A stretch of DNA of 64,000 nt from Fistulifera solaris. Taxonomy: Eukaryota. This document shows, piece by piece, positions 1 to 64,000 of the stretch; positions within the stretch are counted from its first letter, which is position 1, and every line of letters begins with the position of its first letter. Under the pieces are notes generated by a model, which was not told the DNA's origin, did not search any database, and saw nothing but the letters and a program-made list of their open reading frames with translations. Made by a program: the position numbers and the translations under genes. The DNA is taken from contig AP026125.1 of assembly GCA_030295235.1 (NCBI GenBank), positions 1,798,001 through 1,862,000 of the forward strand. Reading direction: 5' to 3'.

Positions 1-2011
1 GAGAAGTCGATGGCGGCCTTCAAACTTGTTCATAGCGAGCATGATTTTCTGAACGGGCCATACCAGGGTCATTGCGAGCATTGTGCCGGAACTGAACACA
101 AAGAAAGATGAACGCTGGCGAGGAAATTCCGATCGATTTTTCGCGAGGGCTTTCGAAACCTTTGTGCGTCGCCGATCATCTCAACAACGCACTTTTGAAG
201 CCTCGAGGCAACCCGCTTGAATATATTGACGTGAAGAAAGAATATGACTGCTTGCATTTGACTTTGTTGAAAAATCACGAGAAGAAAGGGAATTTTCAAT
301 TGACGCCCGAAACAAATCCGGATGATGCGTGCGTCAGCTTCTGAACTCGAGGAAAGGAGGCCCGATTGGATCGATGAAGAATCAGCAGCTCTACGTCATG
401 ATCCTCCCTCGGCATTAAGTTGTTTCTGCGCTGGCAGGGAGGTCTGTAATATCATGTTGCTGGACTTTCCGAAAGACCACTTCGCTGTATCGACCGAGCC
501 TGGCGAAGAATCCGTTCTGTTTCTGACTCTCCAAGTCATGGGGAAAGATAGCAATCAGTACACGATACTCCCGTGATTTATCGCTGACGATGACCATCCG
601 GAATTTTGTCCTGTTCGACATTTGTTGGCGACATCTACGCTGCTGGCATTGGAGGAATGCGTAAAGGATACTTGTTTCCGGAATGGAAAGAGCTCTCCGG
701 TCATATGCAAGCGCTTCAAAGATAAAAGCCAGTTGAGACGATCATTCGAAGAGCCAGTAAAGTACGACGACTTTCTTAAGAGACTCAAGGTGCGTTTCAA
801 AATTCAAATTCAAATCGTTGTACTGAAAGTGGCTGTTGTTTACTCCGCACTCACCGTTTTTTCGGTTGTTCTATAATACAGAACTGTATTAAGACCTCTT
901 TGGGGCCAGAGTACGATCCTAAACACATGACTGTTGGAACGCATTCACTTAGAAAGACTGGTTTTCTCTTTGCCATTTTCGGCATTCAGAGCCGTTACCT
1001 TGAGAGGGCGTGCGTTCTTTTGAAAGTACGCCGAAAAATCAGCCAATCGAAGACGTCGCCTTGTTGAAGTCCGCGCCATCACGCTAAAAACGGACACCTC
1101 CGTTTACCATCAAGACGCTCTTACGCTTTTTTGCCGATTATCGTCGTCAACCGCATCTCCAGCGACTTGAACAGGGTATCGGGATGGGAGTCTATTTGGG
1201 TCGCCAATGTCGATCATCGCAAAAACAACGACGACACAACATCCACGGACATGAACATCATTGACGTGGCAAATTTCTTCGTCAAGAAAGAACTCGGCAT
1301 CACTATCAGCCACACGACGTTCGGACGGAATTCTCGTTGCGGTAAGGAAGCAAAGGGGAAGCAACTGAGTGCGGAGGAGGAGTTCAATCAGCTTTTCGGC
1401 GATTTGAGTGTCACTGTCAAGCAGAACATCTGGATGTTCGCCAATAAGAAAAAAATTGTGTACCTGCGCTTGCATGCCCATGAAGATATGGAAATAGGTA
1501 CGAAAATTCGTGATCGCTCTCTCTTACGGAACCCTTCATCATTAACTCGATCTTTGTTCACTGCAGACAACAATGATAACGGCGAAAGCAACGGACGGAG
1601 ATGACGGTGACAATGCCAAGAAGCCGGAAGTTGGACAGCGGCAATAAAAAAGTCAAGTCGCTACAAGCAAGGCAGTATGGAACTGTGAGTTACGCCTCTC
1701 AGAGGGATGAGCTTTCTCAAGCTGTCGCTCGCCAGAAGCAAGCTGTCAAAAATCAATCAGGAATCTTAGAATGTCGCAAAGCTGTTTTTGATCTCGTCAA
1801 GAAATTTGCCAAGCTCGAGAATCCCACTGGAAGTAACAATCCAGATGCAGTTGATGGGCCATCTCATACTTGGGTGAATAAAATGCGAGATTCAGCAAAA
1901 AAGTATGCCAAGTGTATCGAAACTTGCTGGATGGACAAGGGTGGAATCGACGGCTTCATGGCTCTGCCGGTGGCTCTTGCTAGCTCGGAATACAAGTGCA
2001 AATGCCAGTAG
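1..2011 (+). mobile_element. Tyrosine recombinase gene, frameshifted and 5'-truncated by the window edge; Crypton-like candidate
   Basis: Hand-joined frames give LYVMIL-LGIKLFLR (catalytic R, ~390-435), FCPVRHLL (~605-628), GYLFP (~667-681), a GT-AG intron at 790-881, THSLRKTG (HxxR, 939-962), KSAxH (~1066-1082) and VYHQDA (putative catalytic Y, ~1102-1119), then a long C-terminal region in ORFs 1131-1604 and 1601-2011. Confidence 0.75.
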
Positions 2012-2551
2012 GTCGGCAATGCATAGGTCATCATACATATAACTACATATTAATAGGTAATTTACATGATTAAACGAGTTTTATCTGTTTTACATGTCGA
2101 TTGCTGTGATTTTTGTTTCGGTCGTCGTCGATGAGCTGAAAATGTGAGATGACGATTTGGCTTTCTGCGATGGGGTTGAGGGTAGAAAGGTAAAGTTTAC
2201 CGTGCGACGCGCAGACTGCGAAGTTTTTTCGGAGGTGTTCGCACATTGAGAACGAAAAGCTCGTCAGTGCCGCATAGTCGGAACTTGAGTACCGGATGGA
2301 CCCGGTGTGCCTGGTGCACAACCACAGAATATCATCTTCACCTCACACCATGGTCGCAACTCCATTATTTTTCTAATCAAGCATTTCACCCAACTCATAC
2401 ATCATGACAAGTTGCTTGTCGGTCGTTGATTACTGTTTGAGATAGCCTCTTTGATCCCACGCTTCATACCTTTCTGCTGACATAAAAATCAATAGCCACA
2501 CTCTGTGCAACAAGAGAATAAGACGAAGAAAAGGAACTACTTCGTATTACA

Positions 2552-3547
2552 ATGGGAAGATTATCGCGTGACAAACGCGACATCTTCTATAGACTAGCCA
2601 AGGAGAAAGGCTACAGGGCCCGGTCTGCCTTCAAACTTTTGCAGCTTGATGCGGAATTTGATCTATTCGGATTAAAGTCGGACGATGGGTTGAAAGTTCG
2701 ACGATGTGTGGACTTGTGCGCGGCTCCTGGTTCGTGGTCACAGGTACTTGCCGATAAATTGTATGAGATCAAAGAAGAACTGCGGAAAAATGAACAGGAT
2801 GGTCGATCGGGTGCACCAATAGCAAACGACCAAGGCATTAACTCGATCCCCGATATTGTCGCGATCGATTTGCAGCCCATGGCACCCATCGATGGTGTCG
2901 TGACCATGCAAGGGGACATCACATCAATTGAAACAGCGCAACGTGTCATTGAGCACTTTCAGGGCGAGCGGGCAGAGCTAGTGGTATGTGATGGAGCGCC
3001 CGATGTAACGGGGCTACATGATGTAGACGAGTATTTGCAGAGTCAGCTGTTGTTGGCAGCCATGCTGATCACAACGCATGTTCTTTGCGACAACGGGACA
3101 TTCGTGGCAAAGATCTTCCGTGGTCCCAACATCGGTTTCCTGTACTCGCAGCTTCGGCTTTTGTTTGAAAGAGTCAGCATCGCCAAACCGTCCAGCTCAC
3201 GGAACTCGTCTATGGAGTCTTTCGTAGTCTGTCAAAAGTTCAAAGGAGCCCCTTATCAAAATTTACCGCTGGATATTGGTGGTTATATTGACTTGAGAAG
3301 GATGAATGCCTCGAATGAACATGACGTGTCCAACGCACAAAGTTTCTACGATTTAGATCCATCCGTCGTCCCTTTCATAGCCTGCGGCGATTTGAGTGAT
3401 TGGAGTTACAATGGACAAGTTTTGGACGCGGATAAGAGCTACCCAATCGACGGTGAGCAGTACAAACCACCGATTGCTCCTCCAATCAACCCTCCATACA
3501 AACAGAGCATAGCATTACAAAAAGAAGAGCGGAGAAAGATGGCTTGA
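2552..3547 (+). CDS. TRM7: tRNA (C32/G34) 2'-O-methyltransferase, FtsJ family
   Basis: [71 protein letters not shown]; intact intronless ORF. Confidence 0.95.
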
Positions 3548-5483
3548 CAAGAATGCTGGGGTACGTAATTAGAGATGCTTTTTGTCGATTCGCACGGGGA
3601 TTTACTTTATGGCGTTTGAGATTCTATCTTGAATGTTGTTTTACTCCTTCTGCAAGAACAATGTTGTCTGCTTTGCCCTTAGTGATCGTAACACAGTCGA
3701 TCATTGAGCTTTACCGATGGACCCACATACTGACTATTCATGCTGCAAATTTAGATAGGGAAGGTTTTTATTGCTACTTTGCGGGAGAATAGAAACAAAA
3801 GGATGGTTGAGCTCAATCGCAAGAATGTTGAAACTGCTCTTTTCTGAGTTACATCGTTATACCGCGAATGCGTCGCCTTCCAATGCTTGCGAACGTCTGA
3901 CTCGGTATGCAAGATCTGAGACGTTGACGGGGTAGACTATGAGATTCGGGTGAAAGATGAGTGGAGAACCATGCATAAAGCCTATTGTTTATCTCGCTCT
4001 ATTGAGATCATTACGTACAAAGAGATAGACACTTGATTTGGCATGCAACCTTGACTTCGTCCTGACACATGACAGCTGGCAGCTTTACTCAAAGGATCGT
4101 ACGTTACACTTCCGTTTTTTCATTAGAATAAAGAAGCCATGTACAGTTCATACAAAGGTCGTTATTGGGTAAATCTTTGGTAGTTGCATGGTCGTCGGGT
4201 ATACTCTTGTCATGTTTTGTTATTGTCTGGATGATTGATTTAACGGGTATGGGGTATATGTTCTCTCTAGTTGGATAAAGACCAAGCAACGCGAACATAA
4301 ACTGAACCTGGTCTGACTTCGAAGGGCCAAAGTCATGCTGCCACTTCGAATCAAACCAATTTGGAATAACTAACCAGGAGGAATACTTGCTGCACTTTCT
4401 TTAAGCGGAATCCATGGCTATCCTTCCTGTTGCCCTTCGCTTCGCCCATGTTCGATCCACTCCTTATTTTCGTTCTCAGTATCAAATCTTCCTGCCTTTG
4501 TTGTTCCGACCCGCTTGTTATTAGCTTGCCTTGTCAATCCCAGACACTAGTAGGTTATTATTCGATTGTTAAAGTATGGCTCCGTCGTCAAAGAAGTTGT
4601 CTGCACCAGTTCTTGCGGATGATACATGATAAGTCCACAACTGACTTGATTGTCGAGACATGTCTTGGGAAAATTAAAGGGATCGATGAGTACTGATTTA
4701 TGATTTTATTTCATGCGACACTCGTCACTTTCACGGGCCTCGATCGACGCGTTTTGCCGTCAGGAGTGTCAAATCTTGCAGAATAGAACATTAAATTGAG
4801 CGCCTTTCGGGTCACTTCCGTCTTCATACCATCTTCTTGATGCAGAGTGATAATATTCATCAAAGAAATGCCATGAAATGAAAGGTTTTCCGTCCCAAAA
4901 TTGACCGTTGCGGTCGAATGAAGTGGGTGCAAAAGAATGGGCCAAAATGATGGGCAACCCCTTGCATTTTGCAGCAAAAATTCACGGTTTGCTACACTAG
5001 CTTTTCAAAGTACATTTTAATTTAGTCTAAGTATATTAAGTAGTTTTGACTTCGGAGCGGTACTTCGCTATTGCGACATGTCGGACCGAGTATCGAAAAT
5101 GTCGCTCAGGAAGCACGGACAGACTGGACCCTCTTTCAGACTCGTGACCAAAATGGAACACCGTGACTCGTAATCTTCGTACTATCTTCTCCATAGTTGA
5201 CGTCAGCATGCAGAGCTTTTGCCTTTATTTTGCTCGCACACACCGCTGCCGATCATACAATGGCGACCATGGCTATGTGGCAGGACGTGCAAAACAAAAT
5301 GACTCCTTTAATTTCTTTTCATTTCTAGTCAACTTGTCGTCCACTATCTTCAGTAGAGCTGCGGTCGTGGTGCTTAAATAACGAATAACTAGCATTTTTC
5401 TCGTACAGTGGCGATCAAGAATCATATTGAAACGAGCCGATTGCCTTGTCCATCCTTAAAACAACCAAATTTTGAACACCAGG

Positions 5484-7641
5484 ATGCAACTACTAGGGGC
5501 TTCTATCACTCCCAATCCTGAGTTTGTATCAATATCTCTACTAATTAAGCAAGACGGTACAAGTCACCAGCAGTCAGTGATAGAACGCACAATCCTCGTT
5601 TCACCTTCATCGACCATCTCTCAAATATCAGCCGACAATGCGCTCCTGGAACTCCACAATCATCTGACTTGTGTAATCAGGGCTTCTTCAGAGCCAAATT
5701 CAAATGAACTTTCAGTAGACAGCGTCGCTCTTGAGCTCCTGCGGGCGGACGAAAAATTACTTTCCTCGATGCAAATCTTTCGGCCGAGTGTTAGTCATGG
5801 AATAGGACTCTATTACCGACTCGTGCGCCCAAGCGTGGGCAGTTCATTATTTCAAAGCTTAGTTACATGTTCCGTGTCCAGAAATGGTAGCGCAACATCA
5901 GCGAAAGAAGACTTATCAAAGATTGAGGGGGTTATTATTACTGTGGGGATATCTGGTCTTGCTTCGGCCTACTGTTCTTCGCCTCTGGAATATTCCTTAT
6001 CCCAGCGAGTGAGTGATTGTTTCAGTTTCATCGAAAAGGTCGGAGTTGAGGATATAACTGTTACGAAACAGTTACTTTCGTCGTTCCTGCTTTGGAAGGA
6101 TGAGTCAAAGAAATCAGATGCAGCCGTCGAAACAAGAAACGCTATTACTATTCCCGAGCTTGATGATGCTGCGAAAAGTTTAGTATCGCCACTAAGAATA
6201 AACCGAAACAAGGCTGCTCCCAAATCGGCAGAAAATGGTTCCAAGAAACAAATACCGACGATTCAAATGGTGGCCACTAATTCAGCTAAAACTGCACGCG
6301 CGATGGTCGACCGAATGACTTTGCTTTCGGTATCCGAATCACAAACACTTTTACGCCCTTATGAAACACCAGGAGTGCAAAGGAGAGCGAATCTTGATTT
6401 TTCTGGATTATCAAAGTCTAGATTTAGACGGCGGAAGGGCGACGGCAAAGACGCTGATTTCGATGGCTTTGATTTTAAAGGCAATGTCGAGCCCGCTTCA
6501 TTGAGAAAGGTACTCTCACTCCACAAAGCAGTCGAGTGAGTAGCGCTAGCAGTGTGACTTCAACTGGAAAGCCACCCAAACAATTCAAGGGTCCGCAAAA
6601 GGACACGAGGACGAAAGGTGCCTCAGTTCCTGCGCTTTCTGCTCCCCGGACAGATGGCCAAGTACGAAGGAAAAACAAACTACAGTTTGACGACGATACA
6701 TCCGATCACTTTAAGGGAGGCTCCAGTGTCGCTAGCGTGGGAAGAATACAAGTTAATATTGCTTTGAACGAAGATCTGTCATGCTATTATAAGGATTCGC
6801 AACTGTCTACGTGTTGTGTCGAAGGCATCATTCAAGTAAGTGTGCTCACAGCGATTGAATTGTAAAGTTTCATCTTTGCTGATCAAGTGTCTTAAAGGTT
6901 CAGCTGAAAACGAGCGTAAGGACGCCGGGTCCATTTTATCTACTTTTGAGAGACCCCGCGCAGCAAATCGCCTCACTGAATGAAAACAAGAAATTTGCTG
7001 AGGACGTGACCACCGAGCTTGCAAGGGATAACGAAAGCGAGTATGCCGATCGAAAGTTTACTGTTAAAGTTCCAACAACAGAGAGCTACTACCCCATTTT
7101 ACGTTACAAATGCTCATCAAATCTCCGACCTGTCCCGATCGTAAGTAGTCAAGATGCGTGTACCGATCGGATAACAAATTCTCTCTTTCTCACCCTTTCT
7201 TTGGATGAAAAGCGAGTTCAAACAAGAGTGAAAGTCGACGACAATGCATGTCGCGTTGCTCTACAAATCAGTTCAAATCCAAACAATTCTGCGAGTCTGA
7301 CGGATCTCACGATCATTATGAGTGCCCCGGATGTTGTCATAGGTGAAAGTCTGTTAACGCAACCTGCAGGGGGAGTATGGGATGAAGAAAAGAGAGGCGT
7401 AGTATGGTGCGTTTCCGAGTTAGGTGGGGGCGAGAAGTTTCAACTTCAAGCTAGATTCGAAATGATTAAGAATCGGACATCGAAAGATATCTTGCAATTC
7501 CCCGTGACTGTACGTTGTCAATGCCTCTTCGCACAACTGAGTGAGATCGAAATGGAAGTAAGAGATATACCGGAACGTTATACAGCAGAAGTTGCAATGA
7601 AAGTGGCTAGGCGATTTCGGCTTTCCCATAGAGAGAAATAG
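5484..7641 (+). CDS. Protein with C-terminal mu-homology domain (muniscin/adaptor mu-like)
   Basis: C-terminal IALNEDL..VEGIIQ..ILRYKC..PVP..ISSNPNN..GVWDEEKRGVVW..FPVTVRC; introns 6836-6897 and 7141-7212; frame breaks near 6500-6540 and 6930. Confidence 0.7.
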
Positions 7642-7747
7642 GCACAGGTGGTTAGTTGAAAGCAATGGTGACTACTTATTTCTGAAGGAACACTAGTGCT
7701 AAGGAAGAAAGCAATCGTAATCGAATGTTAATCGTTCCGTTCCTCGA

Positions 7748-8615
7748 TCAGATCTCGGTCACAGTTTCGTCGTCCTCTTGTTTAAAGAGAATCATCGGGC
7801 TGGCATCAGCTACTGGCGTCGTGGCGGCTTTCTTTGACGAGTGGTGGATTCTCCAGTGATGTTCTAAAGCTGTCAACGATTCAGAGTCTTTCGATGCAAT
7901 AGACAACTGCGGTGAGCGTGCCTCCTTACGTTGTTGACTGCGCTTTGTAGCATTCCACTTGTTTTTGATGTCATTGTCCGTGCGATTCTTCATGAGCTTT
8001 GCCATTGCACTCCATCTGGGAGCATGCAAAAGAAAACAGTGTGAGATGTTGCGAGAAAAGGCAAATATATAGCGCAGTCGTAAGCTTACCGAGGTCCAAA
8101 CGAACGGTACATCTCATGAATCAGCTCTTCCTCTTCAGCAGTCCATTCCCCCTTTTTGATACCAGGACGAAGGTAGTTAATCCATCGTTCCCGGCACTGT
8201 TTGGCGGATCGCTCAGTACCCATTACCATGCACACCTGGTTCCAGGCTCCGGATTTCTCGAGATCAGGATCGTTCGTCATCACATCCTCGACGGCGTTGC
8301 GAAGATCCTTATCTTCCTGTACGTGGGGTCAGTATCCGTTTAAAATTTCATAGAATTCACACATCATGGTCTTACCGATTTGGTCCATCGATTTCCTTTC
8401 TTGCCAGCACTCGTTGAATCACTCGAGACACTCTGACTTTCGGCTTTTGTGAACTTTTCCAGAAAGTTCGGCTTGCCAGGAAGCTTTCGATGCGACCACA
8501 TGGGAGCATGAGTGGTCGAAGATTTGATGGAAGAACTCTTGCCCGAATCCAGCAAACGCATTTTCTTAGGACGAGGAGTATCGCTGTGCGCCGCGGAACG
8601 CTTGCGATCGCTCAT
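7748..8615 (-). CDS. R2R3-type MYB transcription factor
   Basis: RWTKS/EDKDL..WNQV..RSAKQCRERWINYLRPGIKKGEWTAEEEELI..FGPR/WSAMAKLMKNRTDNDIKNKWN; introns ~8317-8375 and ~8016-8090. Confidence 0.9.
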
Positions 8616-9171
8616 TGTATCAGAAAATTCCAGCAAACAGCGTCAATCTCAATGGAGCTCGCGTTGATCAGCAGCGATTCTCTAGAACCTTTGATGTAAT
8701 CAAAGACGATACAACAGGATTCGACGTCGAATTCAGGATGTTTCTTTCCGCTGTATAATACACACCCGCTTCGATTGCTGTGTTTTATGACGATCATCGT
8801 GTGACATTGCGTCGCGACGCACTCAGCGCATCAAGGCGAAAAGGATCCCACTCGGATTGGATTGCTTGACAATGAGAAAAGGAACGGTTTTCAAGGTTTG
8901 TTTCGACGACTTCGACGATCGTTTCCAATGCTTACCGGAGCGACATGACTTTAGAAGTACTATAGTAGAAATAGTCGATGAAAGATACTATAATATCAAA
9001 GTGTAGATTACATTTTCTGTCAGGCGTCGGTTGATTTCGTCGTTGCGTCTCTTATTTCGCGGCCTCATCCATCCGAAAATTCGAAAACGACCGATTCGTT
9101 CCTTCATGATTTACTTATGAAATAGTTAGAGCTACCTGCGGCTATTCACAAACTTAAACAAAATTATTACC

Positions 9172-10195
9172 ATGACGAACGGTTCTAGGGAGCAGCATGA
9201 CCGCGTACCGCCCGACTATGCTCTCGGGGACGACACGGATGATGAAGATCATGAATCGGACGACGACGAAGTTGATCCTTTGTCGCACCTCCCAACCTAT
9301 GTCGTTCGAAGAGTCGAAAAGCTGCAAGAGCTCGATGCAGATCGCGAAAGTATAATGGAAGAATACTTGAAAGAAAGGGCTGCTCTTGAGAGAAAGTACA
9401 GTACCTTGATCAAGCCTCTGTACGAAAAGCGAGCCGAAGTCATCCGTGGGGAGCACGACGAATCGATCGCTCATGCAACACCCGCAGAAATTCAAAATAG
9501 CCAAACTGACGAGGAGAACGTCACAGGGATTCCACAATTCTGGGCGTGTGCGATGACGCATATGGAAACGATAGGGGAGCTCATTACGGAAGAAGACGTA
9601 GATTGTTTAGAGCATTTACAGGATATTCAATGTGAAGACGACGAGGATGGAAAAGGATTTACGTTACGGTTCTTCTTTGCCGAAAATGAGTATTTTACGA
9701 ACACAGTACTCACCAAATCGTACCAAGTTCCCAACCTTTTAGTATCCGACGAGCCTATGATAAAGAATGTCGAGGGGACCAAGATTGACTGGAAGCCAGA
9801 TAAATGTCTCACTCACAAGAAGATAACGAAAAAGCAGCGTGGCAAGGGTAGACACGCTGGGCAAGTGCGAACGATTGTACAGCAAGAAGAAAAGGAATCT
9901 TTCTTTAACTGGTTTAGTGCTCCTGAGTTACCGTCGCTGAATCCCGATGTCGATGAGATGGACGAAGAAGAAATTGAACGTTTAGAAGAACTATTTGAAA
10001 GCGATTATGATGTAGCGCAAGCGTTTCGATCGAATGTTATTCCGAAGGCTGTTGGCTGGTTTACAGGAAAGGTGAGTAGGGTATCTCTCGAACGTGTTAC
10101 TTTCACGCTGAGAACTAATAGTGTTTTAGGCCATGCAAGAAGACATGGAGGGAGTGATGGGAAACGGCCTGAATGCGACCGACGAAGAAAATTGA
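9172..10195 (+). CDS. NAP1: Nucleosome assembly protein 1 family histone chaperone
   Basis: PLYEKRAEVI, GIPQFW, FTLRFFFAENEYFTNTVLTKSY, GTKIDWK, ESFFNWF, IPKAVGWFTG; intron 10072-10129. Confidence 0.92.
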
Positions 10196-10856
10196 GATTG
10201 ACTTAGTATTGTACTTTACTAAATCGTTTCTTTGTTTGAATAGACTTCATCGTTGTGGGTGTACTGTTGTCCTTCAAGGGACGGTACTTCGTATTATGAC
10301 TTTTAAGCGCTCAATCTATCTCTTGCTTTATTTTTTGTTTCGTGTTATCTTGCGTATTAGAAATAAGATACATCTTCTATCTCCCAGTCTTCGGTCCTAC
10401 TAGGTCTAGGTCCTAGAGTCCGATTAGCAGCTAGAGTCGTGCTAGTTAGATAAAGCCAGGCAAAGAGGCTGGACAGTAGAACCAAAAGTAGGCAAGCAAG
10501 AACTGTATTTAATATCTTATAGACGTACCGGTACCGACTCACGCAATGAAAATAAAACACGCAAACATTCGAACAAAAAAAAATGGAGCTTGTTGTTGAG
10601 AATGTTATTGTCGCACTTGAGGTGCATTAATTTTTTCAACTCACTAAAAACATACTTTTCGTTCTTCTCTAGTCCTTTCACTTCATTAACTGACCGAGAG
10701 TCCACGGGGAACGTGCTAGTTTCAACCGAGAAGATTTCATAGAGCCTGAGACGCTTTCCCCGCATTCTCGCAGAACAACGTTTTCGCTTGTTGATTTCAA
10801 TCGGCACTTCTCTCGCGCATTTCTTATCCTTTTTAAAAGGAAACGAAATTTCGGTC

Positions 10857-13800
10857 ATGTCGCTGTTGCAAAGACTATCAGCTGAGGCGAGGGATGCCAT
10901 GCAAGATCTTTATAGCAACTGGGTTCTCGGTGACGATGCGGGGAAGTCAGCGCGGATCACTTTAGTTGTGAGACCACGTCGTGCTGTTACAAATCGTAAC
11001 CAGCCTCTGCTTGACTTGGGTATGACTTTCATAGAAATCAATGGGAGAGCTTACGTCAAATCCGTTTTACCAGGGTCCTTGGCGCAAAAGGCGGGGGTGT
11101 TACCCCAAGATGCCGTGCAATTTGCCATGCTGTATCGAAAGAAATGGTATTTGTCGTCACATGATGAGCACGACCTTGTTGATCGCTCTTCTGCACGATC
11201 GCGCGAAGCTATGGATGAGATTGCTGCGAAGCATGTGTTGGAATTGGAGTCCAAAGGAGTACGGATTTCTTACGACGAGCTAAAAGCATTGCTTGCACAA
11301 GGGCTGGATCCATTGCAGTCTGCATTTTTATCACCGTCGACGGCAAGCAAGTCAAAAGGAAACACTTGGAACGGTCCTCCCATACCAGCAACTGTCAATA
11401 TCTGTGTTCCCTTGGAGGGCTCGATAAAAGATGACTATACGGACTCACGCGGAGATGATACTGACGATTCGTATCGTCGTCCAACTTCTCCGTTCTCTCA
11501 TGAGATGCCACGGCCTGTGGTTTTTGTTTTTCGACGGACGCGTCAGAGGCGATCTTTGCAGGTCTATACATCGAATTTAGCCCCTTTGTTCCGGTTAGAT
11601 GACGAGTGTGATTTTGCTACGTCTTTGGTCCAAAGGCTGGCACCTACTGGTGACATGGCGGCACCTCCTCCAAATATGTTCGAGGAGTTGATTCACGACG
11701 GCACGGACTGGCTGCTTGGACGGGAAAGCATGTTGCCTCCAAAATCAAAAGAGAGTAGCTCGCAACAAACGAATGAAACCCAATTACTTGATTACAACGA
11801 TGAGGATCCCATTCCATTGGACGACTTTGAAAAGCAGAGAGCTGCAAAGCTTGCAAGGCTTCGTGCGCAAATGGCTGCCGAGTCGGGCAAGCCTGGTTCC
11901 GGTAGTGACGTTGAGGCGGAAACGATTCGGGGTATGATTCAAAAGGCAGTGGGCTTGGCGTTTGTGCGATCGGGAAAAATGGTCTTGGGCGTTTCATTGC
12001 ATGCTGGAACAGGACTCGTCATTGCTCGACTTTCTGACGGAACTTGGTCGGCACCGTCTGCTATAGGAACGTGGGGATTAGGATTTGGGCTGCAGTTTGG
12101 TCTGGAAGTTGCAGAATATATATTTATCTTACAAACACAAGATGCTCTTGAGCACTTTCGAAGGGGAGGAAGTTTTACCATAGGGGGCAATGTTGGTATA
12201 GCCGCCGCGGGGATCGGCCGCGAAGCGTATGGAGCAGCGAGTATTTCCGGGGCATGCGGCAACGTGAATACCGTCAAAGACGATGAGTACAATGACAATG
12301 ATACGCAGGATGAGAAGATAGCCCCAGCTTTAGCAATGACCCCGATAGTGGCTTACGCGAAGAGTCAAGGGTTGTACGTTGGCGTGTCGTTGGAAGGGTC
12401 CAGAATTTTTTCTCGAGACGATATAAACTGCCGAGCATATAAGTTCGAACTCGGTAGGGACGTCACTGCAAACGACATTTTGTCTGGCAAAGTTGCTACG
12501 CCCACGGAAGCGGAAGATCTCTACGCGGCATTGCATACTGTCGAATTTGCTCACGAGATGTCATGCTTACCTAAACCTCCTGCATTTCTAGACTCGGCTA
12601 GTTCGTGGCATTACGATCGATGTTCTCTTGGACGACGTTCGTCTGCACCGGCATCTCCGAATAGCAGTAAGGGGCAGCCTTTTTCATTTCTGAACAATCT
12701 GACTCCAGAAGAAGCAATCGAGTGCGAGACTTTCGAAGCGCAATTTAAGAAGTTTATGTACGGTGGAGTGTCTGTTCAAAGAATTATTCCTGACAAGAAA
12801 ACCCAGTCTGGAAAAACAAGTAAAGAACGCAGGACATTGTGGTTAATGCTCCCAGAAGTGGGGTCGCTGAGACTCGGTTTCGTTTCTAAGCTCAGTGACG
12901 GTGAAGGAACGCTTTCAAACAAGAGTAGCACTCAACAGGCTCGGCGCGACGAACGAAGCCGACTCGCGGCTGTGGATGGAGATGTTGCAACCGTTGCGTC
13001 TGAAGAATTGACTCTTGACTCTGCTTTGAATACAAAGGTATGCACAATTTAATCTCGAAACTTTGTCTTCGAATCTTCTTTAACCAATGCCGTTTTCTTT
13101 TGTTTCACAGGATGGTTCCACAACCATTGGTCAAAACATACGTTCGGGGAATGTAATTCTGTCAAATAAGCATTCAGTGGCTTTGACGGATGTTTCTGTC
13201 TTGTCTCATGATTCACCTATTCCTCTCCGTTTTGAGGAAGACAAAATGGAACATCTGAGAGTTATTTCTGTCCAGGATGTTTCGGGCACAACCTTGCTTT
13301 TCCTTGCTAACAACTTCCGTGAGGCTGAGCTGTTAATATGTGGCTTGAAACTGTTACTAGAGCGGGAAACAACTCGATTAGGCGTTCGTGGTGGTCTGCC
13401 GCTTAGAGCTTTTGGCGGAAAATGTCTTGAAGGGGGCCATGTCGCCTTCGGCTGCTCGTGGCTTTAGAGATACATCAATCATTAGCACTCGTACTTCTTC
13501 TAGAGGCTCGAAATCATCCATTTCGCATGTCTCTGATTCAGATGCTTGCGATAAAAATGAAGAGAACTTGGTCGATCAGTACGAGCGAGACCGTGAAGGG
13601 GCGGCTGATCGAAAATGGGGGAGTGTTCCGGGGAGAGATTACATGCGAAACCAAGCTGCCACTGCTGTTGAATCTGACGACAATGGTTTCATAGAAAAAG
13701 GCTTTCCGCAATACATCCACGATCATACAATTGTAAAAGAGATTGTTACCAGAGTTCGAATTCCTCTTTCATTTTCGCTGTGTCGGGAGCTTTTGTTGGA

Positions 13801-14817
13801 TTCCACATCTCCTGTTTTCAGAGCCTGGGAAAAGGACGCGGTGACAAAAACGTTGACAAGACAAGATGGGTGTTCCCATCTTCTCAGTCAGACCATGATC
13901 AGAATTTATCAGACCGACAACGAATTGCGACCATTAGTATGGCAACTGCATCGCGTACTTCCACCTTCGATAGACCAAGATACGGGTCCACCGTACGATT
14001 CTCCGAAACACATTCAATTGAAAGTGATGATTCGAAAAATCTTGTATTTTCAATCGCCGAGCGCACGCCAAGACGAGGGTTTTCTATCAAAGTGCGCATT
14101 GTCCTGAGTGCTCGGAGAGACAGTGAATGCGACGCTTACGTCTCTGCAGATATTCGTCCAATCGGAAAAGACATGTCGAACCAAGCGGCAGTCCACAAAG
14201 CTTTTCTCTTGGTAGTCGACGAAATTAAGCAACGATACGGGATGGACAACAACGGTCTTGTTTCATGTTTCTTTGCTATTGCCGACAAAGCGGACACGGA
14301 TTCGCCGAAGACTTCGCGAAAGAATATGGACAATGAGCCGCCTTCGGTTTCTCGTGTGTTTCGCAAAACTGACCCTTTGTTGGAGGAGAAAAAAAGTGAT
14401 CTGTCATCGGGTAAACGTTCGGCGACCAGTCCTAGTAAGACGAGAACCTCCGGTTTCGTTTCGTTAGAAGACATGCTGAAGACGGGCCGTACAAGTCCAG
14501 AGCCCTCGCCTGGGGGCTTCAATCCTAGCAGAGGTAAAGGGGAGAGCGGTTCATTTATACCCGAGATAGAAGATGAGAGATACGGCATGGCTCTTCACGA
14601 AAAAAGAAATAGACAGCCGGTCACAGTTGAAGTGAAACCTCTTCCCAAGATTCGTTTAAGTCTCATGCCATCGCCACGAGAGGAGGATGAAGAGGAAAGT
14701 AGCTCTAATACTCAACAACAACGAAAAAGCAGTCGCAGGAAGAAGTCGCACCCTACTCGCTCGAGTTCACGCAAAGCTCCTCAGAGCACAAGCTCAGATA
14801 CAAGAGTACAGATCTAA
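10857..14817 (+). CDS. SYLF/Ysc84-domain protein with N-terminal PDZ-like segment and C-terminal PH-like and possible VASt-like regions
   Basis: SYLF core GTGLVIARLSDGTWSAPSAI..GLQFGLEVAEYIFIL..YAKSQGLYVGVSLEGS; PDZ-like LGMTF..YVKSVLPGSLAQKAGVLPQD; intron 13038-13110; frameshifts near 13430 and 13830. Confidence 0.75.
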
Positions 14818-14873
14818 CAGCACCAGGTAGATCCACGCTACGTCTAGACGTCTAGTTTGAAAACCTTTATTTA

Positions 14874-15965
14874 CTAGAGCTTACTTTCGTTAAACCGGAC
14901 AATCATCGTGATACCTATTGGACTTCCCTTATCCATGTTTTCCAATTCTATAGCACCTTCCCGTAAAGAAACCTCTCGGCGCACTAACTTCGCCGGATCA
15001 AGCGATGAAGTAGCCACCATATCTAGCAATTCAGGAAGATCATCCGCAGCAAACCCATGAGAACCAATAATTTCTATTTCTTTACCTGCCACACGTCCCA
15101 TAGGCACCTGCGGTCGATGATCGCCAATGGGCAATCCCACCTGAACCATTCTTCCCGCCGGTCTTGTACAGAGAACAGCATTTTCGCACGTTTCGGCAAA
15201 ACCAGCCGCATCCACACACAGATCTGCACCATCCCCGCCACAAATTCGTTGTACTTGCTGACAGCAATCTTTTGCGGATGCTTGTACGACATGAGTTGCA
15301 CCCAGCTGTATTGCTAATTCGAGTCCTTCGTTTGACAGATCAATGGCCACAATAATGTTTGCACCCATCGATGCCGCCATCATGACACAGGAAAGACCCA
15401 CTCCGCCGGCACCAAAGATGGCTATTGATTCACCTTGTTGTAGTTGTCCCTGCTGTTTCACAGCGCGATAAGCCGTCGTGAATCGACACCCTAACGAGGC
15501 CGCTTGAACGAACGAAACCGAATCCGGAATGCGTTTGACATTCCGATCGGCACGAGGGATGGCTACATACTCTGCAAAACTGCCCCAATACGTAAAGCCA
15601 GGTTGTTGTTGATTCGAACACACAGTTGTGCGGTTTCGATGGCAGTATCGACAGTTTCCGCAAGATAGAATGAACGGAGCGGTGACTCGATCACCTACCG
15701 AAAACTGTTTCACCGAACGTCCTACTCGAACGACGATTCCACTGAGTTCGTGACCGGGTACAAAGGGCAGTCCGTGTTCTTTCACATCATCGTCGTGTCC
15801 TTTCCATCCGTGCCAATCGGATCGACATACTCCGGTCGCCATGACTTGAACGAGAACACCATCGGGAGAGATTGGCGGTATAGGCACGTGCTCGATCCGT
15901 ATAGGTCCACCAAATTCTCGATAGACAGCCGCTTGCATCGGTCGATTCGAGGACGATTGGGGCAT
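14874..15965 (-). CDS. Zinc-dependent alcohol dehydrogenase (MDR family)
   Basis: GVCRSDWH, PGHE, structural Zn cysteines CGNCRYC..C, GAGGVG; intronless. Confidence 0.93.
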   Translation of the reverse strand: MPQSSSNRPMQAAVYREFGGPIRIEHVPIPPISPDGVLVQVMATGVCRSDWHGWKGHDDDVKEHGLPFVPGHELSGIVVRVGRSVKQFSVGDRVTAPFILSCGNCRYCHRNRTTVCSNQQQPGFTYWGSFAEYVAIPRADRNVKRIPDSVSFVQAASLGCRFTTAYRAVKQQGQLQQGESIAIFGAGGVGLSCVMMAASMGANIIVAIDLSNEGLELAIQLGATHVVQASAKDCCQQVQRICGGDGADLCVDAAGFAETCENAVLCTRPAGRMVQVGLPIGDHRPQVPMGRVAGKEIEIIGSHGFAADDLPELLDMVATSSLDPAKLVRREVSLREGAIELENMDKGSPIGITMIVRFNESKL

Positions 15966-16762
15966 GCTTTGTCTCTTGAATCACAAGGTGTTCTGAATAT
16001 TAGAATCACAATCGTCGTCATGAATGCGGCAAGCGACGAAACATCACTCCGCAATCAGATACAGAAAATCCGTCAGATTTGCTGTCTACGACAAAACACA
16101 CAGAAATTCCGTCTGATGAAGGATGACCAAACAACGTGGTCTCTATAGTATACATCCAAACTGTATGTTACCTTTACAACGACTGCATCTAAGTCCGAAA
16201 TGACAACCTATGACGTGATGGTGAAGCGTGAAGATGGCCACAAATGATAGCACAAAATGTATTATCCTTTTCCAAGGCTTCATGTGTGTCGTCAACGTAA
16301 ATCACTGAGTTCAATTGAATGGCAGCATCTTGATTTACGCTGTTGAAACGACTGCCAGGTCACTATACAATCAATGTGTTAGTTTAGAGAGACAGCGACT
16401 AAATTTCAGTCACGCTCCAATTCCGGAAAAACTATTGATTAGAACGGCGGCAAATAAAGAGGGCCGCAAATGTAATCAATCTCAAAGGCTTCTATGGGTG
16501 TCGTTTGAAGTACAAACACAAAGAAATCAATCGTTACAGAATTTTTATTTGATAAAAATACTTATTTCTGTTCACGTAAAAATACGTCATGCATTAATTC
16601 TGTCTTTGCGACCAAAAATGAACTTCCAGATTTTCTGTGGACGAGAGAAACTACCGTCTAGATTTTTCTATCGGTTGTAAAGCGACGACGAGACATATTG
16701 CTTCGAAGACCATCAAGAACTTTTATAAAGTCATCAATAGTTTTGACTAAAATTCGCATTTC

Positions 16763-17892
16763 ATGGCTGCGAAACAAAGAAAGAACAAGGGGGTCAATAG
16801 TACGGAAGAGAGGAAACGAATTGACCGTAATGAACAAGCAAATAAGGCCAAGAAAGGATCGTTCGAGAAACAAGTTTCGTCCTCATCGTCGTCATCTCAT
16901 AGTTTGTTACGAGTAGCCATGTGGATGGCTATCATCGGTGCATTTCTAGCCGTATCAGTTATCTTTCCTTGGCAAAAAGACGTAAGTCATTATCGTTAAC
17001 TGGCAGCGTATTGCACAACTACCAGTCCAACATTTGCATTTCTCAAAGCAGGTTTCGACAACAACGCCCGCCGCTCCATCAACAAAAGAACAAAAGCAAC
17101 AATCTTCGATACCATCAAGTACACGGTTTGGTCGTTTCGAATTGTTAGAAACAGTACGTCACGATGACGATGCGTTTACACAAGGTTTACAGCTAGTCAA
17201 TGATACGTTGTATGAGGGCGTCGGACATTACGGAAAATCGGAATTGCGTCGTGTTGATTTGGCCACCGGAAAGGTTTTGCAGCGTCACAAACTACCACGT
17301 GAATTTTTTTGGTGAAGGGATTACTTATTTTGAAGACAGTAGGACTGGAAAGGGACGTATCCTTCAGTTGACGTGGAGAGAACAAACTGCATTTCTGTAT
17401 GATAGTGAGTCATTAGAACTCCTTCATCAAATCTCTTACAATACAAAGACGGGCCAGGGCTGGGGGATCACTTGGCGTCAGAAGCAATCCGCCTTTATTG
17501 TCAGTGATGGCTCTTCCTTCTTGCATTTTTGGGATTCGCAAACGTTTGCGGAAACGAAACGCACCGAGGTGTACACACTGTTGCACGGAGGAAAAGGAAA
17601 AGTCAGACATATCAACGAGCTGGAATACGAACCGATATCAGATACCGTGTTAGCAAATGTTTGGCACAATGATTTGATCTTACGAATCGACCCAGATACG
17701 GGATTTGTAACGACAATCTACGATCTGAGTAGTTTGTATCCTACCGAGCAACGATCGGATAGCGAAGCCGTTCTGAATGGCATCGCGCTAGTAGAAGGGA
17801 AGCCAGACGAGGTTTGGGTAACGGGCAAGCTTTGGTCTCATATGTTTAGAATTCGACTCATTGATCCGGATGACGATGAAGCACTAAGATAG
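16763..17892 (+). CDS. Glutaminyl-peptide cyclotransferase (plant/bacterial beta-propeller type) with N-terminal TM anchor
   Basis: AFTQGL, FFGEGIT, QLTWR, GWGIT, SDGSS, INELEY, ANVW, VLNGIA, VTGKLW; intron ~16982-17051; frameshift in the T-run at ~17303-17310. Confidence 0.9.
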
Positions 17893-17963
17893 CACTAATA
17901 CCTGACGTTCCCAACTACGAAAGACATACAACATTCATTACGTAATTCAAGAGACGGTCGACA

Positions 17964-19715
17964 TTAATAATACAAGCTGTCATCAACAGACTGATTGTCA
18001 TGATTGCTTTGTCTTCGAGCCGGGTATTCATCTTCGTCGTCGTCGTCATCATTCATTGGAGAGTCCTTGGCAGCTTCAAACTCTTGCGAATCGATGTATT
18101 GAGTGGGCTTGTAAGCCGACCGTAACGTGAGCATCCAGAACCCGGCAAACGCCACAACCAGCATTCCCATAAAGAGCCACATTAAAGCTGTCATTGAATA
18201 ATCACAAGTTGCATCGTAAGCTGTACTAGCATAGATAGGGACGATTGTATCGCATTTCGTCAAAGCGATCGTGCGGCTGAGAGCACTGACAACAACTTGC
18301 ATGATATCGACAATATCTATAATCATCAATCGAACGGATTCAAAGTCACGGTTACACAAGAGTTCGAGAGGTGCCATACTGTCGGTGTTCGACATGGTCG
18401 CGCCAAGCTGATCCAGATAAACTGAGGCATTGTTCTGACGAAAAAGTTAGACGAAAGAAGTCAAAAGGGAGACGAAAAGTGCAAAGAATTCTTACCAGCT
18501 GGACCTCAAGTTGCTCAATCTGCTCAAAAGGATCCCTCGTCTGGCAGTTAGTGATGTAGTATTCCGCCAGTTTGTATTCCTTTGTCGTGTTCGGATAACC
18601 TTGTAGCGGCAAGATGTTAAGCACGGTTGTGTCCACTGTCTGTGGACCATCTTGGTCTTTCGGCAAGCAAAAATCTGAATTTACACCCACTGCGATGATC
18701 ATGACCGTTGATACGACACATGCGGAGATGACCAAAATGAAGAAAAGCGGGAAGATGACCCAATTTACGAGACACGTAAACCAACGGAAATGTGCATCAA
18801 ACATCGCGAGAATTGTAGCTGACATGAGAATAGCAGGAATGATGGTGAAGGGTATTAAGATGATGAGAGACTGCCAAGACGTCAAATCGATATTGTCGGT
18901 TTCTTCTTGAACAGTACCAGCAGCACTCTGGAGTTCGTTCGAAGCTGACTCCAAACCGTCCAAATCATCTCCTGCGAAATTCTCAAGCTCCGATAAATAG
19001 GGGATGGCCTGATTCGCTTGGTTGACAATTTCTGTCGAGGCTCCCGAGTCTTCCAGGAGAGCATTACCTGGGCAAAAATTGTCGCCGTCTAGTTCTGTAA
19101 CAAGTTGTTCTTTGATACGCACAGCCGTTTCGCGCACCCCCCTTGATTGAGCTAAGAATATCGCTCGCTTCTCTGGAAAGACCATCAACAAGATAGGAGT
19201 TATAACTGACCGTATTGACAGTGCTCTGAAGATTCGCTAAACCATTTGTCACGGAAAGAATGGAAAAGATGATAAAAACCAGAGAACAAAGCAAGAACCA
19301 TACGCGAACCCGTGTTGACCGATGACGGAAGGAAGCTCCTTCATAAGGCTTCTCTGTGTAGCCCGGGTCGTCAACGGCTTGCTGAAAGCCCTGGCCTGCC
19401 CAAAACCCGACTCTGTGTTTGCCCATGCAACGGAGGAAGATAATCGCAAACAACCACACCAGAAAAAGAGTCATCATGAATATTCCCATGTAGATAAGAC
19501 CATAGATATAATCCTCGCTTTCTTCAGTAGTTCCAAAAGGTTTGTGATATCGCCCGAATTACCAAACCGTAACGATCCGGAAAATGCCGAGGCAAAACGA
19601 TGCTGGAGTGATCCGCAACAAAGAAAGAAAATGAGAACCTCGGCAAAATGACCCTTCCTGCTTATACCATAACTCCGCGTACCTCTCGAAAAGTGATTTC
19701 TCCTTCGTTCGACAT
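17964..19715 (-). CDS. Multi-pass membrane protein, Tweety-like (paralogue A)
   Basis: About five hydrophobic helices; RFGNSGDI, RVGFWAG, NSDFC, YYITNC motifs; introns 19603-19682 and 18422-18495; several frameshifts. Confidence 0.6.
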
Positions 19716-20336
19716 GACACTTTTAGGTATAAACGTTAGTAAGAGAATGAAAAGAAACTATGAATCCAACAACGAATCTATAAGACTCTCGCTTCCTTCA
19801 TTGCGGACGAGAACGGAGGTCGATGGTCGCGATGTCGATCAGCGTTTATCGGAGTCGCGCGCGCGATGCTTCTTCGTGCTAATATTTCAGCGTCTTAGCC
19901 GGATGGCGCAAAGACGTTTCGTGGGAATCCAGTACTAAACTTTACGTCTACTGTACATTCTACACTTACGTGATCAATCTTGCGTGTTTATCGTGAGTCG
20001 TGCGGACTACTTTTGTCGTGAAAGTACTTTCTATTGATAGTGAAAGCGCAGGTCACACTTGGCTTACATGCGCCGAATTGTGTTCCAGTTAGAGACTTAA
20101 GGACAAACTTAGCACTGAATATACAATCATGAATAGTTGTAAAACTTTTACATAGAGCGTCACCTCCTTCACCTCCCCCTTTTGATGAACAGGTTCTCCG
20201 GTCACATTTTCGAGGTTGCATTTTGGCAATCAATAACAACCCAACAAAAGGTTCGACAGCAGCGTTCAGCAAGAAGATTCTAAAGCGGATACAAACTACC
20301 TCTTTACAAATCTTTCCACAACTTGCTGCAAAAAAG

Positions 20337-22946
20337 ATGACTTCGGATGACTACAGCTCGGTAGGTGCACCAATCGTCAAATGGTATATGTTTCGATCGA
20401 CGCTTCTTTTTCTAATTTATTCTGTAAATACTTTTTACGTCTTTCAGCGGGTCGACTCAAATCTTGCGATGCGGAAAGCGCCAAGGTAAGCAATCGGTTG
20501 GCGACTCTCGACTTTGTTGGCTCATTAATGCTGAATCTTGATATCTTTTTGCTTTGCAGATTCGGTCATACGAGGGAGTTTGCGGCAGTCGCTTCGGAAG
20601 AGAGCCGTGACGAATACATTGACGGAGTAAGTTTCATGAAAGGATAATGAAAGATTGGATATCCAAGCTCACGTGTTTTTCAGCTTGCTGCCTTCGCAGT
20701 TTTCATTTTTGCTTTCATTTTTGTTTGGTTGGTGATCCTATTTCTCTTTAAATTTCACTACGGTGTCGACCGCGTTGGTTGGGCTGCTGGTGGGGATGTT
20801 GTTGATGTAGAATATATGAGGAAGCAGGGAATAAGTCGAAAGCAGAGAACACAACGGATTCGTCGCAATTGGCGCGTGCAGACTACCTTTCTGATTGCCT
20901 CAATGTGCATACCCGTGCTCTCGTTTTTATTGGTGAATCATGGACTAGAACCCTTCATTGAAAGCTTGACGGATATCGAAGACATGACCAACTATGTTGA
21001 TACCCAAGCGTTTCTTGGAATTTATACCGGACAACGGATCAACACAATATACAACAATTTACAGAACTTGGTCTCCCATAACGTCACAACGTCTTGTCCC
21101 GATTTTCCTTCCAGTTTTTTGAGTAATGAAACCCGCTTCACCATTGCACATGAAGGCTTATCCAATTCATTGACCGCTCTTCTACCGGTAGTCAATAAAA
21201 CAATTCCAACTACCGTCGAAGTACTTGAAGCATTGACAACAGCAACGAGAAAAGCAGAAGATATTGTTGATTTCATTGGCGGTCACGACTGGCTATTGAT
21301 CCTGCTACTGGCAGTTCTCAATATCATCAATGCTTTCTTGCTATTCGGTGTATTTTTGACGAAAAACAATGTGGACTATCCTGTGTTCCTAGCGTTTGTA
21401 GGCTATCTGCTGTTGCCGGCGTTTCTTCTTGCCCTGCTGGCGTTTGTGTGCACGAGTTGTCTCTTCGCCACCGCCGCCATTTCAAATGCAGGTAAGTCGT
21501 TCTTAGCCGAATGTGAAGCAAAGGAAGGTTGCGATCTAATCTTTCTCTTTGCACTGTTTAAATTAGATTTCTGTTCCGGGGGAGATGGTGTTCGAAATCC
21601 TATCGGTACATTTCGCGACATTTCAATGAGACTTGGCTATGAAGACAATAGCCTCCCCTTGACCGCTCTCGATTATTATACTTCAGTACGTATACCTTTT
21701 TGTGTTCCTAAAAACCGTTGAACGACACTCATCCATTAATTTTGCTTCAGAACTGTCGCGCTGAACATCCTCTAGCGCCCATAAGCGAGGCGAAACGATA
21801 TGTTGAGATGTCCACAATCCGTTTTGATCAGCTTTTGAATGCTCTAAAGTCGACGAAGTGGGAGGAGGTTCCCGATGGATGTGAAAAACAATTCCCTTTT
21901 TCCAACTCGTCGTTTTATGAAATATCCAATAATCTGGGTATGTTGCAAGACAATTTCAATCAAGTGTTGGAGTTGTCGTCTTGCTCCAATATGCGGCCGC
22001 TCTTCCAATACCTTTCCTCCGGTTCAATTTGCACCGAATCTGTTAAAGGATTGAGCGTTCTCTTCTCGCTCACGTTCGCAATATCTGTGTTAGGTCTCGT
22101 TTTGCTAACGACCCGGGCGGCTCTTTTCAACCCCGTAATCAGAGCAAGGCGCATTAAACGGAGAGAGAAAGAATTCAATGAGTACAAATGCTACATGGCA
22201 AGATACTACGATACAGATACATGGAAAATGGACCCGCCAAAACATTCCGAAAGTAACATCCAATGCTTATCAACGATGGAGTCTGACGACACATCGTCTC
22301 GATCGATTCTTACAGGTTCAGACGGTACCACTGTTGAAACGAAAAGTTCCATCGTGCGACACAATGAGGAGATAATGAACGTTTCGCTGCAGTCTGATGG
22401 TAGATTTTTCCGCAATAATCAGTTCTATCACGGAGAAGTCGAAATCATCTACTACTCCTCGGATTCGGACTCTGATGACGAAAACGGTGATTCGCTCTCT
22501 TTTCAAGGAGCTTAAATTCTAGCATGTCTACGTTGTCTGGGCTATTCTTGAATTCAAGGAGAGCAACGTCGCATCCCCAGAAAAGTAGATCAGAAGCGGA
22601 TCCACAAGCTTGTGCCACGGTAAAAGCATCGGATGGAACCGGGACCACTAGGTCAAATAATACTCGTCTGTTCTTTGGGACTAGAGCGTCTTTACCGAGT
22701 CCGAAGATGGTAAAACCAGAAGTACAAGAGCAAAGTCGGCATACAAGGGTCCCGTTAGATCATGTTGCCCCGCATCATGATATTGCAAACAATCCGCTTA
22801 GCCTTGGAGATATGGAAGTGTCTATCGACAAGTTATATGATGATTCTGGTGATCAACCCTTTGCTGAGGCTCCAGCTCCGCCTGACGCACCGCAAAAGAA
22901 AGTCAGTGCAGTTGCCCGAACATCTGGCGCTCGAACCATTGACTAG
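20337..22946 (+). CDS. Multi-pass membrane protein, Tweety-like (paralogue B) with long disordered C-tail
   Basis: RFGHTREF, RVGWAAG, SNADFC, DYY..NC motifs; introns 20361-20447, 20486-20559, 20627-20683, 21492-21566 and ~21686-21750; frameshift near 22500. Confidence 0.6.
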
Positions 22947-23462
22947 CCCAAGTGAAAAACCAACCTTAGCGCAACCTTGCTATACTTCAAGACCGCGAAA
23001 CTATGTACTCCGTATTTATAATCTCAACCCTTACACCTATTGTAAATCTTACTTGTCTCGAAACGAGTCTTGAAGAGAAACAGCGAGACTCATTCCGTGC
23101 AGGTGGCGAAAAGCTAAATGGAGAAAGAGGCGCAAACAACGACCACGTTTACCTCCGTATGTTTCTCAGCATTTCTCTCGTTCGTTGGTGTCCCCTTGCC
23201 CCTTACTGCTTCACAACTGAGAGGTCCGGCGTTTTATACCAATAACATACAAGTATCTTTGGCTGGGAACGCATTCATTGACCGAATCATGTCTGTTCAT
23301 TACATCCCGCCGTCTTTTCTTGATCTACTGAGCAAAATCACCGTCCAAAGGGAGCGGCTACTATTTAGCATGGTGTTTGACAAGTCCTTCCATTTAGTTG
23401 GCGCCGAACTCGCCTGTGATTAACGCCTCTTGTCGAACAGTCGACCCTCTTGACAAGCAAGA

Positions 23463-23528
23463 GATTTGATACAAATGAAAAGTTGATTCGTCAAAGATTT
23501 GATACAATTGGAAAGTTGATTCGTTAAA
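23463..23528. repeat. Two-copy 33-bp direct repeat
   Basis: gatttgatacaaatgaaaagttgattcgtcaaa followed by gatttgatacaattggaaagttgattcgttaaa. Confidence 0.8.
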
Positions 23529-24716
23529 AGAATCTGTGTTAGTTTGAGTATCGGTCGTTGTAAGATACAAGACCGCCTCATACCAAGAGTGCTGCCGTAC
23601 GCTGTAAATTGCTATTTGATCCAAAGTTTAAGGCGGTTGCGAGGCCGTCGACAAATGACAAGGAGAAGGCCAAGCGCTGGTTGTTCTTCCTGGTTCTATG
23701 GTGATCCCGAGTGACTTTCAGGAGTTTTTTTTTTAAAATATGCGTATTCTTCGGGCAAGAGAATACCATCCATTGCTCGGGACCAGCGGTCGTTTTCCGT
23801 AAGATTACTCATTACCCACGCACACCATTCATCATCATTATTTCGCAAACCACTGACGATGAGGAAGACTGGATTCTTCGGTGTGAATGTGAGGAAGTTT
23901 GTTGAGTTGAGAGAAAAGGCCATGAAGGTTTTATGGGTCAATTTGTAGCGCCATGACATGTGGAGAACAAATGATTCCATTCGTCCAATAATACCACACA
24001 GCGGACGGATATTCTTCAAATACCACCAAATTTTGTATCGAAGACACCGAGTCGTAGGTGGGGCGACACCGGTTGTCTTGCCAATTCTCTTGTGCTTCGA
24101 AGATAAATCACTTAGCGTAAAGTTTTCCCCACAGTATTCGGAAACGAATCACTCTCCGAGAAAACGAGAAGGGTAATAGACCTCTTTTGACAAGCGTGGG
24201 TGGCCTTGGATCGGTATAAGCACTTGTCTTCTCATAGAGAAATGGTCAAACTAACCTACAGATGCAAGCATGGGGACATAGCTTTCAAAATACAGCAGGG
24301 TTCTGCTCGCACGGTACCGGTATTTCACTCTTAGAATGTGTTCCGACCTGTAGGCTGCGTCTAACAATTTTTTTAAGAATATAGTCGACCCAACGTCACG
24401 AGAACAAATAGAAGTTGGGTTAGCGAGCGACTTTCGCGTCATTTTCCGCACCATGTCTCATACATTGGTTGATTAATAGGAATCCGCGAATTGTTATGAA
24501 TCTGTTGTTCTTTTCGTGTTTGGTGTTCCAATGAATGACGATGGTTCTTGTTTATAGTCTCTCTGCATGCATGTTCAATTCCTTTCCATGTATCCCTTGC
24601 TCATTCAACCAGCATTACTTTCTTTAAAGTAATAAAGGGAATGATATGAAATACGGAGTGATACCTGGTCCATTTGAATGAATAAAGGGAAAGACAACAG
24701 CAACGCAATACCAAGG

Positions 24717-24787
24717 ATATTTTTCACGTCTCCAGAAAATGTGGGCGAGTGGTATTTTCACGTGTTTAGAAAATGTGGGGGAGCAGT
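24717..24787. repeat. Left part of ~30-bp minisatellite interrupted by the copia element
   Basis: Units of tattttcacg(t/c)(g/c)tccagaaaatgtggg-like sequence; the array continues after the 3' LTR. Confidence 0.85.
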
Positions 24788-25155
24788 TGTTGAATAACCA
24801 GTCACGCACGTGTCTACAATAAACGGAAAGACATGTGCACTACATATTACATGATACTGAAAACGAGAAGCGAACAGCAATCTACCTAATCCCGAATCCT
24901 CGTTATTCAAAGAACTAACAGCTGCCGAAGGAACCTAAACTATTACTGACAAAGAACAATGCCAGCAGCTTCTGCATATTCTACATGAATCAAATGAGAA
25001 CAATGAAGAGACAAACAAGAATTCAAATCAATAGGATAACTTCATTTACTAGCTCATAATTTTAACAAGCAATCCGTTTGCAGCAATCCGTTTGCACCAA
25101 GTTAATTTTGTCAAGCCCAATCCATAGACGGCTCCGGCACCTGTGGATTTCAAGA
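24788..25155 (+). repeat. 5' LTR (368 bp)
   Basis: Starts tgttgaa and ends ttcaaga; contains a 14-bp tandem duplication agcaatccgtttgc at 25068-25095; no difference from the 3' LTR seen by eye. Confidence 0.95.
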
Positions 25156-25171
25156 CGCTTCCTCTGCGCCA
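25156..25171 (+). promoter_or_regulatory. Putative non-canonical primer-binding site complementary to the D-arm of initiator tRNA-Met
   Basis: cgcttcctctgcgcca directly follows the 5' LTR; its reverse complement TGGCGCAGAGGAAGCG fits the conserved eukaryotic tRNA-iMet segment TGGCGCAGNGGAAGCG (recalled, not searched). Confidence 0.65.
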
Positions 25172-25219
25172 AGTGACCATAAAGCTCCGCACTTTATAAC
25201 AACTACTTCGTTCGACGAA

Positions 25220-26493
25220 ATGGCTGACGCTAACGCCAACAACGCCAACCAAAACCTCGCTGCTCCCGTAGCAGTAGCCTTTGCTCTAAGCCCGGCTTGA
25301 GCACCCACCATGTCATCGACTTCTCTACTCGCGAAGGATCTCGCCTCTCACGAAATGGCGACCAAGCAGATTGGAGATGAACGATTCGACTGCGATCCCG
25401 GTCGCATGTCGCTCCTTCATCGAAGGACTTAGCATCCGTGCTAGCAACTTTGGTTGGGGGCCGATCTTCAACATCCCCGACGATATCGAAGCCATCGAGC
25501 CTGTCCAGAACACCACCAACCTCCTCTCCAACTACGGAGACATTACTTTGGAGCACATTCAAGCTCACGCACGCACATACATCGGTACCCAGACCCGTGC
25601 AGCGCATAAGACTCCTACATGGCAGCCAACTGCCTCATTTCCTCTCTAAGCCCAGCCGCCATCGATCGCATCACGATCTGGCGGGACCAGTACACCTTTG
25701 ATGGTATCCCCAGCGGGCCTTGCCTGTTCAAAGTCATCATCCGTGAGACTTACATTGACACAAATGCAACGGTCACGCACATTCGCACGCAGCTCTCCAG
25801 TTTGGACCAGTACTTACCTAAGATTCAGCACAACATCACCAAGATGAACCAGCAAGTTAAACAGCTATTGGAAGGCTTGGCAGCGCGAGGGAGAAACCAC
25901 AAACGATCTTCTTGCGAATCTCTTTAAGGGTTACAAGGCAGCCTCCGATCGCACCTTTGTCAACTACATCCTGAAGAAAGAAGAAGATTACCACGAAGGT
26001 CTTCCGATGACACCGGATCACCTCATGAACCTAGCAGATAACAAGTACAAGACCTTGGTACAACTTTCTCTGTGGAACGCCTTCGCCGGAAGAAGAAAAG
26101 ATTCTCGCATTGGAGGCAAAACTCCAAAAGTTGGAAAGCAAAAGAAGACCGAAAACAAGCCAAAGCATCAAGCCAAAAGCAAACCCCAGCGCAACAGAAA
26201 CACTCCCAAGCCAGACTGGATGTCGGTGCCTCCAAAGGACGAACCCAAGCAGAAAACAGTTGAGGGAAGCGAGTACTTCTGGTGCGAAAAGCATAACTCA
26301 TGGGGCAAACACAAGACGGTTGATTGTCGCCAAGCCAACATCCGCAGACCGGGAGTCTCCAAACCCGAAGGCGAAGAAAGAGCAACTCGTCAAAGCGCTA
26401 GCTGCACTCCTCAATGACAGCGACAGCGATGAGGACGACAACGTAGATGAGTATTCGGACGCAAGTGACAACGAAGCAAGCGACAGTGAATGA
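25220..26493 (+). CDS. gag: Copia gag (frameshifted in this sequence)
   Basis: ATG at 25220; PSGPCLFKVII, NLFKGY, LMNLADNKYK, knuckle WCEKHNSWGKHKTVDC, acidic tail ending in TGA at 26491-26493. Confidence 0.8.
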
Positions 26494-29400
26494 CTTACCA
26501 AGTCTATCTGGCGGTACCTCAGCTTCAGCTGGGACTGGCTTCTTGCCTGCACCGCAACCCTGATCTACTGCTTGTTCTTTGACCACGTTAATGAGATTGC
26601 GACTCGCTACATTCCTAAACGACTTCGAAAGGAAACCATTAGTAAGCAATTGAAAACACTTGGTCAACGGGTCTGCAGTCCAATTCAGACTTACCTGGTC
26701 CGCATTCACACAGTATGGATACGAAATTCCACGGCCCGAACGGTCCTTCACAAGAGGCTAAAAGCAGCAAGGCAGGCACTCTACTTTTCTCATACACCAC
26801 TCATTCGATTCCGCAATCCAATAGCCAGATGGTGGAGACAATGGAAACTGCGTCAAAGGAGATATGTGTTAATGATGACAGCGATGTGTTACAGTGCAAA
26901 CGCGGTCCCACAAGTACTTACCAAGACTTTTGATACCGATTCAGTTCCAATTGGTGTCGACAATAGATGCTCAGCGTGCATCTCCCATGTCGCGACGGAC
27001 TTTGTTGGAAAACTACAGGAGACCAACTTGATTATCAAAGGCTTTGGCGGTAACCGCACCAGCAATGTGATGAAAGGCACTCTGAAATGGTCATGGGAAA
27101 ATGATGAGGGCAAGATGACATCATTCACGATTCCAAACTCATACTACGTACCAGACGGCAAAGTTCGACTTCTATCACCGCAACATTGGGCAAAATACAC
27201 CGGAAACAAACTCTCTGGATGTGATACCACAAGCAAACATGCGATTCTGTATTGGGGCAGCAACAAGAAAACAATTCCGATTGATCCACGTTCAAACGTT
27301 GCAACGTTTACTCCGCCCCCTGGCTGCCGCGAATTTCGAAACCTTCTGCTTCAAGCATCGATTCCTGACGATGAAGACGACAATCCGCTTTGTTTCGATG
27401 CAAACACAGTCGACACAACACCTTCAGAGGGAGCGAGCGCAGATTCAGAGGGAGCTGAACCATTTCGCAGCCGCACAGTTGACTTCGAGTTCGACGGCAA
27501 TCAACAACAACACAAACTGGTCATACAGGAAAGTGACACAACAACAAGTCAAACTGTTCCAGCAGCCGAATTGCTCACTTACCATCGTCTTTATGGTCAT
27601 GCGCCGATGGAGAAGCTTCAGGAATTGGCAAAGCAAGGAGTTATTCCAGCCGACTTGCAACGTGTCCGACACCGGTGTGCACCGCCTGTTTTTACGGAAA
27701 AGCAACAAAGCGTCAGTGGCGAACGAAACCAGCTAAACAAAGCAAAACCCTTCACAAGCCTACTCACCCCGGCGAAGTTGTTGCTGTGGATCAAATGGTA
27801 TCACCCACGCCCTGGCCTCATTGCGCAGCTCACAGGAATCTTGACGACAAAACGCTATTTGTACCACCGTCTTCGCCGACCTTTATTCCAGCTTGAGTTA
27901 TGTTCACCTGCAAAAGACACAAAGTGCGAGTGAGACCTTGGAAGCAAAACACGCTTTTGAACAATACGCTCGAAATTGTGGAGTCGACAAGATCAAACAC
28001 TATCATGCCGACAATGGAATTTTCAATTCGAACACTTGGGTCAACGATTGCGTAACAAACGGTCAGGGACTTTCCTTTGCAGGAGTTGGAGCACATCATC
28101 AAAATGGCAAAGCTGAACGCCGCATAGGACAATTGCAAGAACTCACTCGAGCGATGCTGATCGATGCACAACACAAGTGGCCGCAAGCCATCACAACTCA
28201 CCTGTGGCCTTATGCTTTGCGCATGGCAAACGATTCCATCAACCACATGCCAAACATGAAGCACCCTGAGCGCCGTACTCCTTATCAACTCTTCGCCAAC
28301 ACGGATATTCATTCGAATCCAATTCATTGGAAACCATTCGGTTGCCCAGTATTTGTTCTTGACGCCGCGCTTCAAGGAGGAAAAAGTCGGATATTTCACA
28401 AATGGCGTCTGCGCTCACATCTCGGAATTTATTTGGGACGTTCTCCAGTACACAGCCGTTCTGTCGCCCTGGTACTGAACCCAGACACAGGACTCGTCAG
28501 TCCCCAGTTTCACGTCAAATTTGATTCGAAATTCCAAACTGTTCCGGACCTTGCGAAAACATGTTTGTGGCAACTCAAAGCCGGTTTTATTGCCGCTCCA
28601 AGCGCAAATCCTCAACAATCCACGCCTACATTGTCGGATACACCTACTACTACACCCGCCGACCTCTCTCCGTTACCGATGCCGCTGCCGACCGCGCACC
28701 ACCTGATGACAATGTTCCGTCCACCGATCGTCAACCTGAACCACTTTCCTCTCCATCGCCACCACAATCTCAGAGGGAGAGACGCAGCACTCGCCAACGA
28801 CGTCCCGTTACTCGATTAATAGAGATCATGATCGCAATGTTCGCTAGTGAACTCAGTCAATCATCGGCCGACATCAAAGGGGAACTTTTGCTTACGAATC
28901 TCTTCAAACCGCCTCAGCAAAACTCAATCCACCGGATCCATTCTATGTTTTCAAAACGAGCGCCGACCCCGATTCAATGTATTTGCATCAAGCTCGCAAA
29001 CAACCCGATTGGCCGGAGTTTTCCAAAGGCATGGACGTAAATCGAGGATCAAATGGCAAATGGAAATTTCTCATTGTTTCCAAGGAGTCAAGTTCCAGAG
29101 GGAGCAACGATTCTACCAACAGTATGGCAACTTCGTCGCAAACGAGACATTATGACACGCGAAGTCAAGAAGTGGAAAGCGACTGACTATTGATGGGTCA
29201 CGGATGAAATATGGTCGCGACTATGAATTGACCTACTCTCCGGTTGCTAATTGGACTTCAATCCGCTTGTTACTAGCAATGGTGATCATACATGGTTGGC
29301 ATACGAAGCAACTCGATTATGTTCAGGCATTTCCTCAGGCCAGCGACAAAGAAATTTATCTGTCCATTCCGAAAGGATATACAATACACGGAGCATCCCC

Positions 29401-30569
29401 GGACGATTATGTTCTGAAAGTCCACAAGAATGTTTATGGAGCAAAGGATGCAAGTCGAACATGGTTCCTTTATTTGCGAAAGAAACTATTTGAGATCGGT
29501 TTCAAGCAATCGGAATACGACGAATGTGTGTTTTACTACAAGAGCACGATGTATGTTCTATATACCGGCGACAGTATTCTTGGAGGTCCTAATGAAAAGG
29601 AAATTGAGGAAATTATTGAAAAGATGAAACAGATCAAACTAGACATTACAGTTGAGGGAGATTTATCGGATTTTCTGGGAGTTAATATCAACAGGATCGG
29701 TGAATCAACAATTGAATTGAAACAGCCACAACTCATCGACTCGATAATCAAAGACATGAAATTCGACCAGAAGGAAGTTAAAACAAAGGATATTCCAATG
29801 GCATCATCGAAGCTACTTTCGCAGCATCCCAAATCGCCGCCATTTGACAAAAGTTTTCATTACACTTCAGTCATCGGAAAAATGAACTACCTGACGCGAG
29901 GATCCAGGCCAGACATCGCCTATGCGGTACATCAATGCGCACGCTTTGCATCAAACCCAAGGAAAGAACATGGAGATGCAATGAGATGGCTTACAAAGTA
30001 TCTGATAGGGACAAGGGACAAAGGAATGATTCTGCACCCAGACGTCTCTAGAAGCTTGGAAGTTCATGTCGACGCCCGATTTCGCAGGCAATTGGGATCC
30101 AGAGATCGCTTTTGAGGACCTAAACACAGCTCGCTCCAGACACGGATTTTTCATCACCTATGCCGGAGTATTGTTGCATCACAAGAGTCAACTTCAGACA
30201 GAGATTGCATTGAGTTCCACCGAGAGCGAATTCACCGGATTGAGCTACGCACTCAGAGATGCAATTCCTATCATGAACACTTTGAAGGAGATGCAATCAC
30301 TCGGATTTGATGTGAAAGAGTGGAGGCCAAAAGTCCATTGCAAAGTATTTGAGGACAACTCGGGAGCTCTGGAAATCGCAAAAGTTCCGAAGGCTCGACC
30401 AAGGACGAAGCATTTGAATGTCAAACTGCACCATTTTCGGTCATACGTTGACAGCGGAGATATAACAATCCACAAAATCGATACTCTCGAACAAGTTGCG
30501 GATATTCTAACGAAACCACTCACATTTGATCTCTTTGCCAAACATCGGAAGGCAATTCTCGGATGGTGA
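26494..30569 (+). CDS. pol: Copia pol: protease, integrase, reverse transcriptase, RNase H (multiple frameshifts)
   Basis: PR IGVDNRCSAC; IN HRLYGH..CTAC, VAVDQ, YHADNG, NGKAERRI; RT QLDYVQAF, YTGDS; RH STESE, EDNSGA, ADILTKPL. Confidence 0.92.
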
Positions 30570-30580
30570 GATCGCAGTTC

Positions 30581-30589
30581 GAGAGGGAG
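30581..30589 (+). promoter_or_regulatory. Polypurine tract
   Basis: gagagggag immediately 5' of the 3' LTR. Confidence 0.85.
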
Positions 30590-30957
30590 TGTTGAATAAC
30601 CAGTCACGCACGTGTCTACAATAAACGGAAAGACATGTGCACTACATATTACATGATACTGAAAACGAGAAGCGAACAGCAATCTACCTAATCCCGAATC
30701 CTCGTTATTCAAAGAACTAACAGCTGCCGAAGGAACCTAAACTATTACTGACAAAGAACAATGCCAGCAGCTTCTGCATATTCTACATGAATCAAATGAG
30801 AACAATGAAGAGACAAACAAGAATTCAAATCAATAGGATAACTTCATTTACTAGCTCATAATTTTAACAAGCAATCCGTTTGCAGCAATCCGTTTGCACC
30901 AAGTTAATTTTGTCAAGCCCAATCCATAGACGGCTCCGGCACCTGTGGATTTCAAGA
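30590..30957 (+). repeat. 3' LTR (368 bp)
   Basis: Same sequence as 24788-25155. Confidence 0.95.
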
Positions 30958-31130
30958 AGCAGTATTTTCACTTGTCCAGAAAATGTGGGCAAGGTGGTAT
31001 TTTCACGTCTCCAGAAAATGTGGGCTTGTGAAATTTTCACGTGTCCAGAAAATGTGGGAGTGCAGTATTTTCACTTGTCCAGAAAATGTGGGAGCGTGGT
31101 TTTTCACTTGTTCAGAAAGTTTAGGAGCGC
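30958..31130. repeat. Right part of ~30-bp minisatellite (5-6 units)
   Basis: Repeated gtattttcac(t/g)tgtccagaaaatgtggg. Confidence 0.9.
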
Positions 31131-31310
31131 ATCTATTTCTTTAGACGAGGACATGATTATACCCCAAACGGCAAACGCCAAACGTATGAGCAAAAGTCCT
31201 TTTCTTTTTAAGTTGTCGTTTTCTGTCTGCTACTTTAGCATTTGGGAGCTAATAAGCGTGGGCCTTAGAATAATTGTGTTGTCGAACCTACACGTCAATG
31301 CGTTACTGCC

Positions 31311-32913
31311 ATGAAGATTTCCACCCCGGAAGATGACCATCATGAAGATAAGTGCAAACTCAGGAAGGAACAGAATGATGCGAAAGACCTTCTCGAAAGA
31401 GCTCATGATATTCTCAAAGAAGCCGACGAATCTTACATTGCGAATAACACCGGACCTCGTCGGCGATACCCAACTTTTGATTTATGCGAGATTGAAATAG
31501 GCCCTTTACTGGGGGTCGGAGGCTTCTGCCAAGTTTTTGAAATCAAGGAATTCCGACTTAATGAGCTAGAGCAAATACAAGAAGAAGGTGACGAGACAAA
31601 TGAAAGCAGTACATTAAACACAAAAGACGAGAGCAGCGCTCCATCAAAAGGCGCAACGAAACGCGGTGACAAACGGGTCGATTCTTCCCTAATGAACGAC
31701 GATGATACGCATTACGATATAAGAAGTGCACGCACCACCATGGCGCGACTTGTTCGTAGAAATGGAAGTGCTCGCTATGCCATCAAAAGGCTTCATGAGG
31801 ACTTGAACGAAATCGAACGGGCGCGCGGAATAGTCGATCTAGCTCTCGAGGCCAAATATCTCTCGGTTTTGTGGCATCCTAATATCAGTAAGTATCGTTT
31901 GCTGCGAATGCGCGGTTCCTCTGATGGTCGCCTCACTATTCCGTGTCAAGTAAAAATGAGAGCAATCGCTTCGGGGTCCTCTCTTGACCCCAAATTCTGC
32001 ATCATCATGGATCGCCTCTACGATATATTGGACCATAGGTTTGAAAAATGGGTAGTAACAAAACAAAGGAATAAAGGAGGCTTATTCGGAAGGGGTGCAA
32101 ATCGCGAGCGCTTACACGAATTACTGGTCGAACGCTTAACCGTTGCGTATGATCTGGCTTCGGCGCTCTGTTACATGCACGAGCACCATCTTGTGTACCG
32201 AGACCTGAAAAAGGTACGTTTGTTTTGTGGTCGGTCGAAAGCGGAGAGGAAATAGCTCTTACCTATCTTGCTCCTCATGCTCTGGTCTCTGGACCATTTC
32301 CTTCGATTGTGTCTCTTTCTGGCCATCCCTGGTGATGATCGATCGCGGAAACCCGAACTAAAAGGAAAATCTTGGCTTCGATATAAGGAATGATTTGAAA
32401 GTTTTTGATTTCGGGTTGTGCAAGACGTTGACACCTTCTTTGAAGGCACGCGACGAGAAAGGCAAGGAGGTGTACGGTTTCAACCTTACTCCCCGAACTG
32501 GCTCTATACCATTCATGGCACCCGAAGTGGCGGAATGCAATCCATACGATACACAATGTGATGTCTTTTCCTTTGCCGTCTTGCTGTGGGAAATCATGTC
32601 GTTGAAACCTGTGTTTGATAACTATTCCCGTCGCGAGTTTTATTTGCGTGTCGTGAAACATCAAGAGAGACCCGTGGTTCCACCACGAAGCTGTCCGCCA
32701 CTCGTTCGAGTGGCTGTGAAAGAAGGGTGGGATCACGATCCACAAAAGCGGCCCAACATGAAGCGAATGGCTGCATTGATCCGGGGAGATCTGAACGATT
32801 TGACGAATGATCCGACGATACGAGATCGAACAACACACATGAAAAATCGATCCAGCCACAGTCAAAGGAATATCATGCGTAGTTTGACAACAAAAAGCTC
32901 TCATGGTCTCTGA
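31311..32913 (+). CDS. Ser/Thr protein kinase (TKL-like), paralogue 1
   Basis: LGVGGFCQV, YAIK, HPNI, YRDLK, VFDFG, GSIPFMAPE, DVFSF; introns ~31888-31950 and 32213-32364. Confidence 0.92.
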
Positions 32914-33010
32914 TCGCTTGTACAGAAAAGACCCTCCCTTTCGACTTCAAGGGCAGCTCTCCCCTTAGACACGCAAACAAGCACGATGACAGCACCATTG
33001 ATTCTTATAA

Positions 33011-33591
33011 TTATAACTCGTTTTTGGCTGCTGTAGTGTCGTTCTCTGATAGTAGATCGAGAGTATGCTGATTACTAGTCATTTCACGACATGTCGCCCC
33101 ACTGGTACGGGACGGCATGTTCAGATCGATACCCGCTTCATCGTGCAGCACCCTAATTGTTTCAGCGTGACGTCGCTCCCTCCCCCAACAAGCTCTGTGT
33201 AATGGCGCATAGCCGTCTGTATGAAAGTCATCTTTCACATTAATACCTGCTTGAATCAAAAGACTCATAATTTCGGGTCGTCCCTGAAAAGCCGCTCCAT
33301 GTGCCGGCGTGTATCCATCCTTTTCGGGGATCGATACATCCACCACATCTTTCCGCGACAGCAAATACTCCACTACATCTTTTTGTCCCCGCAAGACAGC
33401 CGCCATTAAGGGTGTTTGCAGACTGCCGGGAGCCTGGTAATTGACGTTGGCGCCCTCGTCCATGTACTTGGCGACACTTTCGACATCGTTTTGAATGGCG
33501 GACATGAACAGCTTGTCTTCGAGAGACTGGCTCAGCGCGGATTGCTGTTTGAAACAAAAAGCAGACCCAAGGCGAGTCGTTTGAGTTTCAT
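33011..33591 (-). CDS. Ankyrin-repeat protein with probable signal peptide and C-terminal KNEL
   Basis: TPLMAAV, GYTPAHGAA, GYAPLHRAC; ATG at 33591 gives MKLKRLALGLLFV.. in another frame, so one indel is needed. Confidence 0.8.
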
Positions 33592-33920
33592 GGCTGTAAA
33601 GTCTCACTTAATATTCCGTATCAACGAAATAATCGCCATAGTCATTGGTCAATGTGTCATTCTTCTTTTTCTTACGTAGTATTTGCATGCTTTCTCCGCC
33701 TTTACACGGAAACTAAAAACATGTCGTAACGTAACCTACGTGATAGTATCCGGTACCGTTTCGTGATTCTGCGCATCCGCACCGTGCACCTATGTTTTAT
33801 TGCCAGCAGCTGCAAAACAAACCTCGTCGACATCGACACCTCTCTCATTCTTTGGCAACATATATTGAAGTAACACAAACACTTTTGTTACTCCGTTATA
33901 TCTTTCTGATACGTCACACC

Positions 33921-35524
33921 ATGAGTGGCGATGATGATTTAGCGAAGCGCCTATTGCAGAAAGCGGATAGAATACTCAAAGAAGTAGATGAGGCGTACAT
34001 CATCAAACAACGAGGGCATCATCAAGAGCCATGCCGACGTTTCGACCCGAAGAACTTTCTTTGGGGAAAACGCTCGGCACGGGGGCTTTGGGATTGTCAG
34101 CGAAATATCCAAATTTACTTTAGATGAAGATGAACCTTCCGAAGAGCTTCCTGTCGATACAGCAGGCGAGGAGCATCCAATCACTTTGGAAAATCCACAA
34201 CAACCCAACAACAACATACAAAGAACGGTCAGTTTGGAGGACGGAATACCAGGAACTTTCGTGGAAGTTGTCGACCGACCAGAAGAATTAACGATGAATG
34301 ATCATGTTCATTACGACGTGAAAAAGGCTAGAGAGTTCATGGCGAATCGGTGTGTGCGAAATGGTAAAGCACGGTATGCGATTAAGCGCCTTCATAAGGC
34401 TCTCACGCCCGTCGAAAAGGCCCGGGGATGATTGATCTGGCAATTGAAGCCAAATATTTATCTACAGTGTGGCATCCGAATATCAGTAAGTGCTACGGAT
34501 TGTGTCGTGCTGGATTTGTTGTTGGACACAAAAGTGCTCAACTCGTCTCGTTGACTAGTCAAGCTACGAGGCGTCGCCAAGGGCAACATGGTGGACCCGG
34601 ATTTCTTCATCATCATTGATCGACTCTACATGACACTAGATGTTCAAATAAAGGAGTGGGCTGCGAATTTTAAAAGCAAGAAGGGATCGTTGTTTGGGAT
34701 CGGAAAAGATAAGGATGGACTGAAGGGTTTGCTGATCGACCGATTAACGGTGGCCTACGATCTCGCTGCTGCTTTCTTTTATCTTCACGAGAACCGGTAA
34801 GCATAAAACGCGTGATGCGTGTTACTTTGACATGAGAAAAGGTTTCAATGGACTGACCTCGCGCTTTTACATTGACGCTTTCAGAGTGGTGTACAGGGAC
34901 ATTAAGCGTAAGTTATTGTCTCGACAGTTCTTGCTCCATCATAGTTGTTCATCTTACCTGGGATGATTTCCGGATCATAAAGCCGAGAATATCGGTTTTG
35001 ATGCAAGAGGAGACTGTAAGCTTTTCGATTTTGGATTGTGCAAGTCATTATCACCGAATTTGAAGGCAGCGAATGGAGGGTATGGTTATAAGTTGACGGG
35101 AAGAGCAGGGAGCCTGCCGTATATGGCACCGGAAGTGGTGCGCATGGAGACGTACGACACCAAATGTGATGTATTTTCGTTTGCTATTCTCTTTTGGGAA
35201 ATCATGAGTTTAAAGGAATCGTTTCAATGGATGAATCCAACTAGTTTTGTGGAGCATGTGGTTGTGGAGAAAACACGGCCAAAGATTGCGAAAAGCTGGC
35301 CACCACTGACGAGGTTATTACTTCCTGAGGCATGGGACGACGATCCGCGCAAACGTCCCGATATGAAACGCGTGGCAGTAATGATTCGCGCTGACTTGAA
35401 TGATGTTTCAAGTAGCGAGGATGTCTTGCATCGAACGGATCACATGTTAAATCGATCACGTCATTCCGCGCGTGAAATGTTTGAAAGTTCTGACGTTGGC
35501 GGCACTAGTTATCGTCGTAAATGA
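33921..35524 (+). CDS. Ser/Thr protein kinase (TKL-like), paralogue 2
   Basis: GHGGFGIV, YAIK, HPNI, VVYRDIK micro-exon 34885-34907, LFDFG, GSLPYMAPE; introns ~34486-34563, 34797-34884 and 34908-34982; frameshifts near 34065-34085. Confidence 0.9.
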
Positions 35525-35571
35525 TTTGGTGTTGGCTGTTAAAATGTTTTACTACGCCTATAGTTGTCCTT

Positions 35572-35925
35572 TTAGTTATTAATACTCCATGTATGTTGAC
35601 AATTCGGACATTCGTAAAACACAGTCTGACCTTCATCAACACTTCTCAGTTGAACTGTGTAATACCCGACTTCAGGATGAGCGCATTTTATACATGGCTC
35701 TTCGATGGTTGCTCGAACCGGTTCCTTCGATCGTTTCAGTGCTTGTTGTTCTTCGTCGCTCTTGGCCCAAATCGGTTCTGGTCGAGGAGCGGAGTAGGTT
35801 GTCGTCGTCGGCAGCTCATCCATCTCCGAAAGATTGGATTTATAAGAGCAGACATCACACTGGATCAAGCCCGAGCTATCGACGCGTAAAGTAGCGTGGC
35901 ATCCCGGACAGAATGGCCAAGGCAT
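35572..35925 (-). CDS. RPA12: RNA polymerase I subunit RPA12 (TFIIS-like zinc ribbon)
   Basis: FCPGC..CDVC and CIKC..QLRSVDEGQTVFYECPNC. Confidence 0.92.
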   Translation of the reverse strand: MPWPFCPGCHATLRVDSSGLIQCDVCSYKSNLSEMDELPTTTTYSAPRPEPIWAKSDEEQQALKRSKEPVRATIEEPCIKCAHPEVGYYTVQLRSVDEGQTVFYECPNCQHTWSINN

Positions 35926-36476
35926 ATTGTTGTGCTAGTCAAGATGCTACGCAAAAGACACCACAATGCGATTGTTGACAGAATTTGAAAAATAATGGAA
36001 TGTGTCGGAAAAATCGGGGAGGCGGAATGATGGAGGGAAGAAATTGGTTGACGCGGTTGGCGTGCAGTACACCTCACCGATGACGGAAAGACGGCCGCGA
36101 ATGAATAAAGCAAAGCGAGTCCGCGTCTGACTGTATTGGTATTTGTATAGTACAGTGTACAGTCACCCTTCCGAATCCCGAATCATTATCATTACTTAGG
36201 CGATTAAACGTGGCGATTTTCCGTTGCATTTATTCGGTACCTGAGATAACCTTCAAAGTGTAGTCTCTCGTGGAAATCCTTTCCGTTGCTAGTTTTTACC
36301 TCCCGCTGCGCGCAGCAATGCGTTTCATTCGCAAGACAAAATAATGAAGCGGAATTATTACGTAGCAGCAAAAGTGCAATCGAATGAATCAATATTTGAA
36401 TGCAGTTAGTCCTTTCTGAGCATTCATAAGTGGACCTTTCTGTATCGTCTTTGCATATCTTGATTATTGATTGAAA

Positions 36477-37151
36477 ATGGCAAATCGCACAACTACCGGA
36501 GCCGGCAAACCGCCCTTGTACAAGATTGTCATGTTGGGTGATTCTGGAGTCGGCAAAACGTCCCTTGTCGCGCGGCTCACAAACCCAGATAGGCCTCTCA
36601 ATCACGATATCTCCGCCACAATGGGTATTGAATTCGATACGCAGATGTTGGATACACCACACGGCAAGGTCAAAGCACAAATTTGGGACACGGCCGGACA
36701 AGAACGCTTTGCGAGAGTTTTACTGCCAACGTATTTTCGAAAAGCCAAAGGCGTCATACTTGTGTACGACATAACAAACGCCAAGTCGTTTGAGAGTTTG
36801 TCAGAGCGCTGGATGGTACAGTTGAACGATCACGCTTCGTCGGACGATCTGGCCAAGTTGTTGGTCGGAAACAAGAGCGATCTCGAAGGCAGTCGAGAGG
36901 TTTCGCGAGAAAAGGCGCAACAATTCTGTAAGGAATACGGCATGGAAATGCTCGAAACGTCGGCAAAATCAGGCGAAAATGTTCTGAAATCATTTGAGCA
37001 ATTGATTGGAATTGTACATGACCGGGCATTGGCGGCCACCAAGAACAAATCGGGTATTCAGGGTATGAATAAAGCAGTTCCACATCAAACCGTCAATCTG
37101 GAAGACAAGAACAAAGACGCAAATGCAGCGGAGAATGCTTGTGGATGTTAA
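36477..37151 (+). CDS. Rab-family small GTPase
   Basis: GDSGVGKT, WDTAGQERF, GNKSD, ETSAK, C-terminal CGC prenylation motif. Confidence 0.95.
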   Translation: MANRTTTGAGKPPLYKIVMLGDSGVGKTSLVARLTNPDRPLNHDISATMGIEFDTQMLDTPHGKVKAQIWDTAGQERFARVLLPTYFRKAKGVILVYDITNAKSFESLSERWMVQLNDHASSDDLAKLLVGNKSDLEGSREVSREKAQQFCKEYGMEMLETSAKSGENVLKSFEQLIGIVHDRALAATKNKSGIQGMNKAVPHQTVNLEDKNKDANAAENACGC

Positions 37152-37336
37152 ATTTCAGTGAATTTTCCCATGGAGGATTATTAGGTTATCAATTGATATA
37201 TAAGAAATGCTTTATGTACCATAAATACTGGACCACGTAGCATCTCTCCCCACGATTCATTCATCCCTTTGCAACGCTGACAGCATACGGTGCTTTGTTC
37301 TCTACATTCTATATAGTTGAACTGCTCTTTGCACTC

Positions 37337-38724
37337 TTACTCGTCAGGAAATTCCCCGATGCGATGGATATGAATGTCCATCACTTTCCACTCGAATCGT
37401 GTCTCGTTCGGACTTTGATCATCTCTCGTTTCCACCAAGCCCAAATGAACTAAACTGAATTCACCGCGTTCACGCAAAGACCCCGGGAGCAGAACGTTCG
37501 TTTTCCAGTCGGGTTTGTCTTTGGGTGACTGTATCCACTGCGCTGGATGGTAGCGGGAAGAGCCACTGGCGATTTCTAAACACAGGAGTTCACGGTTCGT
37601 GTCGTAAAAGTCTTGGCGATCGCTGCCGGCCGGCCATGGCATCCTGGGATTTGAGGGAGACGAATCATCGCACCGGGTGATCGCGGGACTGTCCACATAA
37701 TGTGTTACCAGTATGGATTGTGGTTGCGGGGCTTTCCACGGGATTTCCGTGGACGGTGCTGCTGTCTTGGAAGCGTTGTGAGTTGGGAGATGCAAGAGAC
37801 GCGACAATGTGGAGTAGTACGTATCGCCCGTTTGACCCAGCTTGGCCACTTGTTCGGGAAATGTCTCAGCGGTCCGCAAGGACGTTAGCTCGTCCGTAAT
37901 TTCACTCAAGTCATCATCATCGCCGTATCCGTAATGGTTATTGGAACTGAAGACTTTTCGATCCGAGGGAAATGAGGTATTCGCACGCGATAGAAGATAG
38001 TGAATTGAATCCAAGTAGAACAATCCACCGCAACCTAAACCAGGTGCTAATGGGTACCATAAATGATTCATGTTTCGGGAATTCGGAGTCAAGCAATCAT
38101 ACTGTTGCCGATTGAGCTTGAGTAAAGACTGGTTGGTGGCCCATGGTGAAAAGGTCGTCAACGGGTCCGTGGAACCGGGACAAAAAAGAAGACGACAGAC
38201 AATGCTTTCTAATTGTGACAAGGTCGCCGTCATGTTTCCCTCCAATGCAGCGTTCTCTTCATCGGATCGGAAAAATGGTGTCTGAGACCAGTCATACGGA
38301 AGATGCTGTGCCTTTTCCGCATCGGTGGTTGCATGTTTTAAATCCTGCTTCATTTGCTGAGCAGGAGCTCTTCGCCGTGTTGTGGATTTCGAAGTAGACT
38401 TATGGAAACTTCCCTTTCGATAGATATCTAAATCGTCATCGCGACAGAACGGACCGCAAGCTATACAGAGGTCAATCATAGACGCATCAAATACATTGTA
38501 TCGCTTCTGTTGCAAAGCGTATTCAGCCAGTGCCGAAGCGGAGGCAGATCGAGATCCGCTACCACCAAAATACAAATGGTTGGTATCGGCTGTGCGCATT
38601 GTTTACTTTCTGCAGAGTGAACCGTGTCTTTTACATTTTCTGGCAGGGGCATGTGCGGTAACTGCAACGACGACAATGGCGAACGCATGTCGTCATAGTT
38701 GTCCCCTTTAGATGGCTGTTCCAT
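37337..38724 (-). CDS. Hypothetical protein
   Basis: 420-aa ORF plus an upstream 5' segment from ATG 38724 in another frame; DLCIACGPF and FCPGSTDP are faintly metallophosphoesterase-like. Confidence 0.6.
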
Positions 38725-39121
38725 GATTGAAAAATGTCCGTGTTGAGGTTTGTGAGAGGATCAAAAAGTGAGTTGTTGTGTTTGTTGTGCTTTTAATAAT
38801 AGCTTGCTGTTTGTTTGCAATCCCCAACGCGCAAACAAGAAATGCAATGCGCATCTTGCCCAGAGGTCATTTTTTCCGCCGTTATTTTCCGTGAAACTCA
38901 TGACCGAATCTCCGGGTTGTCCCTGCATCGATAAATTTCCTACGAGGCCAACGTGACTTACGCGTAGATTTTCGAATCCCCTCAGTTCCTTGAATTGACA
39001 TTCAAACAAAGTCACTAATTGTAAATGGCGTTCAAGTACCATGTTAGAAGGTAAAAATTGACATGCGAGTGGAAACAACCCAAAACTTGTGACACAAACT
39101 TTTTCCATAAAAGCAAACATC

Positions 39122-39662
39122 GATTCCAGAATTTCTGGAACTAAACCATACTGTACCAAAAACCCCGGATCCAGAATTTCTGGACCAACCACAGAATTTC
39201 TGTATGACGAATTGCAATGATATTTCGAATTACTGGAACGGCCAAACACCTGGTCCAGAATTTCTAGACCGACTACAGATTTTCTGGATTGATAAATAAC
39301 TACAACGACATTCCAGATTTTCTGGAACGACCAAACACCTGGTCCAGAATTTCTGGACCAATCACAGATTTTCTGTATGATGAATTACAACCAATTCTAG
39401 GATTTCTGGAAAGCCAACCACCTGGTCTAGAATTTCAGGAACGACCAAACACCTGGTCCAGAATTTCTGGACCGACCACAGATTTTCTGTATGATAAATT
39501 ACAACGATATTCCAGAATTTCTGGAACGACCAAACACCTGGTCCAGAATTTCTGGACCAATACCAGAGTTTCTGTATGATGAATTACAACGACATTCCAG
39601 AATTTCTGGAACGGCCAAACACCTTGGTCCATAATTTCTGGACATGCCACAGTATTTCTGTA
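39122..39662. repeat. Complex tandem array built from the palindrome tccagaa-t-ttctgga, higher-order unit ~75 bp
   Basis: Recurrent aacacctggtccagaatttctggacc..cagattttctgtatga..aattacaacga..ttccagaatttctggaacg. Confidence 0.9.
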
Positions 39663-39808
39663 AATTGAAATAGACTATGGTTTACCTTTTACGCGGGCAC
39701 GCAGATGACGACGCACCCCGCAGTTTTTCCGTCGATCGATCGGCCGACCATGACTTTTTCAGTCTTTCAAATAAATGACTTTTTTATTCTTTTTACAGCC
39801 ATCGATCA

Positions 39809-40854
39809 ATGACGTCAATACAAACGAGAGAAATGGTGTTTGAGCTGGACTTTAACCCATATTGTCAAGAAGTGTCCACAGGATACCGATCCACAAGATT
39901 AACGATCGAAGAACCGGTGGCAACAACGCCACGGCATCCTCCTCCAGAAAAAAAGACGACACCGAAACGACACCGCAACTTTCCCGGTCTCTATTTTCGT
40001 TCCATATTACCGATTGATCGACAACAAATACAAAGACTGCACGAAGAATGGTTTCCTGTCGAGTACCAAGAAAAGTTTTACGATACGTTGGTGCACGGTA
40101 AACTGGTGACGCCTCGTCATGATCGTCGACCGAAAGACGAGAATGATGTTATATGTGATGAAGATGGCGCATTAACGAGACCACTCTTTACTTATTTGGC
40201 TTGTGTGGATGATTGTGCTACTTGGAACGACGACTCAAATGTTAACAACGACAATGAAGAGTACGGCAGTGGAGGAAATGAAGGGGTGGATGTTGCGGTA
40301 GCACAACCGGATAGCACGTTCACGGACGACGATATTGACGAGGAAAAGTTTGATTGTACAAAGAACACCGGATTGCGGCCTGCATTGTTGGAGCCAAGGT
40401 AGAGCTGGGTGTCTTACCACCCAATCTACGGCAACTGCTGGTGCCACAACCTCACATTCATTCGAAACTGTTCTACATTATGACATTGGGAACTGCCGAT
40501 GATTATCGAGGTATGGGATTAGCGTCCTATTTGGTACTGCAATGTATTCAACAGGAAATAGAGAACGACCAGTCGTGTGGGACATTGTATCTGCACGTTT
40601 TGGATACGAATTACGCGGCCATTCAGTTTTACGAAAAATTGGGATTCTACTGCGTGCGACTGATTCCCAACTATTACACCATCGATGGGAAATTGAGGCA
40701 TTGCTATCTTTATGCCAAATACTTTCATGGCAATACGGGGCATCTCACCTTGTTGGATATGGTAAAAGAGGAATTCATTCGCTTTGGAGAACTCTTGTGC
40801 GGACCCCATCGGATCATTGGGACCGGTTCCAATCGCCCACGATATCCTAGCTAG
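39809..40854 (+). CDS. NAA60: N-alpha-acetyltransferase 60-like GNAT
   Basis: LHEEWFPVEY, FYIMTLG..YRGMGLAS, LYLHV..NYAAIQFYEKLGF..NYYTIDG; frameshift near 40360. Confidence 0.8.
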
Positions 40855-40958
40855 CATATTGCCATCAATATCGACACAAAAAGGCCTCGAACACGAATTA
40901 GATTAGCTATAAAATTTATAGAATGCTTTGTCAAAGGACAATCATTAACAAATGTCTT

Positions 40959-41876
40959 TTAAAGTGCGTAGTCATACACCTTGTTTTCGGCGAGGAACTC
41001 CTTGTATGCTTCTTCCGGTGATCGTACTTTCGCAGCTCCTCCTTCTCCAACAGTTTGTGTGATGCAATCGAGTGCAATTTTCTTTCCTTCACCTTCCACC
41101 AGTGCTGCCACACACAAATTTGCGACATCCGACCGACTGATGGATCGCTTCTTCCGTTCGAGAAGAATGTCATTGACATCCAACACAAAGTCTTCAACAC
41201 CAGCGGGGCCATCGGTCAATCCTCCCGGATGAATGATGCAGTAGTCCAATCCAGACTCTACCAAATAACGCTCGGCTTTTCGTTTCCATAACAAAATATC
41301 CCCATTGCCGTTACCATCTTTATCTTTGCCCACCGAATTCAGAAAGTTAGACGGATCGGTTCCCCCCATACTTCCCACGAGCACAATCTGCTTGGCACCC
41401 ATTTTCTTGGCCCACTCAATTTGATTAATGACCCCTTGGTAATCCACCAGTTCAGGATACTGTCCGCCTTGCCACTTGAATCGGAACGAACGGAAATCAA
41501 TCGGTTTCTTTCCCCGAATTAAATTGAAGGGAGCTTTCAAGAAAGCGAGTGCCAAACTGCGCTTCGAAATCACCGGCACGGCCGATGTGCAAATTACAAT
41601 TTGGGGTGTATTGCCTTGCCAATTGATGTCGGCCTGCGTAATATCGCACACGACAATTTGATCAAGTTTTATTTGTGGGACCGCCTTGCGTAGCTTTTGT
41701 GCCGATCGTTCCGATCGTACCAACGCTTTGGGATCGAAGCGAGGATCTTTCACGAGTTGTTCAAACACCAATCGTCCCGTTCGTCCCGAAGCGCCCGTGA
41801 CGAGAACTGGTTTTAACGACGAGCCGATGTTGCAGAGGAATGTGGCGATGACAAAAAGTGTTATTCGATGAAGCAT
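40959..41876 (-). CDS. NAD(P)-binding atypical SDR (NmrA/Tic62-like) with N-terminal signal peptide
   Basis: VLVTGASGRTG, VGSMGG, ILLWKRKAERYL, IIHPGGL, ISRSDVA. Confidence 0.88.
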   Translation of the reverse strand: MLHRITLFVIATFLCNIGSSLKPVLVTGASGRTGRLVFEQLVKDPRFDPKALVRSERSAQKLRKAVPQIKLDQIVVCDITQADINWQGNTPQIVICTSAVPVISKRSLALAFLKAPFNLIRGKKPIDFRSFRFKWQGGQYPELVDYQGVINQIEWAKKMGAKQIVLVGSMGGTDPSNFLNSVGKDKDGNGNGDILLWKRKAERYLVESGLDYCIIHPGGLTDGPAGVEDFVLDVNDILLERKKRSISRSDVANLCVAALVEGEGKKIALDCITQTVGEGGAAKVRSPEEAYKEFLAENKVYDYAL

Positions 41877-42658
41877 GTTGGTGCTAGATGAGCTATGCAG
41901 TAGAATTAAACGGAAGTCTGCGAAGAGATGGTAGCAATAATAAGTCGTCGCAAAAGTCGCAACCGCCGATCGCCAATTTTTGCTTTCTCTCATTTTTTCT
42001 GACGTTGCTCATTCATGACTGAAAGGCAGTCGTGGCGAAATACGGACAACGGACAACACTCTATTGGGCATACAGTAAATACGCAAGACAACGCTTCACA
42101 AGTTTCATCGACGTTACTCGTCGACACATGTATTAAATTTTGGTCAAAGCGGTTGCACTTTAACAGCGACAAACAAAGCACAGCAAATAATGGCAAAACA
42201 AGCGAAGGTTAGGTTGTTGTCAAGCTCATGAGAATATTGATTCATGACTGAAATGCAGTCTTGATAAAGTTAGCATACACTTCAAGCTATAGTGATCCTT
42301 CTTTTTCATTACTTCTAACCTTACTGGAAAACTTTACGTATACCCGATACATAGTAAAAACTCTTATTGTTGTCTTGTTGTTCGAGGACGAATAATAAGC
42401 GAATGATTGAATGCGATCATTATTTTTCGTTATTATCCGTTTTGCGTCGTTTCTATTGCTTACTCCGTATTGAGTAGTCATTAGTCTACTTTGTGACAAG
42501 AAACGAACATTGTAGTGTACTTTATTATTTGTCGAAGGTCACCGCGAAACGGCACGTCTCTCCTCTTTCACTTTTTGCATCGACCAAGCCCCTGCTCGGC
42601 CGCCAAAAACGTTACTCCTCGAATAACAAACCTTCTTCTTTACTATCAAACAATCAAT

Positions 42659-43456
42659 ATGCCTTGTTTGATGCGCCTGCTCGTCTGCTCCCTTCTTTCT
42701 GTCGTCGGTGTGCAAGGGTTTTATTTGTATCCAACAATTCACGCAGGCAAAAGTGCCTTGAAAACGTCCTCTTCCGACTATTCTGTATCCGACCAACAAC
42801 GACGAGACCTGTTGGTCGCTTCTACTGCAACCACTTTTGCTGCAATGCTATTTTTGGGTCATACCCAAGCACAATCGGCTTCCAAGCTGGAGACGACGTC
42901 AACAAAGACGCTCTCATTGCTTGAAAACGTTGATCAAGCTCTCGAATACATCGATGCTGAATGTGATCGCCGCTTTTTACATGCCGTTGTGGCGAGTGAC
43001 TACCAACTGCTTTACAAAGGACTGTCTTCAGCGCAAAATCAAATCGCTCTCAGCAGTGCACCGGACAATCTGTTGCAGAGTAGCAGTGACGATGCTCCTT
43101 TGTTTCGGACTTTGGAAGAAGCCATGCAACCACAGCCCCTTCAGCCCAGCACGAGTCGAATCGCGGTCGCCAATGCCGTGGCGGCGCAGCGTATGGGAGC
43201 TACGGTATGTTCGATCTGGCCTTTGGGCCCCAATGTTCACTTTGCGTGGTTGGAACATGGAACTTCGTTCCGTGGGACCTGGGATACGGAAATGATAGTA
43301 GATGGCGTCGATTGTGGTCGTATGTCTCTCGAAGATGCCTTAGAAAGCAATAAGGAGATACTATTTCGTTCCGAGCGATATTTGGCGGTCCCCTTGTCGA
43401 TGGAACAGGAATTGGTGCAAAAGCTCAAAAACTCGTTCATCATTTGGAAACAATAA
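42659..43456 (+). CDS. Hypothetical protein, probably plastid/thylakoid-lumen targeted
   Basis: Signal peptide ending VQG-F, then RRDLL, a hydrophobic stretch and AQSA (Tat-like). Confidence 0.6.
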   Translation: MPCLMRLLVCSLLSVVGVQGFYLYPTIHAGKSALKTSSSDYSVSDQQRRDLLVASTATTFAAMLFLGHTQAQSASKLETTSTKTLSLLENVDQALEYIDAECDRRFLHAVVASDYQLLYKGLSSAQNQIALSSAPDNLLQSSSDDAPLFRTLEEAMQPQPLQPSTSRIAVANAVAAQRMGATVCSIWPLGPNVHFAWLEHGTSFRGTWDTEMIVDGVDCGRMSLEDALESNKEILFRSERYLAVPLSMEQELVQKLKNSFIIWKQ

Positions 43457-43606
43457 CAAGACATCAATGGAGTCACGAAAGCATGACTTTATCTTTTAGT
43501 AGTTTATCATATTACTAATTTACAATTTTCATGTCTTGTTGCATCCTGTACAGTTGCTAGCTAAAAGTAACAGAGTCTTCGCACCGCTTCTGACCTACAA
43601 ATTTCG

Positions 43607-44548
43607 TTACATCAGATCGAATATCGCCAAGGGACGCCAGAATTCGACTCCTTCTACCGTCGAAGGATCTGTTTTCCATAGACCCACTCGAGTCGCTACA
43701 AAGTTCTCCACCTTTTTAACTTCGTCGATTGCCGGAATATTCTCGGTTCCATAATACAGCGACATGTGGGGTACCCCAGCGGGTTGCGGAAACTCCCAAA
43801 ACCGTCATCCAATCCTAAAATCTCTCTGCAATATTGACATAGTTCCAAAAACTCTTTTGACGCATTCACTGGAAGATACAGTGCTTGGCTCCACAGGTTC
43901 TTCGACTGAGCTTCCGCGAGACGGATGGGGATGCCACCCACACCAGAGAGACCCAGCTCGAGTGCTTTAATCACTTGCTGCACTTGTTCGGAGCTCTCGC
44001 ACGTAATTCCACCTACGAGCGTGACATGCGGTACAAAAGATGCACTCGCACCGGGTCGGTGGGTAAAGGCGTCAATCTGCGTCTGTATGTTCGAAGAAAC
44101 GTCCTCGGATGGTAGCAACCACAACGACAGCTTGACTTCTCTTTGTTCTCTCAGCCGTGGGTGTTCGGTGAGTATCATAGTTGTCGAATCGAAAGAAACG
44201 TCGGGCGCCAAGATAAAGAGAGCGAACGCGATAACAGGGAGAATGTATTTGATAAAATACGTTCTTCGACAGAAGCCTCTCCTTCGAACAAACGACGGAA
44301 TGCAGCTCGAAAATTGAATATCTTCTTCGTGTAAGGAATTAGACAGCGATCCGTATTCTGTAAAACGCATGAAACGCATTCATAGTCGTCACCGCCAATG
44401 GGGTCATGTCAACGATGTCCGCAATTTTCCTTTTCTTTCTCGCTCGCATCAGCCGAAGGCGAAAAAAGTGCTGTGCATTTTCCAACGAAGGCGTTCGCGC
44501 CAAAAAAGCTCCGGCAACGACTGGTGGACGGCACTCCGACTCCGACAC
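43607..44548 (-). CDS. 2H-family cyclic phosphodiesterase with N-terminal TM segment
   Basis: SLWLLP, PHVTL, and PHMSL after a frameshift at ~43800; start uncertain (44548 or 44379). Confidence 0.8.
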
Positions 44549-45076
44549 GACTCAAGTACACTCACTAACAGTGTACCAGTCCCGAAAGCGTGTCGCGCGT
44601 CTGTCGTGCATCTGCTCCATGGACAGTTCGCTTTTTTTTGGTTCGTGTCCGTTTCTGTTCTTTTCCTTTCGTTCCGTCAGGATGAACAACACACAAGCCA
44701 TTGTGAGAGCAACGGGAACTACCATTGAACAGCTGCCTCTTGTTGCAGTACAGCGATCAAAAGACACAGAGTGAGTGAAGAACAATTCGTCTTGGCGGCA
44801 AATATTTCACATAACAAATGATACCGTGCTTGCAATAAAGCCAGAAAGTATCTCACACGGCGGAGAGGATCTGCATACTGGAACAATACAACGTATTAGC
44901 ATTTAAGAGGTCGGACCTCTTGAAAGACTATCATTCGGCGCAAGCTGGCAAACGACGGAGCATTCATTCATTCGTCTCATTCGTCGCGGATACAATCATT
45001 GGTGGCGTACCGGATCTCTGCAATCAATTCCTTTGCTTTGACGCTCGATCCTATCCTTTAGTAGTTGTTGTCGAGA

Positions 45077-45658
45077 ATGATTTGCAGCGTGTTCAAGAAA
45101 GCGGTCGCTACCCGTCCCGTCCGGGCTTTGACGTTGCGGTCCTTGTCTTCCGTGGTTGTTCCCGACATTAATGACATGGAGCAGGAACAGATCAAGCAAG
45201 CCAACGAAGCATATGATGGTATTGTCGAGATTGCGGTTTCGGGAGATCGTGGATGGGGCGTCTTTGCTTCGCGTGATCTGGTCGAAGGAGAACGACTCAT
45301 CAAGATTACCCCGTTTAGCTTCACCGACACGCCGAATCAGCATTCGATCCAGATTGACTGGAAGAAGCACATGAACGTGGATATTCCCGCTCGATTTGTC
45401 AATCACTGCTGCAACGAAGCCAACGTCGGGATCAAGATCCGTGACGAAGCTGCCGACTTTTATGCACTCCGTGATATTGATGCGGGCGACGAATTGTTGT
45501 GGGATTACGAAACGACCGAATATTGTGTTTCGGAGAACTTTCCGTGCAACTGCGGTTCTTCGCGTTGCCGTGGAACGATTCGTGGCTACTACGCCCACGG
45601 CAATCAAGTCATGGAGGCCTATGGTCCGGACTTTATTGCTCCTTATTTGTTGAAGTAG
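45077..45658 (+). CDS. Small SET-domain protein with post-SET cysteines
   Basis: RGWGVFA, RFVNHCC, ALRDIDAGDELLWDY, CNCGSSRCRG. Confidence 0.9.
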   Translation: MICSVFKKAVATRPVRALTLRSLSSVVVPDINDMEQEQIKQANEAYDGIVEIAVSGDRGWGVFASRDLVEGERLIKITPFSFTDTPNQHSIQIDWKKHMNVDIPARFVNHCCNEANVGIKIRDEAADFYALRDIDAGDELLWDYETTEYCVSENFPCNCGSSRCRGTIRGYYAHGNQVMEAYGPDFIAPYLLK

Positions 45659-46160
45659 ACACCTTCGAAGTAGACAGATGGAAGATGTATATGTGTCGGG
45701 TGCATTCTGCTGTCAGTAGCAAGGCAATCGTAAGGGCTAGTCGTAGGAAGCTTAGCTTATAATTTCCAACTAGAGTGTGTTGTTTATCATTATTGCTTGG
45801 TCTTGATCCATATTTCATTCCGTGATTCATTGTGTCGTGTGTCTCATGGCTCTCGGACCTCGGACCCGCGTGTCCGGATCTTGTGGATGGAATAGTACGC
45901 TATGTACCACAGTCGGAAAAGGGGGAGATTTGTGCTTAGCGCTTTAAAACCGCTATGATGAATACTACTAAGTAAAAATCTTGAATACAGTATTTGTGAT
46001 TATGCAATCCGTGCAAAGCATAAATAATGCTCGAACGTCGAACTTTTTGCGATGATGCTCGGCGTCAACACATAAAAACGCGCAACGCAGTCCTTCGAAT
46101 CAATACTTTTTAAAATTGACGGGTCGATCGATCTATCCTTCGTTGACACTTGGCAGAGCC

Positions 46161-48172
46161 ATGGAAGAATTCAATTATCAGCCTAATGATTTAGGTGCAG
46201 AAACGGGCAATGACCGTCAGCCCAATGTAGCAGCAGGTCTACCGCCAGCAGAAGTGGAAGCGCCGTCTCGGATGGAAGAGTTTGCTGCTTCGAATGCGTC
46301 GATCATTGCTTCCAATTATCAGGTTCGTTTGCGTCAACAAGCACACGAGCCTTTGCGGGCACGTGACCTTCTTCCTCCGGGGTCAGCTTTGATGCTCTGC
46401 GAGCACCTTCGATCGCTCCCCCTGGAACGAAATAATGTCCCAGCAGACCGTCGACTGGTGGTCCGCGTTCGTAACCGGCCTTTACGAGAAGCAAATCGAG
46501 AAACTTTCATTCCGGAACATTCTGTCGATGGAGATGTCGGTACAGTGTGTAGTGAAAGCAACGACGACGAAGTCTTTGGTCCATCGGGTTGGAGTCAAGT
46601 CGAGATGGCTCGCGAACCAGGAGGCGCACCATCGATAGCTCCTTCTCCGCGTTCTTTGCATGCTGGTGCAGTGTTGAATGGAGCAATGTATATCTTCGGC
46701 GGGTACGACGGCACGCAGCGTGTCAATACGTTCCACGCCTTTTCGTTTATCGAAAAGCGCTGGTCGCCCGTTCTTCCGTCTCCTCATTCGCCTCCGCCCC
46801 CGAGTCCTCGCGATCGCCATGTCGCTTTCGTGTTCGGTAACTCATTTTACGTGCACGGTGGTTTCAATGGTCACTCACGGGTCGCCGACATGTATGGGTT
46901 TGACTTTAGTACGATGACTTGGCGTGAAATCAACACGTCGGGTATGACGGGTCGTGTGCCCTCTCCGAGGCACTCGCACTCGGCCGTAGTCTATGGCCAT
47001 TCTTTATTCATTGCGTTTGGATATGACGGAAGCTATAAAAGTGATATTCATGAATACGACTTTGTGAATTCACGTTGGAGTGCGATTGCTGCTGGAGGTC
47101 GTCGGTAAGTATTTTGTCGTTCATCTCTTCTTGCATAGACAAGTGTTGTCAAAGGCTATTCATTTTCACTCCTACTCTTTTCAGACCCCGCCCTCGCTAT
47201 CGAGCCACGACGGTAGTTCACAAGAACTACATGCTGGTGTTTGGAGGACACGATGGAGTTCGTCACTTATCGGACATTAATGTATTTGATCTTGACACTA
47301 AAACTTGGTCAACGTTGATTACAGAAGGGCCGACGCCAATGCCTCGAGACTCGCACGTATCATGTATGCATGGTAACAGCATGTTTGTCTTTGCTGGGAG
47401 CACGGGTTCCGCAATGAATGACTTTTACGAGTTGCAGTTGCCAGCCGGTTCGTTGGATTCTTCAGCGACGGCGCGATGGCGTCCGATCAAGTCGTCGTCA
47501 CGTGACTTTGAACCTCGGCCTCGATTTTGTCACGTTGGCGCTGTACACGATGGAAGCTTGTACTGTTTTGGTGGCTATGATGGAAGAGATCGTCTCAATG
47601 ACTTTGTTCGCTTTGATTTTACGGTCTATGATTTGAGCTTTGAGCTGCCTCCTTCGACGCTCGTTTCGGACTTGCGATCGATGATCAACAACAGCACTCT
47701 ATCGGATGTAACGTTTCTTGTGGAAGGAAAACCTGTTTATGCGCATAAGTTGATGTTGATGCGCTGTCCTTACTTTGAAGCTCTTTTCTTAAGCAAAATG
47801 CGCGAATCTCGCATGACGGAGATACCCATTTCGCAAGTGAGCTATCCTGTCTTCATGTCGATTTTGGAATACTTGTACACAGATCAAGTCAAGATGACGA
47901 CAAGCAATGCCATGGATATATTTGTCGCTGCCGACCTGTTCTGTATTCCTCGATTGAAGACGATGTGCGAGAAGCAAATGCTGCAATCTATAACGGTTGA
48001 CAATGCGGCCTCCATCTTTCATGCTGCTGACATGCATAGCGCAGTCGCGCTGCGTCAAAAGGCTAAGAAGTACGTCGTATCACACTTTGAAGAGGTATCA
48101 AAGTCGAGCACCTTCGAAGAAATGGGACGGAACAACATTGAATTGGTCTTTGAATTGTTGCAAAGTCGGTAA
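46161..48172 (+). CDS. Kelch-repeat plus BTB/POZ protein (LZTR1-like)
   Basis: Six Kelch repeats (PR..H..YIFGGYDG) then SDVTFLVEG..AHK..FEALF..LEYLYTD; intron 47105-47184. Confidence 0.92.
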
Positions 48173-48792
48173 CTTAAGAGGCGTTCGTCCAGCCATATAC
48201 AGTTACGAGAACAATCTTGGTCTAAAAAGTCTCACGAGATGGGACGGGTCCCATTCAGTGGTGTTGATTGCTACTCCGAAAGACTATATATAGTCTTTAG
48301 GCTACTCCGTAGAGCTTTATTATTGAGATTGATAAAATATTTACCGCACTGTCGCTTTCTTTGTTTCGTCATTTCTTTTTTGCGACAAAGTAAATCAGGG
48401 TTGATAGTCTTGGTGGCTTTTCGGAGCGATGAAGTAATCGTAACCGGGGCCTTCATACCTAGATTGAGCCCGTAACCTTAGTCGACACCTACTACAACTC
48501 GAGAACGTCGACACTGCTGCATTATGTACCTCGATTTGAATTACTGTGGTGTACAATGTGCGGCCTGTCGTGTGCTCGGGACTGATTTCGCCTATACGTC
48601 GTCACATTCCGTTAGGTCGAACACGAACTCGTTTATCCAACCATGACGACGAAATAATACGAAATCCATCACAGCATTTCATTCATTCTTTCTCATTGAC
48701 TGAAAGCGCAACGTGCGTAGATACATTGTTTTGTAAGCTACCGTTTACAATACTCCTCGTGGCTGTGTATAGATTTCGAAAGTGTGAAACAG

Positions 48793-49408
48793 ATGGGCAA
48801 CGGAGATTTGGTAGATAGCAACATTGCATTCAGCCCTGGTGCCGGCATGGAGATCATTGCCGGGAGCCCGACAAAGCGTCGTGTTGTCAAAGCGGCAAAG
48901 CCATCTCCCTCAACGGAACGGGAGACTTCTGCTTTAAATCCTGATGCTGTAGACGACACCGCGAACCTCTCGCCCAACAAAAAACTCGTCGACAAATTAG
49001 ACAATCTCTCTGATGAAGATGACTATGATCATGTCGAGTCGTTGCAAACCCGAACTGAGTCAATGAAAGAGCGTCAACGTTTACGTCGCGAGCAGGCTCT
49101 TAAAGAGCGGCGCACTAATCCGAAACCAAAAACGCCCAAAGAATCTCCGCAACCGAATCCTTTTTCAAGATTCATGCGAGTCTTTTCGGTCGAACCGGCT
49201 CATCCGGAGCATAAACGATCGTATCAGGGGAGAAAACGTTGGCGAAGAGCCTGTGGTAAAGAAACCACGATCAATTGATGCCGAAAGTGATAGCGATGAT
49301 GATGATTCACCGTCGAGCTCCGCCTTCTCTCCACTGGCATTGGGTGCTGCTGCTGCTTTCATTGCAGTAGCTGTCATGGCCTTCATGCGATTCAAACCGA
49401 AGAAGTAA
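48793..49408 (+). CDS. Hypothetical protein with C-terminal TM helix (tail-anchored-like)
   Basis: Low-complexity ORF; after a frameshift at ~49230 it ends PLALGAAAAFIAVAVMAFMRFKPKK*. Confidence 0.55.
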
Positions 49409-49520
49409 AAGGACTCTCTCCGGTACAGTAAATTTGCCTTATCAAATCGCTTTAGTAGCTTATGAAACTATAACATTAGAAATTACTAGAACTTCTCGGT
49501 CCTTTACGCTCACGGTGCTT

Positions 49521-51871
49521 TCACTTGCGAGCAAACATCGCAGTTCGAAAAGGTAGAACCTGTTGCCCCTTTGCTTCGATGAGACTCGCCCATGGTGGTT
49601 CGTCGAAGCTTACGTCGTTCAGCTTTGCTAATGCTTGAGGCTTGATGGGTAGAGCAACGTACTGCAAATAGTCATCGCCTAGAGCATCAGCGTTGGTAGC
49701 AGGGGCCATGCGATGAGTTTCGCTCAAATAGTCAAGATTTTCTAGTAATATTTTGACTTGCTTCGCGTTCTGCTTCTTCACAAAGACGACATGCACTTCG
49801 GCGTTTGTCACGGCAACTTTTGGTATTGCTTGTAGCGACTTTTCGCTGATTCTCTTACTCGTATTGTCATTCTTCTTCATTTCGGTTGGTTCCAGGATCT
49901 TATCGACAGTCATGTTGGCAATCATTTCCAAGCAAAAGGACGTCACGAAGCAGGGACGAAATGAAAACCCGGCTGTACCTCCACCCACAGAGGCTAGTCG
50001 GATCGTGCCGCGGTCCGAAAACGCTCCCTGTGACAGTAAAGCTAACGAATGCGCAACCAAGGGACCCGTTGAAGCATTCTCCGGAAGCTGCAAATTCCTT
50101 CTGTTGCAAACCGTCCATGTACCCTTTTCGTTACTAAGCTCCATGACATAAATGGGCTGTCGACTAACGTCTTCGTCATTAGTGGGCTTTATTCCGCCAC
50201 TAAGGAGAACTTGGACCTGGTAGGAAGCGTGGAGACGCTTTTGTAGAATGCACGCATCAAGACCGAATCCGCATGAATAATTGTCGCGAAAGTCCACTTT
50301 AAGTGTTGAGGTGTCCTGCAGTCCCGAAATAACACATATGTCAGAATTCGTCGCATCATTTGAAAACGGAGCTAGAGGATCCGATGTTTCTTTTAACCCG
50401 CCAAAAACCATAAACAAGTCTGATGTTGCACACGAGGCATGATCAAATCTGCAAAATGTGTCACCGAATCTGTCGAGCTTCTCCCATTGCAGAAATAGGA
50501 CTGAGGAACCATCTTTTGAATGCTAAGAATGTAGAAAGAGTCCTCTACAACTGAATCACAGTTTCTACCTCCAACGAGAAATGCACGATCTCCTGAAATG
50601 CTCGTCAATGTATGACCCCAGCGAGCACTCGGAGGAGTACCCGCGATTCCTTTTAGCTGGTAAAATGATGAGCATCCATCGGGCGTATATTCAAATAGAA
50701 TTAGATCAGACAGTGGAGTGCCTGGGCTCTTTCTTCCTCCGAAAAGGAAAATGAGATCAGTGGTCGTTTCGTTGTGAGTTGTTTGTTGCAATATGCACGA
50801 TGCGGATCGCTCCCGTGCGCTCCAATCGATGGGTTCTGCTAGCAAACCGCGAACTCTGCCATTTTTCGTATCTCCTCGCATCAAGGGGGGCCTCCGTCCA
50901 TGACTGATCCCATACACCGTCTGCAGATTGTCTGAGTCTATACACTCGGCTTGATCTTGCAGCCCCAGGAAGTGCATTCCCTAATAATGGCGTAGACGGT
51001 CCTGTTCCATAGCCCCCAAAAGCTATTATGTCCGTAGTTATTCCGCTGTCATTTGAGGACGTTGCCGTCACACAAGTGTGTCCCCAAAGGTTCAAATTCG
51101 GCAATTCGTGAAAGTTGGTGATCGACATGTTGGGGAGGCGCTCTAATGTGAATAAAGTTTTGCGAATCAATTCAGCAAGATCATCAAGACGTTTCCAGTT
51201 TTCCTCCAACCTATCGTTGCATTCATACACCAGCTTGGAGAGGTATTCCGTCGACAGCTGCCACGGACCCGATCGCATGAGAGGGATTACCAAAGCCAAA
51301 CTGTAACTTCGAATAGCCACGGTAACCCGAGAAGCAGTAACAACAAGTCCAGATTCTCGAAAACCTCGCTGTAAAGCAATCTGCAATAATTGCTTCCCTC
51401 GATCCAAATTTCCAGCCGCTACGTGCAAAAGCATCGGTTCAAACCGGAAACTCATCATCGAATGCTGTGATGTTGTGTTCGAGTTTTTGTCCTCGTTGAC
51501 TTCCAACAGTGTCAGAACTTCTTCCAAGGATACTTTATCGTGTGCGGCGAGTAACCATTTTCCTTTCCCCTTGCCGCTGGCCTCGCCGGTGCTGCAGCGA
51601 CCTCCGCCTCCACATTGGTCTCGTCGATCGCGGAAAGATCAGTTCCTGTCGGATCGAATAGTGCTATGCGTCCCGAACAGGAAGATAAAGTAGCAAAAGA
51701 AGAATGTGAATTGATGAGATCGACCAGATCTTGAATAGGAGCGTCAACCGAACCCTTGGGAGATTTATCGCGTTGATTGCCTTCATACAACGTCGAAAGC
51801 GTCTTCTGTCGTAGTGCGTTAAAGCTGGGAAGAAGCTCATTCGGTTGATCTTCATAGTCTGGTCTCAACAT
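49521..51871 (-). CDS. TYW3: tRNA wybutosine-synthesising protein: TYW3 domain plus Kelch repeats (frameshifted)
   Basis: DKSPKGSVDAPI, TLSSCSGRI, FRFEPMLLHV, GFRESG, VAIRS; Kelch LFGGR..ARWGHT..VGGR; at least three frame breaks. Confidence 0.85.
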
Positions 51872-52340
51872 TCTGTCATGATGCTCTTGTATAAGAGTTC
51901 GTAATGTGATCGCACGATGATAACTTAAGATCAGTTTGTAATGGTTAATAACATTCCATCATCGTTGCAAAACCGCGTGCAAAATTTTTTTGTTGTTTTC
52001 CCTCCAATATTCACTGTCTGTTAAAGTGTAGACGCAGTTTTCTGTGACTGAACTCGAGAGCAGTCCCGGAAGCTGCCGGCCACAATTGAATAGCTTTTGA
52101 TCAGCGGTTCGAAACAGGGAAACATAGAAGGAGTAAAATCGATGCTAACAGTGATCTAGCTAGGACGTTGTTGAAATGTTCAAATATCAATGCGAGACAA
52201 AGAAAATGAATTACAAAAAATGACACATTGACGCATTTGCATCACTTGGAATTCAAGGGTCGTTGGTATTGACGTTGTCGATTCGTTGATGTTTGCGCTG
52301 TGATTCTTGTTTATCGGCACCCGGCAAACATGCCTAGCAG

Positions 52341-53295
52341 CTAATAGAGCCGTACAATGCTCTTCACAGGTGTCCCATCGGACCATTCTCCCATGTCGAA
52401 CACAAGTTCCGTGACACTTGTTCCATTCATGACTTGGTCCAGAGCCCGACCATGTAAATCTCCAATCCAAACTGTCCTGCTGACATTCTCTCCTACGAGC
52501 TGCCGCCTGCAAATGATTTGCCTTTAGCGGGGGCTTACCGTGCTTGTCGGTCTTGGCTTGATACCATGATTTAGATGTGCTACCGAGAAGCTCGTAAGAG
52601 GGTAAAACATTCCCGACGGACACGACATCATCTTTATCTCCGTGCAACACCACGACTGGAAAAGTGGTATTCGGCGCTGCTTCGGGTACGTTGACGTCTT
52701 CACCGAGTCGCAGGAAAACGAATTTTGGTAGTATTCCAGGAATAGCATGGAGACCGGCTGGCTGCGGACTGACCACCACGGCAGCCTCCACGGGGTGAAC
52801 AGTATCTAGGGAGCCCCACATCATGGCAAACGCACCTCCCATTGAATTTCCGTAAAGAAATACCTTTCCGAACGGTGGTAGTTCGTTGAGTACGTCTGTC
52901 ACCACCTGGGCCGTCACTTTCACCCATTTTGCGGAGAGGGTCTCCGCGTGAGCTGCAGTATCCACCGACTGGCGTTCCCAGAAATCGCTTCGCACGATCT
53001 GTCTTGCATTTGGCGGATAGACCACGTAGTTTCCCTGCTTCACCAGATGCTCAATATGTCCTTCGTACGTTGCAGGATTGGTAGCTCCGTGGCCGTGCAG
53101 ATACACAATCACATCCGGTGTGTCGGATTTAGTTACCTCGGGCGTGTAAATCCAGACTCGTGTGCCATCCATACAGCTTCCTTGTCGCTTGACCGAGAAA
53201 ATCGGTGAAATGTAATCAAAGTTCGGCTTGGTGGGTGGAGAAGTGGCAGCTCTCAATCTTGCTGCCACACGTTGCATCGCAACAAGGAATGACAT
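52341..53295 (-). CDS. Alpha/beta hydrolase
   Basis: VYLHGHG, GNSMGG nucleophile elbow, LHGDKDDVV, ANH; after a frameshift at ~52445 it ends DMGEWSDGTPVKSIVRLY*; no intron seen. Confidence 0.8.
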
Positions 53296-53814
53296 CGTAT
53301 AAAACTTCCATAACATTGCTAGAATCGCGCTCTCAATAGGAATCAAAGGATCAAACAGTTGCTTGATAGATCGTTGTTGATTTGTTTTTGTTTGAATGAT
53401 ACTGTATATGCTTTATGATTTATGATACCGTGATGTGTGATGTGCACAGATGATGTGATTTTCCCGTTGTCAGAGAGAAATATTGCCAAAGTGGCAATAG
53501 TATTTCTGTATTTCTCATCGAAACAAGTTCGGTTCGCATTGTCGTTTGTCATTTTAGGTACATTTTGTATCAATTCAGTGTTCCAATGAAATGAGAATAG
53601 GCCTTTCGCATTCAACAGAGGCGATTCTCAGACAACGAGAATGTTGCCGGAAAAAAAGGTCGCCAAAAGCTGACCACTTCACACTTGCTTCACACTTCAC
53701 CCACATGAGTAAATATGTCACCCAGGAAAAATTGAAAGGTATGGCGAAAAGTGGCCAATCGCGAGCGAGCCATCCTGCTGATCGTGTTTGATATCTAAAT
53801 AATCCTTTAGTTCA

Positions 53815-54200
53815 ATACCGGACAGAAGGCGAAAGATCGGCGAAGTCGGAACGTTCGAAGGCGAGCTCGCTGCGGCTAAAAGAGCCGAACAATTGAACGA
53901 TCTCGTTCAACTCACAAGACTTTTTCCGATCGATCGACATCGATCCCTTCTATCCTAAATAATTTATTTGGCCACCCCACCCACCCTTGAAGGAAGGTCC
54001 CGCAGCGCAATAACTCGATAAGAGAGGAACCACGCTGGGTTCTACGGATTCGCTTAAGCGAACCCCAACTCAAATCAAGTTATCTGTCGCTCGGGACTCT
54101 TTTATTCACAGAGTCTCTGTTGGGGTGGTCTTCGTTTACTCTAGAGACCACCATTTGTTTACACTTTTGCCTGAGTTCTAACCGAAGTGCACCACTTCTC
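53815..54200 (-). ncRNA. Candidate structured RNA of unknown family
   Basis: Nested long-range stems and many hairpins; several stem irregularities are G-U pairs only on the minus strand; no ORF of 60 aa or more. Confidence 0.35.
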
Positions 54201-54608
54201 GTACAAATAATATTGCTTCCCTGTCTTGGGTCTACTGTACTGGGAATCTAGTTTTTTTTGTATTGTGTAGACTCTTTGTCTGTATTATGTCTTACCAGGA
54301 ACCAAATTCTTCCATAAACTGACACTTGACCTGATAGTCATCCGTACGTCAACTGGTATTGTTGCGCCCGCAGCCGAGCATCGAACGGTGCGAGACGCGA
54401 GCGAGACGACGCAAGACGAAAGACCATGGGCGAAAAAGGAATAATTATCGGTTGAGCGCAAAGAACTTGGTTCATTAGCTTATTGCCTTTTCAAGCCTAG
54501 ACGAACGAAAACTCGGAGAGGAAGAGTGCAGCCAAGAGGCTCAGACGAGGTGGTAGGGAAAGTCTTTTCTTGAACGGGCAAAAGTTTGCTTCGCAGTGTC
54601 GCTTCGTC

Positions 54609-55383
54609 ATGATGTCCTTTTCTTCAAGTCGGCTGCCTTTTCTTTTATGTCGTGCTCTTGCTATATACTCGAAACGTTCTTGCATTCTCAGTAGCGTCAA
54701 ACCGTCTTTACACTGATAGCCAAATATCGTGTTATATCAAATCTTCAAATACGATATTGCATGCACATGAAGAGCTAGACGCCGAGCCGCTCAACTATCG
54801 AATAAGAGACTGCACCTACGGCGAGCTGAACCAGGTCGCCGATGTCATTATTGCTGCTTTTTATTCAAATTCAACAAACCCTTGGAGACAACTGTACAGA
54901 ATGGGCGAACTCAATCGCGTCCAGCAGGCTTATCCGTACAAAAAATCGGATCATCGAATGTTTGTGGCGCTCGTACAAACAGAGAATGCACTCCGCGACG
55001 AGAAGATCGTCGCGTTTGTTGATGTGGATGACCGACCCGTTCCACCCCGATTCCCATCCCCGTACAAACACAATCCCCGTCCTTATTTGTCCGATTTGTG
55101 TGTCCATCCCGATTTTCACAGAAAGGGAATAGCGCGCTCCATGGTGGAGCAGTGCGAGAAGTTTTGTCGCGAGGATCTACAAAAGAATGAACTCTTTATT
55201 CGTGTCGAGCAAAGCAATCAACCAGCTTTACTCATGTATCAAAGTATGGGGTATACGACAATGGATGATCCCGACAATGGACCCATTATATTGCTTCGAA
55301 AGTCGTTGATGGAGAACGTCAGTGAAATGAGCCATCAAAAGGAGGATCGTCTGGTGGAGCAACAAGCGGAGATGCACACCTAG
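54609..55383 (+). CDS. GNAT acetyltransferase, probably plastid-targeted
   Basis: PYLSDLCVHPDFHRKGIA, NQPALLMYQSMGY; N-terminal signal ending VLA-F needs one indel near 54650. Confidence 0.8.
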
Positions 55384-55433
55384 CCCAAAAATCATGTTAA
55401 TAGTTTTGTTTGTAATTAGCGAGTACTCAAACT

Positions 55434-58016
55434 TTACTTAAAGTCTCCGTCGAAACCAGTGAAACCGGTAAGCTTGAAAATAGGATAAAACGGCTTTTCC
55501 TGAAGCTGTGAACACCAATTCCAGGCGCTTGTCAATCTTCCATCGACGCAGCTACCGGCATCGTACCATAGATCCGAACCACTTCCGTCGAATGCAGAGC
55601 GGAAGAAATCATATAAGATATCTTTTCGCAACTTTTCGACGCCGCCAAAGCCAGTGTTGATCATGGACAGAATGCCTTCGTCGTCTTTACAAATCCGTTC
55701 CAAGTTTTCGAGACAGCTTATGATAGGGCCTAGGATGCGAGGGACTGTCATTTATAAATGGGTTAGAGACCAACAAATCTTTTGTATCGCAAAACTATTC
55801 AATGAAAGTCACTTCATACCTTGTGTATATTTGTCGATGAAGCTGAGTGCATTTGGAACATTGTGATCACCCATGTGAACTACGCTGGAGCCCACCCAGT
55901 GACCCACATTGTTCCTTACTCGATTCAAAACTTCCTGCATCGCCTTGTAGGCACGAGGAGATTGTTGCACACGCTGCATACCCTGTCCCGTATCCTGCAA
56001 TGAATAGGTCACAGACTCGCTCAAAAGATCCTCTTCCGCCATGGCCCAAAGGCGGAACATATCATCGATGATGTCACGCCATAGTGTGAGACTTTGTAAC
56101 GCGTAGTAAAACTGTCGTTCGTGACTGTGAGAAAGGCGTGAACCCGCTTCACCACTAACGATGCTGAGCGAGTAACCCTCTTCGATCTTATTAGGTGAAA
56201 AATTCGACTTCAAAAAATCAATAATTTTGTCGATAGGCACTCTGTTGCTGTTGAGAAACGAGTTGTTATCGCATATCGAATAAAGACAAAGATGAATATC
56301 GTCTTGACTCAGTCGAGACGTCTGATACTTTCGCTTCAGAAGGTTTACGGCTCGTTCTTTTTTACGAATCTCCGTGTCGATGACCGACCGCGGTCGACCA
56401 AGAGCCAAAATTTCAATTGTTGCCGTTTCAATGAGCTCATCGGACAACAAGCCTAGACCGCCTCTTTCCTCCAAAAACTTGTAGACTGACTCAATCGGAC
56501 CTTTGACCGAAAAGCCTAAATGAGGCATAACAGTCGGCGAAACTGCATCTTGCAGCAGGTAAATAAGCTTTCCATACTCTGTCCTCATCTTCTCTGGATT
56601 CATTATTTTGTGTCGCCGCGCAATCTCAAACATTTGACGGAAGAATGGCTCGTAATCACTGTAATTTTCGGCTTCAATAAGCTTTTGTCCTGCTGTGTAA
56701 TCGCAAGCCGTCACCAGTCCACGTAATACGGAGGTAACGCCCTTCAGTTGCGCATGTGTGCGTCGCGCTCCACTGGAAAAGGAACGATCGACTTCGGATG
56801 TGTAATCACAGCAATTCATGGCCGCTTCTACAAGTCGTAGCATCTTACGTTCTCCGAGACTCAGGCGCAGTGGAATATACTTGGAGCGTTCCTTGACAGA
56901 AGAATGTGATCCCGACGAAAATCGGTCGTTGGTGGATCTGATTTCGAGTTGTTCCGCACCAGCTTCCAAGGATGTGAGCTCGGTATCTTCTTGATCGTGG
57001 AGAGTCGCTATAGCTTCGACTTCTTTTGCCGACGCATCAATGATCTCTTGCGCGTTTTCATCCGAAGAAAAGGCAACCGTGTATTGTGTGGTTTCAACAA
57101 TTTTCAGTAAGACTGGCTTTAATTTTTCCTCGTCCAAATAACCACTATCTAGGGCATTTTTATTCAAACGGATTGTGACGCAAGTTCCCGACTCTCCACG
57201 CACGTGCTGAAACTGATTGAATCCGTTCTCGGCAGTCGGTGAGGTTCCTTCTTCAAATGGTCGAATCAGATTAAATTTCTTCAGAGAGTCCCAATATCCT
57301 TCTTGCTCGGGTGCGCGGTCCATTCCGACTTCAAATACATAGTAATCATCAAATTTGGCTTTGGTACAAACTCGCACTCCGGTTCCGAGGGAACAGAAAG
57401 CGGCATAAAAACCACCAAGACATTTACTGCGACAGTCGAGTGCGGTAGCGGCTTCGGCGGGTTCTTCTTCCATCGGACTCGAGACATCGGAATCAGATTT
57501 TGTCTCCTCTTTATCATTCTGATCATTTTCTTCTCCGTTGGTAGCGACCGATGATTCATCTGACGGGTCCTCATCGTCGTCAGCGGATGTGGAGGAATCA
57601 TCCTCCAACGCGGCAGATTTTATGTTTTTCGCTGTACTGCTAATCAATCCTGCCCTCCCGATACCCAGAGAATTAATCAAATCTGTTCGAGTCATACCTG
57701 CTCCCATATCTGTGACGGACAAGGTTTGCTCGGTAGGATTGGCAGTGATACGCAAACAAAGCCGATGTTGAAACGCCGGATGTTTTCGAATATTCGCCGG
57801 CGTGGCGAAGTACATGGCATCCATGGCTTCCACAGCATTGCCTATTAAATGACTCAATGCATCGGAGAGCGAATCGATGAGAGTCGTTTCCGAGCGCATC
57901 GCCACTTCCAGGCGCTCGACGAGAGGTTGCGGGAGTGGGTAGGTCGCGTGTGATACATTCGTCGTCGACTGGGTCGGATGTTCCTCCGTATCTGTTTTGT
58001 TTTGCGGAGAAGTCAT
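55434..58016 (-). CDS. UPF0652/DUF2009-family protein with N-terminal HSP90-ATPase-like domain
   Basis: IPLRLS..ERK, FEIARRHKIMNPEKMRTEYGKLIYLLQD, RLSHSHERQF, WVGSSVVHMGDHNVPNAL, AGSCVDGRLTSAWNWC; intron 55745-55819. Confidence 0.85.
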
Positions 58017-58686
58017 TGCGGATTGCCGTTGTGCATGTATTCTTCGATTGGGGCGATCACTAAGTAATTATTTGATAGATGTATGTTTAATCTTCGCTCC
58101 ACTGAATGCCCTTTGAATAGTCTAGAGTCTAATGGAAAAATATTTATTTTTCGTCTCGCTTTCCTCCCGACCGCTCGTTAATGAAAACAAGCTCTTCTAC
58201 CCTACTAGCTATAGTAACTCGACCTACCGGTACTGGTAAAATAAAATTGAGAGTTTAGCGTGCTTATTTCCTATCCCTATGACAGAACCGAAACACAATC
58301 CGTCCCTCTAGACTATGTCTAGAATACGGGTTGCCAAGACATCGCCGAGGCAATGAGCAGGGGGGCTGCCATCTGATTCAGAATAAATATTGTGGCCAGG
58401 TCCGTCGGCCGGTACCGGTACTGGTACATCGTTTGGCTTTTCGATAATCCTCGTGCCTTTCACTTGAAAGACTCTTCCGGTAGAGCGCTACCAGTATGCT
58501 CTCTAGCGTCGTAGGCTTCCAATCTTTCATCACAATCCATTCACCTAAAATGCGCAAGTTGCAATGCACAATCCGATGTCAAAATTCAGCGCTGTTCACT
58601 ATAAGCTTAGAGTGTGACCTGAAATTTGCCAAGACTGCATTTCAGTTATGAATTTTTTCACTATCAAAGTGGATTGTAGAGTAGTC

Positions 58687-59435
58687 AACCGAACAACAAA
58701 GGGTTCCGTTTGGCGTCTCTCGCATCCGTCCATTGCCATTCAACTGCGAATATGATTATAAATACGGGAACAGAAAGTCGCAACAATGATGATTACGAAC
58801 TACTTGTTGAAAGTTTCCTTTATTTTCACGTCAAAGATCCGAGGATCGACACCTTGAATTTTTACTATCCGACGGAGTGTCGGTTTACGCCAGCCAAGAC
58901 TGGATTGTACAGTAGTCATGAATCATCATCATGAACCGAACAACAAAAGGGTTCCGTTTTGCGTCTCTCGCATCCGTCCATTGTCATTCAACTGCGAATA
59001 TGATTATAAATACGGGAACATAAAGTCGCAACAATGATGATTATGAACTACTTGTTGAAAGTTTCCTTTATTTTCACGTCAAAGATCCGAGGATCGACAC
59101 CTTGAATTTTTACTATCCGACGGAGTGTTGGTTTACGCCAGCCAAGACTGGATTGTACAGTAGTCATGAATCATCATCATGAACCGAACAACAAAGGGTT
59201 CCGTTTGGCGTCTCTCGCGTCCGTCCATTGCCATTCAACTGCGAATATGATTATAAATACGGGAACATAAAGTCGCATCAATGATGATTACGAACTACTT
59301 CTTGAAAGTTTCCTTTATTTTCACGTCAAAGATCCGAGGATCGACATCTTGAATTTTTACTATCCGACGGAGTGTTGGTTTACCAGCCAAGACTGGATTG
59401 TATTGTAGTCATGAATCATGAACCGAACAACAAAC
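58687..59435. repeat. Three tandem copies of a ~247-bp unit
   Basis: aaccgaacaacaaa recurs at 58687, 58934, 59182 and 59421, with near-identical sequence in between. Confidence 0.95.
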
Positions 59436-60565
59436 AGGGTGTGAAAGCGCGATGACAATTCACCGACAAAAATCAAGGTTACTCCTCTGGTGGAGATTTG
59501 AAACGGTTCAATGTCGTCAAAGCCATCCCTTTTGAAAACTTTGTACTCGATATGTCGCGCAGAGAAAGAGAGGGACAAAAGACAACGCGGCTTAAAATTC
59601 CAGCTGTTCGTTTCCAACGAGATATAAGCCATGGCATTCTTTAGTTCGGAAAGGTGTTTAAGATCCAAGGTGGAATACGCTGAGCCAGCGTTGCCGTACG
59701 TGTTTTTTTGCAAGAGAGTGTTCCAAACTCGCTTGTTCGTTTGGAGAGCGCCTTAGTAAAAGCTAGTCCTCCGTCTTGAAACATGCATTCAAGATCGACC
59801 TGCAAAGGATCCGGATGCGATGCCAATGCGATCGATTCTTCTGTGCAAAGTAAGCACCTTCGGTCCAGACGAAGAAGTCTTCGTGGATTTGTTTGAGTGA
59901 ATTTGTGGAGAAACTCAGACCTTATAAAAGCGGGATACGCCATGTGATCATCTAACGTACTGTATTCGCTCCAGATTCGTACTGTTTTCCCTTGTTCGTC
60001 CTTCAGGCAGAGAAGTTGTCCCGCGGTGCGTGATACGGCGTCTTTGGATACCCCATATACATGTACCCTCTTTTGCTCGAAATCGATGCTCATGTTGGCT
60101 GCTCGAAACTTTGATGGGTAACGAGGAACTGTCTTTGGCATCTTCTTCGTCACAATGAAGCTTTCTCCGTCCATCCACACCAGATGATTTCGATTCATTC
60201 TTTTACAAGTTCCTGGACGCTGAGAGGATCACGAACGTGTCGGTAAAAGTGTATCTTTGAACTATATTTGGTCGCGCGGAACTGGTTGATGAGGGTCGTC
60301 ATGTCTTCGTCAAACGCCTCGTGCGGAACCATTTCAAACCAGCATGAATTCATTTTTACTTGATGCACTCGTTACTGTCTTTCTTTTCACTCGCAATAAA
60401 CACACTCGCGTCAAATATATCAGCAATGCTGTGTCCGTGGAGTTGCGATGAGGAGTGTTCATCATCTGCTTGCCAAAGTTCCTTCTGGGCCTTTTTCAGT
60501 TCTTCGAATGATGCACTGCGCGCGCCATTGCGATTGATGTTTCGGGAATAAGGCAACCGTGTCAC
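59290..60565 (-). pseudogene. Fragmented hypothetical gene, lineage-specific family
   Basis: Chain of minus-strand ORFs 60356-60565, 59641-60198 and 59360-59713 running into the repeat array; no catalytic motif recognised. Confidence 0.45.
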
Positions 60566-60806
60566 ATAAAAATAGATAGGCTAAACATGAAACGACGATA
60601 CTACATGATACTGGTATAGTAGTAAGTCTTAGTGTGACCTTTCATTGTGACTTGTGACGTCACGCTGAAAATAGGTTTTGCGGCGCACTTTTTGCGAGCG
60701 CAGCAGTTCGCAACGAAATTCGACAAAGCTTTTCATTTTTGACTTGCTTTGTTTTCTTTTGACTCATTGTTAGTGCACACTCTTCTGGAGCTGTTGAGAA
60801 AAGACC

Positions 60807-61574
60807 ATGCGCATTAACGTCTTTCTCCTCCTTGCATCACAGCTTGCAAAGTTGGCTGTGTCGTCGCCATTGGAAAACGACGACAACATTCTCCTAGAAG
60901 ATTTTGAGAACCCCCGTCGTCACTGGGAAGAAATGAACGATCCTGTTATGGGAGGAAAATCAAAGGGAACTTTTACGATAGAATACAATGTCGGTGTTTT
61001 TGAGGGAAATGTCGTGAACGTTCCTTTCCTACACGTCCTGGGCTTTATTCATGTGCGTACTATCGATTCACAGCCGTTCCCCGATATCTCGCACTGCGGC
61101 GCGTTTCGTATCAAACTTCAATCTCTGACTGATTACGAAGGTCTGAGATTTAGTTTTGGCGATGCGCATGCTCCTCACGGAAAGCGCTTTGCTTTTGGCT
61201 ACAAAACAAATTTGTCCGTACCGACGAATGAGTGGACAGAAGTGGTGATCCCCATGTCCGACTTTACCGATTACTGGGACGATGCGACCGGTGATGCTAT
61301 TGTTACATGTCAGGAAGACTCAAAATATTGTCCGACAGAAGAAGCATTGCGAAATTTGAAGAAAATGGCCATCTGGGGAGAAGGAGTCGCTGGGCAAGTC
61401 CATGTCGAAATTCAGTCGATTTATGCTACACAATGTGCTTCCGAAAACAACAGATACGTGGAGCAAGAAGACGGCTCTAGCCTAGCGCAAATGTGGATAT
61501 TGTCAGTTTTTCGAGGGTGGACGAATCAGGTTTCGCTGCCAGCGCATCTTTTGGATTACTTCTTTCGAAACTAG
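60807..61574 (+). CDS. CIA30-family protein with signal peptide
   Basis: WEEMNDPVMGGKSKG, FEG..GF, WTEVVIPMSDF; hydrophobic N-terminus. Confidence 0.8.
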   Translation: MRINVFLLLASQLAKLAVSSPLENDDNILLEDFENPRRHWEEMNDPVMGGKSKGTFTIEYNVGVFEGNVVNVPFLHVLGFIHVRTIDSQPFPDISHCGAFRIKLQSLTDYEGLRFSFGDAHAPHGKRFAFGYKTNLSVPTNEWTEVVIPMSDFTDYWDDATGDAIVTCQEDSKYCPTEEALRNLKKMAIWGEGVAGQVHVEIQSIYATQCASENNRYVEQEDGSSLAQMWILSVFRGWTNQVSLPAHLLDYFFRN

Positions 61575-61870
61575 AGACAGCGATGGGTGGGTTTATTATT
61601 TGCCTATAACTTTCTTCGAGGCTTTAAAAGACTTGTATGGTGGGAAGCCCTATACCTGCTCACGTGATTAAACTCAATTGTACATCAATCGCGACTATAA
61701 ACGAGACGTTAAGCTCAAAGTTTATCCTTACAACTAGCTGCAAGATTTTATAGGAACTGCATTACTTTCTAAAAACTGCACTGTACAGAGATGAATGTTG
61801 TGTTGGTGGATAGTCTCTAGTTCTAAATCGGATACGCAACGAAAATTAGAGTGTGAGAACAATACGACTC

Positions 61871-64000
61871 ATGACTGAAACTCAGTCGGATTTGCGACGT
61901 CGTCGTCACGAACAAAAAGTCGTCCGGTGGAAGTTTCATGGAAGTTTCGAAAAGACGACAAAAGCATCAAAGGCACTTACAAGTACCTATACATCATTAC
62001 TAATAACTCCAAAGCATTCATCATGTCACCGCAGTGGGAAGGCGTTTTCGATCATTCGTTGGAAGCACCGGAGCCTGTCTGGCTGGCCCGCTGGATCAAC
62101 AAACCCGGAACAAACAAGTGGCTCCCTTTGTCCCCGGCGGATTGCAATGCGCTCAACAAAGGAACGACTGACCCGGTTTTAATCGAAGGAGGACGATCTA
62201 CTGTCTCAAATGGACGCATTTCTTATAATTTCGTTCGGGGAGCTGAACGTGAAGTCGATTACGCGACGTGGTTTATTGTTGACGAAGAGAACGGACCTAT
62301 TCCTATTTTCAATAAGCAAGATGCAGAACAAATCGAAGCATTGTATCAAGCCGCTGACAAAGCAGACCACATACAAGAAATACTAGACAAGGATGTTGTA
62401 TTACAGGATGGGCAGTATAAAGCAAAAGTGGTGAAACTTAACTCCAACGGCACAAAACTAGCAATGCGAAAAGTACCCACGGGTTGGATAGGAACGCGAT
62501 ATCAACTTCAGAGAGGTTACGGGGCGTACGATGGTCCTGTCGACTATGATACAATGTTAGGACCGGTTCGGCATCTGGTGTTTGTGATACATGGTATCGG
62601 TGAGCACGTAAGTCATCATTGCGAACGGTGTTGCTGAGACGAGTTTACAATCAGCGCCTCATTCGTTTTCAATTTAGTTTTTTAGCAAGGAAGACGTCAA
62701 ATGGCCTTCTATCGTCGAAGCTATGGATAAGATGCGACGCGGAGTTCAGGAAAAGCAAGTAGAGGGATGGGAAGAATCGAAAGGACCGTGTCCCGATCGT
62801 ATCGAATTCATTCCGATCGAGTGGTATGACAAGCTTCATGACAGTAGCACGTCTCTCATGCGCTCCCTGCGAGCTACAACGCTACAAACTATCCCTGCTC
62901 TCAGATCCATTGCGAATGATGTGATTTTGGATGTACTGCTTTACATGACACCAGCCTTCTGCGAGGCGACACTTGAATGCGTTACCTTTCAATTAACCGA
63001 GTTATATCACAAATTTCTCCACGTGTATCCCAATTTCTTATCCCAGGGTGGGACGATTTCTCTTATGGGACACTCCCTCGGGTCTGTCATTGTATGGGAC
63101 CTTTTATCAGTACTTAAAGAGAAGGAGACCAAAGGAAACCCTCAGTCTCAAACCGACTCATCTGGTCCCCAGATTCACGGAGTTTCGGTACAAAGTGACG
63201 ACAGCCAGTCGAATGAGGTGGGTTACCAAGCATACGCAGGTCACGATATTACGATGGATGGTAAAATTCAGATGGGAACATGGGGACCGTCGTTGACGAA
63301 GCCTCTCGACCAAACTATTCCTTTCCGTCCTCATTCCACTATCCTTTTAGGATCTCCACTTGGTCTGTTTCTTACTCTTCGAGGTGCTCACCCTGTCTTT
63401 GACGCGATCCGGCGGAATCACAAAATATTATTGGAGCCCTCAAGCGATGCATCTTGGGAGGGTTTAAAAGTGACATCGGAGATCTCTCCTTTTTCTTTAC
63501 CGACCGGCAGCCTTTTCAATATCTTCCATCCCAGTGACCCTGTTGCATATCGCATTGAACCATTACTTCTCCCGGTAGATCTTGATCCAGACAATTTGCC
63601 AACAGTAAGTTGTTGCGCTATTTCTGTATTCTTTTGTGGTAATTTTTGCTGTTACGCTTGTCCACTGACATGATCCTGTCCGTATCTTTTCCCTTAGCCG
63701 CTATATCTAACAGCCCTTGGGAAATCTGTTCGTTTGCACATCAAAGCCAAGCAGCTACATAGTCAACTTCGCAAAAGCGTTTTGGACACGAAAAATTCGT
63801 GGAATGTACTTCTCGCCTCTGCTGTTACAGCATTGAAAGTCGACAGCACCACTTGTGAGGCCGGAGAAAGTGCGGCTAGCAACGGCATCCTCTCACAACC
63901 TATTGTTTTTCCTCTCGGGGGCACCAGCAAAAGAATTGATTTTTCGTTACAGCCTGGGGTCATCGACAATGAGTACATAAGGTAAGATATTCAGTACGTA
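61871..64000 (+). CDS. DDHD-domain phospholipase A1 (3'-truncated by the window edge)
   Basis: HLVFVIHGIG, IEFIPIEW, GHSLGSVI, LGSPLGLFL, NIFHPSDPVAYRIEPLL, RIDF; introns 62608-62678, 63605-63697 and from 63982. Confidence 0.92.

Follow-up and report, generated by a model that had tools for sequence, protein, structure and literature searches.

The 5' end of the window, by which we mean the complete 64,000-nt stretch of Fistulifera solaris contig AP026125.1 analyzed here, is occupied by the larger part of one gene on the forward strand. Frameshift-aware alignment revealed that positions 1-2011 correspond to residues 168-778 of a 778-amino acid tyrosine recombinase (P0011), which is listed in the public record as a hypothetical protein of the diatom F. 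solaris. The gene starts upstream of the window, with P0011 having its own methionine 167 residues (about 501 nt) before the first position. The coding part is followed by the 3' non-coding part of the element (2012-2339, forward strand), which was delimited by alignment of the window with L001 and the metagenome relative L002 as well as by a contig of depth 66 from sequencing run X1 that extends to 2333. The right terminus with the probable crossover core ATCTTC was placed at 2334-2339 (no strand assigned). Further downstream, an FtsJ-like methyltransferase gene (2552-3547, forward strand; Pfam FtsJ, E 9e-50) belongs to the host flank and not to the element. Its ATG is located 213 nt downstream of the element and, being intact and identical to the reads, this gene served as an internal control. 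We consider it likely that positions 1-2339 make up the 3' four-fifths of a roughly 3-kb transposon of the Crypton type and that the frame switches described below are consensus errors.

Over the aligned region, 598 of 608 residues were identical between P0011 and the window, even though the alignment path runs through 24 frame segments joined by 21 frame switches. These are distributed over the 3' part of exon 1 (1-789, forward strand; residues 168-428; 255/258 residues identical; 12 switches), exon 2 (882-1497, forward strand; residues 429-632; 199/204 identical; seven switches) and exon 3 (1567-2011, forward strand; residues 633-778 with the stop codon at 2009-2011; 144/146 identical; two switches and additionally one 3-nt insertion). 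The link to P0011 was established with P0001, the translation of window frame 1 of positions 304-789 with one TGA read as X. A search with this sequence retrieved the 456-amino acid protein P0002 (E 9e-49), whose cluster includes the full-length P0011 and whose own alignment to exon 1 agrees with the result for the latter. Considering this match together with a family that conserves exactly the motifs described below, the assignment is far beyond chance. In contrast to the spliced path, no ORF in a scan of the window spans 1-2011 alone, and a Pfam search with nine raw frame pieces of the region returned nothing relevant. Comparison of positions 1-2100 with the rest of the window by blastn and tblastx produced only self-matches and no second copy.

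Two spliceosomal introns interrupt the coding part within the window. Intron 1 (790-881, forward strand; 92 nt, GT..AG) separates FLKRLK from NCIKT in the P0011 model; intronless relatives align straight over this junction and the ORFs of six relatives end just past RLKV. Intron 2 (1498-1566, forward strand; 69 nt, GT..AG) separates HEDMEI from DNNDN and is missing from a contig of sequencing run X4 (joint from 1495, to 1565, cut +2), a run that covers 1209-1650 of the element. A different contig of this run lacks a GT..AG stretch of the neighboring gene. Because spliced joints are present in both the element and this gene, X4 is most simply explained as RNA, although it is not recorded as such, and the element is probably transcribed and spliced. 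The clean 92-nt intron of the preliminary description was thus confirmed, but the gene contains two introns and not one.

The six catalytic residues of a tyrosine recombinase occur in P0011 in the order R309, K347, H449, R452, H495 and Y504, and the window contains the codon for each of them. Arg309 (429-431, in LFLR) and Lys347 (544-546) are encoded by exon 1, which also contains the CPV and GYLFP motifs and, further upstream, a CxxC..CxxH module with C192 at 73-75, C195 at 82-84 and H226 at 177-179, followed by RGNP. Exon 2 encodes His449 and Arg452 (942-953, in HSLRKTG), His495 (1077-1079, in SA/RH) and Tyr504 (1105-1107, in VYHQDA) as well as the start of a conserved C-terminal region. All of these motifs, including the upstream Cys/His stretch, had been picked out of adjoining frames in the preliminary description, and each of them is located on the path of P0011 through the window. 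Exon 3 harbors a basic linker resembling a nuclear localization signal (approximately 1615-1680), a three-helix module and the cysteines Cys747 (1913-1915), Cys751 (1925-1927), Cys775 (1997-1999) and Cys777 (2003-2005). The Cys/His module probably binds zinc, and the KKRK-type run in the linker may act as a nuclear localization signal.

To place this protein among its relatives, a family alignment of 34 sequences (A2) was examined. The conserved positions comprise CxxC..CxxH (C192, C195, C223 and H226), GIKLFLR (R309), GK (K347), EFCPVRHLL..GYLFP, GTHxLRKTG (H449 and R452), SARH (H495), Y504 and the terminal Cys cluster, with C747, F761 and C775 conserved in the C-terminal part; the columns of the catalytic set are conserved across the full-length members. 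Residues 280-778 as a query found 30 related proteins, while a profile search with A2 gave 23 matches, all of the same family and none of them a named Crypton. Except for two diatom records, the relatives are unnamed metagenome proteins of 670-780 amino acids, and JGI labels one "integrase". A frame-damaged piece of 162 amino acids searched against representative proteins yielded five matches, four of which were real, a count that says little about family size as the query was damaged. The match of this piece to P0008 was rejected as a chance match to a repeat protein. Pattern searches gave five pattern matches in viral contigs and 52 in contigs of prokaryote genomes, with no relatives among either, and no description of this recombinase family was found in the open-access literature.

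Profile models for known domains contributed little. P0011 had no Pfam match at E<=1, Phage_integrase (PF00589) included, and across the family weak matches to Phage_integrase and to NDC10_II were each obtained for three of 34 members (best E 4.4e-3 and 2.9e-4, respectively). A PDB sequence search with P0011 returned no matches at E<=10. The family is too divergent for the Phage_integrase model, and its assignment rests on the predicted fold and the motifs. The AlphaFold model of the recombinase (pLDDT 79.9, pTM 0.67) had Cre as its best Foldseek match (3crx_A; E 6.8e-4, TMt 0.63, probability 1.00). VIA-align superimposed residues 53-520 of the model, i.e. the core-binding and catalytic domains, on Tre/Cre (Z 16.0, rmsd 3.8, 302 aligned), followed by XerH (Z 13.8), lambda Int (Z 13.4), Tn1549 Int (Z 12.8) and Flp (Z 10.1), and in the Atlas residues 30-525 fell among the eukaryotic recombinase clusters NDC10_II, Phage_integrase, DUF3504 and DUF3435. 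The rebuilt protein thereby displays the predicted two-domain Cre-like fold together with the full catalytic set, as anticipated for a tyrosine recombinase, so that the case named in the preliminary description as refuting it, a rebuilt protein without the recombinase fold, does not apply.

The C-terminal extension, on the other hand, could not be linked to a known domain, as had already been the case when it was first described. Folded alone, the last 128 amino acids (model m3993ed985efc) formed a confidently predicted three-helix bundle with a Cys-bearing tail (pLDDT 86), but still matched nothing assignable, with both the best VIA-align score (Z 6.6 over 65 residues) and the best Foldseek match (E 1.7) within noise. 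For residues 521-778 the best Atlas score (0.75, to a fungal GCR1_C/NDC10_II cluster) was under the threshold for a lead. The protein belongs to a recombinase family for which there is no Pfam model and whose annotation has so far been limited to "hypothetical protein".

To investigate whether the broken frames are a property of the genome, Logan contigs of four sequencing runs (X1-X4) were compared with positions 1-4000 of the window. X1, X2 (a wetland metagenome) and X3 (a sediment metagenome) originate from three independent studies. In X1, a single contig of 2892 nt and depth 66 covers 1-2333 and differs from the window by five substitutions and 32 gap letters, while in X3 one substitution and 18 gap letters were observed over 1,602 aligned nt; X2 agrees with both runs on the indels of the window. 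For each of the 12 indel places listed, to which 22 unlisted ones add, every run with coverage lacks the indel of the window, and the window's version of 1-2333 was present in none of the contigs of the four runs. Intact versions are also found in four other records, on contigs of 3,138, 31,167, 13,020 and 3,993 nt. In contrast, X1 contigs are identical to the window in every letter over 2310-3400 and 3698-4000 (1,394 nt; no substitutions, no gaps). Of the 32 gap letters, no fewer than 27 are located upstream of nt 1664, compared to about one in the last 675 nt, which adjoin the unique flank, a thinning with a rough Poisson p of 0.001-0.02. Closer examination of the 12 listed indels revealed a mean distance to CpG of 1.83 nt compared to 5.03 nt for random positions (p ~0.003), with six directly following CGC and two extending A or T runs.

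Since the discrepancy is limited to the repeat, consists almost purely of indels and thins out towards the flank, we consider it likely that the frame-broken state reflects errors of the consensus in a repeat that escaped polishing rather than decay. The errors are possibly linked to CpG methylation, in which case the assembly errors would reveal methylation of the element by its host. The absence of a continuous ORF was correctly noted in the preliminary description, as was the carriage of the gene by adjoining frames, but what "hid" the gene there were probably about 32 indel letters without read support and not biology. More generally, a frame-split gene with near-perfect residue identity and few substitutions should first raise the suspicion of consensus errors in a repeat.

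Alternatively, the copy at this locus could be truly dead, carrying 1-2-nt indels, with the intact reads derived from other copies of the element. The letters of the window do carry 21 frame switches, and the depth of 66 for the X1 repeat contig compared to 17-29 per flank haplotype indicates more than one copy, so that contig simplification could mask a broken copy in the minority. Logan contigs drop minor variants and accordingly establish that an intact form exists, while an indel-laden copy in the source strain may be missed. Neutral decay, however, produces more substitutions than indels, which is the opposite of the 6- to 18-fold excess of indels observed here (32:5 in X1, 18:1 in X3). 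Considering also their near absence from the 675 nt beside the unique flank, their complete absence from the flank itself, their concentration near CpG and short runs and the lack of any contig with the window's version, we regard a pseudogene at this locus as improbable.

Evidence for an element with a defined end and several insertion states was obtained from the sequences around its right terminus. The 3' non-coding part contains two blocks shared with distant relatives, CTGCGA(A/G)GT at 2216-2224 and TGAGTACCGG at 2286-2295. Contigs of X1 and X2 agree with the element as far as 2339, past which each has a different continuation; together with the window, this amounts to three distinct continuations. 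One X1 contig bridges the element and the chromosomal flank exactly (2310-2629, no differences). An X2 contig, on the other hand, matches 2334-2893 without differences after 155 unlike letters and appears to represent the flank free of the element, although it is a single contig with a 30-letter consensus and could reflect another rearrangement. ATCTTC is common to the end of the element and to this element-free flank, as a crossover core of the recombinase would leave it. The letters that immediately precede 2334 in the X2 contig are similar to those of the element itself at the same point, which hints at targeting of pseudo-sites. A search of 2005-2420 detected neither inverted nor direct repeats, and no clear inverted-repeat recombination site was apparent at the right end. 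The heptamer GGTGCAC near the right end occurs ten times in the window compared to 5.3 expected, which is not significant as four of 100 shuffles reach ten. Following the suggestion that other copies be used to define ends and empty sites, the right end, alternative junctions and one element-free contig were recovered, while the left end lies upstream, outside the window.

The element also exists in what appears to be a head-to-tail form. In X1, the 24 letters past 2339 match the spacer of L002 at 20 of 22 positions, a similarity that none of 300 shuffles attained, and the match is collinear, beginning 47 nt after TGAGTACCGG in both sequences. X1 therefore contains a 3'-to-5' junction. L002 itself is a permuted unit of about 3.1 kb in which the 3' two-thirds of the gene precede a spacer of 644 nt and then the 5' third, an arrangement that implies a tandem array or a circle. 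Contigs of 1.9-4.4 kb that are nearly filled by the recombinase ORF carry 27 of the 30 family proteins.

These junctions could also be produced by a unit that exists mainly as a small circular replicon outside the chromosomes or as a tandem array, with a recombinase that functions in copy control or multimer resolution in the manner of FLP on the yeast 2-micron plasmid and with chromosomal insertion being incidental. Such a unit would account for the permuted single unit in L002, for the X1 junction contig in which the right end runs into spacer-like sequence and for the many relatives on contigs of about 3.1-3.2 kb. We nevertheless consider it very improbable: the depth is merely about 2-4 times that of one flank haplotype and not plasmid-like, the exact X1 contig joins the element to the chromosomal flank, X2 has a different chromosomal junction, and the unit has no space for a replication gene.

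A depth exceeding that of the flank, several different junctions at a single end point and an unoccupied site fit a mobile element, and the available data support a mobile Crypton-type element rather than a domesticated gene. The latter, a host recombinase gene that lost its mobility, had been offered as an option in the preliminary description and would agree with a gene that is intact, intron-bearing and apparently expressed. It is, however, contradicted by the presence of more than one copy, by a right end that joins several sequences, by the strain-level contig with an element-free flank and by the repeat-like short contigs on which the relatives are found. Moreover, the catalytic set is complete here, unlike in Crypton-derived domesticated genes, in which most of the catalytic tetrad is missing (PMC3212892). 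We therefore regard domestication as extremely improbable.

With respect to gene content, the element carries a recombinase without a reverse transcriptase: the gene has its own start codon, the repeat contig is limited to 2892 nt, and L002 holds only this gene. The window contains just one reverse transcriptase, an unrelated RVT_2 of the copia type at 29156-30115, 27 kb away, in line with the earlier observation that neither a reverse transcriptase nor an RNase H accompanies the recombinase. The same holds upstream of the window, a region that had been singled out for inspection: the X1 repeat contig extends merely 571 nt past the window start, with the methionine of P0011 at about 501 nt, which leaves no room for either enzyme. 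A fragment of a DIRS-type element with these enzymes upstream of the window, conceivable only in that the window begins inside the gene with the preceding sequence unseen, can be dismissed with near certainty, as the gene has its own methionine 167 residues upstream, the repeat contig of X1 extends no further than 571 nt, the ATG in L002 is preceded by spacer and the 3' end of a further copy of the recombinase gene, and the contigs of relatives (about 3 kb, in a range of about 2-4 kb) leave no space for a reverse transcriptase.

The element can be assigned to the Crypton type of transposon. Besides the recombinase without reverse transcriptase, mobility is a feature of this class, and several copies or insertion polymorphism were seen in the form of the depth, the three continuations and the element-free X2 contig. 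The Crypton-like reading of the preliminary description holds in view of the Cre-like fold, the full catalytic set, the lack of reverse transcriptase and RNase H and the several junctions.

Taken together, these observations suggest the following model. A single gene with three exons and two spliceosomal introns encodes the 778-amino acid recombinase, in which the Cre-like core-binding and catalytic domains, with the conserved CxxC..CxxH module inserted between them, precede a helical, family-specific C-terminal region with its basic linker and terminal Cys cluster. The enzyme might recombine a site within the conserved 3' non-coding block, which would place the element in its head-to-tail junction form, as a circle and/or a tandem array. 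Integration could then occur at chromosomal sites that have a 6-bp core in common, here ATCTTC, with the core staying at the junction. The real copy or copies would be intact, at least one of them being transcribed and spliced, and the element is probably active.

A broader proposal, which we advance tentatively and consider rather doubtful as a whole, is that the element represents a distinct, unnamed Crypton-type lineage of about 3.1 kb, characterized by the CxxC..CxxH insertion and the Cys-tipped helical C-terminal module. This lineage might be active in diatoms through a circle or tandem cycle and pseudo-sites mimicking its own ATCTTC site, and might be widespread in environmental metagenomes while being absent from Pfam. 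Little is understood about Cryptons, which are rare, and to our knowledge none has been experimentally shown to transpose. An intact, spliced and strain-polymorphic small diatom element with a defined end and a conserved non-coding block would be a tractable test of the circle-integration model, and the well-defined end point in combination with the junction form makes it possible to test the Crypton model in a diatom. Diatom engineering might also obtain a site-specific integration tool from this element.

DIRS1-type retrotransposons share the eukaryotic recombinase and the circular or tandem forms; in contrast, the unit described here is only about 3 kb, is devoid of reverse transcriptase, RNase H and methyltransferase, and no terminal repeats were seen in it. 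Cre of phage P1, Tre, XerH and lambda Int have the same two-domain fold, with 302 of the 320 residues of Tre (5u91_F) aligned at Z 16.0, and the catalytic residues R-K-H-R-H-Y follow in the same order. Identity, however, is about 10-12%, and the diatom protein differs by a CxxC..CxxH insertion of about 130 residues between the domains and a C-terminal extension of about 260 residues. Furthermore, its host is eukaryotic, its gene is spliced, and no site of the 13-8-13 type was identified in the window.

In the survey of this class (PMC3212892), Cryptons are described as recombinase-only DNA transposons without terminal inverted repeats or long repeats that have terminal direct repeats of 4-6 bp and are thought to move via a circular intermediate. 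Compared to CryptonF with Crypton-Cn1 and the derived Ndc10/Cbf2, a similarity is seen in the weak NDC10_II matches in three of 34 members, whereas GCR1_C (PF12550) was detected in none of the 34 at E<=1, the sole C-terminal link being the Atlas score of 0.75. Agreement in description was observed with CryptonS of oomycetes and one diatom, Phaeodactylum tricornutum (Kojima & Jurka 2011, PMC3212892). Both have a stramenopile host, the recombinase as the sole protein, no GCR1_C, a C-terminal region shared by the group members, a short terminal core (repeats of 5-6 bp in CryptonS, a probable 6-nt core at the right end here) and a low copy number. They differ in that the core is ATCTTC here and TATGG in most CryptonS described there, and in the C48 peptidase, which is lacking here. 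In its host and layout the element resembles CryptonS.

The region of the FtsJ-like ORF, the host gene that flanks the recombinase element on its right, was represented by two versions among the contigs of X1, a run of 'organism A' (window 2704-3100 and 3472-3727). One was identical to the window and had a depth of 29, while the other carried 32 substitutions over 397 nt at a depth of 18.8, and the genome therefore contains two haplotypes or subgenomes that are about 8% apart. Both versions were also observed over window 2704-3102 among the contigs of X4, a run that resembles RNA, with 32 differences from the window in the contig spanning 2704-3102 and none in the one spanning 2704-2813. Closer to the 3' end of this gene, one X4 contig skipped a 194-nt GT..AG stretch (window 3560-3753) that begins shortly downstream of the stop codon of the ORF (3545-3547). 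This stretch is either an intron in the 3'-UTR, or the FtsJ-like ORF runs on into another exon.

Besides the recombinase element, the window contains a second transposon, an LTR retroelement at 25848-32255. Its plus-strand ORFs follow one another in differing frames (25848-26417, 26494-27933, 27845-28819, 29156-30115 and 31269-32255), and an RVT_2 match (E 2e-30) in ORF 29156-30115 identified a copia-type reverse transcriptase. The splitting of the polyprotein reflects either decay or consensus indels like those of the recombinase element. Two overlapping plus-strand ORFs in differing frames at 46056-48172 both encode Kelch repeats, with BTB/BACK additionally present in the second, and represent a single Kelch-BTB gene whose coding sequence is interrupted by either an intron or a frameshift.

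Relatives of the recombinase element were found in metagenomes. In the wetland run X2, a 476-nt contig over window 146-614 exhibited 32 substitutions and a depth of 61, about 4-6x that of the other X2 element contigs, so a diverged and commoner relative of the element is present in the same sample. In the spacer of another metagenome relative, L002 (1683-1837), a GGGTGCAC(C)-type 10-mer occurs five times, together with a perfect 12-nt inverted repeat with arms at 1792-1803 and 1810-1821 separated by 6 nt. Recombinase binding sites would be expected to show such an arrangement, but this repeat region lies ~70 nt past the point equivalent to the probable crossover of the window's element, whose own counterpart falls outside the window.

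Follow-up and report, generated by a model that had tools for sequence, protein, structure and literature searches.

A putative primer binding site complementary to the D arm of initiator tRNA-Met in a Ty1/copia retrotransposon of the diatom Fistulifera solaris and its relatives

From which primer does an LTR retrotransposon start reverse transcription when its 5' LTR is not followed by a site for the 3' end of a tRNA? This question is raised by an element in Fistulifera solaris, situated in the 64-kb stretch of DNA that was analysed here as a whole and that is referred to below as the window. An earlier, sequence-only reading of the window had described a copia element without a TGG-type primer binding site (PBS) after its 5' LTR, and had proposed that the bases found there instead match the D arm of initiator tRNA-Met (tRNAiMet), with a short 5' tRNA fragment as the primer. 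The features of the element are as follows.

24782..24787, no strand: target-site duplication, left copy, AGCAGT, with the matching hexamer right after the 3' LTR
24788..25155, plus strand: 5' LTR, 368 bp, TGTTGAAT...ATTTCAAGA, with 368/368 identity to 30590-30957
25156..25171, plus strand: putative primer binding site CGCTTCCTCTGCGCCA, adjoining the LTR with zero spacer, conserved, and complementary to a tRNA
25156-25169, plus strand: invariant core of the PBS; 25170 lies opposite tRNA G9 and 25171 opposite U8
25172..30580, plus strand: leader and gag-pol coding region, from three-frame translation and the ORF list, in several frames with frameshifts and in-frame stops
28325..28531, plus strand: integrase C-terminal SH3-like domain, upstream of the reverse transcriptase (PF25597, E 3e-4, a weak match under the curated cut-off)
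29174..29800, plus strand: copia-type reverse transcriptase RVT_2 (PF07727, E 2.2e-30, 106.5 bits against a cut-off of 31.6)
30581..30589, plus strand: polypurine tract GAGAGGGAG, a purine run directly 5' of the 3' LTR
30590..30957, plus strand: 3' LTR, identical to the 5' LTR
30958..30963, no strand: target-site duplication, right copy, AGCAGT, matching the left copy

Positions 24788-30957 are confirmed as one Ty1/copia (Pseudoviridae) LTR retrotransposon. The two LTRs are in direct orientation and identical at all 368 positions, the hexamer AGCAGT, which adjoins both the 5' LTR and the 3' LTR on their outer sides, forms a 6-bp target duplication, and excision of the element together with one hexamer in silico restores a 34-bp satellite unit. 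The same domain order, i.e. gag_pre-integrs, SH3_retrovirus and RVT_2, is found in the relative P0001, and in the relative L158 the stretch AAGAGGGAG precedes the TGTTG start of its LTR. The element is embedded in a tandem satellite of about 34 bp (TTTTCAC.T.TCCAGAAAATGTGGG...), present at 24721-24787 and 30964-31120, from which the empty site can be rebuilt. Between 25221 and 30569, gag-pol is spread over three frames with several in-frame stops, yet the LTRs are identical, which could point to a trans-mobilised defective copy, to LTR homogenisation or to indel errors in the assembly. Because its coding region is broken, the window copy is non-autonomous (or affected by such indel errors), and it is therefore on its own no proof of an active mechanism. 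Other repeats in the window are three tandem copies of a 248-bp unit at 58698-59440 (100%, 98% and 78% identical to the reference copy), an 85-114-nt tandem repeat that occurs five times at 39209-39675 and includes CCAGAATTTCTGGA-type palindromic pieces and, just downstream of the element, a 67-nt direct repeat (31827-31893 and 34425-34491, 75% identity, 2.6 kb apart), possibly the mark of gene duplication or of a further repeat.

What defines a PBS is its location, because the first base to be copied into DNA is the one immediately 5' of the primer-template duplex. In the window element the 5' LTR ends at 25155 with ...GGATTTCAAGA, and CGCTTCCTCTGCGCCA follows directly at 25156-25171, in agreement with what had been read from the sequence earlier. 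The 3' LTR ends with ...TTTCAAGA and is followed by the duplicated AGCAGT, without a PBS; since the last LTR base is present there next to AGCAGT, it belongs to U5 and lies outside the primer site. The 16-mer occurs once in the window, the rest of which holds one unrelated site with three mismatches, at 59555. No complement of the PBS block was found within the LTR when both strands were searched with up to three mismatches. The absence of a TGG-type PBS was likewise upheld for the window junction, and neither a 3'-end-type nor an anticodon-type PBS was found at any junction of the window element or of its 76 relatives (see below). Eight matches to TGGT[AT]GC.. do occur in the 76 loci, all of them within coding regions or an LTR. 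One candidate for a 3'-end-type PBS, TGGTAGCTG of L158, was rejected as it sits within the 3' LTR of that locus.

The complement of the PBS, TGGCGCAGAGGAAGCG, is exactly identical to positions 8-24 of an initiator-type tRNA-Met of Thalassiosira pseudonana, in which position 17 is absent and TGT follows the 16-mer. Two identical tRNA-Met(CAT) genes with a GGATCGAAACC T loop are present in this diatom, namely chr_17_2 and chr_22_1 (PMC4156623, supplementary file 4). The pairing with about positions 8-24 of a eukaryotic tRNAiMet that had been proposed is hereby matched by a diatom gene over all 16 nucleotides, and the tRNA concerned combines a CAT anticodon with initiator marks, i.e. a GATCGAAAC-type T loop. 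For the RNA duplex, -33.2 kcal/mol is predicted over 16 nt and -28.3 kcal/mol over 14 nt. An extension of the pairing beyond U8 was rejected, as PBS position 17 has an A in 27 of 43 junctions, which is within the A-rich background. Human tRNAiMet oligonucleotides match at 15 of the 16 positions, the sole difference being a D-loop base, C for A; this C is found in the oligonucleotides of PMC1797187 and in the northern probe of PMC9262602.

No tRNA gene was identified in the 64-kb window by ARAGORN or Rfam. When TGGCGCAGAGGAAGCG was scanned through viral contigs, at least 118 loci were recovered, with 132 instances among the matches listed. Among these, 104 of the 132 were situated in tRNA-Met(CAT) genes called by ARAGORN; a single one fell in a tRNA-Ile(GAT) gene, and 27 lay outside any gene call. 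Within the tRNA genes the first base of the motif is at position 8, which becomes position 9 wherever ARAGORN has added one base. Both A1/T72 and the GATCGAAAC T loop were present in at least 43 of the 105 motif-holding tRNA genes among the matches listed, an undercount because the ARAGORN gene ends are shifted by one base in 36 genes. The large virus contigs L040, L034 and L028 carry initiator-type tRNA-Met genes in tandem, 7 to 10 per array. At seven other viral-contig loci (L044, L059, L066, L071, L101, L105 and L118), the 5' part of an initiator-like tRNA-Met gene, normal up to about position 26 or 27, is followed by about 50 nt of unrelated sequence, after which come the T arm and the acceptor stem; this break is no more than two or three bases away from G24, the primer end proposed below.

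The D arm of this tRNA is not uniform among algae. The initiator D arm of Fragilariopsis cylindrus differs (TAGCTCAGAGGCAGAGT), and Emiliania huxleyi has a third form of the arm in its initiator tRNA-Met (both PMC4156623, supplementary file 4). Because the F. cylindrus arm differs, the match holds for some diatoms and not for all. No PBS matching an F. cylindrus-type arm was found at the junctions of the 76 loci, in a search whose query is only three changes away from the main motif and whose matches were dominated by that motif and by chance. As regards the host itself, contigs of four sequencing runs were aligned at 80% likeness to a stand-in initiator tRNA gene (L115:465-562), with matches from every run; X1, the run that best matched the window, yielded a 47-nt contig on tRNA positions 8-41, with three differences, at unlisted places, from this gene. 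Judging from this count, the contig rules out an F. cylindrus-type arm in the host, because at least five differences would be expected in the D arm, against three in total. As a candidate for pairing beyond U8, a one-base-shifted AGTG match to the acceptor stem of the X1 contig was judged to be possibly due to chance.

By scanning metagenome contigs with a 31-sequence alignment we found 357 relatives of the element, from which 76 distinct loci with 47-63% RT identity were kept. The nearest named RT relatives are those of the diatoms Chaetoceros tenuissimus and Fragilaria crotonensis. Protein scans of viral contigs gave 16 pattern matches with the RT alone and 35 with an alignment, with no relative among them. 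The 14-nt core CGCTTCCTCTGCGC, with up to two mismatches allowed, was present in 47 of the 76 loci, at the junction between LTR and internal region, i.e. the conservation in sister elements that the sequence-only reading had named as a check on its proposal. In the total of 381,165 nt of these loci, 50 instances lie on the coding strand and none on the opposite strand, where our own arithmetic gives a chance expectation of about 1.2 per strand; the presence of the core at the junctions is beyond chance.

After merging junctions with flanks at least 80% alike and adding that of the window, 43 distinct junctions remained. Each of these has zero spacing between the LTR end (...CA or ...GA) and the core. 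The last LTR base is A in 43/43, preceded by C in 41 and G in 2 at position -2 and by A in 40 at position -3. Within the core, PBS positions 1-7 and 9-13, i.e. 12 of 14, are invariant in all 43 junctions, while position 8 is T in 35, C in 7 and G in 1, and position 14 is C in 39/43. Pairwise likeness amounts to 96% in the core versus 30% in the 58 nt upstream and 28% in the 44 nt downstream; the former value is somewhat inflated by selection on the core. Strand, position and zero spacing played no part in the selection. Immediately downstream, AAGAAC or AGAAC occurs 1-3 nt after the PBS in the otherwise divergent loci L123, L125, L131, L134, L144, L149, L154 and L185, and could represent either another conserved element of the leader or a trait of a subfamily.

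Of the 29 loci that lack the core, most are contigs too short to include a junction. In the window element, 4,024 nt separate the PBS from the RT match downstream of it, and another 875 nt lead from the RT match to the end of the 3' LTR; by this geometry only L133, L158, L173, L175 and L193 reach far enough. L193 is a 48th locus with the motif, truncated by the contig end, and L133 has a degenerate CGCTTCC... at the expected distance, while L158, L173 and L175 gave no core match with up to two mismatches despite sufficient reach. According to a quick IQ-TREE analysis of the RT (77 rows, none dropped), motif-bearing loci are distributed over all major branches. The motif-less L126 has an RT identical to that of the motif-bearing L124, and motif-less contigs also stand beside motif-bearing near-copies elsewhere on the tree (L173 and L193 with L166, L180 with L184, L161 with L154 and L133 with L134).

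Beyond the core, the two remaining positions of the PBS behave differently from each other. Position 15, opposite G9 of the tRNA, is fully degenerate (C 9, A 14, G 9 and T 11 in the 43 junctions), while position 16, opposite U8, is A in 39/43 (binomial p 4e-10 versus a background of 45% A). Mammalian tRNAiMet bears m1G9, which is incapable of Watson-Crick pairing, according to an excerpt of PMC11347157; in diatom tRNAiMet the same modification is assumed here. Near-identical copies share their base at position 15 (L127/L128, L131/L132, L152/L153, L169/L170 and L192/L194) and more distant relatives differ in it (L184/L188, L150/L160 and L147/L172), from which it follows that this base is inherited from the template of the parent element and not from the tRNA. 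Consequently, the 14-nt core looks like the copy of a primer that stops at a methylated base, and the degeneracy opposite G9 together with the A opposite U8 would support, as a second and independent signal, a mature modified tRNA. Position 8, which lies opposite a D-loop base, has three forms; on the quick RT tree its C form needs at least four changes, which fits re-copying from host tRNAs differing at that base, or recurrent mutation.

Taken as a minus-strand PBS, the 16 nt after the 5' LTR would find their partner in positions 8-24, the D arm, of the cytoplasmic initiator tRNA-Met of the host, and we consider it probable, from sequence comparison, that a 5' fragment of this tRNA primes from G24. 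The site would be complementary neither to the 3' CCA end nor to the anticodon arm. Minus-strand synthesis would start from a 3'-OH on G24, paired with PBS position 1; this end is placed at G24 by the zero spacing and by the recurrence of the last LTR base in the 3' LTR. The LTR of most relatives ends in an ACA that could likewise pair with U25-G26-U27 of the T. pseudonana tRNA, and in these elements complementarity alone leaves the primer end unfixed; it is the 3' LTR of the window element with its target duplication that points to G24. The predicted primer would be a 23-nt 5' fragment of tRNAiMet (which lacks position 17), produced by cleavage on the 3' side of the D stem, or alternatively a longer piece trimmed to G24 after annealing, and ACA pairing to U25-U27 may aid annealing in most relatives.

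With classical 3'-end tRNA primers, reverse transcriptase halts at m1A58 when the primer is copied. Here plus-strand strong-stop synthesis would copy the primer from G24 to G10, i.e. 14 nt, and halt at m1G9, which would play the role of m1A58. With every cycle the 14-nt core would thereby be renewed from the tRNA and the base facing G9 would be left to vary, and that exactly 14 nucleotides are invariant would be explained by such a copy and halt. The proposal of D-arm priming made in the sequence-only reading is supported by both the conservation in sister elements and the match to a diatom initiator tRNA, neither check speaking against it. With more hesitation, we lean towards the wider view, again from sequence, that a species-rich clade of diatom copia elements is primed by a tRNAiMet 1-24 fragment of about 23 nt, that this would be a fourth natural mode of priming, and that the 14-nt core and its degenerate neighbor may be a fossil of the reverse transcriptase stop at m1G9.

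Fragments of tRNAs are many in diatoms, according to excerpts of the published work; in F. cylindrus a bulge was the place of cleavage for only 21% of the reads that aligned to tRNA ends, and for all others the cut fell in a base-paired part. In the diatom small-RNA papers, to the extent available, fragments of tRNAiMet are not singled out. When the cut would be made is a separate matter, as a whole or half tRNAiMet might anneal via its D arm and lose positions 25-76 afterwards to a host or particle-associated nuclease, giving the same 3'-OH at G24. All of the D-arm pairing evidence applies equally to such trimming, a longer piece would be helped to anneal by the ACA pairing to U25-U27 in most relatives, and cleavage of the tRNA has been described for copia and Ty5, where it is attributed to RNase P in the available part of PMC5371799. 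On the other hand, the sequence is equally compatible with cutting before annealing, and a 50-nt 3' flap with folded anticodon and T arms would be a bulky substrate; we regard trimming after annealing as unlikely. Still less probable is a primer in the form of another small RNA ending in ...GCGCAGAGGAAGCG, e.g. a processing intermediate of the pre-tRNA, or a transcript from a tRNAiMet gene that is split, interrupted or a pseudogene. The seven initiator-like tRNA genes with a break near position 26 or 27 speak for such an RNA, but they are situated on virus contigs and not in diatoms, where T. pseudonana has ordinary, uninterrupted genes with the motif. Furthermore, that only the base facing G9 is degenerate, A being retained at the one facing U8, is in keeping with a mature tRNA bearing modifications.

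The conserved block could also be a cis element without a role in priming (for packaging, dimerisation or tRNA capture), with priming taking place elsewhere or by the element's own RNA, as in the Tf1 type or with the hairpin of GalEa. There are precedents for elements of this kind: the fungal GalEa copia uses a conserved hairpin site and has no tRNA-type PBS, and self-priming TAR elements exist (excerpts of PMC5445492 and PMC6317226, respectively). In Tf1-type self-priming, the PBS is complementary to the start of the element's own transcript in the 5' LTR. Such pairing is impossible here, since the LTR lacks a complement of the block on either strand at up to three mismatches. Moreover, the block is not palindromic, its zero spacing to the LTR end in 43/43 junctions is the defining place of a PBS, and no site of the 3'-end or anticodon type offers itself at the junctions of the window or the 76 loci. 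This explanation seems to us the most improbable of all, and pairing of the block with the D arm of tRNAiMet is the reading retained in the following.

Among known systems, three types of primers are distinguished in a survey of plant elements, i.e. an entire tRNA, a tRNA half produced by a cut in the anticodon stem, and self-priming (PMC6317226, in part). Internal tRNAiMet primers have precedents in the Pseudoviridae (available parts of PMC1181622, PMC5371799, PMC10886601 and PMC6317226), and anticodon-loop sites of several tRNAs, as well as a hairpin site, are described for fungal and animal copia elements in excerpts of the literature. The half-tRNA set of the hemiviruses includes, in those same excerpts, Drosophila copia and 1731, yeast Ty5 and Volvox Osser, the plant elements Osser, Bryco and Gymco-II, and the fungal Copia-28_PHord. 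As described there, the hemiviruses and the window element have in common that they are Ty1/copia elements with the initiator Met tRNA, with an internal 5' piece of it instead of the CCA end (predicted in the present case) and with a PBS adjoining the LTR. An internal 5' piece of tRNAiMet would be the primer here because the complementarity and the zero spacing require such a piece. Unlike in the window element, the PBS of the hemiviruses pairs with the anticodon arm, and in the excerpts at hand the 3'-OH of their primers is at nucleotide 40, within the anticodon stem-loop. The PBS of the window element is complementary to the D arm, with a predicted 3'-OH at 24, about 15 nt further 5', and a primer that would comprise about a third of the tRNA, and no anticodon-arm complement was found in this element or the 76 relatives. 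The D-arm site would work like hemivirus priming but lacks the anticodon-arm feature that defines the genus.

Canonical 3'-end priming with tRNAiMet, as in Ty1, Tnt1, most plant copia elements and metazoan GalEa (with TGGTAGCAGAGC), involves the same tRNA species, and a PBS that is recopied up to a base blocking the reverse transcriptase would be shared as well (m1A58 there, m1G9 as proposed here). Its PBS starting with TGG, which pairs with the acceptor and T arms of an uncut tRNA, is, in contrast, absent from the window element. The predicted primer has the length and end of the tRF-5 class, i.e. 5' tRNA fragments ending in the D stem. To our knowledge, fragments of this class are known as regulators and not as primers of reverse transcription. 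The CoDi elements, Ty1/copia elements of diatoms (PMC2806351, Maumus et al. 2009), are alike in host group and superfamily. They have LTRs with TG/CA ends and duplications of 4-5 bp, and the available main text of that paper mentions neither a primer binding site nor a tRNA, 'PBS' appearing once, as a wash buffer. The sequence-only reading knew of no description of this priming mode, and our search of the full-text literature, sequence strings included, likewise found no description of a D-arm PBS; most subscription journals lie outside that search, and an earlier mention is possible. The searches with sequence strings returned only probes, oligonucleotides and unrelated matches.

For annotation and further sampling, the site has practical consequences. 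LTRdigest has been used on a diatom genome with the requirement that the PBS match a tRNA 3' end (PMC7466962). Pipelines with this requirement would probably fail to credit D-arm elements, and the transposon annotation of diatoms may be biased in this respect. The invariant 14-mer can serve as an anchor for PBS-walking PCR and for counting the clade in metagenomes, and the differing initiator D arms of F. cylindrus, T. pseudonana and E. huxleyi constitute a natural co-variation test for the site.

Lastly, a D-arm site in dozens of divergent elements would add a fourth cut point to those of LTR-element primers, and a 3'-OH in the D stem raises the question of the responsible nuclease. The proposed stop at m1G9 is testable and would parallel the m1A58 stop of classical primers; if true, the m1G9 status of a tRNA could be read from retrotransposon DNA. 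Short 5' tRNA fragments, the functions of which are debated, would, if the proposal is true, gain a direct role in the replication of retroelements.
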